Shown one piece after another: positions 1 through 64,000 of a stretch of 64,000 bases of DNA. The notes beneath the pieces were generated by a model. That model was not told the origin of the DNA. It was given only the letters and a program-made list of their open reading frames with translations, and did not search any database. Each line of letters opens with the position of its first letter. The first letter of the stretch is position 1. This stretch comes from an uncultured Gemmatimonadaceae bacterium (GTDB lineage Bacteria; Gemmatimonadota; Gemmatimonadetes; Gemmatimonadales; Gemmatimonadaceae), in contig CAVUDW010000002.1 of NCBI GenBank assembly GCA_963740355.1, positions 1,984,001 through 2,048,000 of the forward strand, given 5' to 3'. Both the position numbers and the translations under genes were made by a program.

Positions 1-112
1 GCGCCTTCGCGGTGCCGCCGGTCGAGATCAACTCCCAATGCCGCGCGATCAGCTCGCGCGCAAAGTCCACCAGTCCAGCCTTGTCAGAAACGCTCAGCAA
101 TGCGCGCGGCAT
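1..112 (-). CDS. purH: Bifunctional AICAR transformylase/IMP cyclohydrolase, N-terminus (runs off the window)
   Basis: Manual translation from ATG at 112 gives [37 protein letters not shown], the PurH N-terminal signature; lies downstream of purN. Confidence 0.93.
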
Positions 113-193
113 ATCGGTCAGTTCAGTAAGAGTTCAACGAGAGTTCTACAGCACATCGAGATCGACTGCGTCACTAGCGAGCGTTCCGTGTTT

Positions 194-416
194 GTTCAGC
201 ATCGCAACTGCAATGGGGGGGAGGCCACGGAGCTCACGGAGTGCGTCGAGAGCCACCAGCGGTGCTGCGCCACCATCGAAACTTCTTGAGAACTGCAGTT
301 CCAAAAATTACCAATCGTTCGCGAAGCACCGAAGGTTGCCACTGGAGCACTCCGTGAGCTCCGTGGCCTCCCCCCCGTTTGCAGTTAAGCAGAGCCCGCA
401 AAAAGGGAAAGCTCGC
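194..416. repeat. Family A inverted-repeat doublet (REPIN/MITE-like element)
   Basis: GGGGGGGAGGCCACGGAGCTCACGGAGTGC at 215-244 and its exact reverse complement at 347-376; spacer and flanks homologous to 5859-6310. Confidence 0.92.
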
Positions 417-1124
417 TCAACTCGACAAAGCATGATCGAGATCCGCCGCCAACGACGACCCGGTCATCAACGAAAAGACATCCGCCTGCGCCCCAGTCAG
501 AAACGCACCGTGCACCGTGCCGTCATCATCCAGCGCCAGCGATTCGCCGCACAACAACTCGACGACACGCGGCAGCAGCGCGTGCTCGACCCGAAGCACA
601 CGCGACGCGAGATCCTCAGGCGAGTCTTCCTCGAACACCGGCACCGGCCACTGCGCGATGATGGCGCCGCGGTCGTAGACCTCGTCGACGAAATGCACCG
701 TCGCGCCGCTGATGCGGGCACCGGCGGCGAGGACGGCGGCGTGGACGCGCTTGCCGTACATGCCGGGGCCGCCGAAGGCAGGCAGCAGGGAAGGGTGCAC
801 GTTCACGATCTTGCCGCGATAGGCGCGCGTGACCTGCGACGGCACCAGCGCTAGGTAGCCGGCCAGCACCAGCACTTCGATCTTGTGCTCCGTGAGCAAC
901 GCCAGCAGCGCGTCACCGTCTTTCGGTTGATCGAGCACGACTGACGGAATGCCACGCTCGGATGCGCGGGTCAGCGCCGCGCAGGCTGGCTTGTTCGAGA
1001 CCACCAGCACCACCTGTCCGGCGGCGGCCTCACCGCGGGTGGCCTGGAAGTCGTGTACGGCGACGAAGTTCGACCCACCACCCGAGACGAAGGCTGCGAT
1101 GCGGGTGCGGGGTTGCGTGGGCAT
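417..1124 (-). CDS. purN: Phosphoribosylglycinamide formyltransferase
   Basis: SGGGSN, IVNVHPSLLP and GATVHFV motifs; adjacent to purH. Confidence 0.95.
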   Translation of the reverse strand: MPTQPRTRIAAFVSGGGSNFVAVHDFQATRGEAAAGQVVLVVSNKPACAALTRASERGIPSVVLDQPKDGDALLALLTEHKIEVLVLAGYLALVPSQVTRAYRGKIVNVHPSLLPAFGGPGMYGKRVHAAVLAAGARISGATVHFVDEVYDRGAIIAQWPVPVFEEDSPEDLASRVLRVEHALLPRVVELLCGESLALDDDGTVHGAFLTGAQADVFSLMTGSSLAADLDHALSS

Positions 1125-1136
1125 CGTGGCGAACGG

Positions 1137-1697
1137 TTAGGGGCGCTGCGCGAGCATGCGCAACACACGATCCACCGCCGCACCCAACGTCGTCGCAACC
1201 ACCGCGTCGTCCTTGGCTTTCGACAGGTCGCTGAACGACGTGTCGGGGTTCGGCACCAGGATGCCCATCGCGTTGTGGGTCACCGCCGGTGCCACGTCGC
1301 GCCACTTGTCGCCGATGAAGAACGACTTCTTCAGGTCGATGTCGTGCTCCGCTGCGGCGCGCAGGTGCATCTTGTCGCCTGGCTTGCGGCACGACATCGC
1401 CTCCGGCACGTCCGGCGCGTCGGGGCAGTGATAGCTGGCCAGCAGCGTGATCCCTTCCGCAGCAAGCATCTCATCCAGTCGCGCCTTGATCACCGCGTAC
1501 TGCGCTTCATCGAAATATCCGCGACCGATACCCGACTGGTTCGTGATCACGATCAGTGGCAGTCCCGCTGCCGACAGGCGCGCCAGCGCTTCGGTCGCGC
1601 CCGCAATCAGCTTCAGCTGGTCGGGATGGGCGAGATAGTTCACATCCTGGATGATCGTGCCATCACGATCGAGGAAGACCGCTGCGCGAGAAGTCAC
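1137..1697 (-). CDS. gmhB: D-glycero-D-manno-heptose-1,7-bisphosphate phosphatase-like HAD hydrolase
   Basis: FLDRDGTI, TNQSGIGRG, CRKP and IGDK motifs. Confidence 0.85.
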   Translation of the reverse strand: MTSRAAVFLDRDGTIIQDVNYLAHPDQLKLIAGATEALARLSAAGLPLIVITNQSGIGRGYFDEAQYAVIKARLDEMLAAEGITLLASYHCPDAPDVPEAMSCRKPGDKMHLRAAAEHDIDLKKSFFIGDKWRDVAPAVTHNAMGILVPNPDTSFSDLSKAKDDAVVATTLGAAVDRVLRMLAQRP

Positions 1698-2941
1698 GGG
1701 ACCTTCGGTGGAATTGGGCGCACGGTCGAGTCGCGCGGATTGCGCGCGCCAGGTGGCCCGGGCGCCTTGGTGCTGTCGATCGGCGTCGGCTTCGGCACGA
1801 TCAAGAGGCGAGTCGTCGTGCCTTCGATGTTGAGCAGGTTGCGCAGGCCGGTGAGCGTGACACGATAGGTCGCACCCGGCTTCACCGGCGCAGCCATCTT
1901 GATCGCCAGCTCGGTGGTCGGCTTGGCGCGCTTCATCTCTGGCGGCGGCAGCGTGGGCACGGTGTCGCGACGACGGGTCGGGTCGATGGTGCGACGCGGG
2001 GGACCCGCAGGCTCCACGGCACGTGCGGTAGTGTCCTTCGATCGTGCGATGCTGTCAGCCTTCGCACGCTCCGCCTGCTCTTCGAGTGCGGTCAAGACGC
2101 TCACCACATTCAGCACAGTCGAGTCGGTGGTGACGACACGTGCTACCGTCGCCGGGATCGCAACGCCAGGCTTGAGCGGCTTGTCCATCACGATCGCGAT
2201 GGTCACACTGTCGCTCAACCGGATCTCGCTGATCCTCGGCGGTAGCGTATCGTGCACATACATGTAGAGATCGGCGCGCGCCGAGTCGGTGAGTGTGACA
2301 CGAACCGTGTCCCAGGGCTCACGTGGCTCGAGGATGCGGTTGGCCGATTTCTCGTCGATTGCGCGCACCAGGTATTCACCCGGCGGCACGGTGGTCAATT
2401 CATACCGGCCAGTCGAGTCGGCGACCGTGATGAAGAAGAGCGTCGAGTCTTTCGCATCGATCGCTTGAATCGTCGCCTTCGGCAACGCGCGACCGCCCAC
2501 CCAATCGAAGGCGACACCGCGAATGGCCGTATTCGGAATCGTCGGCCCGGTGCTGAAGCGCAGCACGTACCCGGTCGGAATCGGACGGCTCTTGAGGTCG
2601 CCGATGCCAGGCAAGATCGTGATCGTGTAGGCGGTGTTCGTGCGCCAGAGGCCGTGCGGACGGATCGTCATGCCGGTGCGACGCCACTCCACCCGTGGCT
2701 CACCGTCCCATGGCGAGATGAGCACACTCTTCGACAGGTCGCCGCCGTTCGCCTGCTCGGCGATCACATCGTCGTAGCGCACCAACACCTTGTTCGGGCG
2801 CACGTTGACGGCGTTGCTGTCGGGCAGCGTCACGATCACACGCGGGAACGCCGAAACCGTCGGTCCACCCGGCGGCATCCCCGGCGAGGCACAGGCCGCC
2901 GCGAGGGCAATCACCGCCGTGATGGTCAGCGCGTGCCGCAC
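1694..2941 (-). CDS. Lipoprotein with Ig-like (Big_5-type) domain
   Basis: Lipobox LAAAC followed by ASPGMPPGGP; beta-rich body; overlaps valS stop and gmhB start. Confidence 0.7.
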   Translation of the reverse strand: MRHALTITAVIALAAACASPGMPPGGPTVSAFPRVIVTLPDSNAVNVRPNKVLVRYDDVIAEQANGGDLSKSVLISPWDGEPRVEWRRTGMTIRPHGLWRTNTAYTITILPGIGDLKSRPIPTGYVLRFSTGPTIPNTAIRGVAFDWVGGRALPKATIQAIDAKDSTLFFITVADSTGRYELTTVPPGEYLVRAIDEKSANRILEPREPWDTVRVTLTDSARADLYMYVHDTLPPRISEIRLSDSVTIAIVMDKPLKPGVAIPATVARVVTTDSTVLNVVSVLTALEEQAERAKADSIARSKDTTARAVEPAGPPRRTIDPTRRRDTVPTLPPPEMKRAKPTTELAIKMAAPVKPGATYRVTLTGLRNLLNIEGTTTRLLIVPKPTPIDSTKAPGPPGARNPRDSTVRPIPPKVP

Positions 2942-5769
2942 AGTGCCTCGACCTTCCGTGTCAGCGCGTCAACCTTCTGCGAGAGGTCACGTTCCTGCGC
3001 TCGCGCCCCTTCCACCACTTCCGGCTTGGCGCGCGAGGTGAACGACTCGTTGCCCAGCTTCGACTGCACGCCGGCAAGGATCTTCTGGGTCTGCTCGAGT
3101 TCAGCCTTGAGGCGAGCACACTCCTTGGCCGTGTCTTCCGCTGACTCGGTGCCCATCAGCTGCGAGAGCGCGATGATCACTTCCGAGCCACCGGTCAACA
3201 CCATCTGCGCGGAATTCGCGTGCGCTGCCTTCGCGGCGTCACTGTGGGCCGGCGCGACCTGCACGGTGGTACGCGTCAGCGCACCGATGGTCGTCGCCAG
3301 TGTTGCGGCGCTGGTCGCATCGGCGGTTGACGGCACCAGCGTGGCTTCCACCATCTGGCCGGGCTTCACCTTGTATTCGTTGCGGATCTGACGGATCGCC
3401 ACCACCGAGTTGCGCACCAGCTCGAATGCCTCGCCACCATTCAATGGCGTCGATCGCACCTTCGGCCAGCTCGAGGTGGTGAGGAAATCCGTACCACGCG
3501 CCGATGCATCACTCAACGCCGGCAACTTCGCCCACAACGTTTCGCTGATGAACGGAATGATCGGCTGCAGCAGGCGCAACGCATTGTCGAAGGTGTGCAC
3601 CAGGACCGCACGCGCCACTTCGGCATCGTCACCACCGGCCGCGAGGCGCGGCTTCACCGTTTCGAGATACCAGTCGGCCAGCTCGTTCCACACGAAGCGA
3701 CGCGCGGTGTCGGAATAGGCATCCAGACGCATCCCCGCAGTGCGCTCAGCTTCGGTCCAATGTCCGCTGGCGCCAGGGCGCACCGGGCCGAGTGCGGCGT
3801 TCGATTCCTCGATCGCCACATCCAGTCGATCGAGGATCCAGCGGTCCGCAATCGTCAGTGCTTCGGGATCGATAACCGACAACGGCTGCACCGGCTCCGT
3901 GCCCACCTTGGTCAGCAGGAAGCGACCGATGTTCCAGAGCTTGGTGAGGAAGTTGCGGCCCGGGGCGAAGCTCTTTTCGAGGTCCGTCGGATCGAGCAAC
4001 ACATCCACGCCAAGGCCCATGCCAGCGATCATCGTCCAGCGCAACGAATCGGCACCGTAGAGCTGCACCACGTCCATCGGATCGATGCCATTGCCCAGCG
4101 ACTTCGACATCTTGCGATGCTGCATGTCGCGCACCGTGCCGTGCAGGTACACGGTGTGATACGGCGCATCGCCCATGAAGTAGAAGCCCGACATGATCAT
4201 GCGTGACACCCAGAAGAACAGGATCTCCGGGGCCGTCACCAGCACATCGCCAGGGTAGAACGCCTTCAGGTCTTCAGACTTCGTGTTCGGCCAGCCGAGT
4301 GTCGAGATCGGCCAGAGCCAGCTCGAGAACCATGTGTCGAGCACATCTTCGTCCTGGCGGAGCGGGGCAGAGCATTCACTGCAGGTCGTGATCGGTGTAC
4401 GCGATGCCTTCGGCGCGGTGCCGCAGCTGTCGCAGTAGTACACCGGCACCCGATGGCCCCACCACAACTGGCGTGAGATGTTCCAATCGCGAATCCCTTC
4501 CAGCCAGTTGATGTAGACCGCTTCCCATCGTTCCGGCATGATGCGAATGCGACCGGTGCGCACGGCTTCGAGGGCCGGCTTGGCCAGCGGCGCCATCTTC
4601 ACGAACCACTGATCACTGAGGCGCGGCTCCACCACCGTGTCGCAGCGATAGCAGTGACGCACCGAATGTTGATGCGGCTCCACCTTCACCAGCGCGCCGG
4701 TATCGCGCAGCATGTTCACGATGCGCTCGCGGGCCTCGAAGCGATCGACGCCACGCAATTCGGGCGGCACACGATCCACCGAATCGCCGATGCCATTCAA
4801 CCGGGCTTCGGCGTCCATGATCACTGGCTGTGCCAGGCCATGTCGCATGCCCACTTCGAAGTCGTTCGGGTCGTGGGCAGGCGTGATCTTCACCGCACCG
4901 GTGCCGAAGGCGGCATCGGTGTAGTCATCAGCGATCACGGGAATGCGCACGCCGTTGATCGGCAGCACCAGTTCCTTGCCGAGCAGTGCGGTGTAGCGCT
5001 CGTCGGTCGGATTGACGGCCACTGCCACATCGCCAAGCAGCGTTTCCGGACGCGTCGTCGCCACCACGATGCTCTGTGACGGATCGTCGGCGAGGCGGTA
5101 GCGGATGTGGTACATGGCGCCCTGCGTGTCGTTGAACTCCGCCTCTTCGTCGGAGAGCGACGTCATGCAGCGCGGGCACCAGTGAATCACGCGGTGACCG
5201 CGATAGACCAGGCCATCCTCGAACAGGCGCACGAACGCTTCCGTCACCGCTTCCGACAGCTGGGGCGTGAGGGTGTAGGCCGTGCGTGACCAGTCGGCGC
5301 TGGCACCGATCGACTTCAGCTGCTGCAGGATCTGGCCGCCGGTCTTCTCCACGAACTCCGCGGTGCGGGCCACGAAGGCCTCGCGGCCCAGTTCACCACG
5401 AGACGTGCCTTCGGCGGCCAGCTGCTTCTCGACCACATTCTGGGTCGCGATGCCCGCGTGGTCGGTACCCGGCACCCAGAGCGCCTCGTCGCCTGCCATG
5501 CGGCGCCAGCGGATCAGGACATCCTGCACCGTGTTGTTCAGCCCATGGCCCACGTGCAGGATCGCGGTCACGTTCGGCGGCGGCATCACGATCGTGTACG
5601 GCTGTCGATCGCCCCCGGTCCGGTTCACCCGGGCCGCACTCGCCACATCCGTCCCGGCCGCCTGCCAGCGCGCATACAGCGCCGACTCGACATCCGCGGC
5701 GCGGTATGTGGTCGGCAGTTCATCCGGCGCCGGGCTCGGCGCGGGGCTCATTGGCAGTCCGTCGGTCAT
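2926..5769 (-). CDS. valS: Valine--tRNA ligase (start approximate; ATGs at 5775, 5769 and 5751)
   Basis: PPPNVT..LHVGH, DWNISRQLWWGH and KMSKS motifs, C-terminal coiled coil. Confidence 0.96.
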   Translation of the reverse strand: MTDGLPMSPAPSPAPDELPTTYRAADVESALYARWQAAGTDVASAARVNRTGGDRQPYTIVMPPPNVTAILHVGHGLNNTVQDVLIRWRRMAGDEALWVPGTDHAGIATQNVVEKQLAAEGTSRGELGREAFVARTAEFVEKTGGQILQQLKSIGASADWSRTAYTLTPQLSEAVTEAFVRLFEDGLVYRGHRVIHWCPRCMTSLSDEEAEFNDTQGAMYHIRYRLADDPSQSIVVATTRPETLLGDVAVAVNPTDERYTALLGKELVLPINGVRIPVIADDYTDAAFGTGAVKITPAHDPNDFEVGMRHGLAQPVIMDAEARLNGIGDSVDRVPPELRGVDRFEARERIVNMLRDTGALVKVEPHQHSVRHCYRCDTVVEPRLSDQWFVKMAPLAKPALEAVRTGRIRIMPERWEAVYINWLEGIRDWNISRQLWWGHRVPVYYCDSCGTAPKASRTPITTCSECSAPLRQDEDVLDTWFSSWLWPISTLGWPNTKSEDLKAFYPGDVLVTAPEILFFWVSRMIMSGFYFMGDAPYHTVYLHGTVRDMQHRKMSKSLGNGIDPMDVVQLYGADSLRWTMIAGMGLGVDVLLDPTDLEKSFAPGRNFLTKLWNIGRFLLTKVGTEPVQPLSVIDPEALTIADRWILDRLDVAIEESNAALGPVRPGASGHWTEAERTAGMRLDAYSDTARRFVWNELADWYLETVKPRLAAGGDDAEVARAVLVHTFDNALRLLQPIIPFISETLWAKLPALSDASARGTDFLTTSSWPKVRSTPLNGGEAFELVRNSVVAIRQIRNEYKVKPGQMVEATLVPSTADATSAATLATTIGALTRTTVQVAPAHSDAAKAAHANSAQMVLTGGSEVIIALSQLMGTESAEDTAKECARLKAELEQTQKILAGVQSKLGNESFTSRAKPEVVEGARAQERDLSQKVDALTRKVEALCGTR

Positions 5770-5858
5770 GGTCATGGGAATCCAAAACGTAACGACATCG
5801 GAGCGGTCTGGCCGGGCCGATGGCACCGATTCGAGCCCAGAATCAGCGGTCGGTGGCA

Positions 5859-6310
5859 GTTCAGCATCGCTAACCGCAATGAGGGGGAGGCCACGGAGCT
5901 CACGGAGTGCGTCGAGGGCCACCGATCGTGATCCGCCACCCTAGTAAAAAGCAAATGAGGGGGAGGCCACGGAGCTCACGGAGTGCGTCGAGGGCCACCG
6001 ATCGTGATCCGCCACCCTAGTAAACAGCAAATGGGGGGGAGGCCACGGAGCTCACGGAGTGCTTCGAGGGCCACCTGAGGTGCTACGCCACCATCGCATT
6101 GCTTGAGAACTGCTGAACCCAAATCACCATTCGTTCGCGAAGCGCCGAGGGTTGCAAATGGAGCACTCCGTGAGCTCCGTGGCCTCCCCCCCAATTGCAG
6201 TTGAAGAAGGAAGCGAAACACCGCCGGTTGCCATTGGAGCACTCCGTGAGCTCCGTGGCCTCCCCTCCATTGCAGTTCAGGAAGGCCCGCGAAAAGCGAC
6301 CGCTCGCTAA
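5859..6310. repeat. Expanded family A element: 3 direct copies (76-bp period) plus 2 inverted copies (76-bp period)
   Basis: Direct units start at 5878, 5954 and 6030; inverted GGAGCACTCCGTGAGCTCCGTGGCCTCCCC at 6160 and 6236. Confidence 0.93.
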
Positions 6311-6342
6311 AGGCGCCCTCAGTCAGCTCCGTCGTGGCGAAA

Positions 6343-6804
6343 TCAGGCCGCGCCCTTGACGAGGAGGCGGTTGACGACGGTGTGGACACCGATCGTGCCG
6401 CGGGTCAGGGTCGTCGCGTGGCGGACTTCTTCCGGGGCGTCGACCCAGCCGGTGAGCTCGATGATGCCGGTGCCGATGGCGCCGATGTCGATGGGACGAT
6501 CGACCAGAATCGGGTCGTTGCGGAAGGTCTCGAGCACACGCGCCTCCAGCTCCGCTTCGTCATCGATCGGACGACGCGGTGCACGTTCCGTCTTGAGCGG
6601 GCGCAGCGTGGCGTCGGGTCGGGTGCGACGCGGCGCAGGTTCGGGCGTCTCTCCGCTCGACACGCGGCGGCGCAAGCCGGCCAGCATACCGCGATCAGCC
6701 AGCAGGACGCCTACGGCCACGCCGGCGAGCGCGCCGAACAACACGGCACCCATCTTGTTCCCGGTGCCTGATTCCGATCGGTTCCGACGGCGCATCACTC
6801 GCAT
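6343..6804 (-). CDS. BON-domain membrane protein
   Basis: N-terminal Gly-rich TM segment; C-terminal IELTGWV...GVHTVVNRLLV typical of BON. Confidence 0.75.
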   Translation of the reverse strand: MRVMRRRNRSESGTGNKMGAVLFGALAGVAVGVLLADRGMLAGLRRRVSSGETPEPAPRRTRPDATLRPLKTERAPRRPIDDEAELEARVLETFRNDPILVDRPIDIGAIGTGIIELTGWVDAPEEVRHATTLTRGTIGVHTVVNRLLVKGAA

Positions 6805-6961
6805 TGTGCTGTTTCGAAGAAAGTTGGCGATGAGTTAATATACGTGACCTGATACTTCCGAGCGACGTGCACGATGTGCGCCGCCGGCTTCGTGACCGTG
6901 AAGCGCAGCACTGGTCGGCCGGATCCTGCGGCTGCGTGCGCTTCGCCGCGCCCCCGATGAC

Positions 6962-8932
6962 ATGCCTGAGAACGCGTCCGCTCCGCTCCGCCTGACCCTT
7001 CCTGATGGCGCCGTTCGCGAGGTGCCGGCCGGCACGCTCGCGAGCGAGGTCGTCGCCAGCATCGGCGAGCGCCTGTTGAACGCCGCCGTCGCCGTGAGCG
7101 TGGACGGGGCGGTGCAGGACCTGCGCACTCCCCTCCGCGCCAGCGGTGCCTTCCGCGTCTACACCGACAAGGATGCGGAGTCGCTGCCAGTTCTCCGACA
7201 CTCGGCCGCCCACATCCTGGCCACCGCCGTGCGGCGACTGCGGCCCGACGCCCACATCGGCTTCGGGCCCGCCATCGACGACGGTTTCTACTACGACTTC
7301 GAGGTCGCGACACCATTTACCCCCGATGATCTCGCCGCGTTCGAAGCCGAGATGCGGAAGGTGATGGCGGAGAAGCTGCCGTTCGTGCGGGCGGAGGTCG
7401 GTCGTGACGAAGCGAAGGTGATTTTCGCCGATGATCCGCTGAAGCTGGAGCGCATCGACGACCTTGGACCGGACGAGATCATCTCGACCTACACCGATGG
7501 GCCGTTCACCGATCTCTGTCGCGGTCCGCACGTGCCGCACACCGGCTGGTTGAAGCACTTCAAGCTGCAGAGTGTGGCGGCCGCGTACTGGCGTGGTGAC
7601 TCCAATCGCCAGACGCTGCAGCGCATCTATGGCACGGCCTTCTGGAAGAAGGATGAGCTCGAGCAGCACCTGCACCGGATCGAGGAGGCGAAAAAGCGCG
7701 ATCACCGCCGTCTCGGTAAGGAGCTGGATCTGTTCATGTTCCATCCCTTCTCGCCAGGCGCTGCGTTCTGGACCGAACGTGGCACATCCATGATCAACTC
7801 GTTACACGCCTACCTGCGCGAGATGCAGCGCGACGGGTACCAGGAGATCAAGACGCCGCTCCTCTTCAACAAGGGGCTGTGGGAGATCTCCGGGCACTGG
7901 GGCAAGTACCGCGAGAACATGTTCCTCGTGCTCGACAATGAGACAGGTGAGCATGATCTGTCGTTGAAGCCAATGAACTGCCCGTCGCACCACATCTTCT
8001 TCGGTTCGAAGAAGCATTCGTACCGCGACCTCCCGCTGCGTTTCAACACGTATGATGTGTTGCATCGCAACGAGTTGTCCGGGGCGTTGTCAGGTCTGAC
8101 GCGTGTGCGGCAGTTCCAGCAGGACGATTGTCACATCTACCTGATGGAATCGCAGATCGTCGACGAGGTGCATCGCCTGGTGGAGATGATCCTTGGCTAT
8201 TACCGCACGTTCGGGCTCACGGCGCGACTGAAGTTCGCGACGCGCCCGGAGCAGCGGATCGGCACCGACGAGATGTGGGACAATGCAGAATCGGCGTTGC
8301 GCGGTGCTCTCGAGAGCACCGGGCTCCCGTATGAACTGAAGGTCGGCGACGGTGCGTTCTACGGGCCGAAGATCGACTTCGACGTGATGGACTCGATCGG
8401 GCGGGCGTGGCAGCTGGGCACCATCCAGCTCGACTACGCCGCACCGGAGCGGTTCGACCTCACCTACACCGGCGAGGACAACACCGCCCACCGGCCGGTG
8501 GTGATCCACCGGGCGATCAGCGGGTCGTTCGAGCGGTTCATGGGGATCCTGATCGAACACTTCGCCGGCGCCTTCCCGGTCTGGCTGGCGCCGGAGCAGG
8601 TCCGGGTGGTGCCGATCGTGGACGACTATGCGAGTGAAGCGCGGGCGGCGGTGGCTCGTCTGAGGGATGCGGGGATCCGGGCGACCTGCGACGACCGGAA
8701 CGAAACGCTCAATTACCGGATTCGCGAAAGCGAGCTCATGAAGGTTCCGTACACCTGCGTGGTCGGGAAGCGGGAAGCGGAGAATGGGACGCTGGCGGTC
8801 CGGGCACGGGGCGCGGACGGCAAGAAGCAGGAGGTGTTGTCGGTTGACGATTTCCTCGCGCGCATCCTCGATGAGGTGCGGACGCGGGCCCTACCCGATC
8901 TGGCTGCTGTTCCCGACGCTTCAACCAGCTGA
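6962..8932 (+). CDS. thrS: Threonine--tRNA ligase
   Basis: TGS N-terminus, HSAAH, KPMNCP and GDGAFYGPKIDF motifs. Confidence 0.97.
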   Translation: MPENASAPLRLTLPDGAVREVPAGTLASEVVASIGERLLNAAVAVSVDGAVQDLRTPLRASGAFRVYTDKDAESLPVLRHSAAHILATAVRRLRPDAHIGFGPAIDDGFYYDFEVATPFTPDDLAAFEAEMRKVMAEKLPFVRAEVGRDEAKVIFADDPLKLERIDDLGPDEIISTYTDGPFTDLCRGPHVPHTGWLKHFKLQSVAAAYWRGDSNRQTLQRIYGTAFWKKDELEQHLHRIEEAKKRDHRRLGKELDLFMFHPFSPGAAFWTERGTSMINSLHAYLREMQRDGYQEIKTPLLFNKGLWEISGHWGKYRENMFLVLDNETGEHDLSLKPMNCPSHHIFFGSKKHSYRDLPLRFNTYDVLHRNELSGALSGLTRVRQFQQDDCHIYLMESQIVDEVHRLVEMILGYYRTFGLTARLKFATRPEQRIGTDEMWDNAESALRGALESTGLPYELKVGDGAFYGPKIDFDVMDSIGRAWQLGTIQLDYAAPERFDLTYTGEDNTAHRPVVIHRAISGSFERFMGILIEHFAGAFPVWLAPEQVRVVPIVDDYASEARAAVARLRDAGIRATCDDRNETLNYRIRESELMKVPYTCVVGKREAENGTLAVRARGADGKKQEVLSVDDFLARILDEVRTRALPDLAAVPDASTS

Positions 8933-8935
8933 CGC

Positions 8936-10264
8936 ATGGCAAGTAGTACCCCCTCCACAACGGTCCGGGTCTCCGAACGACTGACGCCCTTGCGCGGTAT
9001 CGCCGCCATCGACGCTCAAGGGTCGGAGATGCCGCTGGACCCGGGGGAGCGGAGAATTTCAGCCTGGTCGCGGTTCTGGCGGGTCACCGACCCGGCGCTC
9101 CGCGACGCGGGGATCAAGGGCGAGCGGACCATTGCGAAGTTCCGGCTGATCGCCTGCCTGTTGCTCTTCGGGCTGCCGGTGCGCGCCGTGATGGTGCACC
9201 CGGAATGGCCGCAGAACTGGGTCGGCCTCTGCATCTCGACGGCCGGTGTCTGCGCGGGAGTGTTCTTCCTCTGGCTGACGCATCGCGATGTCGTGCGCCC
9301 GTGGATCGGCTTCGTGGCCTCGATGCTCGACGCGACCTTCGTCAGTACCGGCCTGGCCGCCTTCGTCGCGCTGGGAGTGCCGCAGATCGCCGTCAATTCG
9401 CATGTGATCTTCGAGGTGTATTTCCTCTGCCTCGCCGTCACCTGCCTGCGCTACGATCGGCGCATCTGTCTCGTGACAGGGCTCACCATCATCATCCAGT
9501 ACGCGCTGATCGTCTGGTGGGCGAGCAAGACGGTGGAGTTCAGCCCGGCGTGGGCCGACAGTGCCTACGGCAAGTTCGACATCCAGGATCAGTGGGGTCG
9601 CATCATCCTGCTGGCCGTCGCGACGGTGGTCAGCCTGACGATCGTGCTGCGCGTGCAGCAGTTGCGTGTGCTGTCGGTGCGCGATCGCCTCACGGGCCTG
9701 ATGATTCGCGGCTACTTCGACGAGCGCCTGAGCGAGGCCTACGATCGGGCGCAACGCTCCGGTGATTCGCTGGCCGTGGCGATGATCGACCTCGATTATT
9801 TCAAGTCCTTCAACGACCGCTTCGGGCACGCGGTTGGCGACCTGGTGCTGGCCTCGGTTTCGCGCGCGATCAAGAAGCTGGTGCGGGCCGAGGATGTGGT
9901 GGGGCGGTATGGGGGCGAGGAGTTGATCGTGATGCTGCCCGGTCTCGATCGGGCCAAGGCGACCGAGCGCATGGAGCGCATCCGCCGCGCGATCAGCCAG
10001 GTGCGGGTCGAGCTGGACACCTCGACGAAGTCCCCAGATCCGGCACAGCCGGAACTGTTCGCCGAAGAGACGACGGAATTCGCACGCAACGTGCTCACGG
10101 CCAGCATCGGCGTCGCGTCCTGGCCCGAGGACCGCGCCGATACGGTCGAAGCGCTGGTCTACCGCGCCGACTCGCGCCTGTTGAGCGCCAAGTCCACGGG
10201 CCGCAACCGCGTCGTGTCCTCGGCTGGCGGCACGGACGAATTCGCGATCCTGACTGCGTCCTGA
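8936..10264 (+). CDS. Membrane-bound diguanylate cyclase (GGDEF domain)
   Basis: Several TM helices, then DRLTGL, DLDYFKSFNDRFGHAVGD and RYGGEE. Confidence 0.9.
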   Translation: MASSTPSTTVRVSERLTPLRGIAAIDAQGSEMPLDPGERRISAWSRFWRVTDPALRDAGIKGERTIAKFRLIACLLLFGLPVRAVMVHPEWPQNWVGLCISTAGVCAGVFFLWLTHRDVVRPWIGFVASMLDATFVSTGLAAFVALGVPQIAVNSHVIFEVYFLCLAVTCLRYDRRICLVTGLTIIIQYALIVWWASKTVEFSPAWADSAYGKFDIQDQWGRIILLAVATVVSLTIVLRVQQLRVLSVRDRLTGLMIRGYFDERLSEAYDRAQRSGDSLAVAMIDLDYFKSFNDRFGHAVGDLVLASVSRAIKKLVRAEDVVGRYGGEELIVMLPGLDRAKATERMERIRRAISQVRVELDTSTKSPDPAQPELFAEETTEFARNVLTASIGVASWPEDRADTVEALVYRADSRLLSAKSTGRNRVVSSAGGTDEFAILTAS

Positions 10265-10294
10265 CGCTCCGCAGTTCGTCGATGCTCCGCCAGT

Positions 10295-10717
10295 GCAACT
10301 GCCTTGACGCAAAACAGAAGACTGCGATGGGGCAACAGCCGCAGCACTGGACCGCGGCAAAACAGCAACTGCTCATCGCAGAGGTGCAGGGGCGCAGAGA
10401 ACTGCAACGGCAACTGCACGGGCAACTGCCTTTAACGCAGAACGGATGAACTGCGATACTGCGACAGCCGCAGAACTGAACAGCCGCGGAACGGCAACAG
10501 CAACGGCAACAGCTTTGGTAGAGGGCCTTGGAATCGGGAGGACGGTGGGCGAGTTGTTAACAAACTGACTCTAATTATCGTCCTCCGGAAACCTTCACCT
10601 CGCGGACGCAGTTCTGCGGCTGTTCAGTTCTGCGGCTGTTGCAGTATCGCTGTTTCGCGGTTCTGCGTTAAGGCTGTTGCCTTTGCTGTTGTTGTTGCTG
10701 CTGTTGTTGATGTTGCC
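10295..10717. repeat. Family C repeat cluster with a long inverted doublet
   Basis: About 73-bp arms at ~10423-10495 and ~10608-10680 (TTAACGCAGAA..GCGATACTGC..CAGCCGCAGAACTGAACAGCCGC and its reverse complement); degenerate extra copy at ~10295-10360; GCAACN hexamer tails. Confidence 0.88.
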
Positions 10718-10727
10718 GCAGATGAAG

Positions 10728-11297
10728 TCACGCCATGTCGTATGCCTGACGCAGCCAGCCGATGAGCTCCTTGTCGACGTCCTTGGCAGTGGCGAGGCGG
10801 ACGCGGTGGGTGACCATGGCGTTCCAGGAACCGGCGGCTTCGAGGCGATCGACCGGTGCGACGCCTTTGAGCTTGATGCCGACGTCGAAGCGCGTTTTGG
10901 TCGATGGATGCAGTGTCGCGAATTGGGTGGTGCGGCGCAGGCTGAGGTAGCCCTTCTTCGGCGATTCCTCGATGTCCGACCCGAACCCGCGGATCGCCTT
11001 CATCAGTGCATCGAAGACTGGCCGCAGCTCGGCCTTGTCGCCGGCGAACATCTCGCTGACGAGGTCACTCCCTTCCGCGCGCATCGACGTCGCATCGCTT
11101 TTCAGCGTCTGGTGCGCGATGAGGTTGGCGTAGCCGTGCGTGATGCCGTGTTCGGCCTTGAGCCAGCTCACCAACTCGCCGTGTTTCGCCTTGCTGCTCT
11201 TCTTCGTGAGCCTGAGCCACTCGTCGATGGATTTGCCGGTCGTCGCCTTGAGCGACTGCACCATCTTTGCGGTTTGTTCTTCAGGAGAAGCGGGCAT
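10728..11297 (-). CDS. DUF4287/DUF5655-type protein
   Basis: TGKSIDEW, WLKAEHGITHGYAN and WLRQAY motifs; start placed at MPASPEEQ because the longer ORF start lies in a repeat. Confidence 0.8.
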   Translation of the reverse strand: MPASPEEQTAKMVQSLKATTGKSIDEWLRLTKKSSKAKHGELVSWLKAEHGITHGYANLIAHQTLKSDATSMRAEGSDLVSEMFAGDKAELRPVFDALMKAIRGFGSDIEESPKKGYLSLRRTTQFATLHPSTKTRFDVGIKLKGVAPVDRLEAAGSWNAMVTHRVRLATAKDVDKELIGWLRQAYDMA

Positions 11298-11332
11298 GAT
11301 CGTTCGGCTCCGTTCTGGCGGGGACGACTGAA

Positions 11333-11503
11333 ACTGCAAATCGCGGAGGCGCAGGGGCGCAGAGAACAGCAACGGCTAATGGCAACTGCGAAAGGCAACT
11401 GCGAACGGCATTAACGCAGAAAAGAAAGCAGCGATACTGCAACGGCCGCGGAACTGCACAGCCGCAGAACTGCAAAGCCGCAAAGCCGCAAAGCAGCAAC
11501 GGC
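11333..11503 (+). repeat. Family C repeat, + orientation
   Basis: CGCGGAGGCGCAGGGGCGCAGAGAAC..TTAACGCAGAA..GCGATACTGCAACGGCCGCGGAACTGCACAGCCGCAGAACTGC. Confidence 0.87.
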
Positions 11504-11560
11504 ACCATCGAGCCAGAAAACGTTGGGGGTGGACCTCGTGAGCGGAAGAGCGATGGGCGA

Positions 11561-11614
11561 GCTGTTCCCCGCGGCTCCGCGTCCCCCGCGGCTCCGCGTG
11601 AGTTTGTGTGGACC
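11561..11614 (-). repeat. Family B repeat, single copy, - orientation
   Basis: GCTGTTCCCCGCGGCTCCGCGTCCCCCGCGGCTCCGCGTGAG followed by GTGTGGACC; reverse complement of the 42273-42530 unit core. Confidence 0.92.
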
Positions 11615-11874
11615 GTCAGGCGACGGGTGCGGCGCGTCAGCAGCACGGAACTAGCGGCTGCGCGAGCGCAGAGTAGGGCTGCTAAAGCAGAGCTCGGCAG
11701 TCGGATGCCTGAGCACGCGCAGGAGCCGGTAACGGTGTCGACTCGGCGTGATACATTGGAAATAGACCCCCTGAGGCGCGCCTCGCTGACACGACGCCGT
11801 GTCGGTCGCCCTCACCGGAGCTGCCGAGCGCAGATGCTCCGCAGGCTTCCCGGTCTCTCCTTCCGGAGTGCCCT

Positions 11875-14541
11875 ATGTCTCTGTCTCGTTCGATGTGGCG
11901 ACGTGTCATCTTCGTCGTGACTGCGTCGCTCGCCCTGTCCGCTTCCGCCGCATCCTTGCTCCTCGCGCAGGCCACCGGTCGAGTCGTCGGCAAGGTGACC
12001 AGTTCCGATGGCGGCGCCCCGATTCTCGGCGCCACGGTGCAGCTGGTCGGCACGCCGTTCGGAACCATCACCAAGTCAGACGGCACCTTCGCCATCGCAC
12101 TGCGGCCCGGCGCCTATTCAATGCGGGTGCGCCAGATCGGCTTCGCCAGCAACACACAGGCGATCACGATCGTCGCCGGCCAGACCCTCACCCGTGACGT
12201 GCGGCTCGAGCGCAGTGCCACCAACCTCGAAGCGGTGGCCGTGATCGGTACCCGCGCCGAGGAGCGCACGGTGACCAAGTCGCCGGTGCCGGTGGATGTG
12301 TTCAGTGCCGTCGATCTGAAGGCGACCGGTCGCACCGAGACCGCGCAGATGATCCAGGCACTCGCGCCGAGCGTGAACTTCCCCCGCAGCGCCATTTCCG
12401 ATGGGACCGATGCCGTGCGTCCCGCGACGCTGCGCGGCCTGGGAGCTGACCAGGTGCTGGTGCTGCTCAACGGCAAGCGCCGTCACACGGCCGCGCTGGT
12501 GAACGTGAATGGCAACGTCGGCCGCGGTCAGTCGGCGGTCGACCTGAATGCGATTCCGGCCAGCATGATCGACCACATCGAAATCCTTCGTGACGGAGCG
12601 GCCGCGCAGTACGGTTCTGACGCCATCGCCGGTGTGATCAACATCGTGCTCAAGTCGAATGCGCCGAGCGAGATGAACTTGCAGTCGGGCGTGACGGCGC
12701 TGGGTGATGGACGCGTGTGGCAGGGGAGCGCCAACACCGGTGTCGCCAACGGCAGTGGCAGCTACTTCCACACCGGCTTCGAGTTCCGTGATCGGCAGAA
12801 GACGGATCGCTCCGCAGCTGATCCGCGCACGCAGTACTTCGCCGGTGATGCACGCGAGGCGACGATCAATCGGTTCAACAACACCTACGGCGACGCGCAG
12901 ACCAGTGACCTCGTGGGCATGCTGTCGGCCGGCACGACGCTGGGCAAGGGCGTGGACTTCTACGCCTTCGGTGGCACCAGCCGTCGCAAGGCGACCGCAC
13001 CTGGCTTCTGGCGCCGGCCGAATGATGATCGCACCATCCGATCCCTGTATCCGAACGGATTCCTGCCGCTGATCAACAGCACGCTCTGGGACGGATCGGG
13101 CGCGGTTGGCGTGAAGGGCAATGCGATGGGCTGGAAGTGGGACCTGAGCCAGACCGTCGGTCGCAACTCGCATAACTTCTTCATCAGCAACACCAACAAC
13201 GCCTCGTTCGGCAACGCCAGCAAGACGGCCTATGATGCCGGCACGCTGATCTTCAGCCAGGCGACGTCGAACCTCGACCTGTTCCGCGAAGTGAAGGCCG
13301 GAGTGGTGCCAGTGCGCCTCGCGGCCGGTGCGGAATGGCGGAAGGATCAGTTCCAGATCACGCAGGGTGAGCCGGGTTCGTGGCAGGACGGCAAGGTGCC
13401 GGTGCTGGATGCGAACGGCAATCCGACGTCGCGTGTCGCGGCCGCGGGTTCGCAGGTCTTCCCGGGCTTCCGGCCGACGGATGAAACGAACGAGTCGCGC
13501 AGCAACACATCGCTCTACGCCGACGTGGAGTCGGACCTGACGAAGATGCTGCTGGTCGGCGGTGCGGTGCGGTACGAGAACTACACCGACTTCGGCAGCC
13601 AGACGACGGGGAAGGTGACGGCTCGCTTCGCGCCGATCCAGCAGTTCGCGGTGCGCGGCGGGTACAGCACGGGCTTCCGTGCACCGTCGCTGCAGCAGAG
13701 CTGGTTCACGGCCACGAGCACGAACTTCATCAACGGCGTTCCCTTCGAGATCCGCACCTTCCCGGTCTCGAGCCGGCCGGCGCAGTTGCTCGGCGCCAAG
13801 CCGCTCACGCCTGAGAAGAGCAAGAACCTCAGTGCCGGTGTCACGATGCAGCCGATTCCGGCGCTCAGCATCACGGCCGACTACTACAAGATCGACATTG
13901 CCGATCGTGTGGTGCTCTCCGAGAACCTGACGCAGACGGCAGTGCGCGACTTCCTCGCGGCCAATGGGCAACCGGGGATCGGTGGTGGTCGCTTCTTCAC
14001 CAACGCCATCGACACCCGCACGACGGGCGTGGATGTGGTGGCGAACTACGGCCTCAACTTCGGCAAGAACGGCATCCTTCGCCTGACGGCCGGCGCGAGC
14101 ACGAACAACAACAAGATCACGGCCCAGAAGCAGGTGACACCACCGGCGCTGGCAGCCTTGAACGACGCACTGTTCTCACGTGTGGAACGCGGCCGCATCG
14201 AGAAGGGCCAGCCGCGCAACAACTTCGTCTTCAGCGCTACGCATGAGGTGAGCAAGTTCACGCTCAGCGCCCGCACGCAGCGTTTTGGCGAAGTGACGAC
14301 GTACGGCACGACGGCCGCCAATGACCAGACATTCAGCGCGAAGTGGATCACCGACGCATCGCTCGGCCTGGCACTGCGCGAGAACGTGCGGTTTACGTTC
14401 GGCGCCGACAACCTGTTCGATGTCTATCCGGACAAGACGATCGCCGTCAACAGCAACAACGGCATCTTCCCGGTGCCGGCCGGTGCGCCCTTCGGCATCA
14501 ACGGTCGCTTCGCCTACGCTCGCCTGAACGTTCGCTTCTAG
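11875..14541 (+). CDS. TonB-dependent receptor with N-terminal carboxypeptidase-regulatory-like domain
   Basis: Signal peptide, plug motif GAAAQYGSDAIAGVINI, C-terminal Phe. Confidence 0.93.
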   Translation: MSLSRSMWRRVIFVVTASLALSASAASLLLAQATGRVVGKVTSSDGGAPILGATVQLVGTPFGTITKSDGTFAIALRPGAYSMRVRQIGFASNTQAITIVAGQTLTRDVRLERSATNLEAVAVIGTRAEERTVTKSPVPVDVFSAVDLKATGRTETAQMIQALAPSVNFPRSAISDGTDAVRPATLRGLGADQVLVLLNGKRRHTAALVNVNGNVGRGQSAVDLNAIPASMIDHIEILRDGAAAQYGSDAIAGVINIVLKSNAPSEMNLQSGVTALGDGRVWQGSANTGVANGSGSYFHTGFEFRDRQKTDRSAADPRTQYFAGDAREATINRFNNTYGDAQTSDLVGMLSAGTTLGKGVDFYAFGGTSRRKATAPGFWRRPNDDRTIRSLYPNGFLPLINSTLWDGSGAVGVKGNAMGWKWDLSQTVGRNSHNFFISNTNNASFGNASKTAYDAGTLIFSQATSNLDLFREVKAGVVPVRLAAGAEWRKDQFQITQGEPGSWQDGKVPVLDANGNPTSRVAAAGSQVFPGFRPTDETNESRSNTSLYADVESDLTKMLLVGGAVRYENYTDFGSQTTGKVTARFAPIQQFAVRGGYSTGFRAPSLQQSWFTATSTNFINGVPFEIRTFPVSSRPAQLLGAKPLTPEKSKNLSAGVTMQPIPALSITADYYKIDIADRVVLSENLTQTAVRDFLAANGQPGIGGGRFFTNAIDTRTTGVDVVANYGLNFGKNGILRLTAGASTNNNKITAQKQVTPPALAALNDALFSRVERGRIEKGQPRNNFVFSATHEVSKFTLSARTQRFGEVTTYGTTAANDQTFSAKWITDASLGLALRENVRFTFGADNLFDVYPDKTIAVNSNNGIFPVPAGAPFGINGRFAYARLNVRF

Positions 14542-14711
14542 TAGTTCGTGGTACCTGGCGCGGCGCATCGATCCTCTTCGGTGCGCCGCGTCCTGTTTTG
14601 CTCTTGTCGCGAGGTGAGGTGGGTGGGCCTCGGACGCGGAAGCCCGGTGGGCGAGCTGTTCACCCCCAATGTCGGCCCCGCAAGCGCATCGACCGACCGA
14701 ATCCGCTCACG

Positions 14712-14850
14712 TAGTTCTGCGGCCGTTCTGTTCCGCGGCTGTTGCAGTATCGCCGTTTATCTGTTCTGCGTTAAGGCCGTTTGCAGTTGCAGTTGATCGT
14801 GCGGTTGCAGTTCTCTGCGTCTCTGCGCCTCCGCGATTCGCAGTAGCAGT
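14712..14850 (-). repeat. Family C repeat, - orientation
   Basis: GTTCTGCGGC..GCAGTATCGC..TTCTGCGTTAA..GTTCTCTGCGTCTCTGCGCCTCCGCGA; reverse complement of the 11333-11503 motifs. Confidence 0.87.
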
Positions 14851-14882
14851 CGCCGTGCCCCGCAATGACCGGAGAATCGTCG

Positions 14883-16457
14883 ATGACAAAGCAGCTTCCG
14901 CGCCTCGTGAGCCGCATCGTATTGATGACCGTCGCCAGCTGCATGGTCGGCAGCGAAGGCGTCGCGCAGGTGGCGCGGACGGGGGCGGGGGTGGTGCGGG
15001 GGGATGCGCCTGGGGCGGTGATTGCGCCGGAGGTGTATGGGCAGTTCGCCGAACATCTGGGACGCGGGATCTACGACGGTGTGTGGGTCGGGCCCGACTC
15101 GCCGATCCCGAATACGCGCGGCTTTCGGAATGACGTTGTCGCGGCGCTGAAGGCGATCAAGGTGCCTGTCGTGCGGTGGCCCGGCGGGTGTTTTGCCGAC
15201 GACTATCACTGGCGCGATGGCATCGGGCCGAGGGCGGCGCGGCCGGTGCGGGTGAATGTGTTGTGGGGCGGGGTGGAGGAGTCGAATGCGGTGGGGACGC
15301 ACGAGTTCTTCGATCTCGCGGAGCAGATCGGGGCGAAGACCTACGTCGCCGGCAACGTCGGCACTGGTACGCCAGCCGAGATGGCGCAGTGGGTCGAGTA
15401 CATGACGTCGCCCACCAGGTCCACAATCGCCAATGAGCGACGGACGAATGGGCGCGAGACACCCTTCACCGTAAACCTGTTCGGCGTCGGCAATGAGACG
15501 TGGGGCTGCGGTGGCAGCATGACGGTCGAGCACTACGCCGATCTCTATCGCAACTTCGCCGAGTTCGTGCGGTCACCGCAGACGCCACGGATCGTGAAAG
15601 TCGCGAGTGGCTCGAACGGCGGTGACTATCACTGGACCGAAGTGATGATGCAACGCGCAGCCGACCAGATGGATGCACTGTCGATGCACTACTACACGGT
15701 GCCGACAGGGAACTGGGACAAGAAGGGCGCCGCGACCGATGGCGGTGAGTCGCTCTGGATGTCGACCATGGTGCAGGCGCTGCGCATGGAGGATCTCGTC
15801 AGCCGGCACTCGGCGATCATGGACAAGTTCGATCCGAAGAAACGCGTCGCGCTCTACGTCGATGAATGGGGAGTCTGGCACGACGCGGAGCCGGGGACGA
15901 ATCCTGGCTTCCTGTATCAGCAGAACACGCTCCGCGACGCCGTCGTGGCTGCGGTCACGCTGAACATCTTCCACGCCCACGCTGATCGTGTGCGGCTGGC
16001 CGCCATCGCGCAGATGGTGAACGTATTGCAGGCGATGATCCTCACCGAACGTGACAAGATGGTGCTGACGCCGACGTATCACGTCTTCGACATGTACACC
16101 GTCTTTCAGGGTGCCACCGCGCTCCCGGTCACCATCGATGCTCCGCGCTACACACTCGGCAAGGACACCGTACCGTCGGTCAGCCTCTCCGCGGCTCGCG
16201 GCACTGACGGCGCCGTCCATGTCGCACTGGTGAATCTCGATCCGACCGCCGCGACCACCGTCACCCTCCGCCTGCCTGGCGTTTCGGCGACCAAGTTCAC
16301 CGCCCGCATCCTCACCGGCGCCACGACCGCCGCCCACAACACCTTCGCCTCGCCCACTTCCATCGCCCCGTCCCCCTTCCGCGACGCCACTCTCGCCGCC
16401 GGCACGCTTCGAGTGTCGCTGCCCGCCAAGTCGATCGTGGTCGTGACGCTCAAATAA
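14883..16457 (+). CDS. Alpha-L-arabinofuranosidase (GH51), secreted
   Basis: [17 protein letters not shown] and DEWG catalytic motifs; GGAGA RBS upstream of ATG 14883. Confidence 0.9.
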
Positions 16458-16469
16458 ACCCGCGCGTGT

Positions 16470-16577
16470 GGTCCACACTCTGCACGCGCGTGCCGCGCCG
16501 GCGGTCCCTACTCTGAACGCGCGTACCGCGCCGGCGGTCCCTACTCTGAACGCGCGTGCCGCGCCGGCGGTCCACAC
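16470..16577 (+). repeat. 33-bp tandem repeat, 3 copies plus a partial copy
   Basis: GGTCC(A/C)(C/T)ACTCTG(C/A)ACGCGCGT(G/A)CCGCGCCGGC at 16470, 16503 and 16536; GGTCCACAC at 16569. Confidence 0.9.
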
Positions 16578-16586
16578 TGCAAAACT

Positions 16587-16778
16587 CGCGGAGCCGCGGG
16601 GGACGCGGAGCCGCGGGGGAAAAGCGGGGAAAGGCGGGGAAAGGCGGGGAGAAGCGGGGTAAAGGCGGGGAAAGCTGGGGAAGGGCGATCGTACCCTCGC
16701 CAAGCGCCGTTCCCTCAATGCCTTTGCAGTTCCCCGCGGCTCCGCGTCCCCCTCGGCTCCGCGTGAGGTCGTGTGGAC
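16587..16778. repeat. Family B inverted doublet with an internal ~10-bp G-rich tandem
   Basis: + core at 16587-16620, (AAGGCGGGGA)-like units at ~16620-16682, - core at 16725-16767 followed by GTGTGGAC. Confidence 0.9.
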
Positions 16779-17007
16779 GGCCAGGCGACGGATACGGAGC
16801 GTCGCAAGCGCGGAGGCTGGTGGAGTGGGTCAAGCGGGAAACGCGGATGGAGCGTGAGGTCGTGTGAACGGCCAGGCGACGGAAACGGGGCGTCAGCAGC
16901 GCGGAGCCCCGAGGCTGCGGGGCATGAAGCCCGGCGGTACGGTGGCTATCTTTGGACTCTGCCCGTACGTCCGGGCGCCCCAATGAGCCCCTACGCGCTA
17001 CCCATAT

Positions 17008-18225
17008 ATGTCGTCCCCTGAACTCACGCCGGTCATCGTCGCTGCCAAGCGCACCCCGATCGGGAAATACCTCGGCGGACTCGCCAGCCTCACCGGCCCG
17101 CAGCTCGGTGGACATGCCATTGCCGCCGCCCTGGCCGCCAGCGGCGTGCCAGCCGAGCTCGTCGAAGAAGTCATCATGGGGCACGTGCTGCAGGGAGGCA
17201 CCGGCCAGGCGCCTGCCAGGCAGGCCGCACTGCTCGGTGGTGTACCCGTGACTGCGTCGGCGCTGGCCATCAACAAGGTCTGTGGCTCTGGACTCAAGGC
17301 CGTCATGCTCGCGTCACAGGCCATCAAGGCCGGCGACCGCTCCGTGCTCATCGCCGGCGGACAGGAAAGCATGTCCAATGCGCCACACTACATGTATGGC
17401 ATCCGCGGTGGTGTGAAGATCGGTGACCAGAACCTCGTCGACGGCATGATCCGCGACGGGTTGTACTGTGCATCGTACCACTGCCACATGGGTGGACACG
17501 CTGAACACACGGCGCAGAAGGGTGGCGTCAGTCGCGCCGACCAGGATGCGTTTTCGGCAGAGAGCCACCAGAAGGCAGTGCGTGCACAGGCCGCCGGGAA
17601 GTTCACCACCGAGATCGTGCCAATCAGCATTCCCGGCCGGAAGGGGGCGACCGTCGTCAGCGCCGACGAAGGACCACGCGCCGATACCACGGCCGAGTCT
17701 CTCGCAGCGCTCAAGCCCGCCTTTCCGAAGGATGCGCCGAAAGAAGTCAGCGCCACTGAACTCAGCGTCACCGCCGGGAACGCGTCGTCATTGAACGACG
17801 GTGGCGCGGCACTCGTGATCACCAGCGAAGCCGTCGCACGCGCGCATGGCCTCACCATTCTCGCCCGCGTCAGCGGATATGCGACCGGCGCCGTCGATCC
17901 CAAGGAACTGTTCTTCGCGCCGATCACCGCGGTGAAGAACCTGATGAAGAAGTCCGGCACCAGCATCGGTGACTACGGCCTGATCGAAGCCAACGAAGCC
18001 TTCGCCTCGCAGTCGTTGGCCGATGGACGTGGACTCGGCTGGGACTGGGATCGCGTCAACGTGAACGGCGGCGCGATTGCGCTTGGGCATCCCATCGGCG
18101 CCAGCGGCGCGCGGGTGCTCGTCACGCTGCTGCACGCGATGATCGACCGTGATGTCGCCACCGGACTCGCCACGCTCTGCCTTGGTGGTGGCGACGCCGT
18201 CGCGCTGTCCGTCGAACGGGTCTGA
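17008..18225 (+). CDS. Acetyl-CoA C-acetyltransferase (thiolase)
   Basis: [20 protein letters not shown] and CLGGG motifs. Confidence 0.95.
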
Positions 18226-18252
18226 GCCACGCAGGGCAGTCACGCCGTCGCG

Positions 18253-19185
18253 GTGTCTACATCGTTGCTTGACCGGATCGCCTACGTCCGACCGTATCGA
18301 TTGCGGTCGGGCTGGCGAATCACGCTGTTCGTGCTGGCCGGGTTCGCCGCGTCGAACGTCGGCGTGCCCTTGGTGGCGATGGGGTTGCCCGTTGCCAGCA
18401 TGCCGTGGGTCCGCCCGCTGCTCGAGTGCCTCGCGGTCCTGTTTGCGACACGCTACGCCACGCGCACCATCGACAAGACCGACTGGAGTGCGGTCGGGTT
18501 GGGAAGCGAGGCGTGGCGTCCCCGGGTTCTGCTTCTGGGTGCAGCGAGCGGGGCCTTGGCCATCGCCTTGCCTATTGGGCTGCTGATCGCGCTCGGCGAC
18601 CTCACCTTCGAGCCGGCGCCCGTGAACGAAGTCGGCCGCACCCTGCTGCTCTCGGTGGCAGTTCTGGCGCCAGCGGCGTTCACCGAAGAGCTGTTGATGC
18701 GCGGCTACCCCTTTGCCGTTCTGTCCGGCACCTGGGGCTGGCCCGTTGCGACAGGGGTCACCTCAGTCGTCTTCGGGCTGCTGCACCTCGGTAATCCAGG
18801 CGCTTCGCCGATCGCGATCGCGAACGTGATGGCGGCCGGGGTGTTTCTGGCCGGTGTCCGGGTGCTGACGGGGAGCCTCGCAGCGGCCTGGGCAGCGCAT
18901 TTCATGTGGAACTGGACCATGTCGGCCGGATTCCACACCGCAGTGAGCGGACTGCCGTTCGGCACGCCGGGGTATCGGTTGGTCGATACTGGTCCGGATT
19001 GGCTCTCCGGAGGGGCGTGGGGTCCGGAGGGAGGCGTGGTTGCAGCGGTTGGCATGATTGGCACGTTCGCCGGTTTGTCGTGGGCGACGGGTCGTACTCG
19101 ACGTGCGGGCGCTCTGCCTGTCGCGTCTTCAACTGTTTCCAAAAATTCGGGTGGTCTGGCCGACACCCAGGAGCACGAGGCATGA
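18253..19185 (+). CDS. CPBP (CAAX) intramembrane metalloprotease
   Basis: EELLMRG, FGLLH and HFMWN motifs; multiple TM segments. Confidence 0.88.
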   Translation: MSTSLLDRIAYVRPYRLRSGWRITLFVLAGFAASNVGVPLVAMGLPVASMPWVRPLLECLAVLFATRYATRTIDKTDWSAVGLGSEAWRPRVLLLGAASGALAIALPIGLLIALGDLTFEPAPVNEVGRTLLLSVAVLAPAAFTEELLMRGYPFAVLSGTWGWPVATGVTSVVFGLLHLGNPGASPIAIANVMAAGVFLAGVRVLTGSLAAAWAAHFMWNWTMSAGFHTAVSGLPFGTPGYRLVDTGPDWLSGGAWGPEGGVVAAVGMIGTFAGLSWATGRTRRAGALPVASSTVSKNSGGLADTQEHEA

Positions 19186-20036
19186 GCGACCGCATCGCGG
19201 TCATTGGCGCAGGGCAGATGGGCAACGGCATCGCCCACGTCTTCGCGCAGTCGGGTTTTCCGGTCACCATGATCGATGTCTCCGCCGCCGCCCTCGACAA
19301 GGGTGTCGCGACGATCGGCAAGAACCTCGAGCGACAGGTGAAGAAGGGCACCATCGACGCCGCCGCGCAGGCCGCGACACTGGCGCGCATCAGCACCGCC
19401 ACCGAACTCGCCGCGGCGTCGGAGAGCACGGTGATCATCGAGGCCGCGACTGAAAATGTCACCCTCAAGTTCGACATCTTCTCCAAGCTCGACGCCATCG
19501 CCGCGCCAGGCGCGATCCTCGCCAGCAACACCAGTTCGATCTCGATCACGCAGATCGCAGCGCGCACCAAGCGCCCCGCGGACGTGATCGGCATGCATTT
19601 CATGAATCCCGTGCCGGTGATGCAACTGGTGGAAGTCATTCGTGGCATCGCTACCAGCGACGAAACCACCGCCCGCACCGTCGCACTCGCGACTGCAGTC
19701 GGCAAGACGCCCTGTGAAGCGAACGACTTCCCTGGCTTCATCGCGAATCGCATCCTGATGCCGATGATCAACGAGGCCTTCTACTGCCTGATGGAAGGCG
19801 TCGGCACCGCGGAGTCGATCGACACCGTGATGAAGCTCGGCATGAATCATCCGATGGGCCCACTCACGCTGGCTGACTTCATCGGACTCGACACCTGTGT
19901 CGCCATCCTCGATGTGCTGCACAAGGGCATCGGCGATCCGAAGTACCGCGCCTGCCCATTGCTGCGGAAGTACGTGGACGCCGGTTGGCTGGGCAAGAAG
20001 TCCGGTCGCGGTGTCTACAACTACGCGACGGCCTGA
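19182..20036 (+). CDS. hbd: 3-hydroxybutyryl-CoA dehydrogenase
   Basis: GAGQMGNG Rossmann motif, SNTSS, HFMNP; ATG 19182 overlaps the upstream stop. Confidence 0.9.
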   Translation: MSDRIAVIGAGQMGNGIAHVFAQSGFPVTMIDVSAAALDKGVATIGKNLERQVKKGTIDAAAQAATLARISTATELAAASESTVIIEAATENVTLKFDIFSKLDAIAAPGAILASNTSSISITQIAARTKRPADVIGMHFMNPVPVMQLVEVIRGIATSDETTARTVALATAVGKTPCEANDFPGFIANRILMPMINEAFYCLMEGVGTAESIDTVMKLGMNHPMGPLTLADFIGLDTCVAILDVLHKGIGDPKYRACPLLRKYVDAGWLGKKSGRGVYNYATA

Positions 20037-20038
20037 TC

Positions 20039-21205
20039 ATGATGCCGTCCGATGTGATATTCCCGCTCACCGAAGAGCAGCGCGAGATCAAGCGCACCGT
20101 GCGCGAGTTTGCCGCGGCCGAGGTGACACCGTTCACCGCGCAGTGGGACCGCGACAGCTATTTCGAACCAACGTTGGTGAAGAAGCTCGGTGATCTCGGC
20201 CTGCTCGGCATGCTGATCCCGGAGCAATACGACGGGCTCGGGCTCGACGCGCAGACGTACCTCATCGCGCTGGAAGAGATGTCGACACACGATGCATCGG
20301 TTGGCGTGATGATGAGTGTGCACAACTCGCTGCCCACGCAGATGATCCTCAACTACGGCACCGAGGAACAGAAGCAGCGCTGGTTGCCGCCGATGGCACG
20401 TGGCGAGATCCTCGGAGCCTTTGCGCTGTCGGAGCCCGAAGCCGGCAGCGATGCCAGCTCATTGCGCGCGCAGGCTGTGCGCGATGGTGACGACTGGATC
20501 ATCAACGGCACCAAGTCGTGGGTCACGCATGGCTCGTATGCTGGCGCGATTCTCGTCATGGCGCGCACCGATACCCCGGAGGCGCGGCGCGGCAGCAAGG
20601 GCATCTCGACCTTCATCATCACCCCCGACCTGCCTGGCTTCAGCGTCGGCAAGAAGGAAGACAAGCTTGGCATGCGCGCCAGTCCGACGGTGATGCTCAG
20701 CTTCGACGACATGCGGGTGCCGGCCGACCGGATGCTCGGCGCAGAGGGGATGGGATTCATCTACGCCATGCAGTCGCTCGATCACGGCCGACTCGGCATT
20801 GCGGCGCAGGCACTCGGCATCGCCAGCGCGGCAGCGGAAGCGGCACGTGTGTATGCGGCCGAGCGCAAGCAGTTCGGGCAGCCGATCAAGGATTTCCAGG
20901 CTGTGCAGTTCAAGCTCGCCGACATGGCCAGCCGCATCACCTCGGCGCGGGCACTGTTGTACGCCACGGCGAAGGCCAAGGATGCGGGCGAGTCCATCAC
21001 GCAGTTCGGCGCGATGTGCAAGCTTCTCGCGAGCGAGACCGCGATGTGGACCACCACCAATGCCGTGCAGATCTTCGGCGGCTATGGCTACGTGACCGAG
21101 TATCCGGTGGAGCGCCTGATGCGCGACGCCAAGGTCACGGAGATCTACGAAGGCACCTCTGAAGTCCAGCGCATCGTGATCGCGCGCGAGCTGTATCCCC
21201 GGTAA
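20039..21205 (+). CDS. Acyl-CoA dehydrogenase
   Basis: FALSEPEAGSD, QIFGGYGY and IYEGTSE motifs. Confidence 0.94.
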   Translation: MMPSDVIFPLTEEQREIKRTVREFAAAEVTPFTAQWDRDSYFEPTLVKKLGDLGLLGMLIPEQYDGLGLDAQTYLIALEEMSTHDASVGVMMSVHNSLPTQMILNYGTEEQKQRWLPPMARGEILGAFALSEPEAGSDASSLRAQAVRDGDDWIINGTKSWVTHGSYAGAILVMARTDTPEARRGSKGISTFIITPDLPGFSVGKKEDKLGMRASPTVMLSFDDMRVPADRMLGAEGMGFIYAMQSLDHGRLGIAAQALGIASAAAEAARVYAAERKQFGQPIKDFQAVQFKLADMASRITSARALLYATAKAKDAGESITQFGAMCKLLASETAMWTTTNAVQIFGGYGYVTEYPVERLMRDAKVTEIYEGTSEVQRIVIARELYPR

Positions 21206-21274
21206 GCGACTCTTCCTCATGACCGACCGACGGGCGCGTGGCGATGATGCTGCGCCATCGTCAATCTCAATAAT

Positions 21275-22354
21275 ATGAATCTCTTCGATACGATTTCTGC
21301 GATGGGCCACGAGCAGCTGGTGCTCGCCCATGACAAGTCGACTGGGTACCGCGGCATCATCGCGATCCATGACACGACCCTTGGGCCGGCGCTTGGTGGC
21401 ACGCGATTCTGGAATTACGCCAGCGATGAGGAGGCGATCACCGATGCGCTCCGCCTTGCGCGTGGCATGACGTACAAGAACGCCGTCGCAGGCCTGAACC
21501 TGGGCGGCGGCAAGAGTGTCATCATCGGCGACAATCGCACCACCAATCGCGAGATGATCTTCCGCGCCCACGGCCGCTTCGTGGACTCGCTCGGCGGACG
21601 TTATGTGACGGCCGAAGACGTTGGCACGGGTACGCTCGACATGGACTTCGTGCACATGGAGACGAACTACGTCTCCGGCTTGCAGGGGGCTTCGGGCGAC
21701 CCGTCGCCGGTCACGGCGCGCGGTGTGTTTCGCGCCATGCAGGGCACCGCGAAGTTCCGGTGGGGCAGCGATGACCTGTCGGGCAAGACCGTCGCCATTC
21801 AGGGCTGCGGCAATGTCGGGTTCAATCTCGCGCGCGAACTGCACGCCGTCGGCGCGAAGCTGATCGTGGCCGACATCGACGCCGAGCGGGTGAAGCGGGT
21901 CGTGGACGCGACCGGCGCACGCCCCGTGTCGGTGGCCGAGATTCTGGACCAGGATGCCGATATCCTCGCGCCCTGCGCTCTGGGTGGCGGGCTGAATGAC
22001 GAGACCATCCCCAAGCTGCGCGTCGAGCTGGTGGTGGGTGCCGCCAACAACCAGCTGCTCGAGGATCGCCACGGCGACATGCTGGAAGAGCGGGGGATCA
22101 CCTATGCCCCGGACTACGTGGTGAATGCCGGCGGCGTGATCAACGTCTACAGCGAGCTGGCCGGCTGGGATCGGACCCGGTCCCTCCGCAAGGCAGACGA
22201 GATCTACCAGACTATCCTTGGGGTGTTCGAGATTGCCCGCGCGGACGGCGTGAAGTCGCACGTCGCGGCTGATCGTCTGGCTGAGCGCCGGATTCAGGCC
22301 GTTCGCGGCATGGTCCGCACCTGGCCGTCGTTCCCCAACAAGTCGGAGAAGTAG
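21275..22354 (+). CDS. Leucine dehydrogenase (Glu/Leu/Phe/Val dehydrogenase family)
   Basis: GGTR, GMTYK, GGGK, GCGNVG and GAANNQL motifs. Confidence 0.92.
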   Translation: MNLFDTISAMGHEQLVLAHDKSTGYRGIIAIHDTTLGPALGGTRFWNYASDEEAITDALRLARGMTYKNAVAGLNLGGGKSVIIGDNRTTNREMIFRAHGRFVDSLGGRYVTAEDVGTGTLDMDFVHMETNYVSGLQGASGDPSPVTARGVFRAMQGTAKFRWGSDDLSGKTVAIQGCGNVGFNLARELHAVGAKLIVADIDAERVKRVVDATGARPVSVAEILDQDADILAPCALGGGLNDETIPKLRVELVVGAANNQLLEDRHGDMLEERGITYAPDYVVNAGGVINVYSELAGWDRTRSLRKADEIYQTILGVFEIARADGVKSHVAADRLAERRIQAVRGMVRTWPSFPNKSEK

Positions 22355-22359
22355 TCGCC

Positions 22360-22812
22360 ATGGCTGAACACATCCCGATCGGGTCGGACCACGCTGGCTT
22401 CGAGATGAAGGGGCACCTGGCCAAGGTGTTGACGAAGATGGGGTACGAGGTCGAAGACCTCGGGACCCACTCCGCCGAATCCACCGACTACGCCGATTTT
22501 GCGCATCCCGTCGCCCGGGAGGTGTCGTCTGGCGAGGCCAAACGCGGTATTCTCCTCTGCGGCACGGGGCTCGGCATGAGCTACGCGGCCAATCGCTGGC
22601 CGCATGTGCGGGCGGCGGTTGCCTGGACGCCGGAGGTGGCCAAGTTGTCGCGCGAGCACAATGACGCGAACATCCTGGTGATCCCGGCGCGTTGCATCAG
22701 TGACGAGGAAGGGGAACGGATTCTGGAAGCATGGCTCAACACACCGTTCGATGGAGGCCGGCACGAACGCCGGATCGCCAAGATCGAGCGGGCAGACGAG
22801 GGAGAAGCGTGA
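22360..22812 (+). CDS. rpiB: Ribose-5-phosphate isomerase B
   Basis: GSDHAG, CGTGLG, HNDANIL and GGRH motifs. Confidence 0.95.
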
Positions 22813-24110
22813 TGCAGCAGTGGAATGACTGGGACCGTTGCCCACCGGGCGCTGCGCTGCGTGCCGCCGATCCCGAGATCGCAGGGCTGATCGAAGCCGA
22901 GATCGTCCGGCAGAATGACGGCATCGAGTTGATCGCGAGCGAAAACTTCGTGTCGCCCGCCGTGATGGAGGCGATGGGTTCGCCGCTCACCAACAAGTAC
23001 GCCGAGGGGCTGCCGGGCAAGCGGTATTATGGCGGCTGCGAAGTGGTGGACAAGGTGGAGCAGCTGGCGATCGATCGTGTGAAGCAGCTTTTCAATGCCG
23101 AGCATGCCAACGTGCAGGCGCACTCCGGTGCGAGTGCCAACGCGGCAGTCTTTCTGGCATTCCTGAAGCCTGGCGACACCATCGTCGGCCTCGACCTGTC
23201 GCAGGGTGGTCACCTCACGCACGGCTCGCCGGTCAACTTCTCGGGCCTCAACTACAACGCGAAGCACTACGGCGTAACTGATGAAGGGCTCATCGATTAC
23301 GACGCGATGCGTGCAGTGGTTCGTGCCGAGAAGCCGAAGATGTTGATCGCCGGTTACAGCGCCTATTCGCGTGTGATCGACTATCAGGCTTTCCGCGATG
23401 CCGCCGATGAAGTGGGCGCGATCTTCATGGTGGACATGGCGCACTTCGCCGGTCTTGCCGCGACGGGTGTCTATCCGAGTCCGGTGCCGTTTGCCGATGT
23501 CGTCACGACCACCACGCACAAGACGTTGCGTGGTCCGCGAGGTGGCCTGATCCTGTGCAAGGAGCAGTTCGCCAAGGCGATCGACAAGGCGACCTTCCCG
23601 GGCACGCAGGGCGGTCCGCTGGAGCATGTGATCGCAGCCAAGGCCGTCGCCTTCCGCGAAGCGCTGCAGCCGGAGTTCACCGCCTATTGTCAGCAGATCG
23701 TGAGCAACGCCCGCACCCTGGCGGCCGAGTTGATCGCCATCGGCGGATCGATCGTGTCGGGCGGCACCGACAATCACCTGATGCTGATGGACCTGCGCTC
23801 ACGCGGCGTCGAGACGCTGACCGGCAAGCTGGCCGAGAATGCGCTCAATCATGCTGGCATTACGGTGAACAAGAACACCGTGCCGAAGGAGACGCGGTCG
23901 CCGTTCGTGACCAGCGGTATCCGGATCGGGACGCCGGCGGTGACCACGCGCGGGATGAAGGAGCCGGAGATGAAGCGGATCGCGTCGCTGATCGATCGTG
24001 TGTTGCAGGCGCCGGAAGACGAGGCGAACTTGCGCGCGGTCCATTCTGACGTGAAGGAGCTGGCCGCGGCGTATCCGCTCTACCCGGCGCCGGTTGGCGT
24101 GGAAGTCTGA
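22812..24110 (+). CDS. glyA: Serine hydroxymethyltransferase
   Basis: LIASENF, NKYAEG and [14 protein letters not shown] motifs. Confidence 0.97.
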
Positions 24111-24141
24111 TCCCGATGCTTTTCAGGTGAGGTAAGGCGAC

Positions 24142-24528
24142 GTGGCTGAGTTGGCGTTCAGGGAGGGCATCATGGAGCAGATTCGCTTGCGCGAGCCTCG
24201 TTTCCATGAGCACGCATTCCTTTTCGTGCTGGCGGCGCTGGAGCACAGCCAGCAGCGCCTCGCGGAGCGTCGCCATGTCTCGGGTCGCGAGCTGGCGGAG
24301 ACCTGTCGCGACCTGGCGATCGAGCGGTATGGTGTGATGTCACGCCTGGTGCTCGATCACTGGGGCATCCGTGAATCGGTACACTTCGGCGATATCGTGT
24401 TCGCGCTGGTCGACCTTGGCATGCTGATCAAGCAGCCGCACGACCAGCGCGAGGATTTTGCGGACGCCTTCGACTTCCGGCATGCGTTCGAGACGACGTA
24501 CCCGTGGCGGAACGTGCCGCAGGGGTGA
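24142..24528 (+). CDS. Minf_1886/TIGR04138-like uncharacterised protein
   Basis: RHVSGREL, VLDHWGI, FGDIVFALV and D.REDF motifs, recalled from this family. Confidence 0.7.
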   Translation: MAELAFREGIMEQIRLREPRFHEHAFLFVLAALEHSQQRLAERRHVSGRELAETCRDLAIERYGVMSRLVLDHWGIRESVHFGDIVFALVDLGMLIKQPHDQREDFADAFDFRHAFETTYPWRNVPQG

Positions 24529-24558
24529 CGTCGGTCGACGCGGCGTCGCGGAGCCGAT

Positions 24559-24882
24559 TCAGCGCTCCACAACCCGGAACTGCACGCCGGCGGCCGCCAT
24601 CACTTTCATGACGGTCGCGAAGCTCGGATTCCCCTCTTCATTGAGTGACTTGTAGAGGCTTTCGCGGCCAAGGCCGGTCTTGCGCGCGATCTCCGTCATA
24701 CCGACGGCACGCGAAACGGCGCCGAGCGCGTGTGCGAAAATCTCCGAGTCTTCCGGTCCGTCGAGCAGCAGCGCATCCAGAAACAGCGCTATTTGTCGGC
24801 GGCTCTTGAGATCGCCAACAATATCAAAGGGCAGGAGCTGCAGGGATTCGGGCTTCACCTTTTTCGATCGTGTTTTGGGCAT
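24559..24882 (-). CDS. Addiction-module antidote protein (HI1420-like, HTH)
   Basis: ALGAVSRAVGMTEIARKTGLGRESLYKSL..GNPSFATV; ATG overlaps the toxin stop. Confidence 0.88.
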   Translation of the reverse strand: MPKTRSKKVKPESLQLLPFDIVGDLKSRRQIALFLDALLLDGPEDSEIFAHALGAVSRAVGMTEIARKTGLGRESLYKSLNEEGNPSFATVMKVMAAAGVQFRVVER

Positions 24883-25184
24883 CAGTCGGTCTCGGCGCCA
24901 GCGGCGAGGAGCGCAGCGGCAGTGCGAATGTCGCGTTGCTGTGTCGACTTGTCGCCGCCAACCAAAATAAGAATCATCGATGTGCCCCGTTCGGCGTAAT
25001 AGACACGGATTCCAGAACCGATGTCGAGCTTCATTTCGCGAACGCCACCCGACAACACGCGGTACGATCCCGGGTTCCCCTCCGCGAGCCTCCACAGCCG
25101 GCTTCGCACACGCTCCCTCACCCGGTCATCGCGTAAGGCGTCGAACCAGTTTCGGAAACGAGACGTGGTCTGAATCTCTTTCAA
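24882..25184 (-). CDS. Addiction-module killer protein (HI1419-like, RelE/ParE superfamily)
   Basis: GNPG, GVREM, GIRVY and GGDKSTQQRDI motifs; probable TTG start with AGGA RBS. Confidence 0.88.
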   Translation of the reverse strand: MKEIQTTSRFRNWFDALRDDRVRERVRSRLWRLAEGNPGSYRVLSGGVREMKLDIGSGIRVYYAERGTSMILILVGGDKSTQQRDIRTAAALLAAGAETD

Positions 25185-25185
25185 G

Positions 25186-25205
25186 TTGTATCCTGTGAGA
25201 TACAA
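25186..25205. promoter_or_regulatory. Palindromic operator for the TA operon
   Basis: TTGTATC-N6-GATACAA perfect inverted repeat covering the toxin RBS. Confidence 0.7.
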
Positions 25206-25341
25206 TGCGCAAGTGATGATTTCCGGGCCTGTGGGCGAGCCTCCGACACAACTGAGATTGCTGGATGAGGTCAGCTGTACGTCAGCGACGCGTCGCCCAT
25301 TTCGTGCAGGCCGGGAGAGTCGACGGCACTAGATTCAGCGG

Positions 25342-26988
25342 GTGCTCACCACCGCGACGCAGTTGGATTTGCCCAAAGTGTTCCCGCGTATCCCCGTCGT
25401 CACCGCCCAAGCCGCGCGTGATCTCGATGCGCGTACAATTGCGACATTGCCGGATTCGTACAGCCTGATGCGTGTTGCCGCGCAGGCCGCAGCGCGATGG
25501 CTCGATCAGCGTGACGACCGAAGTGCGGCAGTGTTCGTCGGCCCTGGCAACAACGGCGGCGATGGCTGGCTGATCGCAGGTTTGCTGCGCGCGTCAGGTT
25601 GGAACATCACCCTGCACATCGCCGAGGCTCCGCGTACTGCCGATGCCCAACGTGCGCGCCTTGAAGCGGAGCACGACGGCGAATTTGCGGCGCCAATCGG
25701 CAGAGAGACGTTGATCATCGACGCCGTGCTCGGGACCGGTGCCACCGGCGAACTGCGCGGCAGCATCAAGACCGCGATCGACGAGCTGCGGCGGGTGTCG
25801 TCGCGAGAGTCTCGCACAGTGATCGCGATCGACATTCCATCGGGCCTCGACGCGACCACCGGTGTCGATGTGGGTGCTGTGCCCGCAGATCACACCCTCA
25901 CTTTCGGCAGCGTGAAACGGGGCCAGCTGCTGCGGCGCGATGTCGTCGGCGAGCTGCACCTGCTCGACATCGGGCTGGTCGACGCCGAGCCGTCGGAAGC
26001 GCGCCTCGTCGATGCTGCATCGGTGCGTGCATGGATTCCTCCTCTGGCGCCGGATGCGTACAAGGGGACCCGTGGTCGAGTTGCAATAGTCGGTGGCGAC
26101 GCCGGCATGGCGGGCGCGATCATCATCGCCGCGCGTGGTGCACATGCGAGTGGGGCCGGGATGGTGCGCGCCGATGTCGAAGCGGAGTCGATGCTGGCGT
26201 TGCAGATCGCTGCACCGTTCGCCACGGTGCACGCGTGGCAGCACAGCGACATGTCCAACGTCGACACACGCTGGCCGGATGTGATGGTCATCGGTCCGGG
26301 CCTGGATGGCACTGATCGCGCCGTTCGCTCCTCCGTGTTGGCACTCTTGCACGCCTATGACGGGCCCGTGGTGCTCGACGCCGGCGCGCTGACGGCGTTC
26401 CGCTGGACTGCGCCAAGCGACATCGACGAGATCGACGTCGCTGACGGCACCAACTCCGATCCGCTCGATGCGCTGCGGCACGCGCTGCGCGGCCGGCCGG
26501 CGTTGCTCACGCCACATCTCGGCGAGTTCGAGCGACTCTTCGCGCCCGGCACTGCGCCACGCGATCGTTTCGACGCGCCGGCAACACTCGCCGCTCGACT
26601 AAACGCCACAGTGCTGCTCAAAGGTGTACCGACCGTCATCGCTGCACCGGATGGATCGCGCTACGTGTCCGCGACCGGCAATCCAGCGCTCGCGATGGGC
26701 GGCACCGGTGACCTCCTCTCAGGGATCGCAGGGGCATTGCTGGCGCAAGGGCTGTCGCCACTCCACGCTGGCGCTGCGGCTGCGTGGGTGCATGGCACGG
26801 CAGCCGAGCAGGCAACGCAGTCGCATGGCACCTGGCGTGGCGTGACGATGGAACTGCTCTTGCACGAGGTGAGTAACGTGTGGCCCCGACTCTTTGCGCA
26901 CGATGCTGCGCGCGATCCGTCGCAACGCCCACAATCGTCACACGCGCCGCACACATTGCTCGACCTGCCTGCAGTCCCATGCCGATGA
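25342..26988 (+). CDS. nnr: Bifunctional NAD(P)H-hydrate epimerase/dehydratase (YjeF)
   Basis: GPGNNGGDG, DIPSG, TPHLGE and GGTGD motifs. Confidence 0.92.
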   Translation: MLTTATQLDLPKVFPRIPVVTAQAARDLDARTIATLPDSYSLMRVAAQAAARWLDQRDDRSAAVFVGPGNNGGDGWLIAGLLRASGWNITLHIAEAPRTADAQRARLEAEHDGEFAAPIGRETLIIDAVLGTGATGELRGSIKTAIDELRRVSSRESRTVIAIDIPSGLDATTGVDVGAVPADHTLTFGSVKRGQLLRRDVVGELHLLDIGLVDAEPSEARLVDAASVRAWIPPLAPDAYKGTRGRVAIVGGDAGMAGAIIIAARGAHASGAGMVRADVEAESMLALQIAAPFATVHAWQHSDMSNVDTRWPDVMVIGPGLDGTDRAVRSSVLALLHAYDGPVVLDAGALTAFRWTAPSDIDEIDVADGTNSDPLDALRHALRGRPALLTPHLGEFERLFAPGTAPRDRFDAPATLAARLNATVLLKGVPTVIAAPDGSRYVSATGNPALAMGGTGDLLSGIAGALLAQGLSPLHAGAAAAWVHGTAAEQATQSHGTWRGVTMELLLHEVSNVWPRLFAHDAARDPSQRPQSSHAPHTLLDLPAVPCR

Positions 26989-27943
26989 CCGATTCCACAC
27001 CGACGCCGGTGACGCTTGGCCCCGGACGCGAGTTTGCGTCCATCGCACGCTGGGTGCGGCAATGGGGGACACGTGCGCACGGAATTGGTGATGACGCCGC
27101 GATCCTCGATGTACCATCCGGAACACGACTGGTCGTCAGCACCGACACCACCACCGAAGACGTACACTTTCGTCGCCCGTGGCTCACCCCACTCGAGATC
27201 GGATGGCGTGCCGCCATGGCCGCACTCTCCGACCTCGCTGCGATGGGTGCGGAGCCGCTCGGTGTGCTGATCGCGCTCGGTGCCCCAGCGTCATGGGACG
27301 GCGCGCTCGACGAGGTGCTGCACGGAATTGGTGACGCGTGCGCGGCTGCCAAGGCGCCCATCATCGGCGGCGACACGACCCGCTCGCCGGTGCTCAGCCT
27401 CAGTATCACCGTGCTCGGCACGGCCACGGAGCCGATGCGGCGTGACGGCGCCAAGCCGGGCGACTGGATATACCTCACGGGCGCGCTCGGCGGCCCCGGC
27501 GCCGCTGTGGCGGCCTGGTACGCGGGCAAGACGCCGATGGCCACCCACCGCGCGAGGTTCGCCCGTCCGGTGGCAAGGCTGAGCATGGGTGCCTGGTGCG
27601 CGGCGAACGGCGCGACCGCCGCCATCGACCTCTCAGATGGCCTCGTCGCCGACGCCAGCCACATCGCAGCGGCCTCGGCCGCCAGACTGGTGATCGAGCT
27701 CGGCTCGCTGCCTGTTCTGGGCGGCGTGCTGGCCCGCGATGCGCTGGCCAGTGGTGAGGAGTACGAACTGCTGGTGACAGGGCCGGCCGGAATGGACGCC
27801 GCTGCCAAGGCCGCGCGGATTGGCACACTGACCCCGATCGGACGTGTGTTTGCCCCGACACCGGCCGAAGGATCAGGTGTGATCGTGCGGGACGGGCCGC
27901 GGCGCGTTGACCCCCCAGCCGGTTACGACCACCTTTCGCCGTA

Positions 27944-27944
<1 letters not shown>
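26985..27944 (+). CDS. thiL: Thiamine-monophosphate kinase
   Basis: GIGDDAA, SDLAAMGA, GGDT, DLSDGL and GEEYEL motifs. Confidence 0.94.
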
Positions 27945-30075
<2,131 letters not shown>

Positions 30076-30107
30076 TCGTGTTCGACGTGAACCGGGCGGG
30101 GCGCTAG

Positions 30108-30479
30108 GTGGCGCGCAAGCAGCTGACGGAAGAGGATCCGCCGAGGAAACGGCGGCCTCTCTTCTTTGCGCTCAAGCTCGCGTTCTGGATCGTGGTGGCG
30201 TACTTCGCGGTGGAAGGTGGCGAGTATGGCACCAGCGATTTGTTCAACGTGCGCGGTCGAATCGCGGAGACGAAGATCGCGATCGATTCACTGAAGCGTG
30301 ATGTCGATTCGCTGACGCTCGAGAAGAAGGACGTGATGACGAATCCGGCGGTGCAGGAGCGGATCGCGCGCGAGCAGTTCGGGATGGTGAAGGGTGATCG
30401 CGAGCTCGTGTATCACGTGTTGCCGCGGGATTCGGGCGCGGTGTCGCCGGACAGCATGGCGCGGGTGCCGTCGCCGTAA
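30108..30479 (+). CDS. ftsB: Septum formation initiator (FtsB/DivIC)
   Basis: TM plus coiled coil, ERIAREQFGMVK; follows eno as in many bacteria. Confidence 0.85.
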   Translation: MARKQLTEEDPPRKRRPLFFALKLAFWIVVAYFAVEGGEYGTSDLFNVRGRIAETKIAIDSLKRDVDSLTLEKKDVMTNPAVQERIAREQFGMVKGDRELVYHVLPRDSGAVSPDSMARVPSP

Positions 30480-30520
30480 GGATCGGCGCTAGCCCTTTGG
30501 CGTTCGGCAATCAAAGAAGA

Positions 30521-30555
30521 AACGCGGCGTCCTGAGTGAATCAGGACGCCGCGTT
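30521..30555. terminator. Hairpin between convergent genes, probable terminator
   Basis: 15-bp perfect stem AACGCGGCGTCCTGA/TCAGGACGCCGCGTT. Confidence 0.75.
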
Positions 30556-30620
30556 GTACTTCGTGGTACCGACGCGATGCTGGAACTGCTTCCTGCGGCG
30601 CGCGTGCTGACGACGATCGC

Positions 30621-31193
30621 TTACGCGGAGCGGCGGCGGCGTGAGACCACGGCCAAGCCAAGCAGGCCAGAGGCGAGCAGGACGTACGTCGACGGCTCCG
30701 GGACGACGTTCAGCGTACCGGTGTAGAGCGTCGCGTGCGAGAGGCCGTTCGGAATTTCATTGGCGTTGATGCTCACGCCGGACGTGACGTAGTTCACCGA
30801 GCTGACGCCCGCGCCACTATTGAGGAAGTAGTAGAGGCTGAACGCATTGCCGGCCTTGACGGCAAGGACGAACGGACCGGTGATGATGTTGTCGAACGTG
30901 AGCGTGCCGGAGATGCCGACGCCATTGCCCAGGAACGGGCCGGAGTTCGCATCATCGGACGAGCCGAGTGAGGACCAGGTCCCGCCGAACGCGGCGAGCT
31001 GAGCCGCAACACCGGCCTGCTGATTCTTGTTGTTGCCTTCGAAGGCGCCGAGGCAGCTGGTGGCGCCCATGTTGGCGATCGCGTTGCCGTTGTTGCACGC
31101 GGGTGAAACCGACGTCAGCTGTGCCGAGGCGCGCGACGGAAGCGCGACCAAGGTGCCGACGGTGAGCAGAGCGGTGAAGATGCGACGTCGCAT
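30621..31193 (-). CDS. PEP-CTERM sorting-domain surface protein
   Basis: Signal peptide ending ASAQ; C-terminal VPEPSTYVLLASGLLGLAVVSRRRR. Confidence 0.93.
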   Translation of the reverse strand: MRRRIFTALLTVGTLVALPSRASAQLTSVSPACNNGNAIANMGATSCLGAFEGNNKNQQAGVAAQLAAFGGTWSSLGSSDDANSGPFLGNGVGISGTLTFDNIITGPFVLAVKAGNAFSLYYFLNSGAGVSSVNYVTSGVSINANEIPNGLSHATLYTGTLNVVPEPSTYVLLASGLLGLAVVSRRRRSA

Positions 31194-31261
31194 GATGACC
31201 TGGTCATGGGATTTTTTGTGCGCAGGCGCAGGTGGGCGCGCTGCAACAACTGTCACTAGGG

Positions 31262-31277
31262 TGCAACGCTGATGCCA
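31262..31277 (-). promoter_or_regulatory. Sigma54 (-24/-12) promoter for the PEP-CTERM gene
   Basis: Minus strand TGGCATCAGCGTTGCA (GG-N10-GC). Confidence 0.7.
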
Positions 31278-31495
31278 CCGCGAACGTCGCCAGGAAGTCG
31301 CTGATCCGGGACGAAATGCGGACACTCTTGCCCGATTAGTTGATATATCGAGACGTATGGCGTTCTCTGCCGTGATACACGATGTGGCATTCGAGCGACA
31401 CCGTCGACGGCGGTGCTGCACATAGGCGCGCGGCCCGCGCAGGTGTGGCGGTCGGTCGGCAGTGCGATCGTGGCGAAATTTGCGTTCGAGGGCAG

Positions 31496-31523
31496 TTGAC
31501 TCTGCGGCGAGCCTGACTATCCT
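31496..31523 (+). promoter_or_regulatory. Sigma70-like promoter for tRNA-fMet
   Basis: TTGACT-N16-TATCCT, 10 nt upstream of the tRNA. Confidence 0.5.
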
Positions 31524-31533
31524 TCTGTTCTGC

Positions 31534-31607
<74 letters not shown>

Positions 31608-31610
31608 TAC

Positions 31611-31646
31611 ACAAACGGCCCGTCGAGTCATCGACGGGCCGTTTGT
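31611..31646. terminator. Bidirectional terminator hairpin
   Basis: 16-bp perfect stem ACAAACGGCCCGTCGA/TCGACGGGCCGTTTGT. Confidence 0.8.
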
Positions 31647-31664
31647 GCGTTCTACGCGAGTGCT

Positions 31665-32195
31665 TTACGGACGGGCCAGTGCGTTCACGACTTCGACGTC
31701 GAACACCAGCACGCTGTTCGGCGGGATGACGATGTTGCCGGCCTGGTCGCGCACCGTGGAGTACTGGTAGGCTGACTCCGGTCCGACCACCATCCGGCGC
31801 ACGCCGCCGACCTTGGCGCCGGCGAGGCCAGCGACCCAGCCCTTGATCAGGCGCACGGAATCGAGGACGGTGCCGAATGGTGCGCTGGGACGACCGAGCG
31901 AGTCGAAGCGGAAGCCGCCCGCCAGCTTGCCCGTGTAGTAGACCGAGATGCTGTCGCCCGGCACGACGGTACGGCCGGTGCCGACGGAGACATCCTGCGT
32001 GTAGACGTGCTGGTTGACGCGGGTCATGGTCGCGATGGTCACGCCCGTGGACGTGGCGTAGGTGACCGAGACGGGGTCGGTATAGGCGGGCAGCGTCGAG
32101 TCGCCACTGAGCGAGCACCCTGCGAGCGCGCTGCTGCTGGTGGCAAGGACGAGAGCCGTGGCGAGGCGTCGCGAGCGGACGAGAACTGAAGGCAT
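31665..32195 (-). CDS. FKBP-type peptidyl-prolyl isomerase, lipoprotein
   Basis: Lipobox LAGC; YTGKL, LIKGW and IPPNSVLVFDVEV motifs. Confidence 0.9.
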   Translation of the reverse strand: MPSVLVRSRRLATALVLATSSSALAGCSLSGDSTLPAYTDPVSVTYATSTGVTIATMTRVNQHVYTQDVSVGTGRTVVPGDSISVYYTGKLAGGFRFDSLGRPSAPFGTVLDSVRLIKGWVAGLAGAKVGGVRRMVVGPESAYQYSTVRDQAGNIVIPPNSVLVFDVEVVNALARP

Positions 32196-32346
32196 GTCGG
32201 GGTCCGGAAGGGACGGGAAGCGGGCGCGGGGAGCGGAACGGTGGGAGTGGCGTCTCGATATCGTGAAACGCCGGATGACTGAAGGTTACTACGGTTGCCC
32301 AAGCGGGCCAGAGCTGGCTATCTTTTGCGGCTCGCTGGACGTATGT

Positions 32347-32420
32347 GGCAGGGTAGCTCAGCTGGTTAGAGCACGGCACTCATAATGCCGGGGTCGCGGG
32401 TTCGAGTCCCGCCCCTGCTA
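32347..32420 (+). tRNA. tRNA with CAT anticodon, most likely elongator tRNA-Met; CCA not encoded
   Basis: GGCAGGGTAGCTCAGCTGGTTAGAGCACGGCACTCATAATGCCG..GGTTCGAGTCC; cloverleaf; CACTCATAATG arm as in elongator Met. Confidence 0.92.
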
Positions 32421-32438
32421 TTGCAAACGCAGACACGG

Positions 32439-32474
32439 AAGCCCGCCCCGTCCCTTATGACGGTGGCGGGCTTT
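32439..32474 (+). terminator. Terminator hairpin after the tRNA
   Basis: AAGCCCGCC..CCGTC/GACGG..GGCGGGCTTT followed by a T-rich tail. Confidence 0.65.
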
Positions 32475-32507
32475 GTGTTGTTCCTGACGAGAATTCTGGC
32501 AAACTCT

Positions 32508-34847
32508 TCAGTACCGCACCGCATACTGCAGCTTCACCAACAACTGATTCGACGCGAACCCCCACCGGCGATTGAGCCGCTGCGTCGGATCGGTCGGCAG
32601 CCCACCCTCGATCGGCAAACCGGTCTGCGGATCGATGTCGTGCCGCAGGTTGTGGTTGTAGACCACGAAGAGGTCACCGAGCGGCGTGAACGTCCAACGC
32701 AGTCGCGTATTCGCGCCGAACGAGTCTGACTGGTTGTCGTACTGCACGTAGCTGTTGAGCTGCAGGTCGGGCGACACGTTCACGCGCACCCGTGTGCCAA
32801 CCAGGTTCTGCGTGAAATTGCCTTGCGGCAGGCGGCCGACGTTCCGCGTGGCGCTGAGCTCCATGATGAACAGCGACGTCGGCTTCCAGGCCGCGGTCAG
32901 GATCATCTCGTCGAGCTTGCCGCCATAGAAATCGCCGAACCACCAGGTGGCCTGCCCACTCAGCCGACGTTTCGCCGCCAGCCCGGCTTCGAGACGATAC
33001 CGGTTCCAGTGGTACGAGCCTGCAGGAATCGTGATGCCATCCGCAATCTCGAACGGCACCAGCAACCGCTCACCGGTGGGGACGACGTTGGCTTCGATGC
33101 GATCACCACTCTCCAATCGCCAGTTGATCGGCGCGAAGAAGGTGCGATAACTCTCCCAGCGTCCGGTGGGGCCGCTCACCAGTGTGCCGAAGAACTCGTT
33201 GAACACCTGTCGCACACGCAATCCAGCAATCGGCCGTGTGGGTCGGGGCTGGTACACGGCGCTCGTGTTCAGGATGCGTACGTTTGGCCGCGGCACGAAG
33301 CCGAGTGCGGGATCGAACCCATCACCGAGCTGCTTGTACGTGACGTTGACATCCCACAGGTCGTTGGGATAATCGACCGTCGCGCCGAACGCCGAGTGGT
33401 TGCCGGTCAGGCCCTCGCGTCCAGTGGCCAGCGTCCAGGCGCCGATCAGCAGGTTCTTGTTGCCGCGGAAGCGCGAGGTCTGGTACGTGGCATCCACGCC
33501 GCCGGTCCAGCTGTTGGCGCGGCCGAGCGGATCACCGAACGTGGCCAGCGCGCCAATACTCGATTCGCGGAACACGTTCTTCTTCAGGCGGAGCACGCCG
33601 ACAGTGTTGGCCGTGGACACGGAATCGAGCGTCGGACTGTCCCCCTGACCGGTGCGCACCAGCAGCGCGCCGTAATTCGTGCCTCCAGACCTGCCGCTCA
33701 CCTTCGCGCCTGCGCGAATGGGCACCTCGGCGCCGTTCAGCAGTCCGATGCGGCGACTGAAGAACGGACGCACATCATCGCCCAACCCGATCCCGAAGTC
33801 GAAGATGTCCGCGCCTTGCAGGAAGAACGTGCGCTTCTCCGGAAAGACCAGCGGAAACCGCGTCAGGTTGGTGCGTCGTGTATCGACCTCCGTCTCGGCA
33901 AAGTCGGTATTCACCGTCAGTGACGCGAGGGTATTGGCACCGATCAGCTGTGTGACGTCGAGGCTTGCCGCGCGATCGCCCACGATCGGCGCATTGGCCG
34001 CGGCTACGCCGAAGCCGCCGGTGAAAGATGGTCGCACACTGAGGCCAATACCGAGCGCGAAGCTCGGCAGCTGCGTGAGCCGGCCGGCGCGGAAGGTCTG
34101 CGTCACCTTGAAGTTGCGCACGGGACTGGCCCAGCGGTCGGTTTCCTGCCCGCGCTGCGCACGACGCTGCACATTGAACCCCCACACGTCGAGGCCCGGC
34201 CGGAAAAGCAGGCTCCGCACGGGGATGCGGATCTCGGCAGACCAGCCGGTCGCGGTGCGAGCGGTCGCGGCTTCCCAGGCTGCGTCCCAGTTCGCGTTTT
34301 CTGTTTCCCCCTGTCCGGATACCAGCGCATCGTAGCGCGCGCCATTCGGATTGATGGCAAAGACGTATCCCGAACGGCCATCGAGATAGGTGTCGAGCAC
34401 GATCTTGATGTGGTCTTCGTTCGCCAGCGTCGCGTCGCGCTCGCGAGCGAAACTCACCAGACCTTCGGGCTGTGCGTCATCGGCACGCACACCGATGATG
34501 ATTTCATCGGGGCCGGCGAGCACCCGCACCACGGTTCGGCCGCCTGGCGCTGCGCCCTGCATCGGCTCGATCTGCGTCAGGTCGCCAATCGAATCGGCCG
34601 CACTCCACGCCGCCTCGTCCAGACGGCCATCGATCCGGATCGCGCCGCTGAATCGGCCGGCGCGCAGTGCGGGTTCTCCAGGAAGTGCCGTGACCACCTT
34701 CGACACACTGGACTGGGCTGCTGTCTCCGATGTCGTGACGCAAGCGACTGCGCACAGCGCGACGACCGCACGAACAGCAAAGCACCGTGAGTGGAGATGG
34801 GAAACGCGTATCATGCGCTGCGAGCTGGATGAGTCATGCGAAGTCAT
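32508..34847 (-). CDS. CBM9-like domain plus DUF5916 outer-membrane protein
   Basis: IDGRLDEAAW, NTDFAETEVD and FPEKRTFFLQG motifs; beta-barrel-like C-terminus; start uncertain. Confidence 0.78.
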   Translation of the reverse strand: MTSHDSSSSQRMIRVSHLHSRCFAVRAVVALCAVACVTTSETAAQSSVSKVVTALPGEPALRAGRFSGAIRIDGRLDEAAWSAADSIGDLTQIEPMQGAAPGGRTVVRVLAGPDEIIIGVRADDAQPEGLVSFARERDATLANEDHIKIVLDTYLDGRSGYVFAINPNGARYDALVSGQGETENANWDAAWEAATARTATGWSAEIRIPVRSLLFRPGLDVWGFNVQRRAQRGQETDRWASPVRNFKVTQTFRAGRLTQLPSFALGIGLSVRPSFTGGFGVAAANAPIVGDRAASLDVTQLIGANTLASLTVNTDFAETEVDTRRTNLTRFPLVFPEKRTFFLQGADIFDFGIGLGDDVRPFFSRRIGLLNGAEVPIRAGAKVSGRSGGTNYGALLVRTGQGDSPTLDSVSTANTVGVLRLKKNVFRESSIGALATFGDPLGRANSWTGGVDATYQTSRFRGNKNLLIGAWTLATGREGLTGNHSAFGATVDYPNDLWDVNVTYKQLGDGFDPALGFVPRPNVRILNTSAVYQPRPTRPIAGLRVRQVFNEFFGTLVSGPTGRWESYRTFFAPINWRLESGDRIEANVVPTGERLLVPFEIADGITIPAGSYHWNRYRLEAGLAAKRRLSGQATWWFGDFYGGKLDEMILTAAWKPTSLFIMELSATRNVGRLPQGNFTQNLVGTRVRVNVSPDLQLNSYVQYDNQSDSFGANTRLRWTFTPLGDLFVVYNHNLRHDIDPQTGLPIEGGLPTDPTQRLNRRWGFASNQLLVKLQYAVRY

Positions 34848-34953
34848 GAACGAATGCGCCGAGTGGCAGCGCTATTCAGAATGCGAAGCTATTCGCGATC
34901 CGTGTCGCATGCGCTACAAATATATTGCTGGTTTCCCGCTCTCGAGGTGTGCC

Positions 34954-35913
34954 ATGGCCGGATACGCACCGATCGCTCGACGTTTACGCAGGCGGCTCGT
35001 CCTGCTCGGTGGCGCATCTGCCGCCATGCTCATTGCGGCACCGCTTCGATCGCAGGGTGCGCCACCGTCGCCAGCCGATGGGGGGCCTGCGTGGTCAGCA
35101 GTCCAAACAGCGCTCGGTGGTGGTGGAAGGATGCAGCCCGGTGGCGTGCTGCGCTTTGGCTTCCCTCGTTCCGATCTGCATGTCACGGCCGACGGCGTCG
35201 TTCTTCGACCAACCTTCGCGCTCGGCTCCTGGGTGGCATTCCGACCGATGGACGGTGCGGCAGGCGCCGATGCGATGGTAATGGGCGACCTCGTCTTGAC
35301 GGAGGATGAAGTCAATCCTGTGATGCTGGCGCTCCAGCAGGGCGGCATACAACAGACTGCGCTCCACAATCACGTGCTACATGAGTCGCCGCGCGTGATG
35401 TACATGCACATCGCGGCGCACGGCAATCCCGCGACGATTGCCCAGACGATTCGGAGCGCGCTGGGCAAGAGCCAGACACCGATGTCGAGCGCGGTCGCCG
35501 CGCCGCCAGCGCCGCCACCGTTCGACCTCGACACCGCTGCCGTCGCTCGCGCGCTGGGGAACGCGGGTCGCATCGCAGGAGGCGTGTATCAGGTGAGTGT
35601 TCCGAGGGCGACGGCGATTCTGGAACATGGAATGGAGCTACCGCCATCGATGGGCGTCGCGACCGCGATCAATTTCCAGCCCACGGGCGGCGGAAAGGCT
35701 GCGATCACGGGCGACTTCGTGCTGACGGCGGATGAGGTGAACCCGGTGATCATGGCGTTGCGCTCGCACGACATTCTCGTGACCGCTGTTCACAGTCACA
35801 TGCTCGACGAAAATCCGCGGCTCTTCTTCATGCATTTCTGGGCCAACGCAGACGCGGTGACCCTGGCGAAGGGGCTTCGCGCCGCGCTCGACAAGACGGC
35901 CGTGCGACGTTAG
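34954..35913 (+). CDS. DUF1259 (LppY/LpqO-like) tandem-domain protein
   Basis: Two repeats with GD.VLT.DEVNPV, ALHNH/AVHSH and MH(I/F); GAGGTG RBS before ATG 34954. Confidence 0.82.
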   Translation: MAGYAPIARRLRRRLVLLGGASAAMLIAAPLRSQGAPPSPADGGPAWSAVQTALGGGGRMQPGGVLRFGFPRSDLHVTADGVVLRPTFALGSWVAFRPMDGAAGADAMVMGDLVLTEDEVNPVMLALQQGGIQQTALHNHVLHESPRVMYMHIAAHGNPATIAQTIRSALGKSQTPMSSAVAAPPAPPPFDLDTAAVARALGNAGRIAGGVYQVSVPRATAILEHGMELPPSMGVATAINFQPTGGGKAAITGDFVLTADEVNPVIMALRSHDILVTAVHSHMLDENPRLFFMHFWANADAVTLAKGLRAALDKTAVRR

Positions 35914-35923
35914 CGCCGAGCGC

Positions 35924-38900
35924 TCAGTCGGGTGCGCGCCGCACTCCGACGCGTAGCTCTGGCGCACGCCCACGAACGTCCGGGTGTGTCCACACCCGCA
36001 CCGCCCGCACCCGGACCGCTGATTCCACCGAGTGGCCCATGATGAAGAGGTGATACTCGCCGCTCGGTGCAGGCGTGTAACGCCGTGTGCCGATCGGCGT
36101 GCCGTTCACCGCCACCACCATGGTCGAGTCACGCAGCAGTGTCAGCGACAGCAGCACGTCACGGCCATCACCGATGGAACTGTCCACCGATGCGTAGGTG
36201 ATCGAGCCGCCACTCGAGATCGCAAGACTCGTGGTACGCGCACGCCCTTCCCGCGCTGGGTATTTCATGCCCGTGCTGAAGAAGGCGAACGGGTTGCTGC
36301 TCGGCCACGTGCCGGTGGAATGATTCCACTTCGCGATCGCCCGCGTGAATTCTGCTGACTCGAGATAGATGCCGACTTCCTGCCAGACCGGCTGGGTGAC
36401 GGGCACGCGGACCAACGCTTCGACGGTCAGGCCGTCGTCGATCCTGAGCGGGGTGCGTGTATGCAAGCCGCTCGGATAGCTGCCGTCACCGGCTGGATCG
36501 AGTCCGCCGAGCTCGAGACTGGCGCGCGGCCTCGGCTCACCGAAATCCATCCACTGTGATGGGTCAATTCGCTCCCATCGCTCGGTCAGCAACAGCTTGT
36601 CGTTGGCCGAGTGACTCGTGGCCGAGAAGAGAGTCCGTGGGTCGGTGTACGGCGGCGACGGTTGCGGCGGACGATCATCGAGCGTGAATTGCGTCGCGGC
36701 GTTGCCGGTCGAGTGTCGATTCGCGAGTGCGGCGAGTCGTACGCGGCTCGCTTCACTCACGAATCTGTCCTGCAGAACCAGTCGGCCTCGAAGCGAGTCC
36801 GAGTTCACCGCGGCGCGGCCGTTCGGCGACGCCCACGCGAGGTGTCGCAACGGCGCGGAGGTCGGGGCATCGAGCTGCAATGGGCGCTGTGCCTGCGCGA
36901 TGTCGAGCAATGTGACCGACTGTGCCAGCCCAGCAGAATCGCTGCACCAGCAAGCGACATAGGCGCGCGAGGGGCTCAGCACCGCCTCCGCCACTGTCAA
37001 TCCATCGATCAGGGCGTGCGACCTGCCGCTGGTGACGCCAACGCTGTAGATGCCGTTGCGGGCGCCGATGTTGGCGATCAGCAGCACATTTTCGTCACTG
37101 ACCCAGCCGATCAGGCTTTGCACCACCATGCCAGAATCGACAGGCGTACAGCGCGGCTCGCCTTTCATGTCGGCCAGCACGCAGAGCGCGGCGCGATCGC
37201 CACGCTCGCGCGACTGGCGAAGGAAGGCGATGCTTCGGCCGGACGGTGACCAGGTTGGAAAGAGGTCACAGTCCGGCCCTTCCGTGACGCGCCAGATGTC
37301 GCGCGACCGAACGTCGCGAACTCCGATGTCACAGCCCGCATTGCCGAGCTCACTCCAGCGCGTGGTGCTGAACGCGAGCATCGCGCCATCGCTCGACCAC
37401 GCCGGCATTGCGTCGTCTCGCTCTCCTGCGGCAAGATCCACGGTGCGGTCGCCTTGCACACCAACGATATCCATTGTGTTCCGGCTGCCGGTCTCGACCT
37501 GCGCCGCGATCGTCCGGCCATCGGGTGAAAGGCTGACGCGATCAGGGGCTCGCTGCAGTGGCCAGTGCGCAACACCATTTCGCACACTGAACATCGGCAG
37601 GGACGTCCCGCGCGATGGGTTCCGAATGTCCACGAACTGCGAGTACACCGAGTCGTCGCTGTACGACTGGATGACGAGAGTTTCCGCCACGCTGTCGTTG
37701 GGCACTTGCGCGATCGATTTGTTGCGCCAGATCGCCAGGAGCACCACCAGTGAGAGTGCGGCAACAGCAGTGAGCAACGGAATCGCACGACCGCTGCGTG
37801 CCACGCGCGCCAACACGCGGGTGGGCGACCAGGTGGCGAACGCCGCACGCCGAGCTGCAGACGGAGCGATGGTGCTGGCCGGTGACGCAACATTCGACGT
37901 CGGTGTCACACGCTCTGCTTCGGAACGCGCGATCAGCGGCATCAGCCGGCTCGGAACACCGCCGGTCTTCGCGAAGATTGCCGGCGCCGTGGCATCAGCA
38001 TCGGTGCTTCCCGCAGCCCCGCAGAGCTGTTGAACTTCGGTGACGTCGAGGGGCCGAAGTGTGATCCGGTTTGCCGCTGGCGTATCGACCTGTGTGGCCA
38101 GTGACTCGGTCGACGCAATCACGAACAGCACGCGGTGCAAGTGCAGTCGTGCCGTCGCTGCCGCAACGATACGAATTGTGGTCGCGTCCGCCCGGTCGAT
38201 ATCGTCCAGCAATACGGCGACGGGTGCGACCAGACTCGCCGCCCGCAACGCATCGACGAGCTGGTCGATCGGTGCGAGTCGAGGCGATGCAACTCCCTGC
38301 GGCAGGTCGGTGCTGTCGAGTACCGCATCGCCGTGCACGGGAGTCGCGGGCATCGGCTCGGCGCCTCGCAGCAATCGCGTCGCTGCGATCAATCGATCGA
38401 CAACCGAGCCTGACTCCTCAGCATCGGTGGATGCGACGCCATCCAGAATCACCGCCGGCGTGTCCAGGCGCAGGCGCAACGCGAGGTTCGCCAGCAGCCG
38501 CGTGCGCCCGATTCCCGCTGGACCGTCGATCAGGACAGTCGTGCCCGACGATCGCTGCACCCCCTGCCAGGCGTCAACCAGCACGCGGAACTCGTTCGCG
38601 CGACCGATGATTGGACGAGTGGGGTCCGCGAGGTGATGCTCGCGCGCAAAGGTCAACACCGCGTCGATTGAACTGTCAGGGACCTCATCGCTGTTGGGCG
38701 CTGTCGGTGCGGCCACACTCGCGAGTCGCTCGACGAGGGTGGTGCGCACCTCGGTTGCGCGACCAGCCAGCGTGAGCGACTCGGTCAGCAGGCGCCGGCC
38801 CACGGTCAGCTGTGGGAACCGCTCGGCGATCGATGATGCCATAACAATCGCTGCGTCCCAGTCAGCGCAGTGCAGGCGCCGTCGCACCACCGCCTCAGCC

Positions 38901-39334
38901 GCAGCCTCAAATCGTCGACGGAGCCGCGTGCGTTCCTCCGCAGCCCAGCGCAAAAAGCCGTCGCAGCCACGCTCGCTGAAATCGTCGAAGAACTCGCGTG
39001 AGTAGAGTTGCGCGGCGGTCTCGTCATCGCCGTCGACGACCGCGTCGAGAAATCGCGTGCGATCAGTGTCGATCGGTTCCGCCAACCGAATCGTGTCGGT
39101 CGTGGCGACGAACGTGAGTGGCAACGTGCGACGGAGGCTGGCGAGCAACTGACGGAAGGCGTCAGCGTCGCGCGGCGATTCGTCGCTGTAGAGCAGCCGG
39201 AACAACTCTTTGCGCGGCGCGGTATGGCCCGTGGTGGCCATCAGAAACGCCAGCAGGGCGACGCCTTTGCCGGCCCCGACGGTTCGATCACCCAAATCGA
39301 GTCGAGGCGAACCGAAGGTGATCAGTTGGGGCAT
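35924..39334 (-). CDS. BTAD/SARP-like regulator fused to a P-loop ATPase, TM helix and TolB-like beta-propeller
   Basis: N-terminal LLAFL..LASLRR..FLRWAAEER; GPAGIGRT; TM segment; PD40-like LSPDG, WSSDG and WSPSG repeats. Confidence 0.72.
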   Translation of the reverse strand: MPQLITFGSPRLDLGDRTVGAGKGVALLAFLMATTGHTAPRKELFRLLYSDESPRDADAFRQLLASLRRTLPLTFVATTDTIRLAEPIDTDRTRFLDAVVDGDDETAAQLYSREFFDDFSERGCDGFLRWAAEERTRLRRRFEAAAEAVVRRRLHCADWDAAIVMASSIAERFPQLTVGRRLLTESLTLAGRATEVRTTLVERLASVAAPTAPNSDEVPDSSIDAVLTFAREHHLADPTRPIIGRANEFRVLVDAWQGVQRSSGTTVLIDGPAGIGRTRLLANLALRLRLDTPAVILDGVASTDAEESGSVVDRLIAATRLLRGAEPMPATPVHGDAVLDSTDLPQGVASPRLAPIDQLVDALRAASLVAPVAVLLDDIDRADATTIRIVAAATARLHLHRVLFVIASTESLATQVDTPAANRITLRPLDVTEVQQLCGAAGSTDADATAPAIFAKTGGVPSRLMPLIARSEAERVTPTSNVASPASTIAPSAARRAAFATWSPTRVLARVARSGRAIPLLTAVAALSLVVLLAIWRNKSIAQVPNDSVAETLVIQSYSDDSVYSQFVDIRNPSRGTSLPMFSVRNGVAHWPLQRAPDRVSLSPDGRTIAAQVETGSRNTMDIVGVQGDRTVDLAAGERDDAMPAWSSDGAMLAFSTTRWSELGNAGCDIGVRDVRSRDIWRVTEGPDCDLFPTWSPSGRSIAFLRQSRERGDRAALCVLADMKGEPRCTPVDSGMVVQSLIGWVSDENVLLIANIGARNGIYSVGVTSGRSHALIDGLTVAEAVLSPSRAYVACWCSDSAGLAQSVTLLDIAQAQRPLQLDAPTSAPLRHLAWASPNGRAAVNSDSLRGRLVLQDRFVSEASRVRLAALANRHSTGNAATQFTLDDRPPQPSPPYTDPRTLFSATSHSANDKLLLTERWERIDPSQWMDFGEPRPRASLELGGLDPAGDGSYPSGLHTRTPLRIDDGLTVEALVRVPVTQPVWQEVGIYLESAEFTRAIAKWNHSTGTWPSSNPFAFFSTGMKYPAREGRARTTSLAISSGGSITYASVDSSIGDGRDVLLSLTLLRDSTMVVAVNGTPIGTRRYTPAPSGEYHLFIMGHSVESAVRVRAVRVWTHPDVRGRAPELRVGVRRAPD

Positions 39335-39514
39335 GATGAAGGGATACGCTTCCGGGCCCGGTTGGGGAAGAAGGGACCGAGCGAAGGCTGCCTGAACTCG
39401 ACCGACCGGCCGGTCATCAATAGATGGCCGGTGGGTAGATTGCCGCGAATGGATCGCTCGATGCAGTCACGCGTTCCTCACTTCCAGACCGTCAGAATCG
39501 TGTACCTCTCCACA

Positions 39515-40831
39515 GTGAATCTCCCCCGAACGCTGCGCGGCGCCGCTGCGGTGTTCGTATCGTTGGTCGGCACCCTTGTCCCACAGTCAGTGGTGCCGAG
39601 CACCGTCAGTGCTCAGGCACCGGTGACGCTGGCCGTGTCGGGGCGGAGCAATGACGCCGTCTCCATCGCTGCCGCGGGAGCTTTCGTGGTCGCGACCTGG
39701 GGCGCAGCCACCACTGGCGGCATGGATGTGTTCAGCGCCGTCAGCCGCGACGGGGGCTCGACCTTCGGCGCGCCGGTTCGTGTCAACAGCACGGCGCTCG
39801 ATGCGCGCGTCGGCGGTGAACAGCCGCCGAAGGTGACACTGGTCGCGCGACAGGGACGTGAGCCGAGCGTGGTGATCATGTGGAATACCCGCCGACCGGA
39901 AGGTGGGCGGATGGCGACGGCGCGTTCGGACGACGGCGGCGCGACGTACAGCACTTCGGCCATGGTACCGGGCAGCGAAGCAGCGGGCAGTAGGGGATGG
40001 GCGTCGATGGCGGCGGATCCGAATGGCAAGGTCTACGTGATGTGGCTCGATCATCGTGGCCTGGTGCCAGCGGCGCACGCCCAGATGGGGAACGCGCCGA
40101 TGACGCACGGAGCATCAGCGAGCGGACCCGCGATGCCCAAGCCCGACCCGGTGGCACAGGCGAACAAGTCGCAGCTCTACATCGCCTCGCTCGATGGCTC
40201 GACAGCCCCTCGCGCCGTGACCAATGGCGTCTGCTACTGCTGCAAGACCTCCGTGGTCACGGCGGCCGATGGCAGCGTGTACGGTGTCTGGCGTCACGTC
40301 TTCCCGGGCGACTTCCGGGACATGGCGATCACCGTGTCACGCGACAAGGGTCGAACGTTCTCGACACCAGTGCGGGTGAGCGAAGACCACTGGGAGTTCG
40401 ATGGCTGCCCTGACAACGGCCCATCGCTGGCGGTCGACGCGGCGCGACGTATCCATGTGGCATGGCCGTCGCCGGCCGACGTGAAGGACCCGCGCGTGAT
40501 GGCGTTGTTCTATGCCAGCTCCACGGATGGGCGCCGGTTCACGCCGCGTGTCCGCATCCCGACGGACGCACCCGCGGGCCACGTGCAGATCGTGAGCGAG
40601 GCCGATGGATCGGTGGTGATCGCATGGGAAGAAGCGACTGCCAGCGGCAAGTTGGTCAAGGTTGCGCGTGGCAAGCCTGATGCGGCGGGTCGTTTGGTGC
40701 TGCGTGCGGTTGGCACGCCCGACGCGGGCAAGTATCCGTCGCTTGCGGTCACACCGGCTGGCACGGTGATGGCCTGGACGCAGACGCAGAATGGATCGAG
40801 TGTGATCGCAGTGGAGCGCGTGGCGCGCTGA
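39515..40831 (+). CDS. Secreted BNR/Asp-box (sialidase-like) protein; start uncertain
   Basis: SRDGGSTF, SDDGGATY, SRDKGRTF and STDGRRF Asp-boxes; CYCCK and GCPDNGP motifs. Confidence 0.75.
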   Translation: MNLPRTLRGAAAVFVSLVGTLVPQSVVPSTVSAQAPVTLAVSGRSNDAVSIAAAGAFVVATWGAATTGGMDVFSAVSRDGGSTFGAPVRVNSTALDARVGGEQPPKVTLVARQGREPSVVIMWNTRRPEGGRMATARSDDGGATYSTSAMVPGSEAAGSRGWASMAADPNGKVYVMWLDHRGLVPAAHAQMGNAPMTHGASASGPAMPKPDPVAQANKSQLYIASLDGSTAPRAVTNGVCYCCKTSVVTAADGSVYGVWRHVFPGDFRDMAITVSRDKGRTFSTPVRVSEDHWEFDGCPDNGPSLAVDAARRIHVAWPSPADVKDPRVMALFYASSTDGRRFTPRVRIPTDAPAGHVQIVSEADGSVVIAWEEATASGKLVKVARGKPDAAGRLVLRAVGTPDAGKYPSLAVTPAGTVMAWTQTQNGSSVIAVERVAR

Positions 40832-40863
40832 CTAACACTCACGGATGCGCACCGGCGCAGGCG

Positions 40864-41850
40864 TCAGGCGAGTTCTGAGGCCTGCATCCGGTTCGCGCGA
40901 CGCGTCGCGAGTTTCACTACGAGATTGTCGGCCACACCCGGCAGGTTCCACGGGCATGATGCGAGGCACGCGGCGCACCCCTGCGTCTCGTTGAAGTACG
41001 GCAGGCACTTGTCGAAGTCGACGTACCACTTCTCCTCGCCGCGTACGACCTGCTTGTCGGGACCGATGGCCTGCGGCGGGCAGCCGACGGTGCACGACTG
41101 ACACTTGGTGCAGAAATCATCGGCGCCGAAATCGTCGGGCTGGTCGGCTTCGAGTGGGACATCCGTCAGCACGCAGGCGAGCCGCAGGTTCGATCCAAGC
41201 CTGCGATTGATCAGTGAGCCGTGTTTCCCGAGTTCGCCAAGTCCGGCCGCGATGGCCGCGGGAAGCAGCAGCATCGGCATTGCGAGCGGGCCACCATGCG
41301 GCGTGGCGTCGTGCCCGCCCATCCGCAGATACGACGCCACGGCCTTCGCGACACGAATGCCACGTCCATACTGCCGGATGACTTCCGCCGCCGCGGTTTC
41401 GGCTGGCGCGGTGCTCAGCGCCCCCCAGTCATGCTGCACGCAGAGCATGATGGCCCATCGCTGCTTCACTTCGTAGCCATCGTACACCCACTGCGGCTGC
41501 ACGCGCGTGATGCCGACATCATCCGCGCCAGCATTGCGCGCTGTCTCCTTCACCAACCGCGTCCACTCGGCCGCACTGCGTTCCACGACGTCGTCCGACA
41601 GCGGTGCGACGGGTTCCTCGGTCGCGCGCATGCGCTCTTCACGCGCGACCTGCACGAAGGGCGTGGTGCGGTTGATGAACCAGAGCTGCAGCTTGCCATG
41701 CGCCGTGGCATCCGGCATGTGCCAGTAGATGGGCGACGGCTGCCTGACGTCCGACTCGCCGACACCATTGATGGTGTTCCCGGAGACGGACGGCCACAGC
41801 GCCATCTGCTCGGCACTCGGAGTCCACGGCGGTGGGCGTTTGGGCGGCAT
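40864..41850 (-). CDS. Reductive-dehalogenase/QueG-like 2x[4Fe-4S] protein
   Basis: AGLGELGKHG..RLACVLTD, CTKCQSCTVGCP and C..GCAACLASCPW motifs. Confidence 0.78.
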   Translation of the reverse strand: MPPKRPPPWTPSAEQMALWPSVSGNTINGVGESDVRQPSPIYWHMPDATAHGKLQLWFINRTTPFVQVAREERMRATEEPVAPLSDDVVERSAAEWTRLVKETARNAGADDVGITRVQPQWVYDGYEVKQRWAIMLCVQHDWGALSTAPAETAAAEVIRQYGRGIRVAKAVASYLRMGGHDATPHGGPLAMPMLLLPAAIAAGLGELGKHGSLINRRLGSNLRLACVLTDVPLEADQPDDFGADDFCTKCQSCTVGCPPQAIGPDKQVVRGEEKWYVDFDKCLPYFNETQGCAACLASCPWNLPGVADNLVVKLATRRANRMQASELA

Positions 41851-41890
41851 GGATGAGAAGGTACGAGCGGTGCGTCCGGCTGCAAACGGG

Positions 41891-42229
41891 TCAGCCTGGG
41901 GCAGGCTCGATACCGAGTGATACGATGTCACCGTCAGCGTTGGTGGTCCAGCGCCCCCCCGCGCTGTCGGCCACGCCGCGCGCTTTCCATCCTCCGGGCA
42001 CGGGCACTGGTAGCGCTAGGAGCGCGCCCTCCGGTGAGGTGAGGAGGGCGAACTCCAGCGTTCCGCGCCCCACTACGACCACGCGACAGCGCCAGCCGCC
42101 GTTCCAGTTCCGATGGAAATCGAATTCCATGTCCACCGCACCGAGCCGCTCCTCGAACGCCAGCCGAATGAGCCTGCGCGCCTCTGGCGTCAGCCCACTC
42201 ATTTCCGTCACCTCGGCGAACTCGCTCAT
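41891..42229 (-). CDS. Hypothetical protein
   Basis: ORF with AGGA RBS and protein-like composition; no recognised motif. Confidence 0.55.
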   Translation of the reverse strand: MSEFAEVTEMSGLTPEARRLIRLAFEERLGAVDMEFDFHRNWNGGWRCRVVVVGRGTLEFALLTSPEGALLALPVPVPGGWKARGVADSAGGRWTTNADGDIVSLGIEPAPG

Positions 42230-42272
42230 TCCTGAAGCTCGCGCGCTCACGTGCGCCTGGTAAGTCGGCCTT

Positions 42273-42530
42273 GGACGCCTTTGGCGGCATTGGTCCACAC
42301 TCCCTCACGCGGAGGCGCGGGGGACGCGGAGCCGCGGGGAACAGCAGGGGGCTGAGGATGGGACGCCTGTGGCGGCGATGGTCCACACTTCCTCACGCGG
42401 AGCCGCGGGGGACGCGGAGCCGCGGGGAACAGCAGAGGGGTTCAGGCTTGGACGCCTTTGGCGGCATTGGTCCACACTCCCTCACGCGGAGGCGCGGGGG
42501 ACGCGGAGCCGCGGGGAACAGCAGAGGGGT
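42273..42530 (+). repeat. Family B tandem array, 3 units of 88-89 bp
   Basis: Units begin GGACGCCT at 42273, 42361 and 42450; each contains GGTCCACAC and CTCACGCGGAG(G/C)CGCGGGGGACGCGGAGCCGCGGGGAACAGCAG. Confidence 0.95.
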
Positions 42531-42650
42531 TGGGGTGATCGTGGAAGTCCGAATGACGGCTGTGTGACGCCGCATGCGACCATTCAATCGCAGGCAGCAA
42601 CGAAAGTCGGAAGCGACGAAGACTTGCGCATTCCACCGACCCCTCCTCAA

Positions 42651-42691
42651 GCAGTTCCCCGCGGCTCCGCGTCCCCCGCGGCTCCGCGTGA
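42651..42691 (-). repeat. Family B inverted copy closing the array
   Basis: GCAGTTCCCCGCGGCTCCGCGTCCCCCGCGGCTCCGCGTGA. Confidence 0.93.
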
Positions 42692-42769
42692 TCAGAAACT
42701 GGGTCTATCGCCGGCGTAGCCGTCCGATTCCACGATTCCCCAAGTCACCTTTTTCAAATGCGAGGAAGA

Positions 42770-43192
42770 ATGAGTCGCGAGCCTGATGAAATCACTGCGA
42801 TCATCATCGAAGAGGCGATCGAGCTGCATCGCCGACTTGGCCCGGGTTTGATGGAGTCGGTCTACGAGGCAGTACTGGCTAAAATGCTGCGCAAGCGGGG
42901 ACTGGAGGTGGTCCGACAGGCGCTGGTCCGGATCGAGATCGATGGCGAGATCTTCGACGAAGGTTTCCGTGCGGATCTGATCGTCGTCGATTGTGTGATC
43001 GTGGAACTCAAGTCGATCGAGCGGTTGCTCGCAGATCACAAGAAGCAGCTGCTGACGTACTTGCGGCTGGCGCACATGCCGGTCGGCCTGCTGCTCAATT
43101 TTGGCGCGCCCACAATGAAGGCCGGTTTGCGGAGGGTGGTGAACAACTACCAGCCGTCGGCCGACAGCCGACTTCGTGTGAATCAAGGCTAG
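42770..43192 (+). CDS. GxxExxY protein (PD-(D/E)XK nuclease superfamily)
   Basis: LGPGLMESVY, RADL..VELK, QLLTY and GLLLNF motifs; 140 aa; GAGGA RBS. Confidence 0.93.
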   Translation: MSREPDEITAIIIEEAIELHRRLGPGLMESVYEAVLAKMLRKRGLEVVRQALVRIEIDGEIFDEGFRADLIVVDCVIVELKSIERLLADHKKQLLTYLRLAHMPVGLLLNFGAPTMKAGLRRVVNNYQPSADSRLRVNQG

Positions 43193-43234
43193 GACGGCGT
43201 GCCTAGGTAACCGTCGCGTGATAGCTTTTCGCAC

Positions 43235-44251
43235 ATGCCGACTCTACTGCTGACCGACAAGGACGTGGCCGAGCTGTTGCCGATGCGGGAGTGCATCGAG
43301 GTGATGGCGGGGGCGCTGCGACGGGTGACGGAGGGGGAGGCGGTGTTGCCGCTGCGGACCGTGCTGCGCCTGGCGGGGACCACGAATGCGTTTGCATCGA
43401 TGCCTGCGATCGTTGGCAGCGGGACCGACGCATCGATCGGGGCGAAGGTCATCACCGTGTTCCCCGGGAATGACGCCACGCCATACGATTCGCACATCGG
43501 CGTCGTGTTGCTGTTCGACGCGCAGTTCGGAACGCTGCTCGCGATTGCAGACGCGTCGAGCATCACCGCCATTCGCACATCGGCAGTGTCCGGCCTTGCC
43601 ACACGCCACCTCGCGCGCGAGGACGCCAGCACCCTGGCCATACTCGGCGCCGGCGTGCTCGCGTTGCCGCACATAGAAGCCGTGTGTGCCGTCCGCCCAA
43701 TCCAGACGATCCGGATCTGGAGCCGATCGGGTGGTGGGGCGGGGAGTCGTGCTTCCGTGCTGGCCGAGCGAGTGCGGGACGCCTTCGAGAGTGACGTGGT
43801 CGTGTCGACGAGTGTGGAAGATGCCGTGCGTGACGCCCATGTCGTCTGCACCATCACCTCCTCGCGCGCACCCGTGCTGGAAGGGCGCTGGCTGTTGCCG
43901 GGAACGCATGTCAATGCCGTGGGTGCGTCGATGAAGGATGCGCGTGAACTCGATACGCAGGCCATTCAGATGTCGCGACTCTTCGCCGATCGGCGTGAAT
44001 CGGTGCTCAATGAGTCTGGCGACTTTCTCATTCCACAGAGTGAAGGCGCCATCAGCGCAGATCACCTGCTGGGAGAGCTTGGAGAACTCGTCACGGGTCG
44101 GCTCGCCGGGCGCACATCGGCCGATCAGGTCACGGTTTTCAAGTCGCTCGGGCTGGCGGTCGAAGACGTTGCGGCGTTGCGGCACATCCATGCCGCCGCC
44201 ATTGCGACGGGCCGCGGCACCATGATCGACCTCGGTGGACATCGCCATTGA
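43235..44251 (+). CDS. Ornithine cyclodeaminase/mu-crystallin family protein
   Basis: ITAIRTSAVS, ILGAG and FKSLGLAVED motifs. Confidence 0.9.
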   Translation: MPTLLLTDKDVAELLPMRECIEVMAGALRRVTEGEAVLPLRTVLRLAGTTNAFASMPAIVGSGTDASIGAKVITVFPGNDATPYDSHIGVVLLFDAQFGTLLAIADASSITAIRTSAVSGLATRHLAREDASTLAILGAGVLALPHIEAVCAVRPIQTIRIWSRSGGGAGSRASVLAERVRDAFESDVVVSTSVEDAVRDAHVVCTITSSRAPVLEGRWLLPGTHVNAVGASMKDARELDTQAIQMSRLFADRRESVLNESGDFLIPQSEGAISADHLLGELGELVTGRLAGRTSADQVTVFKSLGLAVEDVAALRHIHAAAIATGRGTMIDLGGHRH

Positions 44252-44291
44252 AGTGAGCGTCGCGCGGTCGCGTGCCGATCAACCGCGAGGG

Positions 44292-45290
44292 TTACCGCGG
44301 TGCGCGCCTTGACGCCAACGTTGCAAGCGCACGCGACGAGATCAGGAACGAAAAGCCGTCGAATGGGAACGTCACCGCCCCTTGCGAGGCCTCGCTCCCC
44401 TTTGCGCGTCCAGAGAGTATCTCGTGGAAGGCGCGCTGGGCACGCAGCAGGACTGCCGGATCAACGACGGCGACGTTGTGTGCCGGCAGGACTCGCTTGA
44501 CCTGCGGGAGCAGGGCTGCCAAGCGGTCGATCGAGCGCCCGTAGTCTGCAAGGTTCGTCTCCTGCATGAAGAGCCAGATCGGCCCGGCGTAGAACGTGTC
44601 GCCCGTCCAGAGCAATCCTGCCTGTCGGTCCAGCAGGGCAAGCGCGTCGGGCGTGTGGCCAGGCACACTCACCACCTCGATCGTGCGACCGCCCAGGGCA
44701 AACCGCTCCCCATCTTTCACCGGTGCACTCGACTGCCACGGGTGCAGTCGGAACGCCGCTGTGTCGAGTCCCGGCACAACGTTGCCACAGAGGGCTGTCG
44801 TCGTGACCTCGCTGGCGAGGTCGGTATGTGTCTTGCCGCGTTTGTTGCGTTCGGTATAAGGGCCACGCATCGCGCGCACATCGCTGAACTCGAAGTTGCC
44901 GCCGCTATGATCGAAGTGCGTGTGCGAATTGATGACGGTGACGGGCAGCGTGGTCAGCCGGCTCACGATCGGCCTGATCGGTCGCATCCCCAGACCCGTG
45001 TCGAACAGGAGCGCGCGGTCGCGGCCAACGATCAGCCAGGAGATGACTTCCTGGAATTGTCGAGCCTCGACCAGCGCGAAGACTCCAGGTTCCACCGCGC
45101 GCACGTCGAACCAGCCATCGCTGGCGGGAACGGTCGGATACCGGCTGTTTGCGGCCGTATGCGCGGCGTCGCAGACCGCCATGGGCCGCAGCTGCGCCTG
45201 GAGGTTGCTGCACAGCAGAAGTGCCGCGGCAACGGTTGACCAGCGGGCGGCGCCGCCCGCGTCAGCGCGGATCTTCCGGGTGTCTGGCAT
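44292..45290 (-). CDS. MBL-fold metallo-hydrolase, secreted
   Basis: HTHFDH, PGHT, TGD and PAHN motifs. Confidence 0.85.
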   Translation of the reverse strand: MPDTRKIRADAGGAARWSTVAAALLLCSNLQAQLRPMAVCDAAHTAANSRYPTVPASDGWFDVRAVEPGVFALVEARQFQEVISWLIVGRDRALLFDTGLGMRPIRPIVSRLTTLPVTVINSHTHFDHSGGNFEFSDVRAMRGPYTERNKRGKTHTDLASEVTTTALCGNVVPGLDTAAFRLHPWQSSAPVKDGERFALGGRTIEVVSVPGHTPDALALLDRQAGLLWTGDTFYAGPIWLFMQETNLADYGRSIDRLAALLPQVKRVLPAHNVAVVDPAVLLRAQRAFHEILSGRAKGSEASQGAVTFPFDGFSFLISSRALATLASRRAPR

Positions 45291-45624
45291 CAGGTAGCGT
45301 AACGTCGAACTCGCTGGAGGCGCCACCGTCGGCTGAGCCTGTGAAGCTGCCGCGGCGCCGGTTGGCTTGGGAGATGTGCTAAATTTGGCGATCGCCGTGG
45401 CTGCGACCGCCACGTGACGAGAGCCTGAGGGCGCCGCGGAGCTGACGGCGCAGTCGAGGCCGCCGTGTCATCGACGCGGGAGCAGCGCGGATATTCCCCG
45501 GACCGGCACGATCGCAACATCGATCGTCGTGCCGATCGTCCCGCCGGTCATCGCCGCATGGAGCGCCTCCGCGCTCCGGATACACGTATCGCTCGACACA
45601 CCCGACCACACGCCCCAAGGATCA

Positions 45625-46677
45625 ATGTTCGATTCCGTTACTTCCGATGTGCGATTTCGCGCGCTTCTCAGCGCGGCTGCCGTCGTCGTCATCGTTGGTG
45701 GGTTGCGCTCGGCGGCGGGCGTGCTCGATCCGCTGTTGATGGCGGGCGTCGTGGTGGCATGTGCGGCGCCATTGCAGGAGCAGCTGCGCCGGCGCGGTAT
45801 TCCGCGCGGGTGGGCGATGGCCGTGACCTCGATCGCCGTCGTAATCGCGCTGCTCGCATTCGTCGTCCTGATCGGGTACGCAGGCAAGGCGCTCGTCGAT
45901 ACCGTGCCGCGGTATCAGGAACGGCTGAATGCGCTCGTGGCGTCCGGGGCAGCCTGGCTCGACGGTCATGGCGTCGACGCCTCGAAGTCGAAGCTGCTGG
46001 AAATGGTAAACCCAGCGCGCATCATCGCCCTCGCCTCTGACCTTGCGCAGGGACTGGGCGGCGCCATGAGTGAGGCGCTGCTGATCGTGATGCTGTCGAT
46101 CTTCCTGCTCATCGAGTCCAGTGCATTCTGGCGCAAGCGCGGCAAGCGGAAGGGAATTCCTGCCGCTGAATCGACTTGGCAACATCGCTTCGAGCTGATC
46201 GCGACCGACGTGCAGCAGTATGTCTCGATCACGATGCTGACGGGATTCATCTATGCAGTCGCCGTCTGGATCGTGATGATGCTCCTCGGAACGGACCTCC
46301 CGGTGCTGTGGGCCATCGTGGCGCTGGTCTTGAGCTTCGTGCCTGGCGTCGGGTTCGTGCTCTCGATGATTCCACCCGCCGCACTCACGCTGCTCGAGTT
46401 CGGGATCCCACGGACCGCGGTGCTGGTGGCCTCGTTCGTGGTGCTGAACAGTGTGGTGGACAACGTGATCAAGCCACGGTTCATGAAGCAGGGGTTCGAT
46501 CTTGGGCCCTTCGTCATGTTCGCGTCGGTGCTGTTCTGGGCCTACGTCCTTGGACCTGTTGGTGGACTACTCGCCATCCCGCTCACCACGACCGTCCGGC
46601 GACTGGTGTTGACGCCGGCCGAAGTCGAGGCTGAGCACGATGTGCAAGATGCGGAACTGGCCGAGGTGCCAGCATGA
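45625..46677 (+). CDS. AI-2E family membrane protein
   Basis: Multi-TM; FVPGVG, DNVIKPR and GPVGGLLAIP motifs; AAGGA RBS. Confidence 0.87.
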   Translation: MFDSVTSDVRFRALLSAAAVVVIVGGLRSAAGVLDPLLMAGVVVACAAPLQEQLRRRGIPRGWAMAVTSIAVVIALLAFVVLIGYAGKALVDTVPRYQERLNALVASGAAWLDGHGVDASKSKLLEMVNPARIIALASDLAQGLGGAMSEALLIVMLSIFLLIESSAFWRKRGKRKGIPAAESTWQHRFELIATDVQQYVSITMLTGFIYAVAVWIVMMLLGTDLPVLWAIVALVLSFVPGVGFVLSMIPPAALTLLEFGIPRTAVLVASFVVLNSVVDNVIKPRFMKQGFDLGPFVMFASVLFWAYVLGPVGGLLAIPLTTTVRRLVLTPAEVEAEHDVQDAELAEVPA

Positions 46678-47555
46678 AGCACCTGCGAAGCCTGGTGCGA
46701 CTGATGGCGATCGCCGTGGCGATGTCGGCCTGCGGTCGATCTGATCCAGTTGCGCGGGAGCGTGTCGTCGAACGCGACCAACTGCGCCGCGAGGTGGCAG
46801 GGTACCGGTCGCTGACGAAGATGGCGCCCGGAAAGATCATGGATCGGGAGCATGAAGTGCTGGTGAGTGTGAGCGATACGCTGCTGCGCTCCCTGATCAG
46901 TGCGGCGCTTCCGATCACGGTCGATATCCAGAACAAGCTGACGGTGACCTTCACCAGCGCCGATGTGTTGTTTCGCGCCAACGTCGCACGCGTGAACATT
47001 GCCGGAACGGTCAGGCGTTCGACCTACCCACATGTCTCGGCGGCGGTGCTGCTCCGTGGCGCGCTGGACAGCTTCGTGGTGGACAAGAAGCATGCATTGC
47101 GGGCCCGCATCAACATCGACGACGTGTCGCTGGACACACCAGCCGGCGCACCGGCAGCGCTCGATCCATTGGTCATCAACGTGCTGCAGACGATCATCGA
47201 ACGAAGCCTGCCGGAATTGACCGAGAGCTTGCCGTCGATCGCAATTCCGGTGCGGCTCGACGAGGCCATGAAGCTCCCGGGCTTCGGGCCGGAGGGCGCG
47301 CTCACGGTGCAGCCCAGCACCGCACCGATGACCGTCACCGCCTCACGCATCATCGCGTTTCGCAACCGGCTCTGGATCATCCTCAAGGTCGAACTCGGCG
47401 AGTTCGTGAGTGGCGTCACCGCCGCCGCGCCAGGCGTGACGCCGAGCGCGAAGTCTGACACGACCACACCCGGTTTGCAGAAAGTACTGCCGAAGGTGAT
47501 ACCGAAGGTCGTGCCGAAAGTCACGGCCAAGGTGACACAGGGGGCCACACCGTGA
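46674..47555 (+). CDS. Hypothetical lipoprotein
   Basis: Lipobox MSAC; ATGA overlap with the upstream gene. Confidence 0.7.
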   Translation: MKHLRSLVRLMAIAVAMSACGRSDPVARERVVERDQLRREVAGYRSLTKMAPGKIMDREHEVLVSVSDTLLRSLISAALPITVDIQNKLTVTFTSADVLFRANVARVNIAGTVRRSTYPHVSAAVLLRGALDSFVVDKKHALRARINIDDVSLDTPAGAPAALDPLVINVLQTIIERSLPELTESLPSIAIPVRLDEAMKLPGFGPEGALTVQPSTAPMTVTASRIIAFRNRLWIILKVELGEFVSGVTAAAPGVTPSAKSDTTTPGLQKVLPKVIPKVVPKVTAKVTQGATP

Positions 47556-48796
47556 AGCGATGGATTCTGTGGACGCTTGGCGTGCTCATCCTGGTTCCGA
47601 CGCTGGTGTTCACCTTCTTTGCGCTGCTGTATCGCACAAAGGCCGAGCGCGAGGATCCAGCGAAAGTCCGTCAGGAGATCGCATCGTTGACGAAGGTGCG
47701 CGACTCGCTTCGCATCCTCGTGAATGACGCCGCATCGACCAGTGACCTGCTGGACAAGCAGCCGCCAGGCGACATCGTGATCGGGCTGCCGACGCCCTTC
47801 GTCGATGCGGTGGTGCGCAGCGTGGTGCTGGGCTGGTTCCACGACGTGGACCTGCACCTGCCGCCGATGAAGGTGCACAAGATGGGGGAGGTGAAGGCGA
47901 AACTCGGCCTCTTTGGACGGCGCACCGTCGGTGCCTACTCGATCGACGTCACACTGCTGGACGTCCATGGCCGACTGCAGCCTGGCTTGCCGGAGCTGTC
48001 ATTCGGTGGTGACGTGATCAAGATCGGCATTCCGGTACGAGTGGCGGGCGGCACCGGTATCGCGCGTATTACGGCCGACTGGCAGTCGAAGGGTTTCGCA
48101 GGCCCAGTGTGCGGCAACATGAGCACCACAGGGGATGTGACCGGTCAGGTGCGCGCACGCACTTACACTGCCTCGGGCCGGCTGGTGCTGAGTGCAGAAG
48201 AGGGAACCGTGCTGGTGGACCCGTCCTTTCCGGACCTCGCGATCCGGTTATTCGTCGACCCCTCTGCGGGATCGGTGTCGGCACTCGACTCGCTGCTCGC
48301 CACCCGTGGTGGACTGTGCGGCTATGCGATCGAGAAGTCGCGTGCCAGCGAGCGGATTCAGGAGCTGGTCGGACGGGGCTTCAAGGTGAAGATCCCACAG
48401 CGATTCTTCCGTGCGATTCACCTGCCGGTGGCGGTGGAGACCTCCGTGCCGGTGCAGGATCGCGAGGTGGGGCTCGAGGTCCGACCGAGTGGACTCGCGG
48501 TGACGCCGTCGACGGTATGGATTGCGGCGAATGTGTCGACGACGGCTGCGGCGAAGCCGGTCGCGCCTGCGGCGAAGGTACCCGAGGTCAGTCGCACCAG
48601 GGAACCGGCAACAGCCAGCGACTCCGTTCGGAAGCCAGTTCGCAAGCCGGTTCGCAAACCGGCTCGTAGTTCGACGCGTGATTCGACACGCGACACTTCG
48701 CGCGCAAAGGTGAAGCGCGATTCGACACGCGACACGTCGCGCACAAAAGTGGCCCGCGATTCGACACGCGATACTTCGCGTGCAAAGGTGCCGTGA
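47552..48796 (+). CDS. Hypothetical membrane-anchored protein with repetitive C-terminal tail
   Basis: N-terminal TM and coiled coil; GTGA overlap; VRKP x3 and RDSTRDTSR x3. Confidence 0.7.
   Translation: MKRWILWTLGVLILVPTLVFTFFALLYRTKAEREDPAKVRQEIASLTKVRDSLRILVNDAASTSDLLDKQPPGDIVIGLPTPFVDAVVRSVVLGWFHDVDLHLPPMKVHKMGEVKAKLGLFGRRTVGAYSIDVTLLDVHGRLQPGLPELSFGGDVIKIGIPVRVAGGTGIARITADWQSKGFAGPVCGNMSTTGDVTGQVRARTYTASGRLVLSAEEGTVLVDPSFPDLAIRLFVDPSAGSVSALDSLLATRGGLCGYAIEKSRASERIQELVGRGFKVKIPQRFFRAIHLPVAVETSVPVQDREVGLEVRPSGLAVTPSTVWIAANVSTTAAAKPVAPAAKVPEVSRTREPATASDSVRKPVRKPVRKPARSSTRDSTRDTSRAKVKRDSTRDTSRTKVARDSTRDTSRAKVP
48677..48790 (+). repeat. Intragenic 39-bp tandem repeat x3
   Basis: GATTCGACACGCGA at 48680, 48719 and 48758. 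Confidence 0.85.
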
Positions 48797-49080
48797 CCAT
48801 GCCGTGATGGTGCTGTTCGGGTACCGACAATGCATTCGCATTTCATCGTATGCTGCACGAAGAGCCTGTAAGGAATCCCCTTACGGGCTATGTGATTGCG
48901 CGATCGTATTCGCTGATGACACTTGCCGAGATTCACGTCATTCGATCAACAGGTCTCTTGACGAGAACTGGTCCGGACTGCTACACATGAGCGCGTGCAC
49001 CCTGCCGGCGTCGGCAGCCTGCACGCGCCACCGCATGAGCGTGTGAGGTCTGCGACGCTCATTTCGCGAGGACTGCCGTC

Positions 49081-49899
49081 ATGGGCGATCGCTTGCACGA
49101 CCTGCTCGATAGTGCGTTGTCAGCGCCCGTCATCGGACAGGTGCGCACACGACGTTTCGACCGGTTCTTTCGCACGGGTCTCGTGCCTGGACTCTGTCGT
49201 GGTGTGTACGACACGTACATCCAGGCTGCCGCCGCGGCCCCGCAGACACTCCCGCTTGGCTACGACCACGAGTCGGCGGGCGATCTGTATCCCGAGCGGC
49301 TCGATCATGTGTATCCGGGCGACTACCCGATGATGGTCTGGCTGACGAAGGCCTTCGCTGGTGGCGTGACGCGAGTCTTCGATCTCGGCGGCCACGTCGG
49401 GATCAGCTACTACGCGTACCAGCCGTACATCCAGTATCCGGAGGGGCTCCGCTGGGAGCTGCACGACGTGCCCGCCGTCGCTGCCAAGGGGCGCGAAATC
49501 GCTGCGCTCCGGGATCATCGGAAGGCACTCACCTTCGTCGATGATTTCAACTATGCAGCCGACGCACAACTGCTCTTCACGTCAGGGTGCCTGCAATACC
49601 TCGAGGAAACGCTGCCGATGAAACTGTCTCGGTTGCGCATGCGGCCGGAGTGGGTGCTGATCAACCTGATCCCGATGCATGCGCAGCATGATTTCTGGAC
49701 GGTGCAGAGCATCCAGAATGCCTTCTGCCCATACCACATCCAGCACGACGCGACATTCTTCCGTGGAATGGAAGACCTGGGCTACGACACCCTTGATCGT
49801 TGGGTGAACGCCGAGAAGCGCTGCGAGGTGAAGTTCCGGCCAGAGCACAGCGTGGAGGGGTACGTCGGAGCGGCCTTCAAGCTTCGCTCCCGCAGTTGA
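49081..49899 (+). CDS. Putative methyltransferase, TIGR04325/LIC12133-like
   Basis: VFDLGGHVGISYY and SGCLQYL motifs. Confidence 0.75.
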   Translation: MGDRLHDLLDSALSAPVIGQVRTRRFDRFFRTGLVPGLCRGVYDTYIQAAAAAPQTLPLGYDHESAGDLYPERLDHVYPGDYPMMVWLTKAFAGGVTRVFDLGGHVGISYYAYQPYIQYPEGLRWELHDVPAVAAKGREIAALRDHRKALTFVDDFNYAADAQLLFTSGCLQYLEETLPMKLSRLRMRPEWVLINLIPMHAQHDFWTVQSIQNAFCPYHIQHDATFFRGMEDLGYDTLDRWVNAEKRCEVKFRPEHSVEGYVGAAFKLRSRS

Positions 49900-49973
49900 T
49901 CAGCCGCGCCCCTGACCCACTGGCTCGCTCAGGCGCGCGCCGCTGCGCGTCGGGCGAGGCCCGCCGACACCGA

Positions 49974-51914
49974 TCAGGACCACGCGACGTTGGCGTCGGC
50001 CAGCGCCTTCAACGCCGCATCAGTCTCGGGATTGCGGAGCGACTCGGCGTCGTGGTCGGCGATGAACATCAGCACGTCGTTGATCGCCATCGGTCGGCTG
50101 AACAGGAAGCCTTGGCCGACGTTGCAGCCAAGCGCGGTCAGGACCGCCTGCTGCGCCGTCCGCTCGATACCCTCGGCCACCACGTCGACACCGAGCGAGT
50201 GTGCGAGCGTGATCATCGTCCGAACGAATGACGCCTCGCGATCACCCTCATCCATACGCGCGACGAAGGTTTGATCGATCTTCAGTTCGTCGACAGGAAA
50301 AAATTGCAGGTGCGAGAGGGAGGAGTAGCCGGTGCCGAAGTCGTCGATCGCGATCCGTACGCCGAGCGCGCGAATCGCCTGCAGCGTGGCGTGTGCCGTC
50401 TCGGGCGCACGCATCATCTGGCTCTCGGTGATCTCGAGGATCAGCAGCTTCGCGTCGAGTCCCGATGCGGCGAGGGCATTGCGCACGTCGTCATAGAGAT
50501 GCTCGTACTCGAGCTGCCGCGGCGCGAGGTTGACGGAGACGCTGGGCGTCGAGCCATGGCGATCCGCCCACCCGGCAGCGTACAGGCAGGCTTCGCGCAG
50601 CGCCCACCGACCAATCGGAACGATGATGCCGGTTTCCTCCGCCACCGACAGGAACTCCGCCGGTGCCACGAGGCCACGCCGCGGGTGGCGCCAGCGCAGG
50701 AGGGCCTCGAAACCTCGAAGCGCCCCGGTCTGCAAGTTCATCAGTGGCTGGAACTGGAGCTCGAACTCGTGATGAGCCACTGCGCGTCGCAGGTCCTGCT
50801 CCAGTTCGAGCCATGACAATGCGCGGGCGTGCATGCTGGGATCGAAGACTCGGACGCAGTGCTTCCCTGAATTCTTGGCCGAGTACATGGCAACGTCGGC
50901 ATTGCGCAAGACGGCCTCGCCTTCCTCACCAGGGGTCGCCAGCGCGATGCCGATGCTGACGCTGACCACAACTTCGCGTTCAGCGACGGTCACCGGGCGG
51001 GAGATCACGCGCAGCAGGCGCTCGGCCAGCGACTCGATCTCGTCGTCGTTCTGCACTACCTCGATCACGATCGCAAACTCGTCACCCCCGAGGCGCGCGA
51101 CCGTTTCTCCGCTGCGCACGGTGCTCGAGATGCGCGTTGCAATGACACGCAGGAGCTGATCACCGGCGGCATGACCGAGCGAGTCGTTCACACGCTTGAA
51201 TCCGTCGAGGTCGAGCAGCAGGACGGCCACGCTGTTGCGCGTGCGCACGCGTCGCTCGAGGGCGTGCCGAAGGCGATCATGGAAGAGGGCGCGGTTGGCG
51301 AGGCCCGTCAAGTCGTCCTGGAAGGCGCGGCGCACGAGTTCTTCCTCCATGCGCTTCCGCTCCGTGACATCCTGCAGCATCACCATCAACCGCGATTCGC
51401 CGGCTGCCTGCACCCGCGCGACAGTGAGCTGCCCCCAGATGATCGAGCCATGCTTGTGCTCGAATCGCTGCTCCAGAGTCACTGACTCACGTGAGGCGGT
51501 GAGCAGCTCGCTGCAGGCGGCGATGATGCTGCTGGCGTCGTCGGCGGCGAGGAACCGCGCGATCGATTGGCCCACCATCTCGTCCGGTGCATACCCGAGC
51601 ATGTCTCGACAGGCCGGATTCGCCTGCAGGATCGTGCCGTCGCGGGCGAGCACCTGGATGGCGATTCCTGCATAGTCGAAGAAGGCCTGGAAGCGTGCGC
51701 TGCTTTCGCGCTCGGATCGCTCTGATGCTCGCACCGTCGCGAGTCGCTCCTCCAGCTCGAGCGATAGCTCGTCCATCATTCGACTGGACTGCGCGCGGTC
51801 GCGCTCCATGTCCTCCAACGCACGGCTGGCGGCGTCGAGCACCGACTGCAGCGCGGGTGAAATCTCCGCGCCGCCGAGGTGGCGACGGACAGGACGAGAC
51901 AACGCCGGGTGCAT
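49974..51914 (-). CDS. PAS-GGDEF-EAL c-di-GMP enzyme
   Basis: PAS/PAC (DVTERK), RLGGDEF, EALLRW and DDFGTGYSSL motifs. Confidence 0.93.
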   Translation of the reverse strand: MHPALSRPVRRHLGGAEISPALQSVLDAASRALEDMERDRAQSSRMMDELSLELEERLATVRASERSERESSARFQAFFDYAGIAIQVLARDGTILQANPACRDMLGYAPDEMVGQSIARFLAADDASSIIAACSELLTASRESVTLEQRFEHKHGSIIWGQLTVARVQAAGESRLMVMLQDVTERKRMEEELVRRAFQDDLTGLANRALFHDRLRHALERRVRTRNSVAVLLLDLDGFKRVNDSLGHAAGDQLLRVIATRISSTVRSGETVARLGGDEFAIVIEVVQNDDEIESLAERLLRVISRPVTVAEREVVVSVSIGIALATPGEEGEAVLRNADVAMYSAKNSGKHCVRVFDPSMHARALSWLELEQDLRRAVAHHEFELQFQPLMNLQTGALRGFEALLRWRHPRRGLVAPAEFLSVAEETGIIVPIGRWALREACLYAAGWADRHGSTPSVSVNLAPRQLEYEHLYDDVRNALAASGLDAKLLILEITESQMMRAPETAHATLQAIRALGVRIAIDDFGTGYSSLSHLQFFPVDELKIDQTFVARMDEGDREASFVRTMITLAHSLGVDVVAEGIERTAQQAVLTALGCNVGQGFLFSRPMAINDVLMFIADHDAESLRNPETDAALKALADANVAWS

Positions 51915-53056
51915 CAGCGTTCGCCGATCGTGGTGATGGTCATGGTCTGGTTGTGGAGCAGTGCGTGCATGTCGGTGCCGGTGGACGGAGGCCCGATTTC
52001 GCCATTGCCGTAGAAGCCCGTCACCACGACGCCAGGCGCGAGCTGGCTGACCTCTTCGATCTCTTCTTCCGTCCTGCTGCGGAGCACCTCACGGCGACCG
52101 ATGCACGACACACAGAGCACTGCACTCGGCGCGACGCCGTTCATCCCGGCTTGGGCGCCACGTATCGCGTGTGCGGCGGCGTCGAGAATGCTGTCATTGG
52201 TCGAGCGCATGAGTCGCACGCGGAAGCCCTGCGGCATGTCGCCCGCAAAGCGGAGCGAGCCTGCCTCGTCGTCGATGCCAAGGATCGTGCGCACGACCAT
52301 CGGGCCGCCGTCGGGCGGCGTGAGCGAAAGCGGAAAGCGCAGTGCACTGCCTGGCAGTTCCGCGGCCAGATCGCCGAGATACCGACGATAGATGTCCAGC
52401 GCACGCTGGTCGTCCAGTTCGTACACCGTTGCGCCATCCGCGCGCGAGATGATCCGCTCTGGCCCGAATGGCTCCCATCCACCGCCACTCGCAGTGCCGA
52501 TCGCGAGACGCTCACCACTGAGCGTCACGGCGACGACGCGTCGCTCCATCGGCGGTCCATCAACACCAAGCCCGGTCCTGACGAACGACACGCCATCGCT
52601 TGCCAGCCCGCCAGACACGGTCACGCCCTGGCGCAGTGCGGTGTTGAATGCTGCCGTGAATGCCGCGCCGTTGAGGTAGAGGCCGTCGAGGAGCAGCAGC
52701 ACATGCCGAACGGATGGATCGACGCTGATGTCCTGCCCGAGCTCGCGGCCGAGTGTCTCGCTCGCCACCACACCAACGCCATCACGCGTGTACACCTGCA
52801 CCGACGCCGCGTCGAAGGCGAGGCCGGTCAGCACGACTTCGGCGTCGAGCAGGTCGAGTCCATCGATCTGGCCACCGGCGGTGGAGTAGACGAGCCGTGC
52901 GTTCGGCCAGCGCTCGCGGACCTCCACAAACCAGCGATCGGGTGGTGCGTCGACCGGACCGAACGCGAGCAGCAGTTGCACGTCCGCTTGTACGCCGGTG
53001 TGGGGGGCGTCAGACCACCCAGCGTCGGAGGACCAGCGGAGTGAGAAGGCACGCAT
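51914..53056 (-). CDS. FIST N/C-domain sensor (NosP-like)
   Basis: STAGGQI, GGLASDG, GWEPFG, SCIGRR, GFYGNGEI and LHNQT motifs. Confidence 0.88.
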   Translation of the reverse strand: MRAFSLRWSSDAGWSDAPHTGVQADVQLLLAFGPVDAPPDRWFVEVRERWPNARLVYSTAGGQIDGLDLLDAEVVLTGLAFDAASVQVYTRDGVGVVASETLGRELGQDISVDPSVRHVLLLLDGLYLNGAAFTAAFNTALRQGVTVSGGLASDGVSFVRTGLGVDGPPMERRVVAVTLSGERLAIGTASGGGWEPFGPERIISRADGATVYELDDQRALDIYRRYLGDLAAELPGSALRFPLSLTPPDGGPMVVRTILGIDDEAGSLRFAGDMPQGFRVRLMRSTNDSILDAAAHAIRGAQAGMNGVAPSAVLCVSCIGRREVLRSRTEEEIEEVSQLAPGVVVTGFYGNGEIGPPSTGTDMHALLHNQTMTITTIGER

Positions 53057-53122
53057 TCGAGTGGGCGGGTGAGGACGACCTCAACGTTCGACGAAGTGCC
53101 GTCCGGCACCTGCTGCCTGAGA

Positions 53123-53149
53123 GGGTCGACCAGTGGGGGGTGGACTTGA
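53123..53149 (-). promoter_or_regulatory. Possible sigma28 promoter for the FIST-GGDEF/EAL pair
   Basis: Minus strand TCAAG-N14-GTCGACCC. Confidence 0.35.
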
Positions 53150-53185
53150 GATGCTAGCGTTCGAAATGCAGGACGATCGCTGGCC

Positions 53186-55609
53186 TCAGACCTCGAGAAA
53201 TTCCTCGACCAGCTGTTTGTCCCGAGCGGGAGCGGCCGCTGCCTTGGGGCGCGGTGGCCGACGGGTGGCCCCGCGCGCTGTCTCCCGACCGTTATTCGCG
53301 CCACGATCTCGTTCCTCGCGGCTGTTCCAGTCGCGCGTCTTGAAGCCCTGTGCCGCGTCGCCGAGCTTGGCGGCTTGTGCCCGCATCTCCTCGGCGCCTG
53401 ACGCGCCTTCTTCGGCGCCAGCGGCGACCGACTGCGCGAGACTGTTGAGCTCACTCATGCGACCGGTGATGTCGCGCACCTGATCTCGCTGTGACGTGAT
53501 CTCCTTCGTCATGCTGGACGCTGTTTCATCCACACGTTCGACGGCGATCGCGATCGCTGCCAGCACGCGCTGCACATCATCTCGCAGCGTCACGCCACGA
53601 TCCGCATCCTGCACGGCGGCCTCGATCATGGCGCTGGTGCTGCGCGCAGCCTCGGCGCTACGGAGCGCCAGCGCGCGGACTTCCTCGGCCACCACGGCGA
53701 AACCGCGGCCGGCGTCACCCGCCCGTGCTGCCTCGACGGCGGCGTTGAGCGCCAGCAGGTTGGTCTGGAACGCAATCTCGTCGATGGTCTTCACCACCTT
53801 GCTGGTTGCGTCGCTCGATTCCTTGATGCGCGTGATGGCATCGCCAAGGTCACTTGCCACGCGGGTGCCGTTCTGGACGTTCTCGCGTGCCGTCGCGGCC
53901 AGTGTGGTGACGTCGGCGGCGCTGCGTGCCACACGTTCGGCCATCTCCGACAGGTCCTTCGTCGCTGCATCCACGGCCTCGATCGCGCCGGCCTGCCGCT
54001 GCGAGTTGTGGGCGAGGGTCTCGCTGGTGGCGGCGATGTGCTCGGAGGCGTCGGCAACCTGATGCACCGACTGGCGCACCTGCCGCATGGCGACGGAGAG
54101 CTGCTCGGCCGCCGTGTTGACCGAATGGGCAATCGCGGAATAGTCGCCCTGGTATTCGCCAAGCATCCGCACTTCGAGGTCACGTGCGGCCATGCCTTCG
54201 AGCGCACCCTTGGCTTCGCTGAGCGGGCGCTCGATGGCGTCCAGCATGCGATTCAACTCCTGCACCAACTCCCTGAATTCCCCTTCGAACTCCGCGGGTT
54301 CGGCGCGGACGTTGAGGGTGCCGGCGACGGCGGAATCGGCCATCTGTCGGCTCGTCTTCACCAGCGAACGCATGGTTTCCTGCACCAGTGCAACGGCGAC
54401 GCCAGTGCCACGTGATGCGGTGATCATGCCGTCCAGGCTGCCCGCCATCACGCCCAGTTCGTCGTTGCTGGTGATGGCCAACAGTGGAATGTTGTCGTCG
54501 ATCGTGCCATCGAACTGACCGCGCGACAGGCGGCTGAGCACATCCTGGATCTGCACGAGCAGTTGTGACTGCACCTGCTGGGCGCGTTGTGTGACGCGCT
54601 GCGTGACGCGCAGCACGTTGCGGATGGTCTGTGTGGCAGCCGAAACCGAGACGAGCAACACCGTCAGGCTGCCGATCAGCACCACCAGCAACGTCGAGAG
54701 CGCCTTGGTCGACTCGGTCTTCGCTCGCGACGTGAGCGAGTCGGTGAGGGCCATCTCGAGTGAGCGCTGCTTGTTGATGACGGCGCTGGCGGCAGTGAAC
54801 CAACCCGTGATTGTGACAGGGATGACCGCCCCAGCCGGCACACTCTCGACGGTTGACCGGAAGGTCGCCATCGTCTTGTGCTCCGGCATGGCGTCGATCA
54901 CGCCGAGCTCGCCCAGAAAGGATTGGGCCGCGCCGCCGCGCAACTGTTCGGACGCGATCTCCTGCCCGATGACCGATGTCACCCACGAGCGCTGCATCGA
55001 TGCCGTCGGGAACGCTCCACTGGTGAGCGCCGCGTTGAGCGTGCCGCGTTCAATCGCAGACCATTCCTTGAGGTGCCCCAGCATGTCGATCTGGCGCATC
55101 GAGGCGCGCGCATCGTTCGACGTGATGCCTTCGCTGTAGGCATCGAGTGCTTCGCGCAGGGTGTTGATGTTCGCGCTGTACCGTTGCAGCGCGAGCTCGG
55201 CCGAGACCTGGCGCGAGTCGACGGCCGCACGCGTGAGTCCGACCGTATCGATCGCGCCTTCGATTGCCGCTGCGGTGGGTGCCAGCGTTGCGATCCGGGT
55301 GGTGGACATCGACGTGCGATACGCGTCACGCACGCTATCCGAGACAAGTCTCTGGGCGGCCAGTTCACTGGCGAACTTCGTGCCTCCACTCGCGACGTAG
55401 GCTGCCGACAGCCCGCGCTCCATCTGCCATTCGTGGACCAGCGCTGTCGTACTGCCGAGCAGCACCGTGATCCGCTCCAGATCTCGCCCGTCGCGCCAGC
55501 TTCGAAATTGCTCCGTGATGACGACGCTGGCGAAGGCGATCGCAATCAGCAGCGGGAGGCCGGCCGCCGCGATCAGCTTGCCGCGGAGACCGGAGAAGAA
55601 GTAGCGCAT
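53186..55609 (-). CDS. Methyl-accepting chemotaxis protein with NIT-like sensor domain
   Basis: [10 protein letters not shown] and KEWSAIERG (NIT-like), HAMP region, [20 protein letters not shown]. Confidence 0.9.
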
Positions 55610-55671
55610 GAGGAGGCGGACGGATGCCGAGGGTTTGGCGGCGCCCGAGTGACGCATGCCATCCGAAGGAA

Positions 55672-55699
55672 GTGTCGGCCTCGATATATCAGGGCTTGA
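55672..55699 (-). promoter_or_regulatory. Possible sigma28 promoter for the MCP
   Basis: Minus strand TCAAG-N15-GCCGACAC upstream of a chemoreceptor. Confidence 0.45.
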
Positions 55700-55724
55700 C
55701 CCCGATTAGCGCATATCGAGCAAA

Positions 55725-56675
55725 TTACCGGGGCGGACTGCCCGGATGGGCTGACAGAAACGCCAGTATCCTCGGGCTTACCACGCTTGCCTGCTCGAGA
55801 TTCGGCAGATGGCCGGCGGAATCAACGGCGACGTACTCGATGCCCGGAATCGCGTCGCGGACCACGCCGGAATTGGTGATCGGCACCGTGGTGTCCTCCT
55901 TGCCCCAGATCAGGAGGACCGGCACGCCTGTCTTGCCGACGGCGGCGTAGTGCGCCGCGTAGTCGGTCTGGCTGGCGGTGATCGATGACCTGAGCAACGC
56001 GCGGCCGAAGCCCCGATAACGCATCTGCGGGCGGTAGCGGTCAGCCCAGTCGGGCCAGCGACCGGGGTGAAGGAAGTCGGATGACTGGCCGTCAGCGGCC
56101 TTCGGCGCTTGCATGACCTGCCAGAACCAGGGGCCGATCACGGGCAATGTGAGAAACGCTGGAACCGATGGGGCGACCGCCACCGGGTCCACCAACGTCA
56201 GTGTCCGCACTCGGTTTGCGTGGGTGGCCGCGTAGTGTCCAGTCACGAATCCACCGTATGACAACCCCATCAAGTCGATCGGCCCGCTGACGTGCAGTGA
56301 GTCGAGGAGTCCACTCAACTGCCGGTCATACAGCGCGCCGTCGTAAATCACATCGGGACGATCGGAGAGCCCACGACCGTAGACGTCATACCGAATCACG
56401 CGATACCCGGCGGCGCTGAGTGCGACCGCGGTCGAGTCCCAGATGTAGTAGGGCACCGAGAAGCCGTGCACCAGCACCGCCACGCGGCCGGTGTCCGGCC
56501 CCAGCACCTCGTAGTGCGTCACGCCATCCGCGAGGGTCACGAATTTCCCGGGAGCGCCGGCGCGACTCTCGGCGTCGAGTGTCGCGGTTTCCGGATTCCG
56601 CCAGAAGAATGCGCCGAAGGCACTGGCGACAGCGACGAGCACGAGGAGGGCGATGGCGCGAAGGAAGCGTTTCAT
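55725..56675 (-). CDS. Alpha/beta hydrolase, N-terminally anchored
   Basis: LVHGF, GLSYGG nucleophile elbow, WGKED and AGH motifs. Confidence 0.88.
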   Translation of the reverse strand: MKRFLRAIALLVLVAVASAFGAFFWRNPETATLDAESRAGAPGKFVTLADGVTHYEVLGPDTGRVAVLVHGFSVPYYIWDSTAVALSAAGYRVIRYDVYGRGLSDRPDVIYDGALYDRQLSGLLDSLHVSGPIDLMGLSYGGFVTGHYAATHANRVRTLTLVDPVAVAPSVPAFLTLPVIGPWFWQVMQAPKAADGQSSDFLHPGRWPDWADRYRPQMRYRGFGRALLRSSITASQTDYAAHYAAVGKTGVPVLLIWGKEDTTVPITNSGVVRDAIPGIEYVAVDSAGHLPNLEQASVVSPRILAFLSAHPGSPPR

Positions 56676-56796
56676 GCGACGGGGGCGAGGGGAAGAGTCC
56701 GGTCGCCGAAACATGCCAAGGCGGTCAGTATTTCGCACTCCCGCGAATAGCTTCCGAATTCCCAGCGCAGGCACGCCCACCGTTTCCGGTAGTGAG

Positions 56797-57399
56797 ATGT
56801 CGGTCCAGCGCCCAGCATGCGACGAAGCCCTGCGCGCTCGGCTTGACGCGATCTGCGTCGAGGGGTGGGAGCTGTTCGAGGAATTCGACACGCGTGTGCG
56901 CGACAAGGAATTCCATCCCTTCGTGAACGCCGACTACGAATCGGTGCGTGACGCCTTGCTGCTCCATCGCGCGCCAGGCGCCCGCTTCCTGGAATGGGGA
57001 TCGGCCACCGGGGTGATCACCATCATGGCCGCAATGATGGGCTTCGATGCCATCGGGATCGAGATCGATTCGTCGCTGGTGCGGACGGCGCGCCAGTTGG
57101 CGAAGAAGCATGGCGCAGCGGCACGATTCGTCGAGGGGAGCTTTCTACCGACCGGGTATCGTTGGCGCTCGCCGGTGGCCAACGATGTGTCGTTCACCAC
57201 TGGCGAAGGCCTGTCGGGATACCTGCAGCTCGGTATCGCCCTCGACGACTTCGATGTCGTGTTCGGATACCCGTGGGGCGGGGAAGCGCCGATGATGCTC
57301 GACCTGATGCGGCAGTATGGCAGGGACGACGCGTTGCTGCTGTTGAACGATACGACGGGCGGCGTACGAGCCTATCGCGGCGGCAAGGAAGTGGCGTGA
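56797..57399 (+). CDS. SAM-dependent methyltransferase
   Basis: FLEWGSATG, GIEID and FGYPW motifs. Confidence 0.78.
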   Translation: MSVQRPACDEALRARLDAICVEGWELFEEFDTRVRDKEFHPFVNADYESVRDALLLHRAPGARFLEWGSATGVITIMAAMMGFDAIGIEIDSSLVRTARQLAKKHGAAARFVEGSFLPTGYRWRSPVANDVSFTTGEGLSGYLQLGIALDDFDVVFGYPWGGEAPMMLDLMRQYGRDDALLLLNDTTGGVRAYRGGKEVA

Positions 57400-57452
57400 C
57401 GTTCGCCGGACCGGTGCGGCGACGTCGGCCGAAAGCTGTCGTGCCGTCTTGT

Positions 57453-58763
57453 TCAGGCGCTCCGCCGAGTCGTGACCGCGCGCCCCACCAGGTACACCAG
57501 CGCACCGGCGATCGTTGCGATCACCACATCGCGCGTTTCGGCCCACGAGGTTCCCGTCAACAGCCAGACGATGAGGCCCAACGCCAGGACAGGGATTGTC
57601 ATGCCGCCAGGAAGCATGAACAACGCGGGCGACATCGTTGGACGCCGTCGGAAGACAGGGATCGAGATGATGGTCACCACGAAGGCGAACAGCCGTGAAA
57701 TGGTGCTGATGGTGAGCAGGTAGATGTGGCCGCGGGTCAGGGTCAGGATCAGGACCGCGGCACAGGACAGCACGATGGAGAGGACCGGGGTGCGGTATTC
57801 CGGATGGAGCACGGCAAGCGCGCGCGGCAGTTGTTTCGCCTCGGCCATCGCGAAGGGAATGCGGGAGATCGCGAGAATGCCGCCATTGATCGTGCCGAGC
57901 ATGGAGATCGCCGCCCCGATCACGATGATGGTGGCACCAGCGGGGCCAAGAAAGGTTCGCGCGGCATCAGCCAGCGGGCGAGTGGACTGCGCCAGCCCTG
58001 GCAGGGTGCCAACGCACACCGCCTGAATGCCGACGTAGAGCGCTGCCACTCCGATCAGCCCCACCGCCAGCGAGAATGGGGCGTCCTTGCGCGGTTCGCG
58101 CATCTCACCGGCCGCCACCAGTGCCGTTTCCCAGCCGACGAACGCAAATCCCAGCAACAACACTGCCGACGAAAAATCCTTGCGGCTCGGATCGATGGCG
58201 AAGTTGAACTGCGCGGCGTCGATGTGGGGCAGGCCAAGCGCAACGAACAGCAGCAGCGGCGCGAGTTTGGCGATGGTGATGAGCGTGCCGAAACGCGTCG
58301 CACCACGCGTGCCATGAATGTGCAGCGCAGCCAGCGAACAGATCACCAACGTCAAGAGGAGTGCACGCGGCACGCCGCTGCCAACGGCGGGCACCAGAAA
58401 TGACAGGTACTCCGCCAGCACGCCGGCGATGGCGCACAATCCGGTGACGCGCGCGAGCCAGAGCAGCCAGCCGACCACGAATGCCGTGAACGGTCCGAAG
58501 GCCTCGGCGGCATACATGTATGGCCCGCCGGTTTCAGTAAACCGACTGCTGACCTCTGCAAAACAGGCGACGATGAACCCCATCAGCAGCGCGCATGCGA
58601 CGATCGCCAGCAGCCCCCACGCACCCAGCAGCGCGTGCACCTTTTGCGGCAGCCCGAAGATGCCGGCACCGACGATACCGTTGATCACCAACGCAACCAT
58701 GTCCCATCGTCCGACGACGCGCAGCAGGCCGGGCGACGCGGGCTTGACCGTCGGTGCCGTCAT
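57453..58763 (-). CDS. APC-family amino acid permease
   Basis: IVGAGIF, TGGPY and FAFVGWE motifs; about 12 TM segments. Confidence 0.9.
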   Translation of the reverse strand: MTAPTVKPASPGLLRVVGRWDMVALVINGIVGAGIFGLPQKVHALLGAWGLLAIVACALLMGFIVACFAEVSSRFTETGGPYMYAAEAFGPFTAFVVGWLLWLARVTGLCAIAGVLAEYLSFLVPAVGSGVPRALLLTLVICSLAALHIHGTRGATRFGTLITIAKLAPLLLFVALGLPHIDAAQFNFAIDPSRKDFSSAVLLLGFAFVGWETALVAAGEMREPRKDAPFSLAVGLIGVAALYVGIQAVCVGTLPGLAQSTRPLADAARTFLGPAGATIIVIGAAISMLGTINGGILAISRIPFAMAEAKQLPRALAVLHPEYRTPVLSIVLSCAAVLILTLTRGHIYLLTISTISRLFAFVVTIISIPVFRRRPTMSPALFMLPGGMTIPVLALGLIVWLLTGTSWAETRDVVIATIAGALVYLVGRAVTTRRSA

Positions 58764-59905
58764 GTGACGGGCGCAACGGATGCGCCTCGCAGTGCGGTTG
58801 TCGAAGGCTGTGCGAGCGAACCGCGCAACCGCGGCATCACCATCTCACCAAATCGCCGGCACTCTTCGAGATGTGGATATCCCGACAGGATGAAGGTCGA
58901 AATGCCAAGCGCCTGATAGGCGCGCAGCTTCGCTTCCACCTGTTCGGGGTTGCCGACGATCGCGACACCCACACCGCTTCGTGCCAATCCAACACCGGCC
59001 CACAGATGATCATCCACCACCAGTGACGGGCCTGACGCAAGCGCGCGCTGCCGTCGCTGCCCCTCGGAGTCCGCGCTCTCTGCTGCAGCGATGAATGCCG
59101 CGCGTGTCGCCGGATCGATGCGGCTGATCAGGCGCTCCGCCGCGTCCCACGCCTCGGCTTCCGTCTCGCGCACGATGACATGACAGCGCAGGCCATAACG
59201 CACAGTACGGCCAGCGATCACTTCCTGCGCGCGCATCGTCTCGAGTCGGGCCGCCACCGCTGCCACCGTATCACCCCACACCAGGTAGACATCGGCCAGT
59301 TCCGCGGCGAGTTGCTGGGCTGCGGTGCTGTGGCCGCCGAGATAGATAGGGATCGCGGGCGATGGTTTGGGGGCCAGCAGCGCGCCGGTGGTCTGATAGA
59401 ACTCGCCGGCAAAATCGACCACGGGTTCACTCCACAATCGCCGCAGGACCTGCATGAATTCACGCGTGCGGGCGTAGCGGGTGTCATGTGTCTCGTGATC
59501 GCCGTACATCGCATTCTCGGCCGGATTGGAACCGGTCACGATGTTGATGCGCACGCGACCGGGGAAGAGCGTGGCGGCGGTGGCGGCCATCTTGGCGAAG
59601 ATCGCCGGATGAAACATTCCCGGTCGCACGGCGATCAACAGTCCGGCGCCTTCCGTTCGCGCCAGGGTCGCGACAGATGCGGTCCACGCATCGTGTTCGG
59701 CGTGGAAATTGGTCGCAGTCAGCAGGCTGCTGAAGCCCATCTCGCTTGCGGTTTCGACCAGGCTCGCGAGGTAGGGGAGTGTTGGCCGGCGATGTGGCCC
59801 AGCACCCAGGAATTCACCATCCGCAGCAAGCTGGCAGAACCAGAGCAGGTCGAGTGGATCGGCCGCGCTGTGGCCAGACGCAGGGGGCTGCAACGCGACG
59901 GTCAT
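58760..59905 (-). CDS. LLM-class flavin-dependent monooxygenase (SsuD-like)
   Basis: LIAVRPG, GRVRINIVTG, ADVYLVWG and FILSGYPHLEE motifs. Confidence 0.87.
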   Translation of the reverse strand: MTVALQPPASGHSAADPLDLLWFCQLAADGEFLGAGPHRRPTLPYLASLVETASEMGFSSLLTATNFHAEHDAWTASVATLARTEGAGLLIAVRPGMFHPAIFAKMAATAATLFPGRVRINIVTGSNPAENAMYGDHETHDTRYARTREFMQVLRRLWSEPVVDFAGEFYQTTGALLAPKPSPAIPIYLGGHSTAAQQLAAELADVYLVWGDTVAAVAARLETMRAQEVIAGRTVRYGLRCHVIVRETEAEAWDAAERLISRIDPATRAAFIAAAESADSEGQRRQRALASGPSLVVDDHLWAGVGLARSGVGVAIVGNPEQVEAKLRAYQALGISTFILSGYPHLEECRRFGEMVMPRLRGSLAQPSTTALRGASVAPVT

Positions 59906-59981
59906 CTGGGTCGGTCGAGGGTTCGGCGCGCGGACGCCGCGCATCACGGCGAAGTCGCGAGGCGGCGTCGGCTCTCTTCGG

Positions 59982-60010
59982 AGGCTACGGAGTGCGGGAG
60001 ATGACGTCAA
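59982..60010 (-). promoter_or_regulatory. Sigma70-like promoter for the LLM-permease operon
   Basis: Minus strand TTGACG-N17-TAGCCT. Confidence 0.45.
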
Positions 60011-60162
60011 GGCGTCGGCAGTGTGCCGCGCAGTTGCTGCGTCAGCGTGCAGCATCCAATGGCAGTCCGTCGTATATATCGCGGTGTCATCTCGTCGTCC
60101 CGAACGTGCCGGGTGCGAGGGTGCCGACTCTGCGGCCGACACGACCAATTGGAGACTGACAC

Positions 60163-60690
60163 GTGCGCCTCAACGTTCTTGCGCGACGAGTGCACTACTG
60201 GGTGACGCTCGGCATCGCGCTTCCCGTCGCCGTGATCATCAGCACGGGAGTGTTGCTTCAAATCAAGAAGCAGTCGCACTGGGTGCAGCCGAAGGAGATT
60301 CGTGGCACCGGCACGACGCCAACTCTCGACCTGCACCAGATCGTCGCGGCCGTGCAGACCGTACCTGCGTTGGGTGTCACAGGGTGGGACGACATCAAGC
60401 GCATGGACATTCGTGCTGATCGAGGCCTTGCCAAGGTCACCGTGAAAGGGGATTGGGAGGTACAGGTGGACCTCGGCACGGGTCGCGTGCTCCAGGCCGC
60501 GTATCGACGATCGGACCTGATCGAGTCGCTCCACGATGGATCGTTCTTCCTTGGTGACCTGACCAAGCTTGGCCTGTTCCTGCCGACTGGAATTGCCCTG
60601 GTGGTGATGTGGCTCTCCGGACTGTGGATGTTCTGGCTCCCATTCTCCGTCCGACGCAAGCGGCGCCGCGCGCTCGTCGTCCCATCGTGA
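60163..60690 (+). CDS. PepSY-associated TM-domain protein
   Basis: RRVHYW..STGVLL, IESLHDGSF and SGLWMF motifs. Confidence 0.78.
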   Translation: MRLNVLARRVHYWVTLGIALPVAVIISTGVLLQIKKQSHWVQPKEIRGTGTTPTLDLHQIVAAVQTVPALGVTGWDDIKRMDIRADRGLAKVTVKGDWEVQVDLGTGRVLQAAYRRSDLIESLHDGSFFLGDLTKLGLFLPTGIALVVMWLSGLWMFWLPFSVRRKRRRALVVPS

Positions 60691-60700
60691 GGTGCGCGAC

Positions 60701-62335
60701 ATGACCACATCGCGCCGCGCATTCGTGGTCAGTGGTGGTGTATTGCTGCTTGGTGCGACGAGGCCGCGCTCGCCGCGCTTTACTGCTCGGGCAAACGTGG
60801 ACCTGATCCTTCGTGGTGGCACGGTCTACGACGGCACCGGAGCCCAGGGACGGGAGGTTGATGTTGCCATTCGTGGCGACCGTGTCGTGGCCATCGGCGC
60901 GTCGCTCCCCGAACGGGGCACGACGGAAATCGATGTGCGTGGTATGGCGGTGGCGCCTGGCTTTGTCGACATCCACTCACACGGTGATGGCTCGCTAGGC
61001 GAAGATCCCCGGGCCGAGTCCGTGATTCGACAGGGGATCACGACCATCGTGGTCGGTGCGGATGGGAGTTCACGAGCCACGGGCACAGCTGCGAAGTCGT
61101 TCGCTGGATTGTTCGCGAGGATCGACCGCGCGCACGTGGCACCCAACGTGGCCTCGATGATCGGACTTGGCAGTGTGCGAGGCGCTGTTGTGGGAAACAA
61201 CAATCGCCGCGCGACAGCCTCCGAGCTGCGGCGCATGGTGGCGATGGTCGATCGGGCACTAGCCGACGGTGCCTGCGGTGCATCGTCGGGGTTGGAATAC
61301 ACTCCGGGTGCGTTTGCGTCACCCGAGGAACTGGTCGCCTTGTGCACGCCGCTGTCTCGCCGCGGACTGTCTTATGCCACCCATATGCGCAACGAAGACG
61401 ACCGCCTGCTGGACGCCATCGCCGAGTCGATCGCGGTGGCCCGTGGGGCTCGTTGTGGGTTGCAGATTTCGCACCTGAAGACGCAGGGACCGCGCAACTG
61501 GAGCAAGCTGCAACAGGCGTTCGACCAGATCGACGCGGCACGCGCTGCCGGTATCGATGTGGCTTTCGACCGCTATCCCTATGTCGCCTACGCCACTGGC
61601 CTGACGAATCTCTTTCCAGTCTGGAGTCGCGACGGCAGCACGGCGGCGTTCCTCACCCGTCTGCGCAATCCGCAGACCGCGCCGAAAATCGAGGCCGAGA
61701 CCCTCGCCAAGGTGGAATTGATCGGCGGGTGGGACAACGTGCAGATCACATCCGTGCCCTCGCCATCCGATCGAGATGTGCAGGGGAAACGTTTCGGAAC
61801 CTGGGCGAGTTCGATCGGCAAGCGGCCCTACGAGGCGGCTGTCGCACTGCTGGAACGCAATCAGGGACGCGTCGACATGGCAGGCTTCGCGATGAGTGAG
61901 GAAAATCTCGAACGAATTCTTGCGCATCCGCTGGGCATGGTCTGCAGCGACGGCGGCGCCTTTGCCGTCGATGGGCCGACACGGCGTGGCAGCCCACACC
62001 CACGCGGCGCTGGAAGTTTTCCCCGCGTGCTCGGTCGCTATGTCCGCGAGCGAAAGATCCTGCCGCTTCCGGAAGCGATTCGAAAGCTGACCTCACTGCC
62101 GGCCGATCGGCTCAGGCTGGGGGAGCGTGGTCGATTGGCGGTTGGCAAGGCTGCGGATGTCGTGGTCTTCGATCCGGCGCGCATTGCCGATACCGCCACC
62201 TACGAGCGCCCATTCCAGTACCCAGTGGGCATCTCGCTGGTGATCGTGAATGGGCAGGTTGCCTTGCGCGATGGCGTCCGCAGCCGCGTGCTGACCGGCA
62301 GGGCATTGCGTAGCGATCCGGTGCGCGGTTCATGA
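60701..62335 (+). CDS. N-acyl-D-amino-acid deacylase (amidohydrolase), Tat-like signal
   Basis: SRRAFV, PGFVDIHSH, THMRNE and PHPRG motifs. Confidence 0.88.
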   Translation: MTTSRRAFVVSGGVLLLGATRPRSPRFTARANVDLILRGGTVYDGTGAQGREVDVAIRGDRVVAIGASLPERGTTEIDVRGMAVAPGFVDIHSHGDGSLGEDPRAESVIRQGITTIVVGADGSSRATGTAAKSFAGLFARIDRAHVAPNVASMIGLGSVRGAVVGNNNRRATASELRRMVAMVDRALADGACGASSGLEYTPGAFASPEELVALCTPLSRRGLSYATHMRNEDDRLLDAIAESIAVARGARCGLQISHLKTQGPRNWSKLQQAFDQIDAARAAGIDVAFDRYPYVAYATGLTNLFPVWSRDGSTAAFLTRLRNPQTAPKIEAETLAKVELIGGWDNVQITSVPSPSDRDVQGKRFGTWASSIGKRPYEAAVALLERNQGRVDMAGFAMSEENLERILAHPLGMVCSDGGAFAVDGPTRRGSPHPRGAGSFPRVLGRYVRERKILPLPEAIRKLTSLPADRLRLGERGRLAVGKAADVVVFDPARIADTATYERPFQYPVGISLVIVNGQVALRDGVRSRVLTGRALRSDPVRGS

Positions 62336-62347
62336 CGTAGTTGGGAG

Positions 62348-63316
62348 ATGAAGCGCCTTCCCGCTGTCGCGTTGTTGATCGCCACCCTCGTGGTGCCACA
62401 TGTCTGCGCCGGTCAGGCGATCTCCACCACCGGCACCGAGCGCGACACGCGGCGGCAGTCGTACTGGCGTCTCTCGTACGACAACGACTTCTTCACGGCC
62501 ACCGACAAGTACTTCACGCAGGGGATCGCGCTCGAGATCGTGTCGCCTCGCTTGCGTGCACTTCCGGCGCGACGGGTGCTGATCGCGCCGCGCGCCACCG
62601 TCGTGCGCTACGGCATTGGCTACGAGGATGATGGCTACACGGCCAGTGACCTGAAGGCGCCGCAGATCCTGTGGGATGATCATCCGTATGCGGGCACCAA
62701 GCAGTTGCGGCTCTTTGCGATCGCGGATGACACGCTGCGACGTCAGCGCGTCACCTCGATGCTGACCCTCGGACTGATTGGCCAGGGCGCTGGGGGAAAG
62801 GAGATCCAGACGTTCATCCATCGACGGACTGGCAATACCATCCCGCAGGGCTGGGGCAACCAGATCCGGAATGATGTGATCCTCAACTACGAGGCTGGTA
62901 TGGAGCGCCAGTTGTTTCGCGCCAGCGACCGCCTCCTCCTGACAGGCAGCAGCAGTGCGCGCGCCGGCACCTTCAACACCGCGGCCACCGTTGGCGTAAC
63001 GGCCATGCTTGGTCGCGTCGGATCACCGTTCGCCACGGCACGACCGCGGCGCGAGATGTACCTGTACGCCAAGCCCCAGGTGAATCTGGTCGGCTACGAT
63101 GCCACGCTGCAGGGTGGGCTGTTCAATCGCTCGAGCCCGTACACAATCTCCGCCAGCGCACTCTCGCGCATCGTGTATCGGCAGCAAGTGGGGCTCGTGT
63201 ACCGCTCGCGCCACCACTTTTTCGAGTACTACCAATCGCTTGGCACGCGGGAGTTTCGCGGCGGACGCGCGCATCGATCCGGTGGATTTCAGCTCGGCTT
63301 CATGCGCGGGCAGTAG
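62348..63316 (+). CDS. Lipid A deacylase LpxR-family outer-membrane protein
   Basis: DNDFF..TDKYFTQG, HPYAG and GWGNQI motifs. Confidence 0.78.
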   Translation: MKRLPAVALLIATLVVPHVCAGQAISTTGTERDTRRQSYWRLSYDNDFFTATDKYFTQGIALEIVSPRLRALPARRVLIAPRATVVRYGIGYEDDGYTASDLKAPQILWDDHPYAGTKQLRLFAIADDTLRRQRVTSMLTLGLIGQGAGGKEIQTFIHRRTGNTIPQGWGNQIRNDVILNYEAGMERQLFRASDRLLLTGSSSARAGTFNTAATVGVTAMLGRVGSPFATARPRREMYLYAKPQVNLVGYDATLQGGLFNRSSPYTISASALSRIVYRQQVGLVYRSRHHFFEYYQSLGTREFRGGRAHRSGGFQLGFMRGQ

Positions 63317-64000
63317 TCAGGGGCAGGCTGGCGCGGCGTTTCGCGATCCGGCGAAACAGCTTCACGACCTCGGTCACGATCAACCCGACTGTCGACGCAA
63401 CGAGGCAAAGGCCGAGATCCGTGGAGGACAGCGGATCGGTATGCAGCAGCCGGTTGCCGATGGGCGTGTAGATCGCCGCCATTTGCAGGGCAATCGTCAG
63501 CAGCAGCGCGAGCAGCAGTGGCGTGTTCGACAGGATCGGGAGCGAGAAGATCGACTGTGTGTGTGACCGGACCGACAGCGCCTGGCCAACTTGCAGCAAG
63601 GTGAGCACCGTGAACACCATCGTCTGGTCGTTCTGGCGCCCGCTCGATGCGGCAAAGAACTGCACCAGCAAGGTGACGAGTGCCATCACGCACCCCATCA
63701 CGCCGATGCTGATCCACATCGACGTGTCGAACAATCCCTGCGTCGGTGGCTGCGGCGGACGCGCCATCGTATCCGGTTCAGCCGGTTCGGCCGCCAGCGC
63801 GAGACCAGGAACACCATCGGTCACGAGGTTGATCCAGAGGAGTTGCACCGGCAGCAGTGGCAATGGAAGGGCGAAGAACGGTGCCAGGAACACCACCAGC
63901 ACTTCGGCCAGGTTGCAGGCCAGGACATACCGAATGAACTTGCGAATGTTGTCGTAGATGCGGCGGCCTTCGCGCACTGCCGCGACGATCGACGCGAAGT
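63300..64000 (-). CDS. Cation-transporting P-type ATPase (Ca2+-type), C-terminal part
   Basis: EGRRIYDNIRKF and QLLWINLVTDG motifs; 5' end lies outside the window. Confidence 0.92.
   Translation of the reverse strand, partial: FASIVAAVREGRRIYDNIRKFIRYVLACNLAEVLVVFLAPFFALPLPLLPVQLLWINLVTDGVPGLALAAEPAEPDTMARPPQPPTQGLFDTSMWISIGVMGCVMALVTLLVQFFAASSGRQNDQTMVFTVLTLLQVGQALSVRSHTQSIFSLPILSNTPLLLALLLTIALQMAAIYTPIGNRLLHTDPLSSTDLGLCLVASTVGLIVTEVVKLFRRIAKRRASLPLTTARA

Follow-up and report, generated by a model that had tools for sequence, protein, structure and literature searches.

REPIN/RAYT systems consist of a mostly vertically inherited, single-copy gene lying between inverted hairpin repeats, which are also dispersed without the gene in tens to hundreds of copies. 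MITEs such as Correia and NEMIS are short, non-coding, intergenic elements with terminal inverted repeats, accompanied by one gene-bearing relative with like ends. In the 23S rRNA intervening sequences of Coxiella and Leptospira, a small ORF (S23p/four-helix-bundle) occupies the loop of a long inverted-repeat stem, and gene-less versions exist; the Coxiella sequence is termed a selfish element in an excerpt of PMC4990558.

The association of GxxExxY nuclease genes with hairpin repeats described here resembles, by analogy, REPIN/RAYT systems in logic and ORF-bearing rRNA intervening sequences in architecture, and it fails the defining tests of REP/RAYT and MITEs. A single-copy gene flanked by inverted hairpin repeats, gene-less dispersal and families that differ between related species are shared with REPIN/RAYT, but the protein is a ~130-aa PD-(D/E)XK hydrolase rather than an HUH tyrosine transposase, and 25-75-nt arms of iterated 8-nt units take the place of one short palindrome. 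The small ORF in the loop of a long inverted-repeat stem and the gene-less versions recall the 23S rRNA intervening sequences; here, however, the examined loci are intergenic between protein genes, the cargo is a nuclease, and a search of this genome for four-helix-bundle (TIGR02436) genes found none. As with MITEs, the elements are short, dispersed and intergenic with inverted ends, and there is a gene-bearing relative with the same ends, but target-site duplications do not exceed the control, there is no transposase, and whole arms are duplicated in tandem. Homing endonuclease genes likewise are small nuclease ORFs in dispensable elements with filled and empty alleles, and copying by repair is what we propose here; they differ in that the gene-less copies here are numerous and lie at non-allelic sites, an intron or intein context is lacking and the cleavage activity is putative. 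A literature search for GxxExxY or PDDEXK_3 (PF13366) found no paper describing a gene-in-hairpin layout, GxxExxY served only as a domain label in one paper, and the function of PDDEXK_3 is entered as "Unknown" in a table of PMC3424549. The proposed partnership between GxxExxY nucleases and hairpin repeats is apparently undescribed in print.

The window, the whole 64,000-nt stretch of DNA that was analysed, belongs to the 5.45-Mb genome of an uncultured Gemmatimonadaceae bacterium (G000; other G numbers denote relatives). Matches to Gemmatimonadales MAGs in the search for related loci agree with this placement. The locus that drew attention contains the following features:

42270..42531, plus strand: left arm of an F1 hairpin in three tandem 89-bp copies (Tandem Repeats Finder and genome-wide core matches)
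42532..42650, plus strand: loop (interior) of the F1 hairpin, 119 nt, without an ORF (sequence and single-stranded DNA fold)
42651..42691, minus strand: right arm of the F1 hairpin, GCAGTT-CCCCGCGGCTCCGCGT-C-CCCCGCGGCTCCGCGT-GA (compared with other F1 loci)
42758..43192, plus strand: GxxExxY gene (TIGR04256/PF13366, PD-(D/E)XK), likely start 42770, 140 aa (HMM, alignment and AlphaFold2)
43160..43176, plus strand: possible relic of the gene's own downstream arm, in the last codons (..SRLRVNQ) (arm/tail comparison)

Three tandem units of about 89 bp and one inverted core had been noticed upstream of the gene, and both were borne out by Tandem Repeats Finder (42270-42531; period 89, 3.0 copies, 90% matches, 0 indels) and by the core search. 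Each 89-bp unit is ordered as an outer small palindrome GACGCCTTTGGCGGC, GGTCCACACTCCCTC, a 2 x 17-nt core and AACAGCAG. The core, which reads ACGCGGAG(G/C)CGCGGGGG-ACGCGGAGCCGCGGGG, is present in every unit (42307-42339, 42395-42427 and 42484-42516) and recurs, doubled and inverted, in the right arm (42657-42689). This right arm is without the outer GAGGGAGTGTGGACC module present in most other F1 right arms. When 42447-42705 was folded as single-stranded DNA, the right arm paired with the innermost left arm (-92.7 kcal/mol, z = -10.7), and none of 200 shuffles equalled this energy. The array and the inverted core are one complete gene-less F1 hairpin in which the left arm is present three times, the loop measures 119 nt and the right arm is single. 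We are highly confident in assigning the array, as a member without a gene, to a hairpin family that has a generic association with GxxExxY genes. The suggestion that the array might yield a guide RNA did not hold up: its three units simply repeat one arm in tandem, and since no unique spacers separate them the array is not of the guide-RNA type. A CRISPR-like array at 42270-42531 was likewise rejected given the full tandem copies at 90% identity and the absence of an Rfam match at the locus; in the 64-kb window as a whole, Rfam detected two tRNAs only, with nothing at the array or gene.

The ORF at 42758-43192 matched TIGR04256 with 129.4 bits (cut-off 35; model positions 2-116 of 116) and PF13366 (PDDEXK_3) with 128.8 bits (cut-off 22; model positions 2-117 of 117). 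Translation more likely starts at the ATG at 42770, because the first ATG (42758) is altered in a related organism's contig. The RADL..ELK and QxxxY motifs, which had been judged to look intact, stood up to a 38-sequence alignment: G26, E29, Y32, D69 and K81 are invariant, E79 is conserved in at least 90% of the sequences, and in the window protein these residues (D69, E79 and K81 in RADL..VELK, and G26/E29/Y32), together with Q93/Y97, are all present at invariant or at least 90%-conserved columns. The catalytic D69...E79-x-K81 motif is intact. The AlphaFold2 model (mean pLDDT 93.8) has an alpha-beta core with a minimal PD-(D/E)XK fold. Foldseek placed Cas4 SSO0001 and archaeal Hjc nearest among solved folds in the PDB, weakly (E at least 1e-3) and in keeping with a generic PD-(D/E)XK fold, and a sequence search of the PDB with the window protein gave no match. 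Among the differences listed within the ORF relative to the related organism's contig, 17 of 18 fall at codon position 3; together with the conserved catalytic residues, this bias would point to some function, possibly any. A Y1 HUH transposase (PF01797) was rejected as the identity of the window gene given its PD-(D/E)XK assignment, the two PF01797 genes being located elsewhere in the genome.

The original prediction took the array as the gene's own flank, and on this point it is not supported. The nuclease gene starts 66-78 nt past the end of the F1 right arm (42691), a complete hairpin adjoins it on a single side, and rather than being cargo of the F1 hairpin the gene lies next to it. To score inverted repeats on both sides of a gene, 350 nt upstream were aligned against the reverse complement of 350 nt downstream, and genes scoring at least 16 were called bracketed; the window gene scored 10, which is chance level. 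At its 3´ end, the sequence CTTCGTGTGAAT (43160-43176) resembles the arm end CTCCGCGTGAAC of relatives, and a downstream arm (...CTCCGCGTGAAC) overlaps the homologous coding tail in 33 of the 70 bracketed loci from other phyla described below. The ..SRLRVNQ tail is suggestive of a trace of the gene's own bracket and is alone not significant; a candidate upstream arm relic (42726-42739) was not above chance. The layout of hairpin, gene and OCD is retained in the related organism's contigs at ~90-93% identity, and contigs of four sequencing runs contained no joints across the element. The OCD proteins of relatives are 69-77% identical in amino acids to that of this genome and their neighbourhoods differ. 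We also noted that the interval between the RDH-like gene and OCD is variable, with the two genes ~70 nt apart in G007 and a different ORF between them in G011 and G017. A promoter and terminator consensus scan of 42200-43300 found none, such consensus being of little value for this phylum, and no T-run terminators were found at the locus.

With up to 2 mismatches allowed, the 16-mer ACGCGGAGCCGCGGGG matched 16 times in the window, against 0.39 expected and with none of 100 shuffles reaching 16; two of these matches (25620 and 30623) carry 2 mismatches and lie outside the repeats. The window contains these further hairpins and arms:

226..365: gene-less F2 hairpin (+ -) (core search; G000:C2:1984226-1984365)
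5878..6332: gene-less F2 hairpin (+++ --) with 76-nt arm units and core CACGGAGCTCACGGAG (repeat and core search)
10464..10645: gene-less F3 hairpin, unit CAGCCGCAGAAC with a 16-17-nt period (repeat and core search)
11436-11499: further F3 arm
11567..11599, minus strand: solo F1 right-arm core (core search and comparison with F1 loci)
16586..16764: complete gene-less F1 hairpin (++ ... --) (core search and comparison with F1 loci)

The three remote sites named in the original prediction are therefore confirmed as F1 cores, at 11567-11599 (minus), 16586-16618 (plus) and 16732-16764 (minus), the last two being the arms of one hairpin whose loop is filled by a 10-nt G-rich repeat and whose left edge carries a 33-nt x 3.3 array (16470-16578). 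The genome-wide count that had been proposed gave 199 matches to the F1 core (80 perfect, 50 with one mismatch and 69 with two) in 68 clusters. Multi-hit clusters number 49, the window hairpin among them, and most have the form '++ ... --', two inverted arms 100-350 nt apart. From the core, the F1 arm runs outward via GGTCCACAC(T/G)(C/T)CCTC into a variable small palindrome. The F2 core, whose arm is AACTGCAATGGGGGGGAGGCCACGGAGCTCACGGAGTGC, has 114 matches in 43 clusters (33 multi-hit), nearly all of them gene-less '+ ... -' pairs, and the F3 core CACAGCCGCAGAAC has 56 matches and no cognate GxxExxY gene in this genome. Arm identity within the genome is 0.76 for F2, 0.58 for F1 and 0.47 for F3; the lower F3 value hints at the decay of an orphan family, for three families with cores of our own choosing. 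Two identical IS110-like transposase ORFs lie within F3/CGCAGAG hairpins, and the two PF01797 (Y1_Tnp, RAYT-like) genes have flanking REPs of their own, unrelated to F1, F2 or F3. No transposase linked to the repeats was found.

Only two GxxExxY genes are present in this genome, the window gene and a second one at G000:C2:2081100-2081493 (gene #2), which sits in the loop of an F2 hairpin and is thus flanked on both sides by dispersed inverted F2 arms. The window gene was rejected as a REP/RAYT-flanked gene on account of its one-sided hairpin; gene #2, with F2, has the corresponding flanks. Across this genome and 25 relatives, 46 of 63 scorable GxxExxY loci were bracketed by inverted arms (median score 22.5), where the 63 include the two genes of this genome and five partial genes; GxxExxY loci occur in 26 of 41 related genomes, and one further locus was left out as having too little flank to score. 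Among loci from other phyla, 70 of 79 were bracketed, in a set drawn from the 80 loci that best matched an alignment of 10 sequences from the window protein's subfamily, a choice that biases the set towards that subfamily; it spans Verrucomicrobiota, Planctomycetota, Chloroflexota, Sphingomonadales, Thermodesulfobacteriota, Myxococcota, Acidobacteriota, Cyanobacteriota, Bacteroidota and others. Of the ORFs of this genome sampled as controls, 3 of 799 were bracketed, as were 40 of 4393 when all crude ORFs were scored; among those 40 are gene #2, both RAYT genes and spurious ORFs that lie in repeats.

The arms (25-75 nt) read (GT)TCAC-GCGGAG-[N-CGCGGAG]n upstream and the reverse complement downstream, as iterated ~8-nt units whose variants include CGCGAAG, CGCAAAG, CGCAGAG, CACAGAG, CGCCAAG and CGCAACG. 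Upstream, the distance from the end of the arm to the matched coding start has a median of 21 nt; downstream, the arm begins at or inside the coding tail. F3-type arms bracket GxxExxY genes in G016 and G014 (loci L014 and L048), and the window's layout of a gene-less hairpin followed by a GxxExxY gene was also seen in another genome (locus L029). The predicted coupling of nuclease and repeats therefore stands in part: GxxExxY genes are tied to hairpin repeats that are also dispersed gene-less, as seen for gene #2, in the relatives and across phyla, but the window gene itself is unbracketed. As far as genome sequences can tell, a physical and evolutionary coupling of GxxExxY genes with hairpin-forming repeats that also occur gene-less is supported.

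Arms vary widely between loci and match within a locus, with all units in both arms changing together. In 89 of 115 loci, the locus's own arm pair beat all 60 random partners taken from other loci, and in 106 it was beaten by three or fewer. When arm-unit labels were mapped on a FastTree phylogeny of 139 proteins, the 85 classifiable loci required 32 changes, compared to 55.3 +/- 1.8 (minimum 47) for 500 sets of shuffled labels, with kinship inflating this contrast. By this test, which had been proposed, repeat variants co-vary with the nuclease phylogeny. Each clade that crosses phyla has a common unit; one CGCGGAG clade, for example, comprises Verrucomicrobiota, Planctomycetota, Acidobacteriota, Thermodesulfobacteriota and Gemmatimonadota, and the spread across phyla suggests joint transfer or co-evolution of gene and arms. 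The window protein belongs to a large clade (support 98) dominated by CGCGGAG-type arms, and F1 is of that type (CGCGGAG/CGCGGGG).

Counting the cores on both strands of 20 genomes of the genus, with at most 1 mismatch, revealed that repeat families expand in particular species. For F2 we counted 103 matches in this genome, 75 in G017, 68 in G011, 40 in G009 and at most 5 in each of the other 16; for F1, 130 in this genome, 19 in G011, 12 in G007 and at most 3 elsewhere; and for F3, 98, 84, 68, 56 (this genome), 49, 28 and 25, followed by at most 7. Intact F2-bracketed genes are found in exactly the three genomes with the highest F2 counts (G000, G011 and G017), a co-occurrence of counts that are not independent since genomes of one genus are kin. 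Moreover, in all three, gene #2 occupies one orthologous site and so traces back to a single ancestral event. The only genomes in which we saw F3-bracketed genes were G014, G016 and G013, which makes the F3 copies of this genome orphans. We found no F3-bracketed gene in G010, G015 or G008, which have high F3 counts, and no cognate gene in G009 with its 40 F2 matches. Abundant repeats in genomes lacking the gene, which the original prediction named as evidence against itself, thus occur in some cases (F3 here, with 56 matches, and F2 in G009, with 40).

Both filled and empty sites, whose comparison in relatives had been proposed, were seen. G000, G011 and G017 carry the gene #2 element; G012, G019 and G009 lack it, and there the site measures 157-268 nt versus about 1135 nt when filled (approximate insertion borders). 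At the site of the window F2 array (5878-6332), a hairpin is also found in G011 and G017, and the site is empty in G012, G019 and G009, again with approximate borders. A third site, G000:C3:955.7k (locus A), is empty in G012 and G019, with abutting alignments and approximate borders, and carries an F2 hairpin in G000, a hairpin of the L039 type in G017 (36 nt identical) and one of the L018 type in G009 (21 nt identical). Each of these cores matches a GxxExxY bracket of its own genome, although in G017 and G009 the matched family is one among the three or four that bracket genes, in an uncounted total of families. Locus A reflects either repeated independent insertion at one spot or in-place overwriting by the genome's own family; by either route, the three families imply that a trans-acting, genome-specific process shapes the gene-less copies. 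Gene-less hairpins are also kept at orthologous sites between G011 and G017 at ~75% identity, with differing arm number, which indicates that many copies are old and static, and most gene-bearing copies are syntenic and old. Direct repeats reaching 9 nt flanked 24% of 25 F2 loci, compared to 28% in shuffled pairings, giving no sign of target-site duplication, and an apparent 8-nt duplication at G000:C3:968k was within chance. A MITE with an autonomous transposon was rejected on these direct-repeat values, inverted arms being present.

We consider it plausible, if short of probable, that the hairpin arms are acted on by their cognate nuclease, which would drive their recombinational copying or homogenisation. 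The window hairpin and the adjacent gene would then be parts of one kind of system, a partnership of nuclease and hairpin; GxxExxY members are normally nested in the loop of hairpins with arms of ~8-nt iterated units. The nuclease would recognise its cognate arms, either by their iterated units or as an extruded hairpin, and nick or cut there, and recombinational repair with other copies would lead to hairpins being copied, duplicated and homogenised, in a conversion-like rather than a cut-and-paste process. The concerted evolution of units, the tandem duplication of arms, the lack of target duplications and the matching of families to genes fit break-induced recombinational copying better than cut-and-paste. 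We infer both the binding or cutting of the arms and the resulting spread or maintenance of gene-less copies. To our knowledge, PD-(D/E)XK enzymes hydrolyse DNA and alone cannot transpose it. The hydrolytic nature of the nuclease counts against the partnership, as do repeat families without a cognate gene, old static copies and the position of the window gene outside a hairpin. Since an abundant repeat family offers more places for a gene to settle, causation may also run either way.

It is rather unlikely that the hairpins are instead kept by host replication and recombination or by another enzyme, with the nuclease inert on the repeats and GxxExxY genes being selfish or defence ORFs that lodge preferentially in hairpin loops as a safe harbour and travel with the arms as passive cargo. 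The orphan F3 family of this genome, the IS110-like ORFs as other mobile genes housed in hairpins, the age and synteny of most gene-bearing copies and the absence of target-site duplications are all consistent with such lodging. Left unexplained, however, are arm types that follow protein clades across phyla, the joint change of all units in both arms and the cores at the shared locus A that match each genome's own GxxExxY bracket; the codon-position-3 bias among the listed differences and the conserved catalytic residues also argue for a functional protein, whatever its role. Less likely still is an effect at the level of RNA, in which arms are co-transcribed with the ORF, the long stem is cut by RNase III and the nuclease mRNA is thereby insulated or regulated, with gene-less hairpins serving as RNA stabilisers or terminators. 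The short distances from arm to coding sequence (a median of 21 nt upstream and tail overlap downstream) make it hard to fit a promoter inside the arms, F1 and F2 hairpins are rarer in divergent gaps (9/68, versus 413/1479 background gaps, by crude gene calls), and the architecture equals that of the ORF-bearing 23S rRNA intervening sequences as these appear in the excerpt of PMC4990558. The arms nevertheless have no sense-strand G.U bias (108 G.T versus 129 A.C among 499 mismatches in 115 loci; p = 0.19), T-run terminators and Rfam families are absent at the locus, and RNA pairing alone explains neither the likeness of units within an arm nor the tandem duplication of whole arms. Least probable is that the F1 hairpin and the GxxExxY gene at the window locus are unrelated settlers of a permissive intergenic region, for which the variable RDH-like/OCD interval (~70 nt in G007, another ORF in G011 and G017), the gene's position outside the hairpin and the commonness of several hairpin families speak, but against which stand the contact of both GxxExxY genes of this genome with such hairpins, the CGCGGAG/CGCGGGG type of F1 that is typical of the window protein's clade, the same layout at L029 in another genome and its retention in the related organism at about 90-93% identity.

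The partnership of nuclease and hairpin can be stated more broadly, in a form we regard as doubtful: GxxExxY proteins may be the dedicated enzymes of a large, overlooked class of 8-nt-iteron hairpin repeats in more than ten phyla, each clade reading its own unit and cutting the extruded hairpin, and spreading or homogenising gene-less copies by recombination, independently of HUH enzymes and free of transposase. The design would be akin to that of rRNA intervening sequences, and the specificity would be readable from the co-variation of arm and protein.

GxxExxY/PDDEXK_3 is a very widespread family without an assigned function. If its members are partners of hairpin repeats, a function could be assigned to the family, there would be an account of how the abundant intergenic hairpin repeats of many phyla arose and why they are uniform, and REPIN/RAYT systems would have a second, mechanistically different counterpart. 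The match between arm unit and protein clade would also make DNA recognition by a ~130-aa nuclease directly testable. This genome is a good test bed: its two nuclease genes come from different clades, each has a matching repeat family that is large and fairly uniform, and a further, more degenerate family is an orphan.

Outside the window, the source genome (G000) carries two genes that resemble RAYTs, the REP-associated Y1 HUH transposases:

G000:C2:1530268-1530978, Y1_Tnp (RAYT-like) gene
G000:C3:374466-375140, Y1_Tnp (RAYT-like) gene

Inverted arrays of its own REP lie on either side of each gene (GATCAAGGGGTCAGAGATCTTGATC and CCGGTGACAGTGCACTCATT), with further copies of these REPs dispersed elsewhere in the genome. 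Both loci match the classic REPtron layout of a gene between inverted REP arrays. As for the dispersed hairpin families, 9 of 68 F1 and F2 hairpins across G000 sit in a gap between divergent genes, a smaller share than the 413 of 1479 gaps of this kind in the background, as judged from crude ORF calls only.

Several other features were mapped in the window:

16470-16687, 33-nt x 3.3 tandem array (GGTCCACACTCTGAACGCGCGTGCCGCGCCGGC) and F1 hairpin loop repeat
31534-31607, tRNA gene
32347-32420, tRNA gene
41891-42298 (-), 135-aa ORF between the reductive-dehalogenase-like gene and the F1 hairpin
48626-48790, array of a 12-nt unit (x 3.4) and tandem array of a 39-nt unit (GCGCGATTCGACACGCGACACTTCGCGCGCAAAGGTGAA, x 2.9)

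The 33-nt array directly adjoins the left arm of an F1 hairpin. A G-rich repeat with a 10-nt unit (GGGGAAAAGC x 6.6) fills the loop of this hairpin. Apart from the two tRNA genes, nothing in the window matched Rfam. The 135-aa ORF, the initial codons of which run into the first unit of the F1 array, had no match in Pfam or NCBIfam. It is kept in the related organism's contig and is not found in the corresponding interval of the related genome G007; G011 and G017 have a different ORF there.

In G012, another relative, a single contig carries two identical GxxExxY genes, each bracketed by inverted arms, in opposite orientation 7 kb apart:

G012:C309:13578-13925 (-), GxxExxY gene (L019)
G012:C309:20828-21175 (+), GxxExxY gene (L036)

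This pair may have arisen by recent duplication, or may form an inverted-repeat structure.

Finally, two identical transposase ORFs (MTYLGIDVSKAHLDVAV...), which we take from their sequence to be IS110-like, were located in G000 outside the window:

G000:C3:685423-686697, IS110-like transposase ORF
G000:C3:1319546-1320673, IS110-like transposase ORF

Both are enclosed by nested F3/CGCAGAG-type hairpins. The presence of two identical ORFs within them suggests that the IS110-like element uses these hairpins as targets for insertion.
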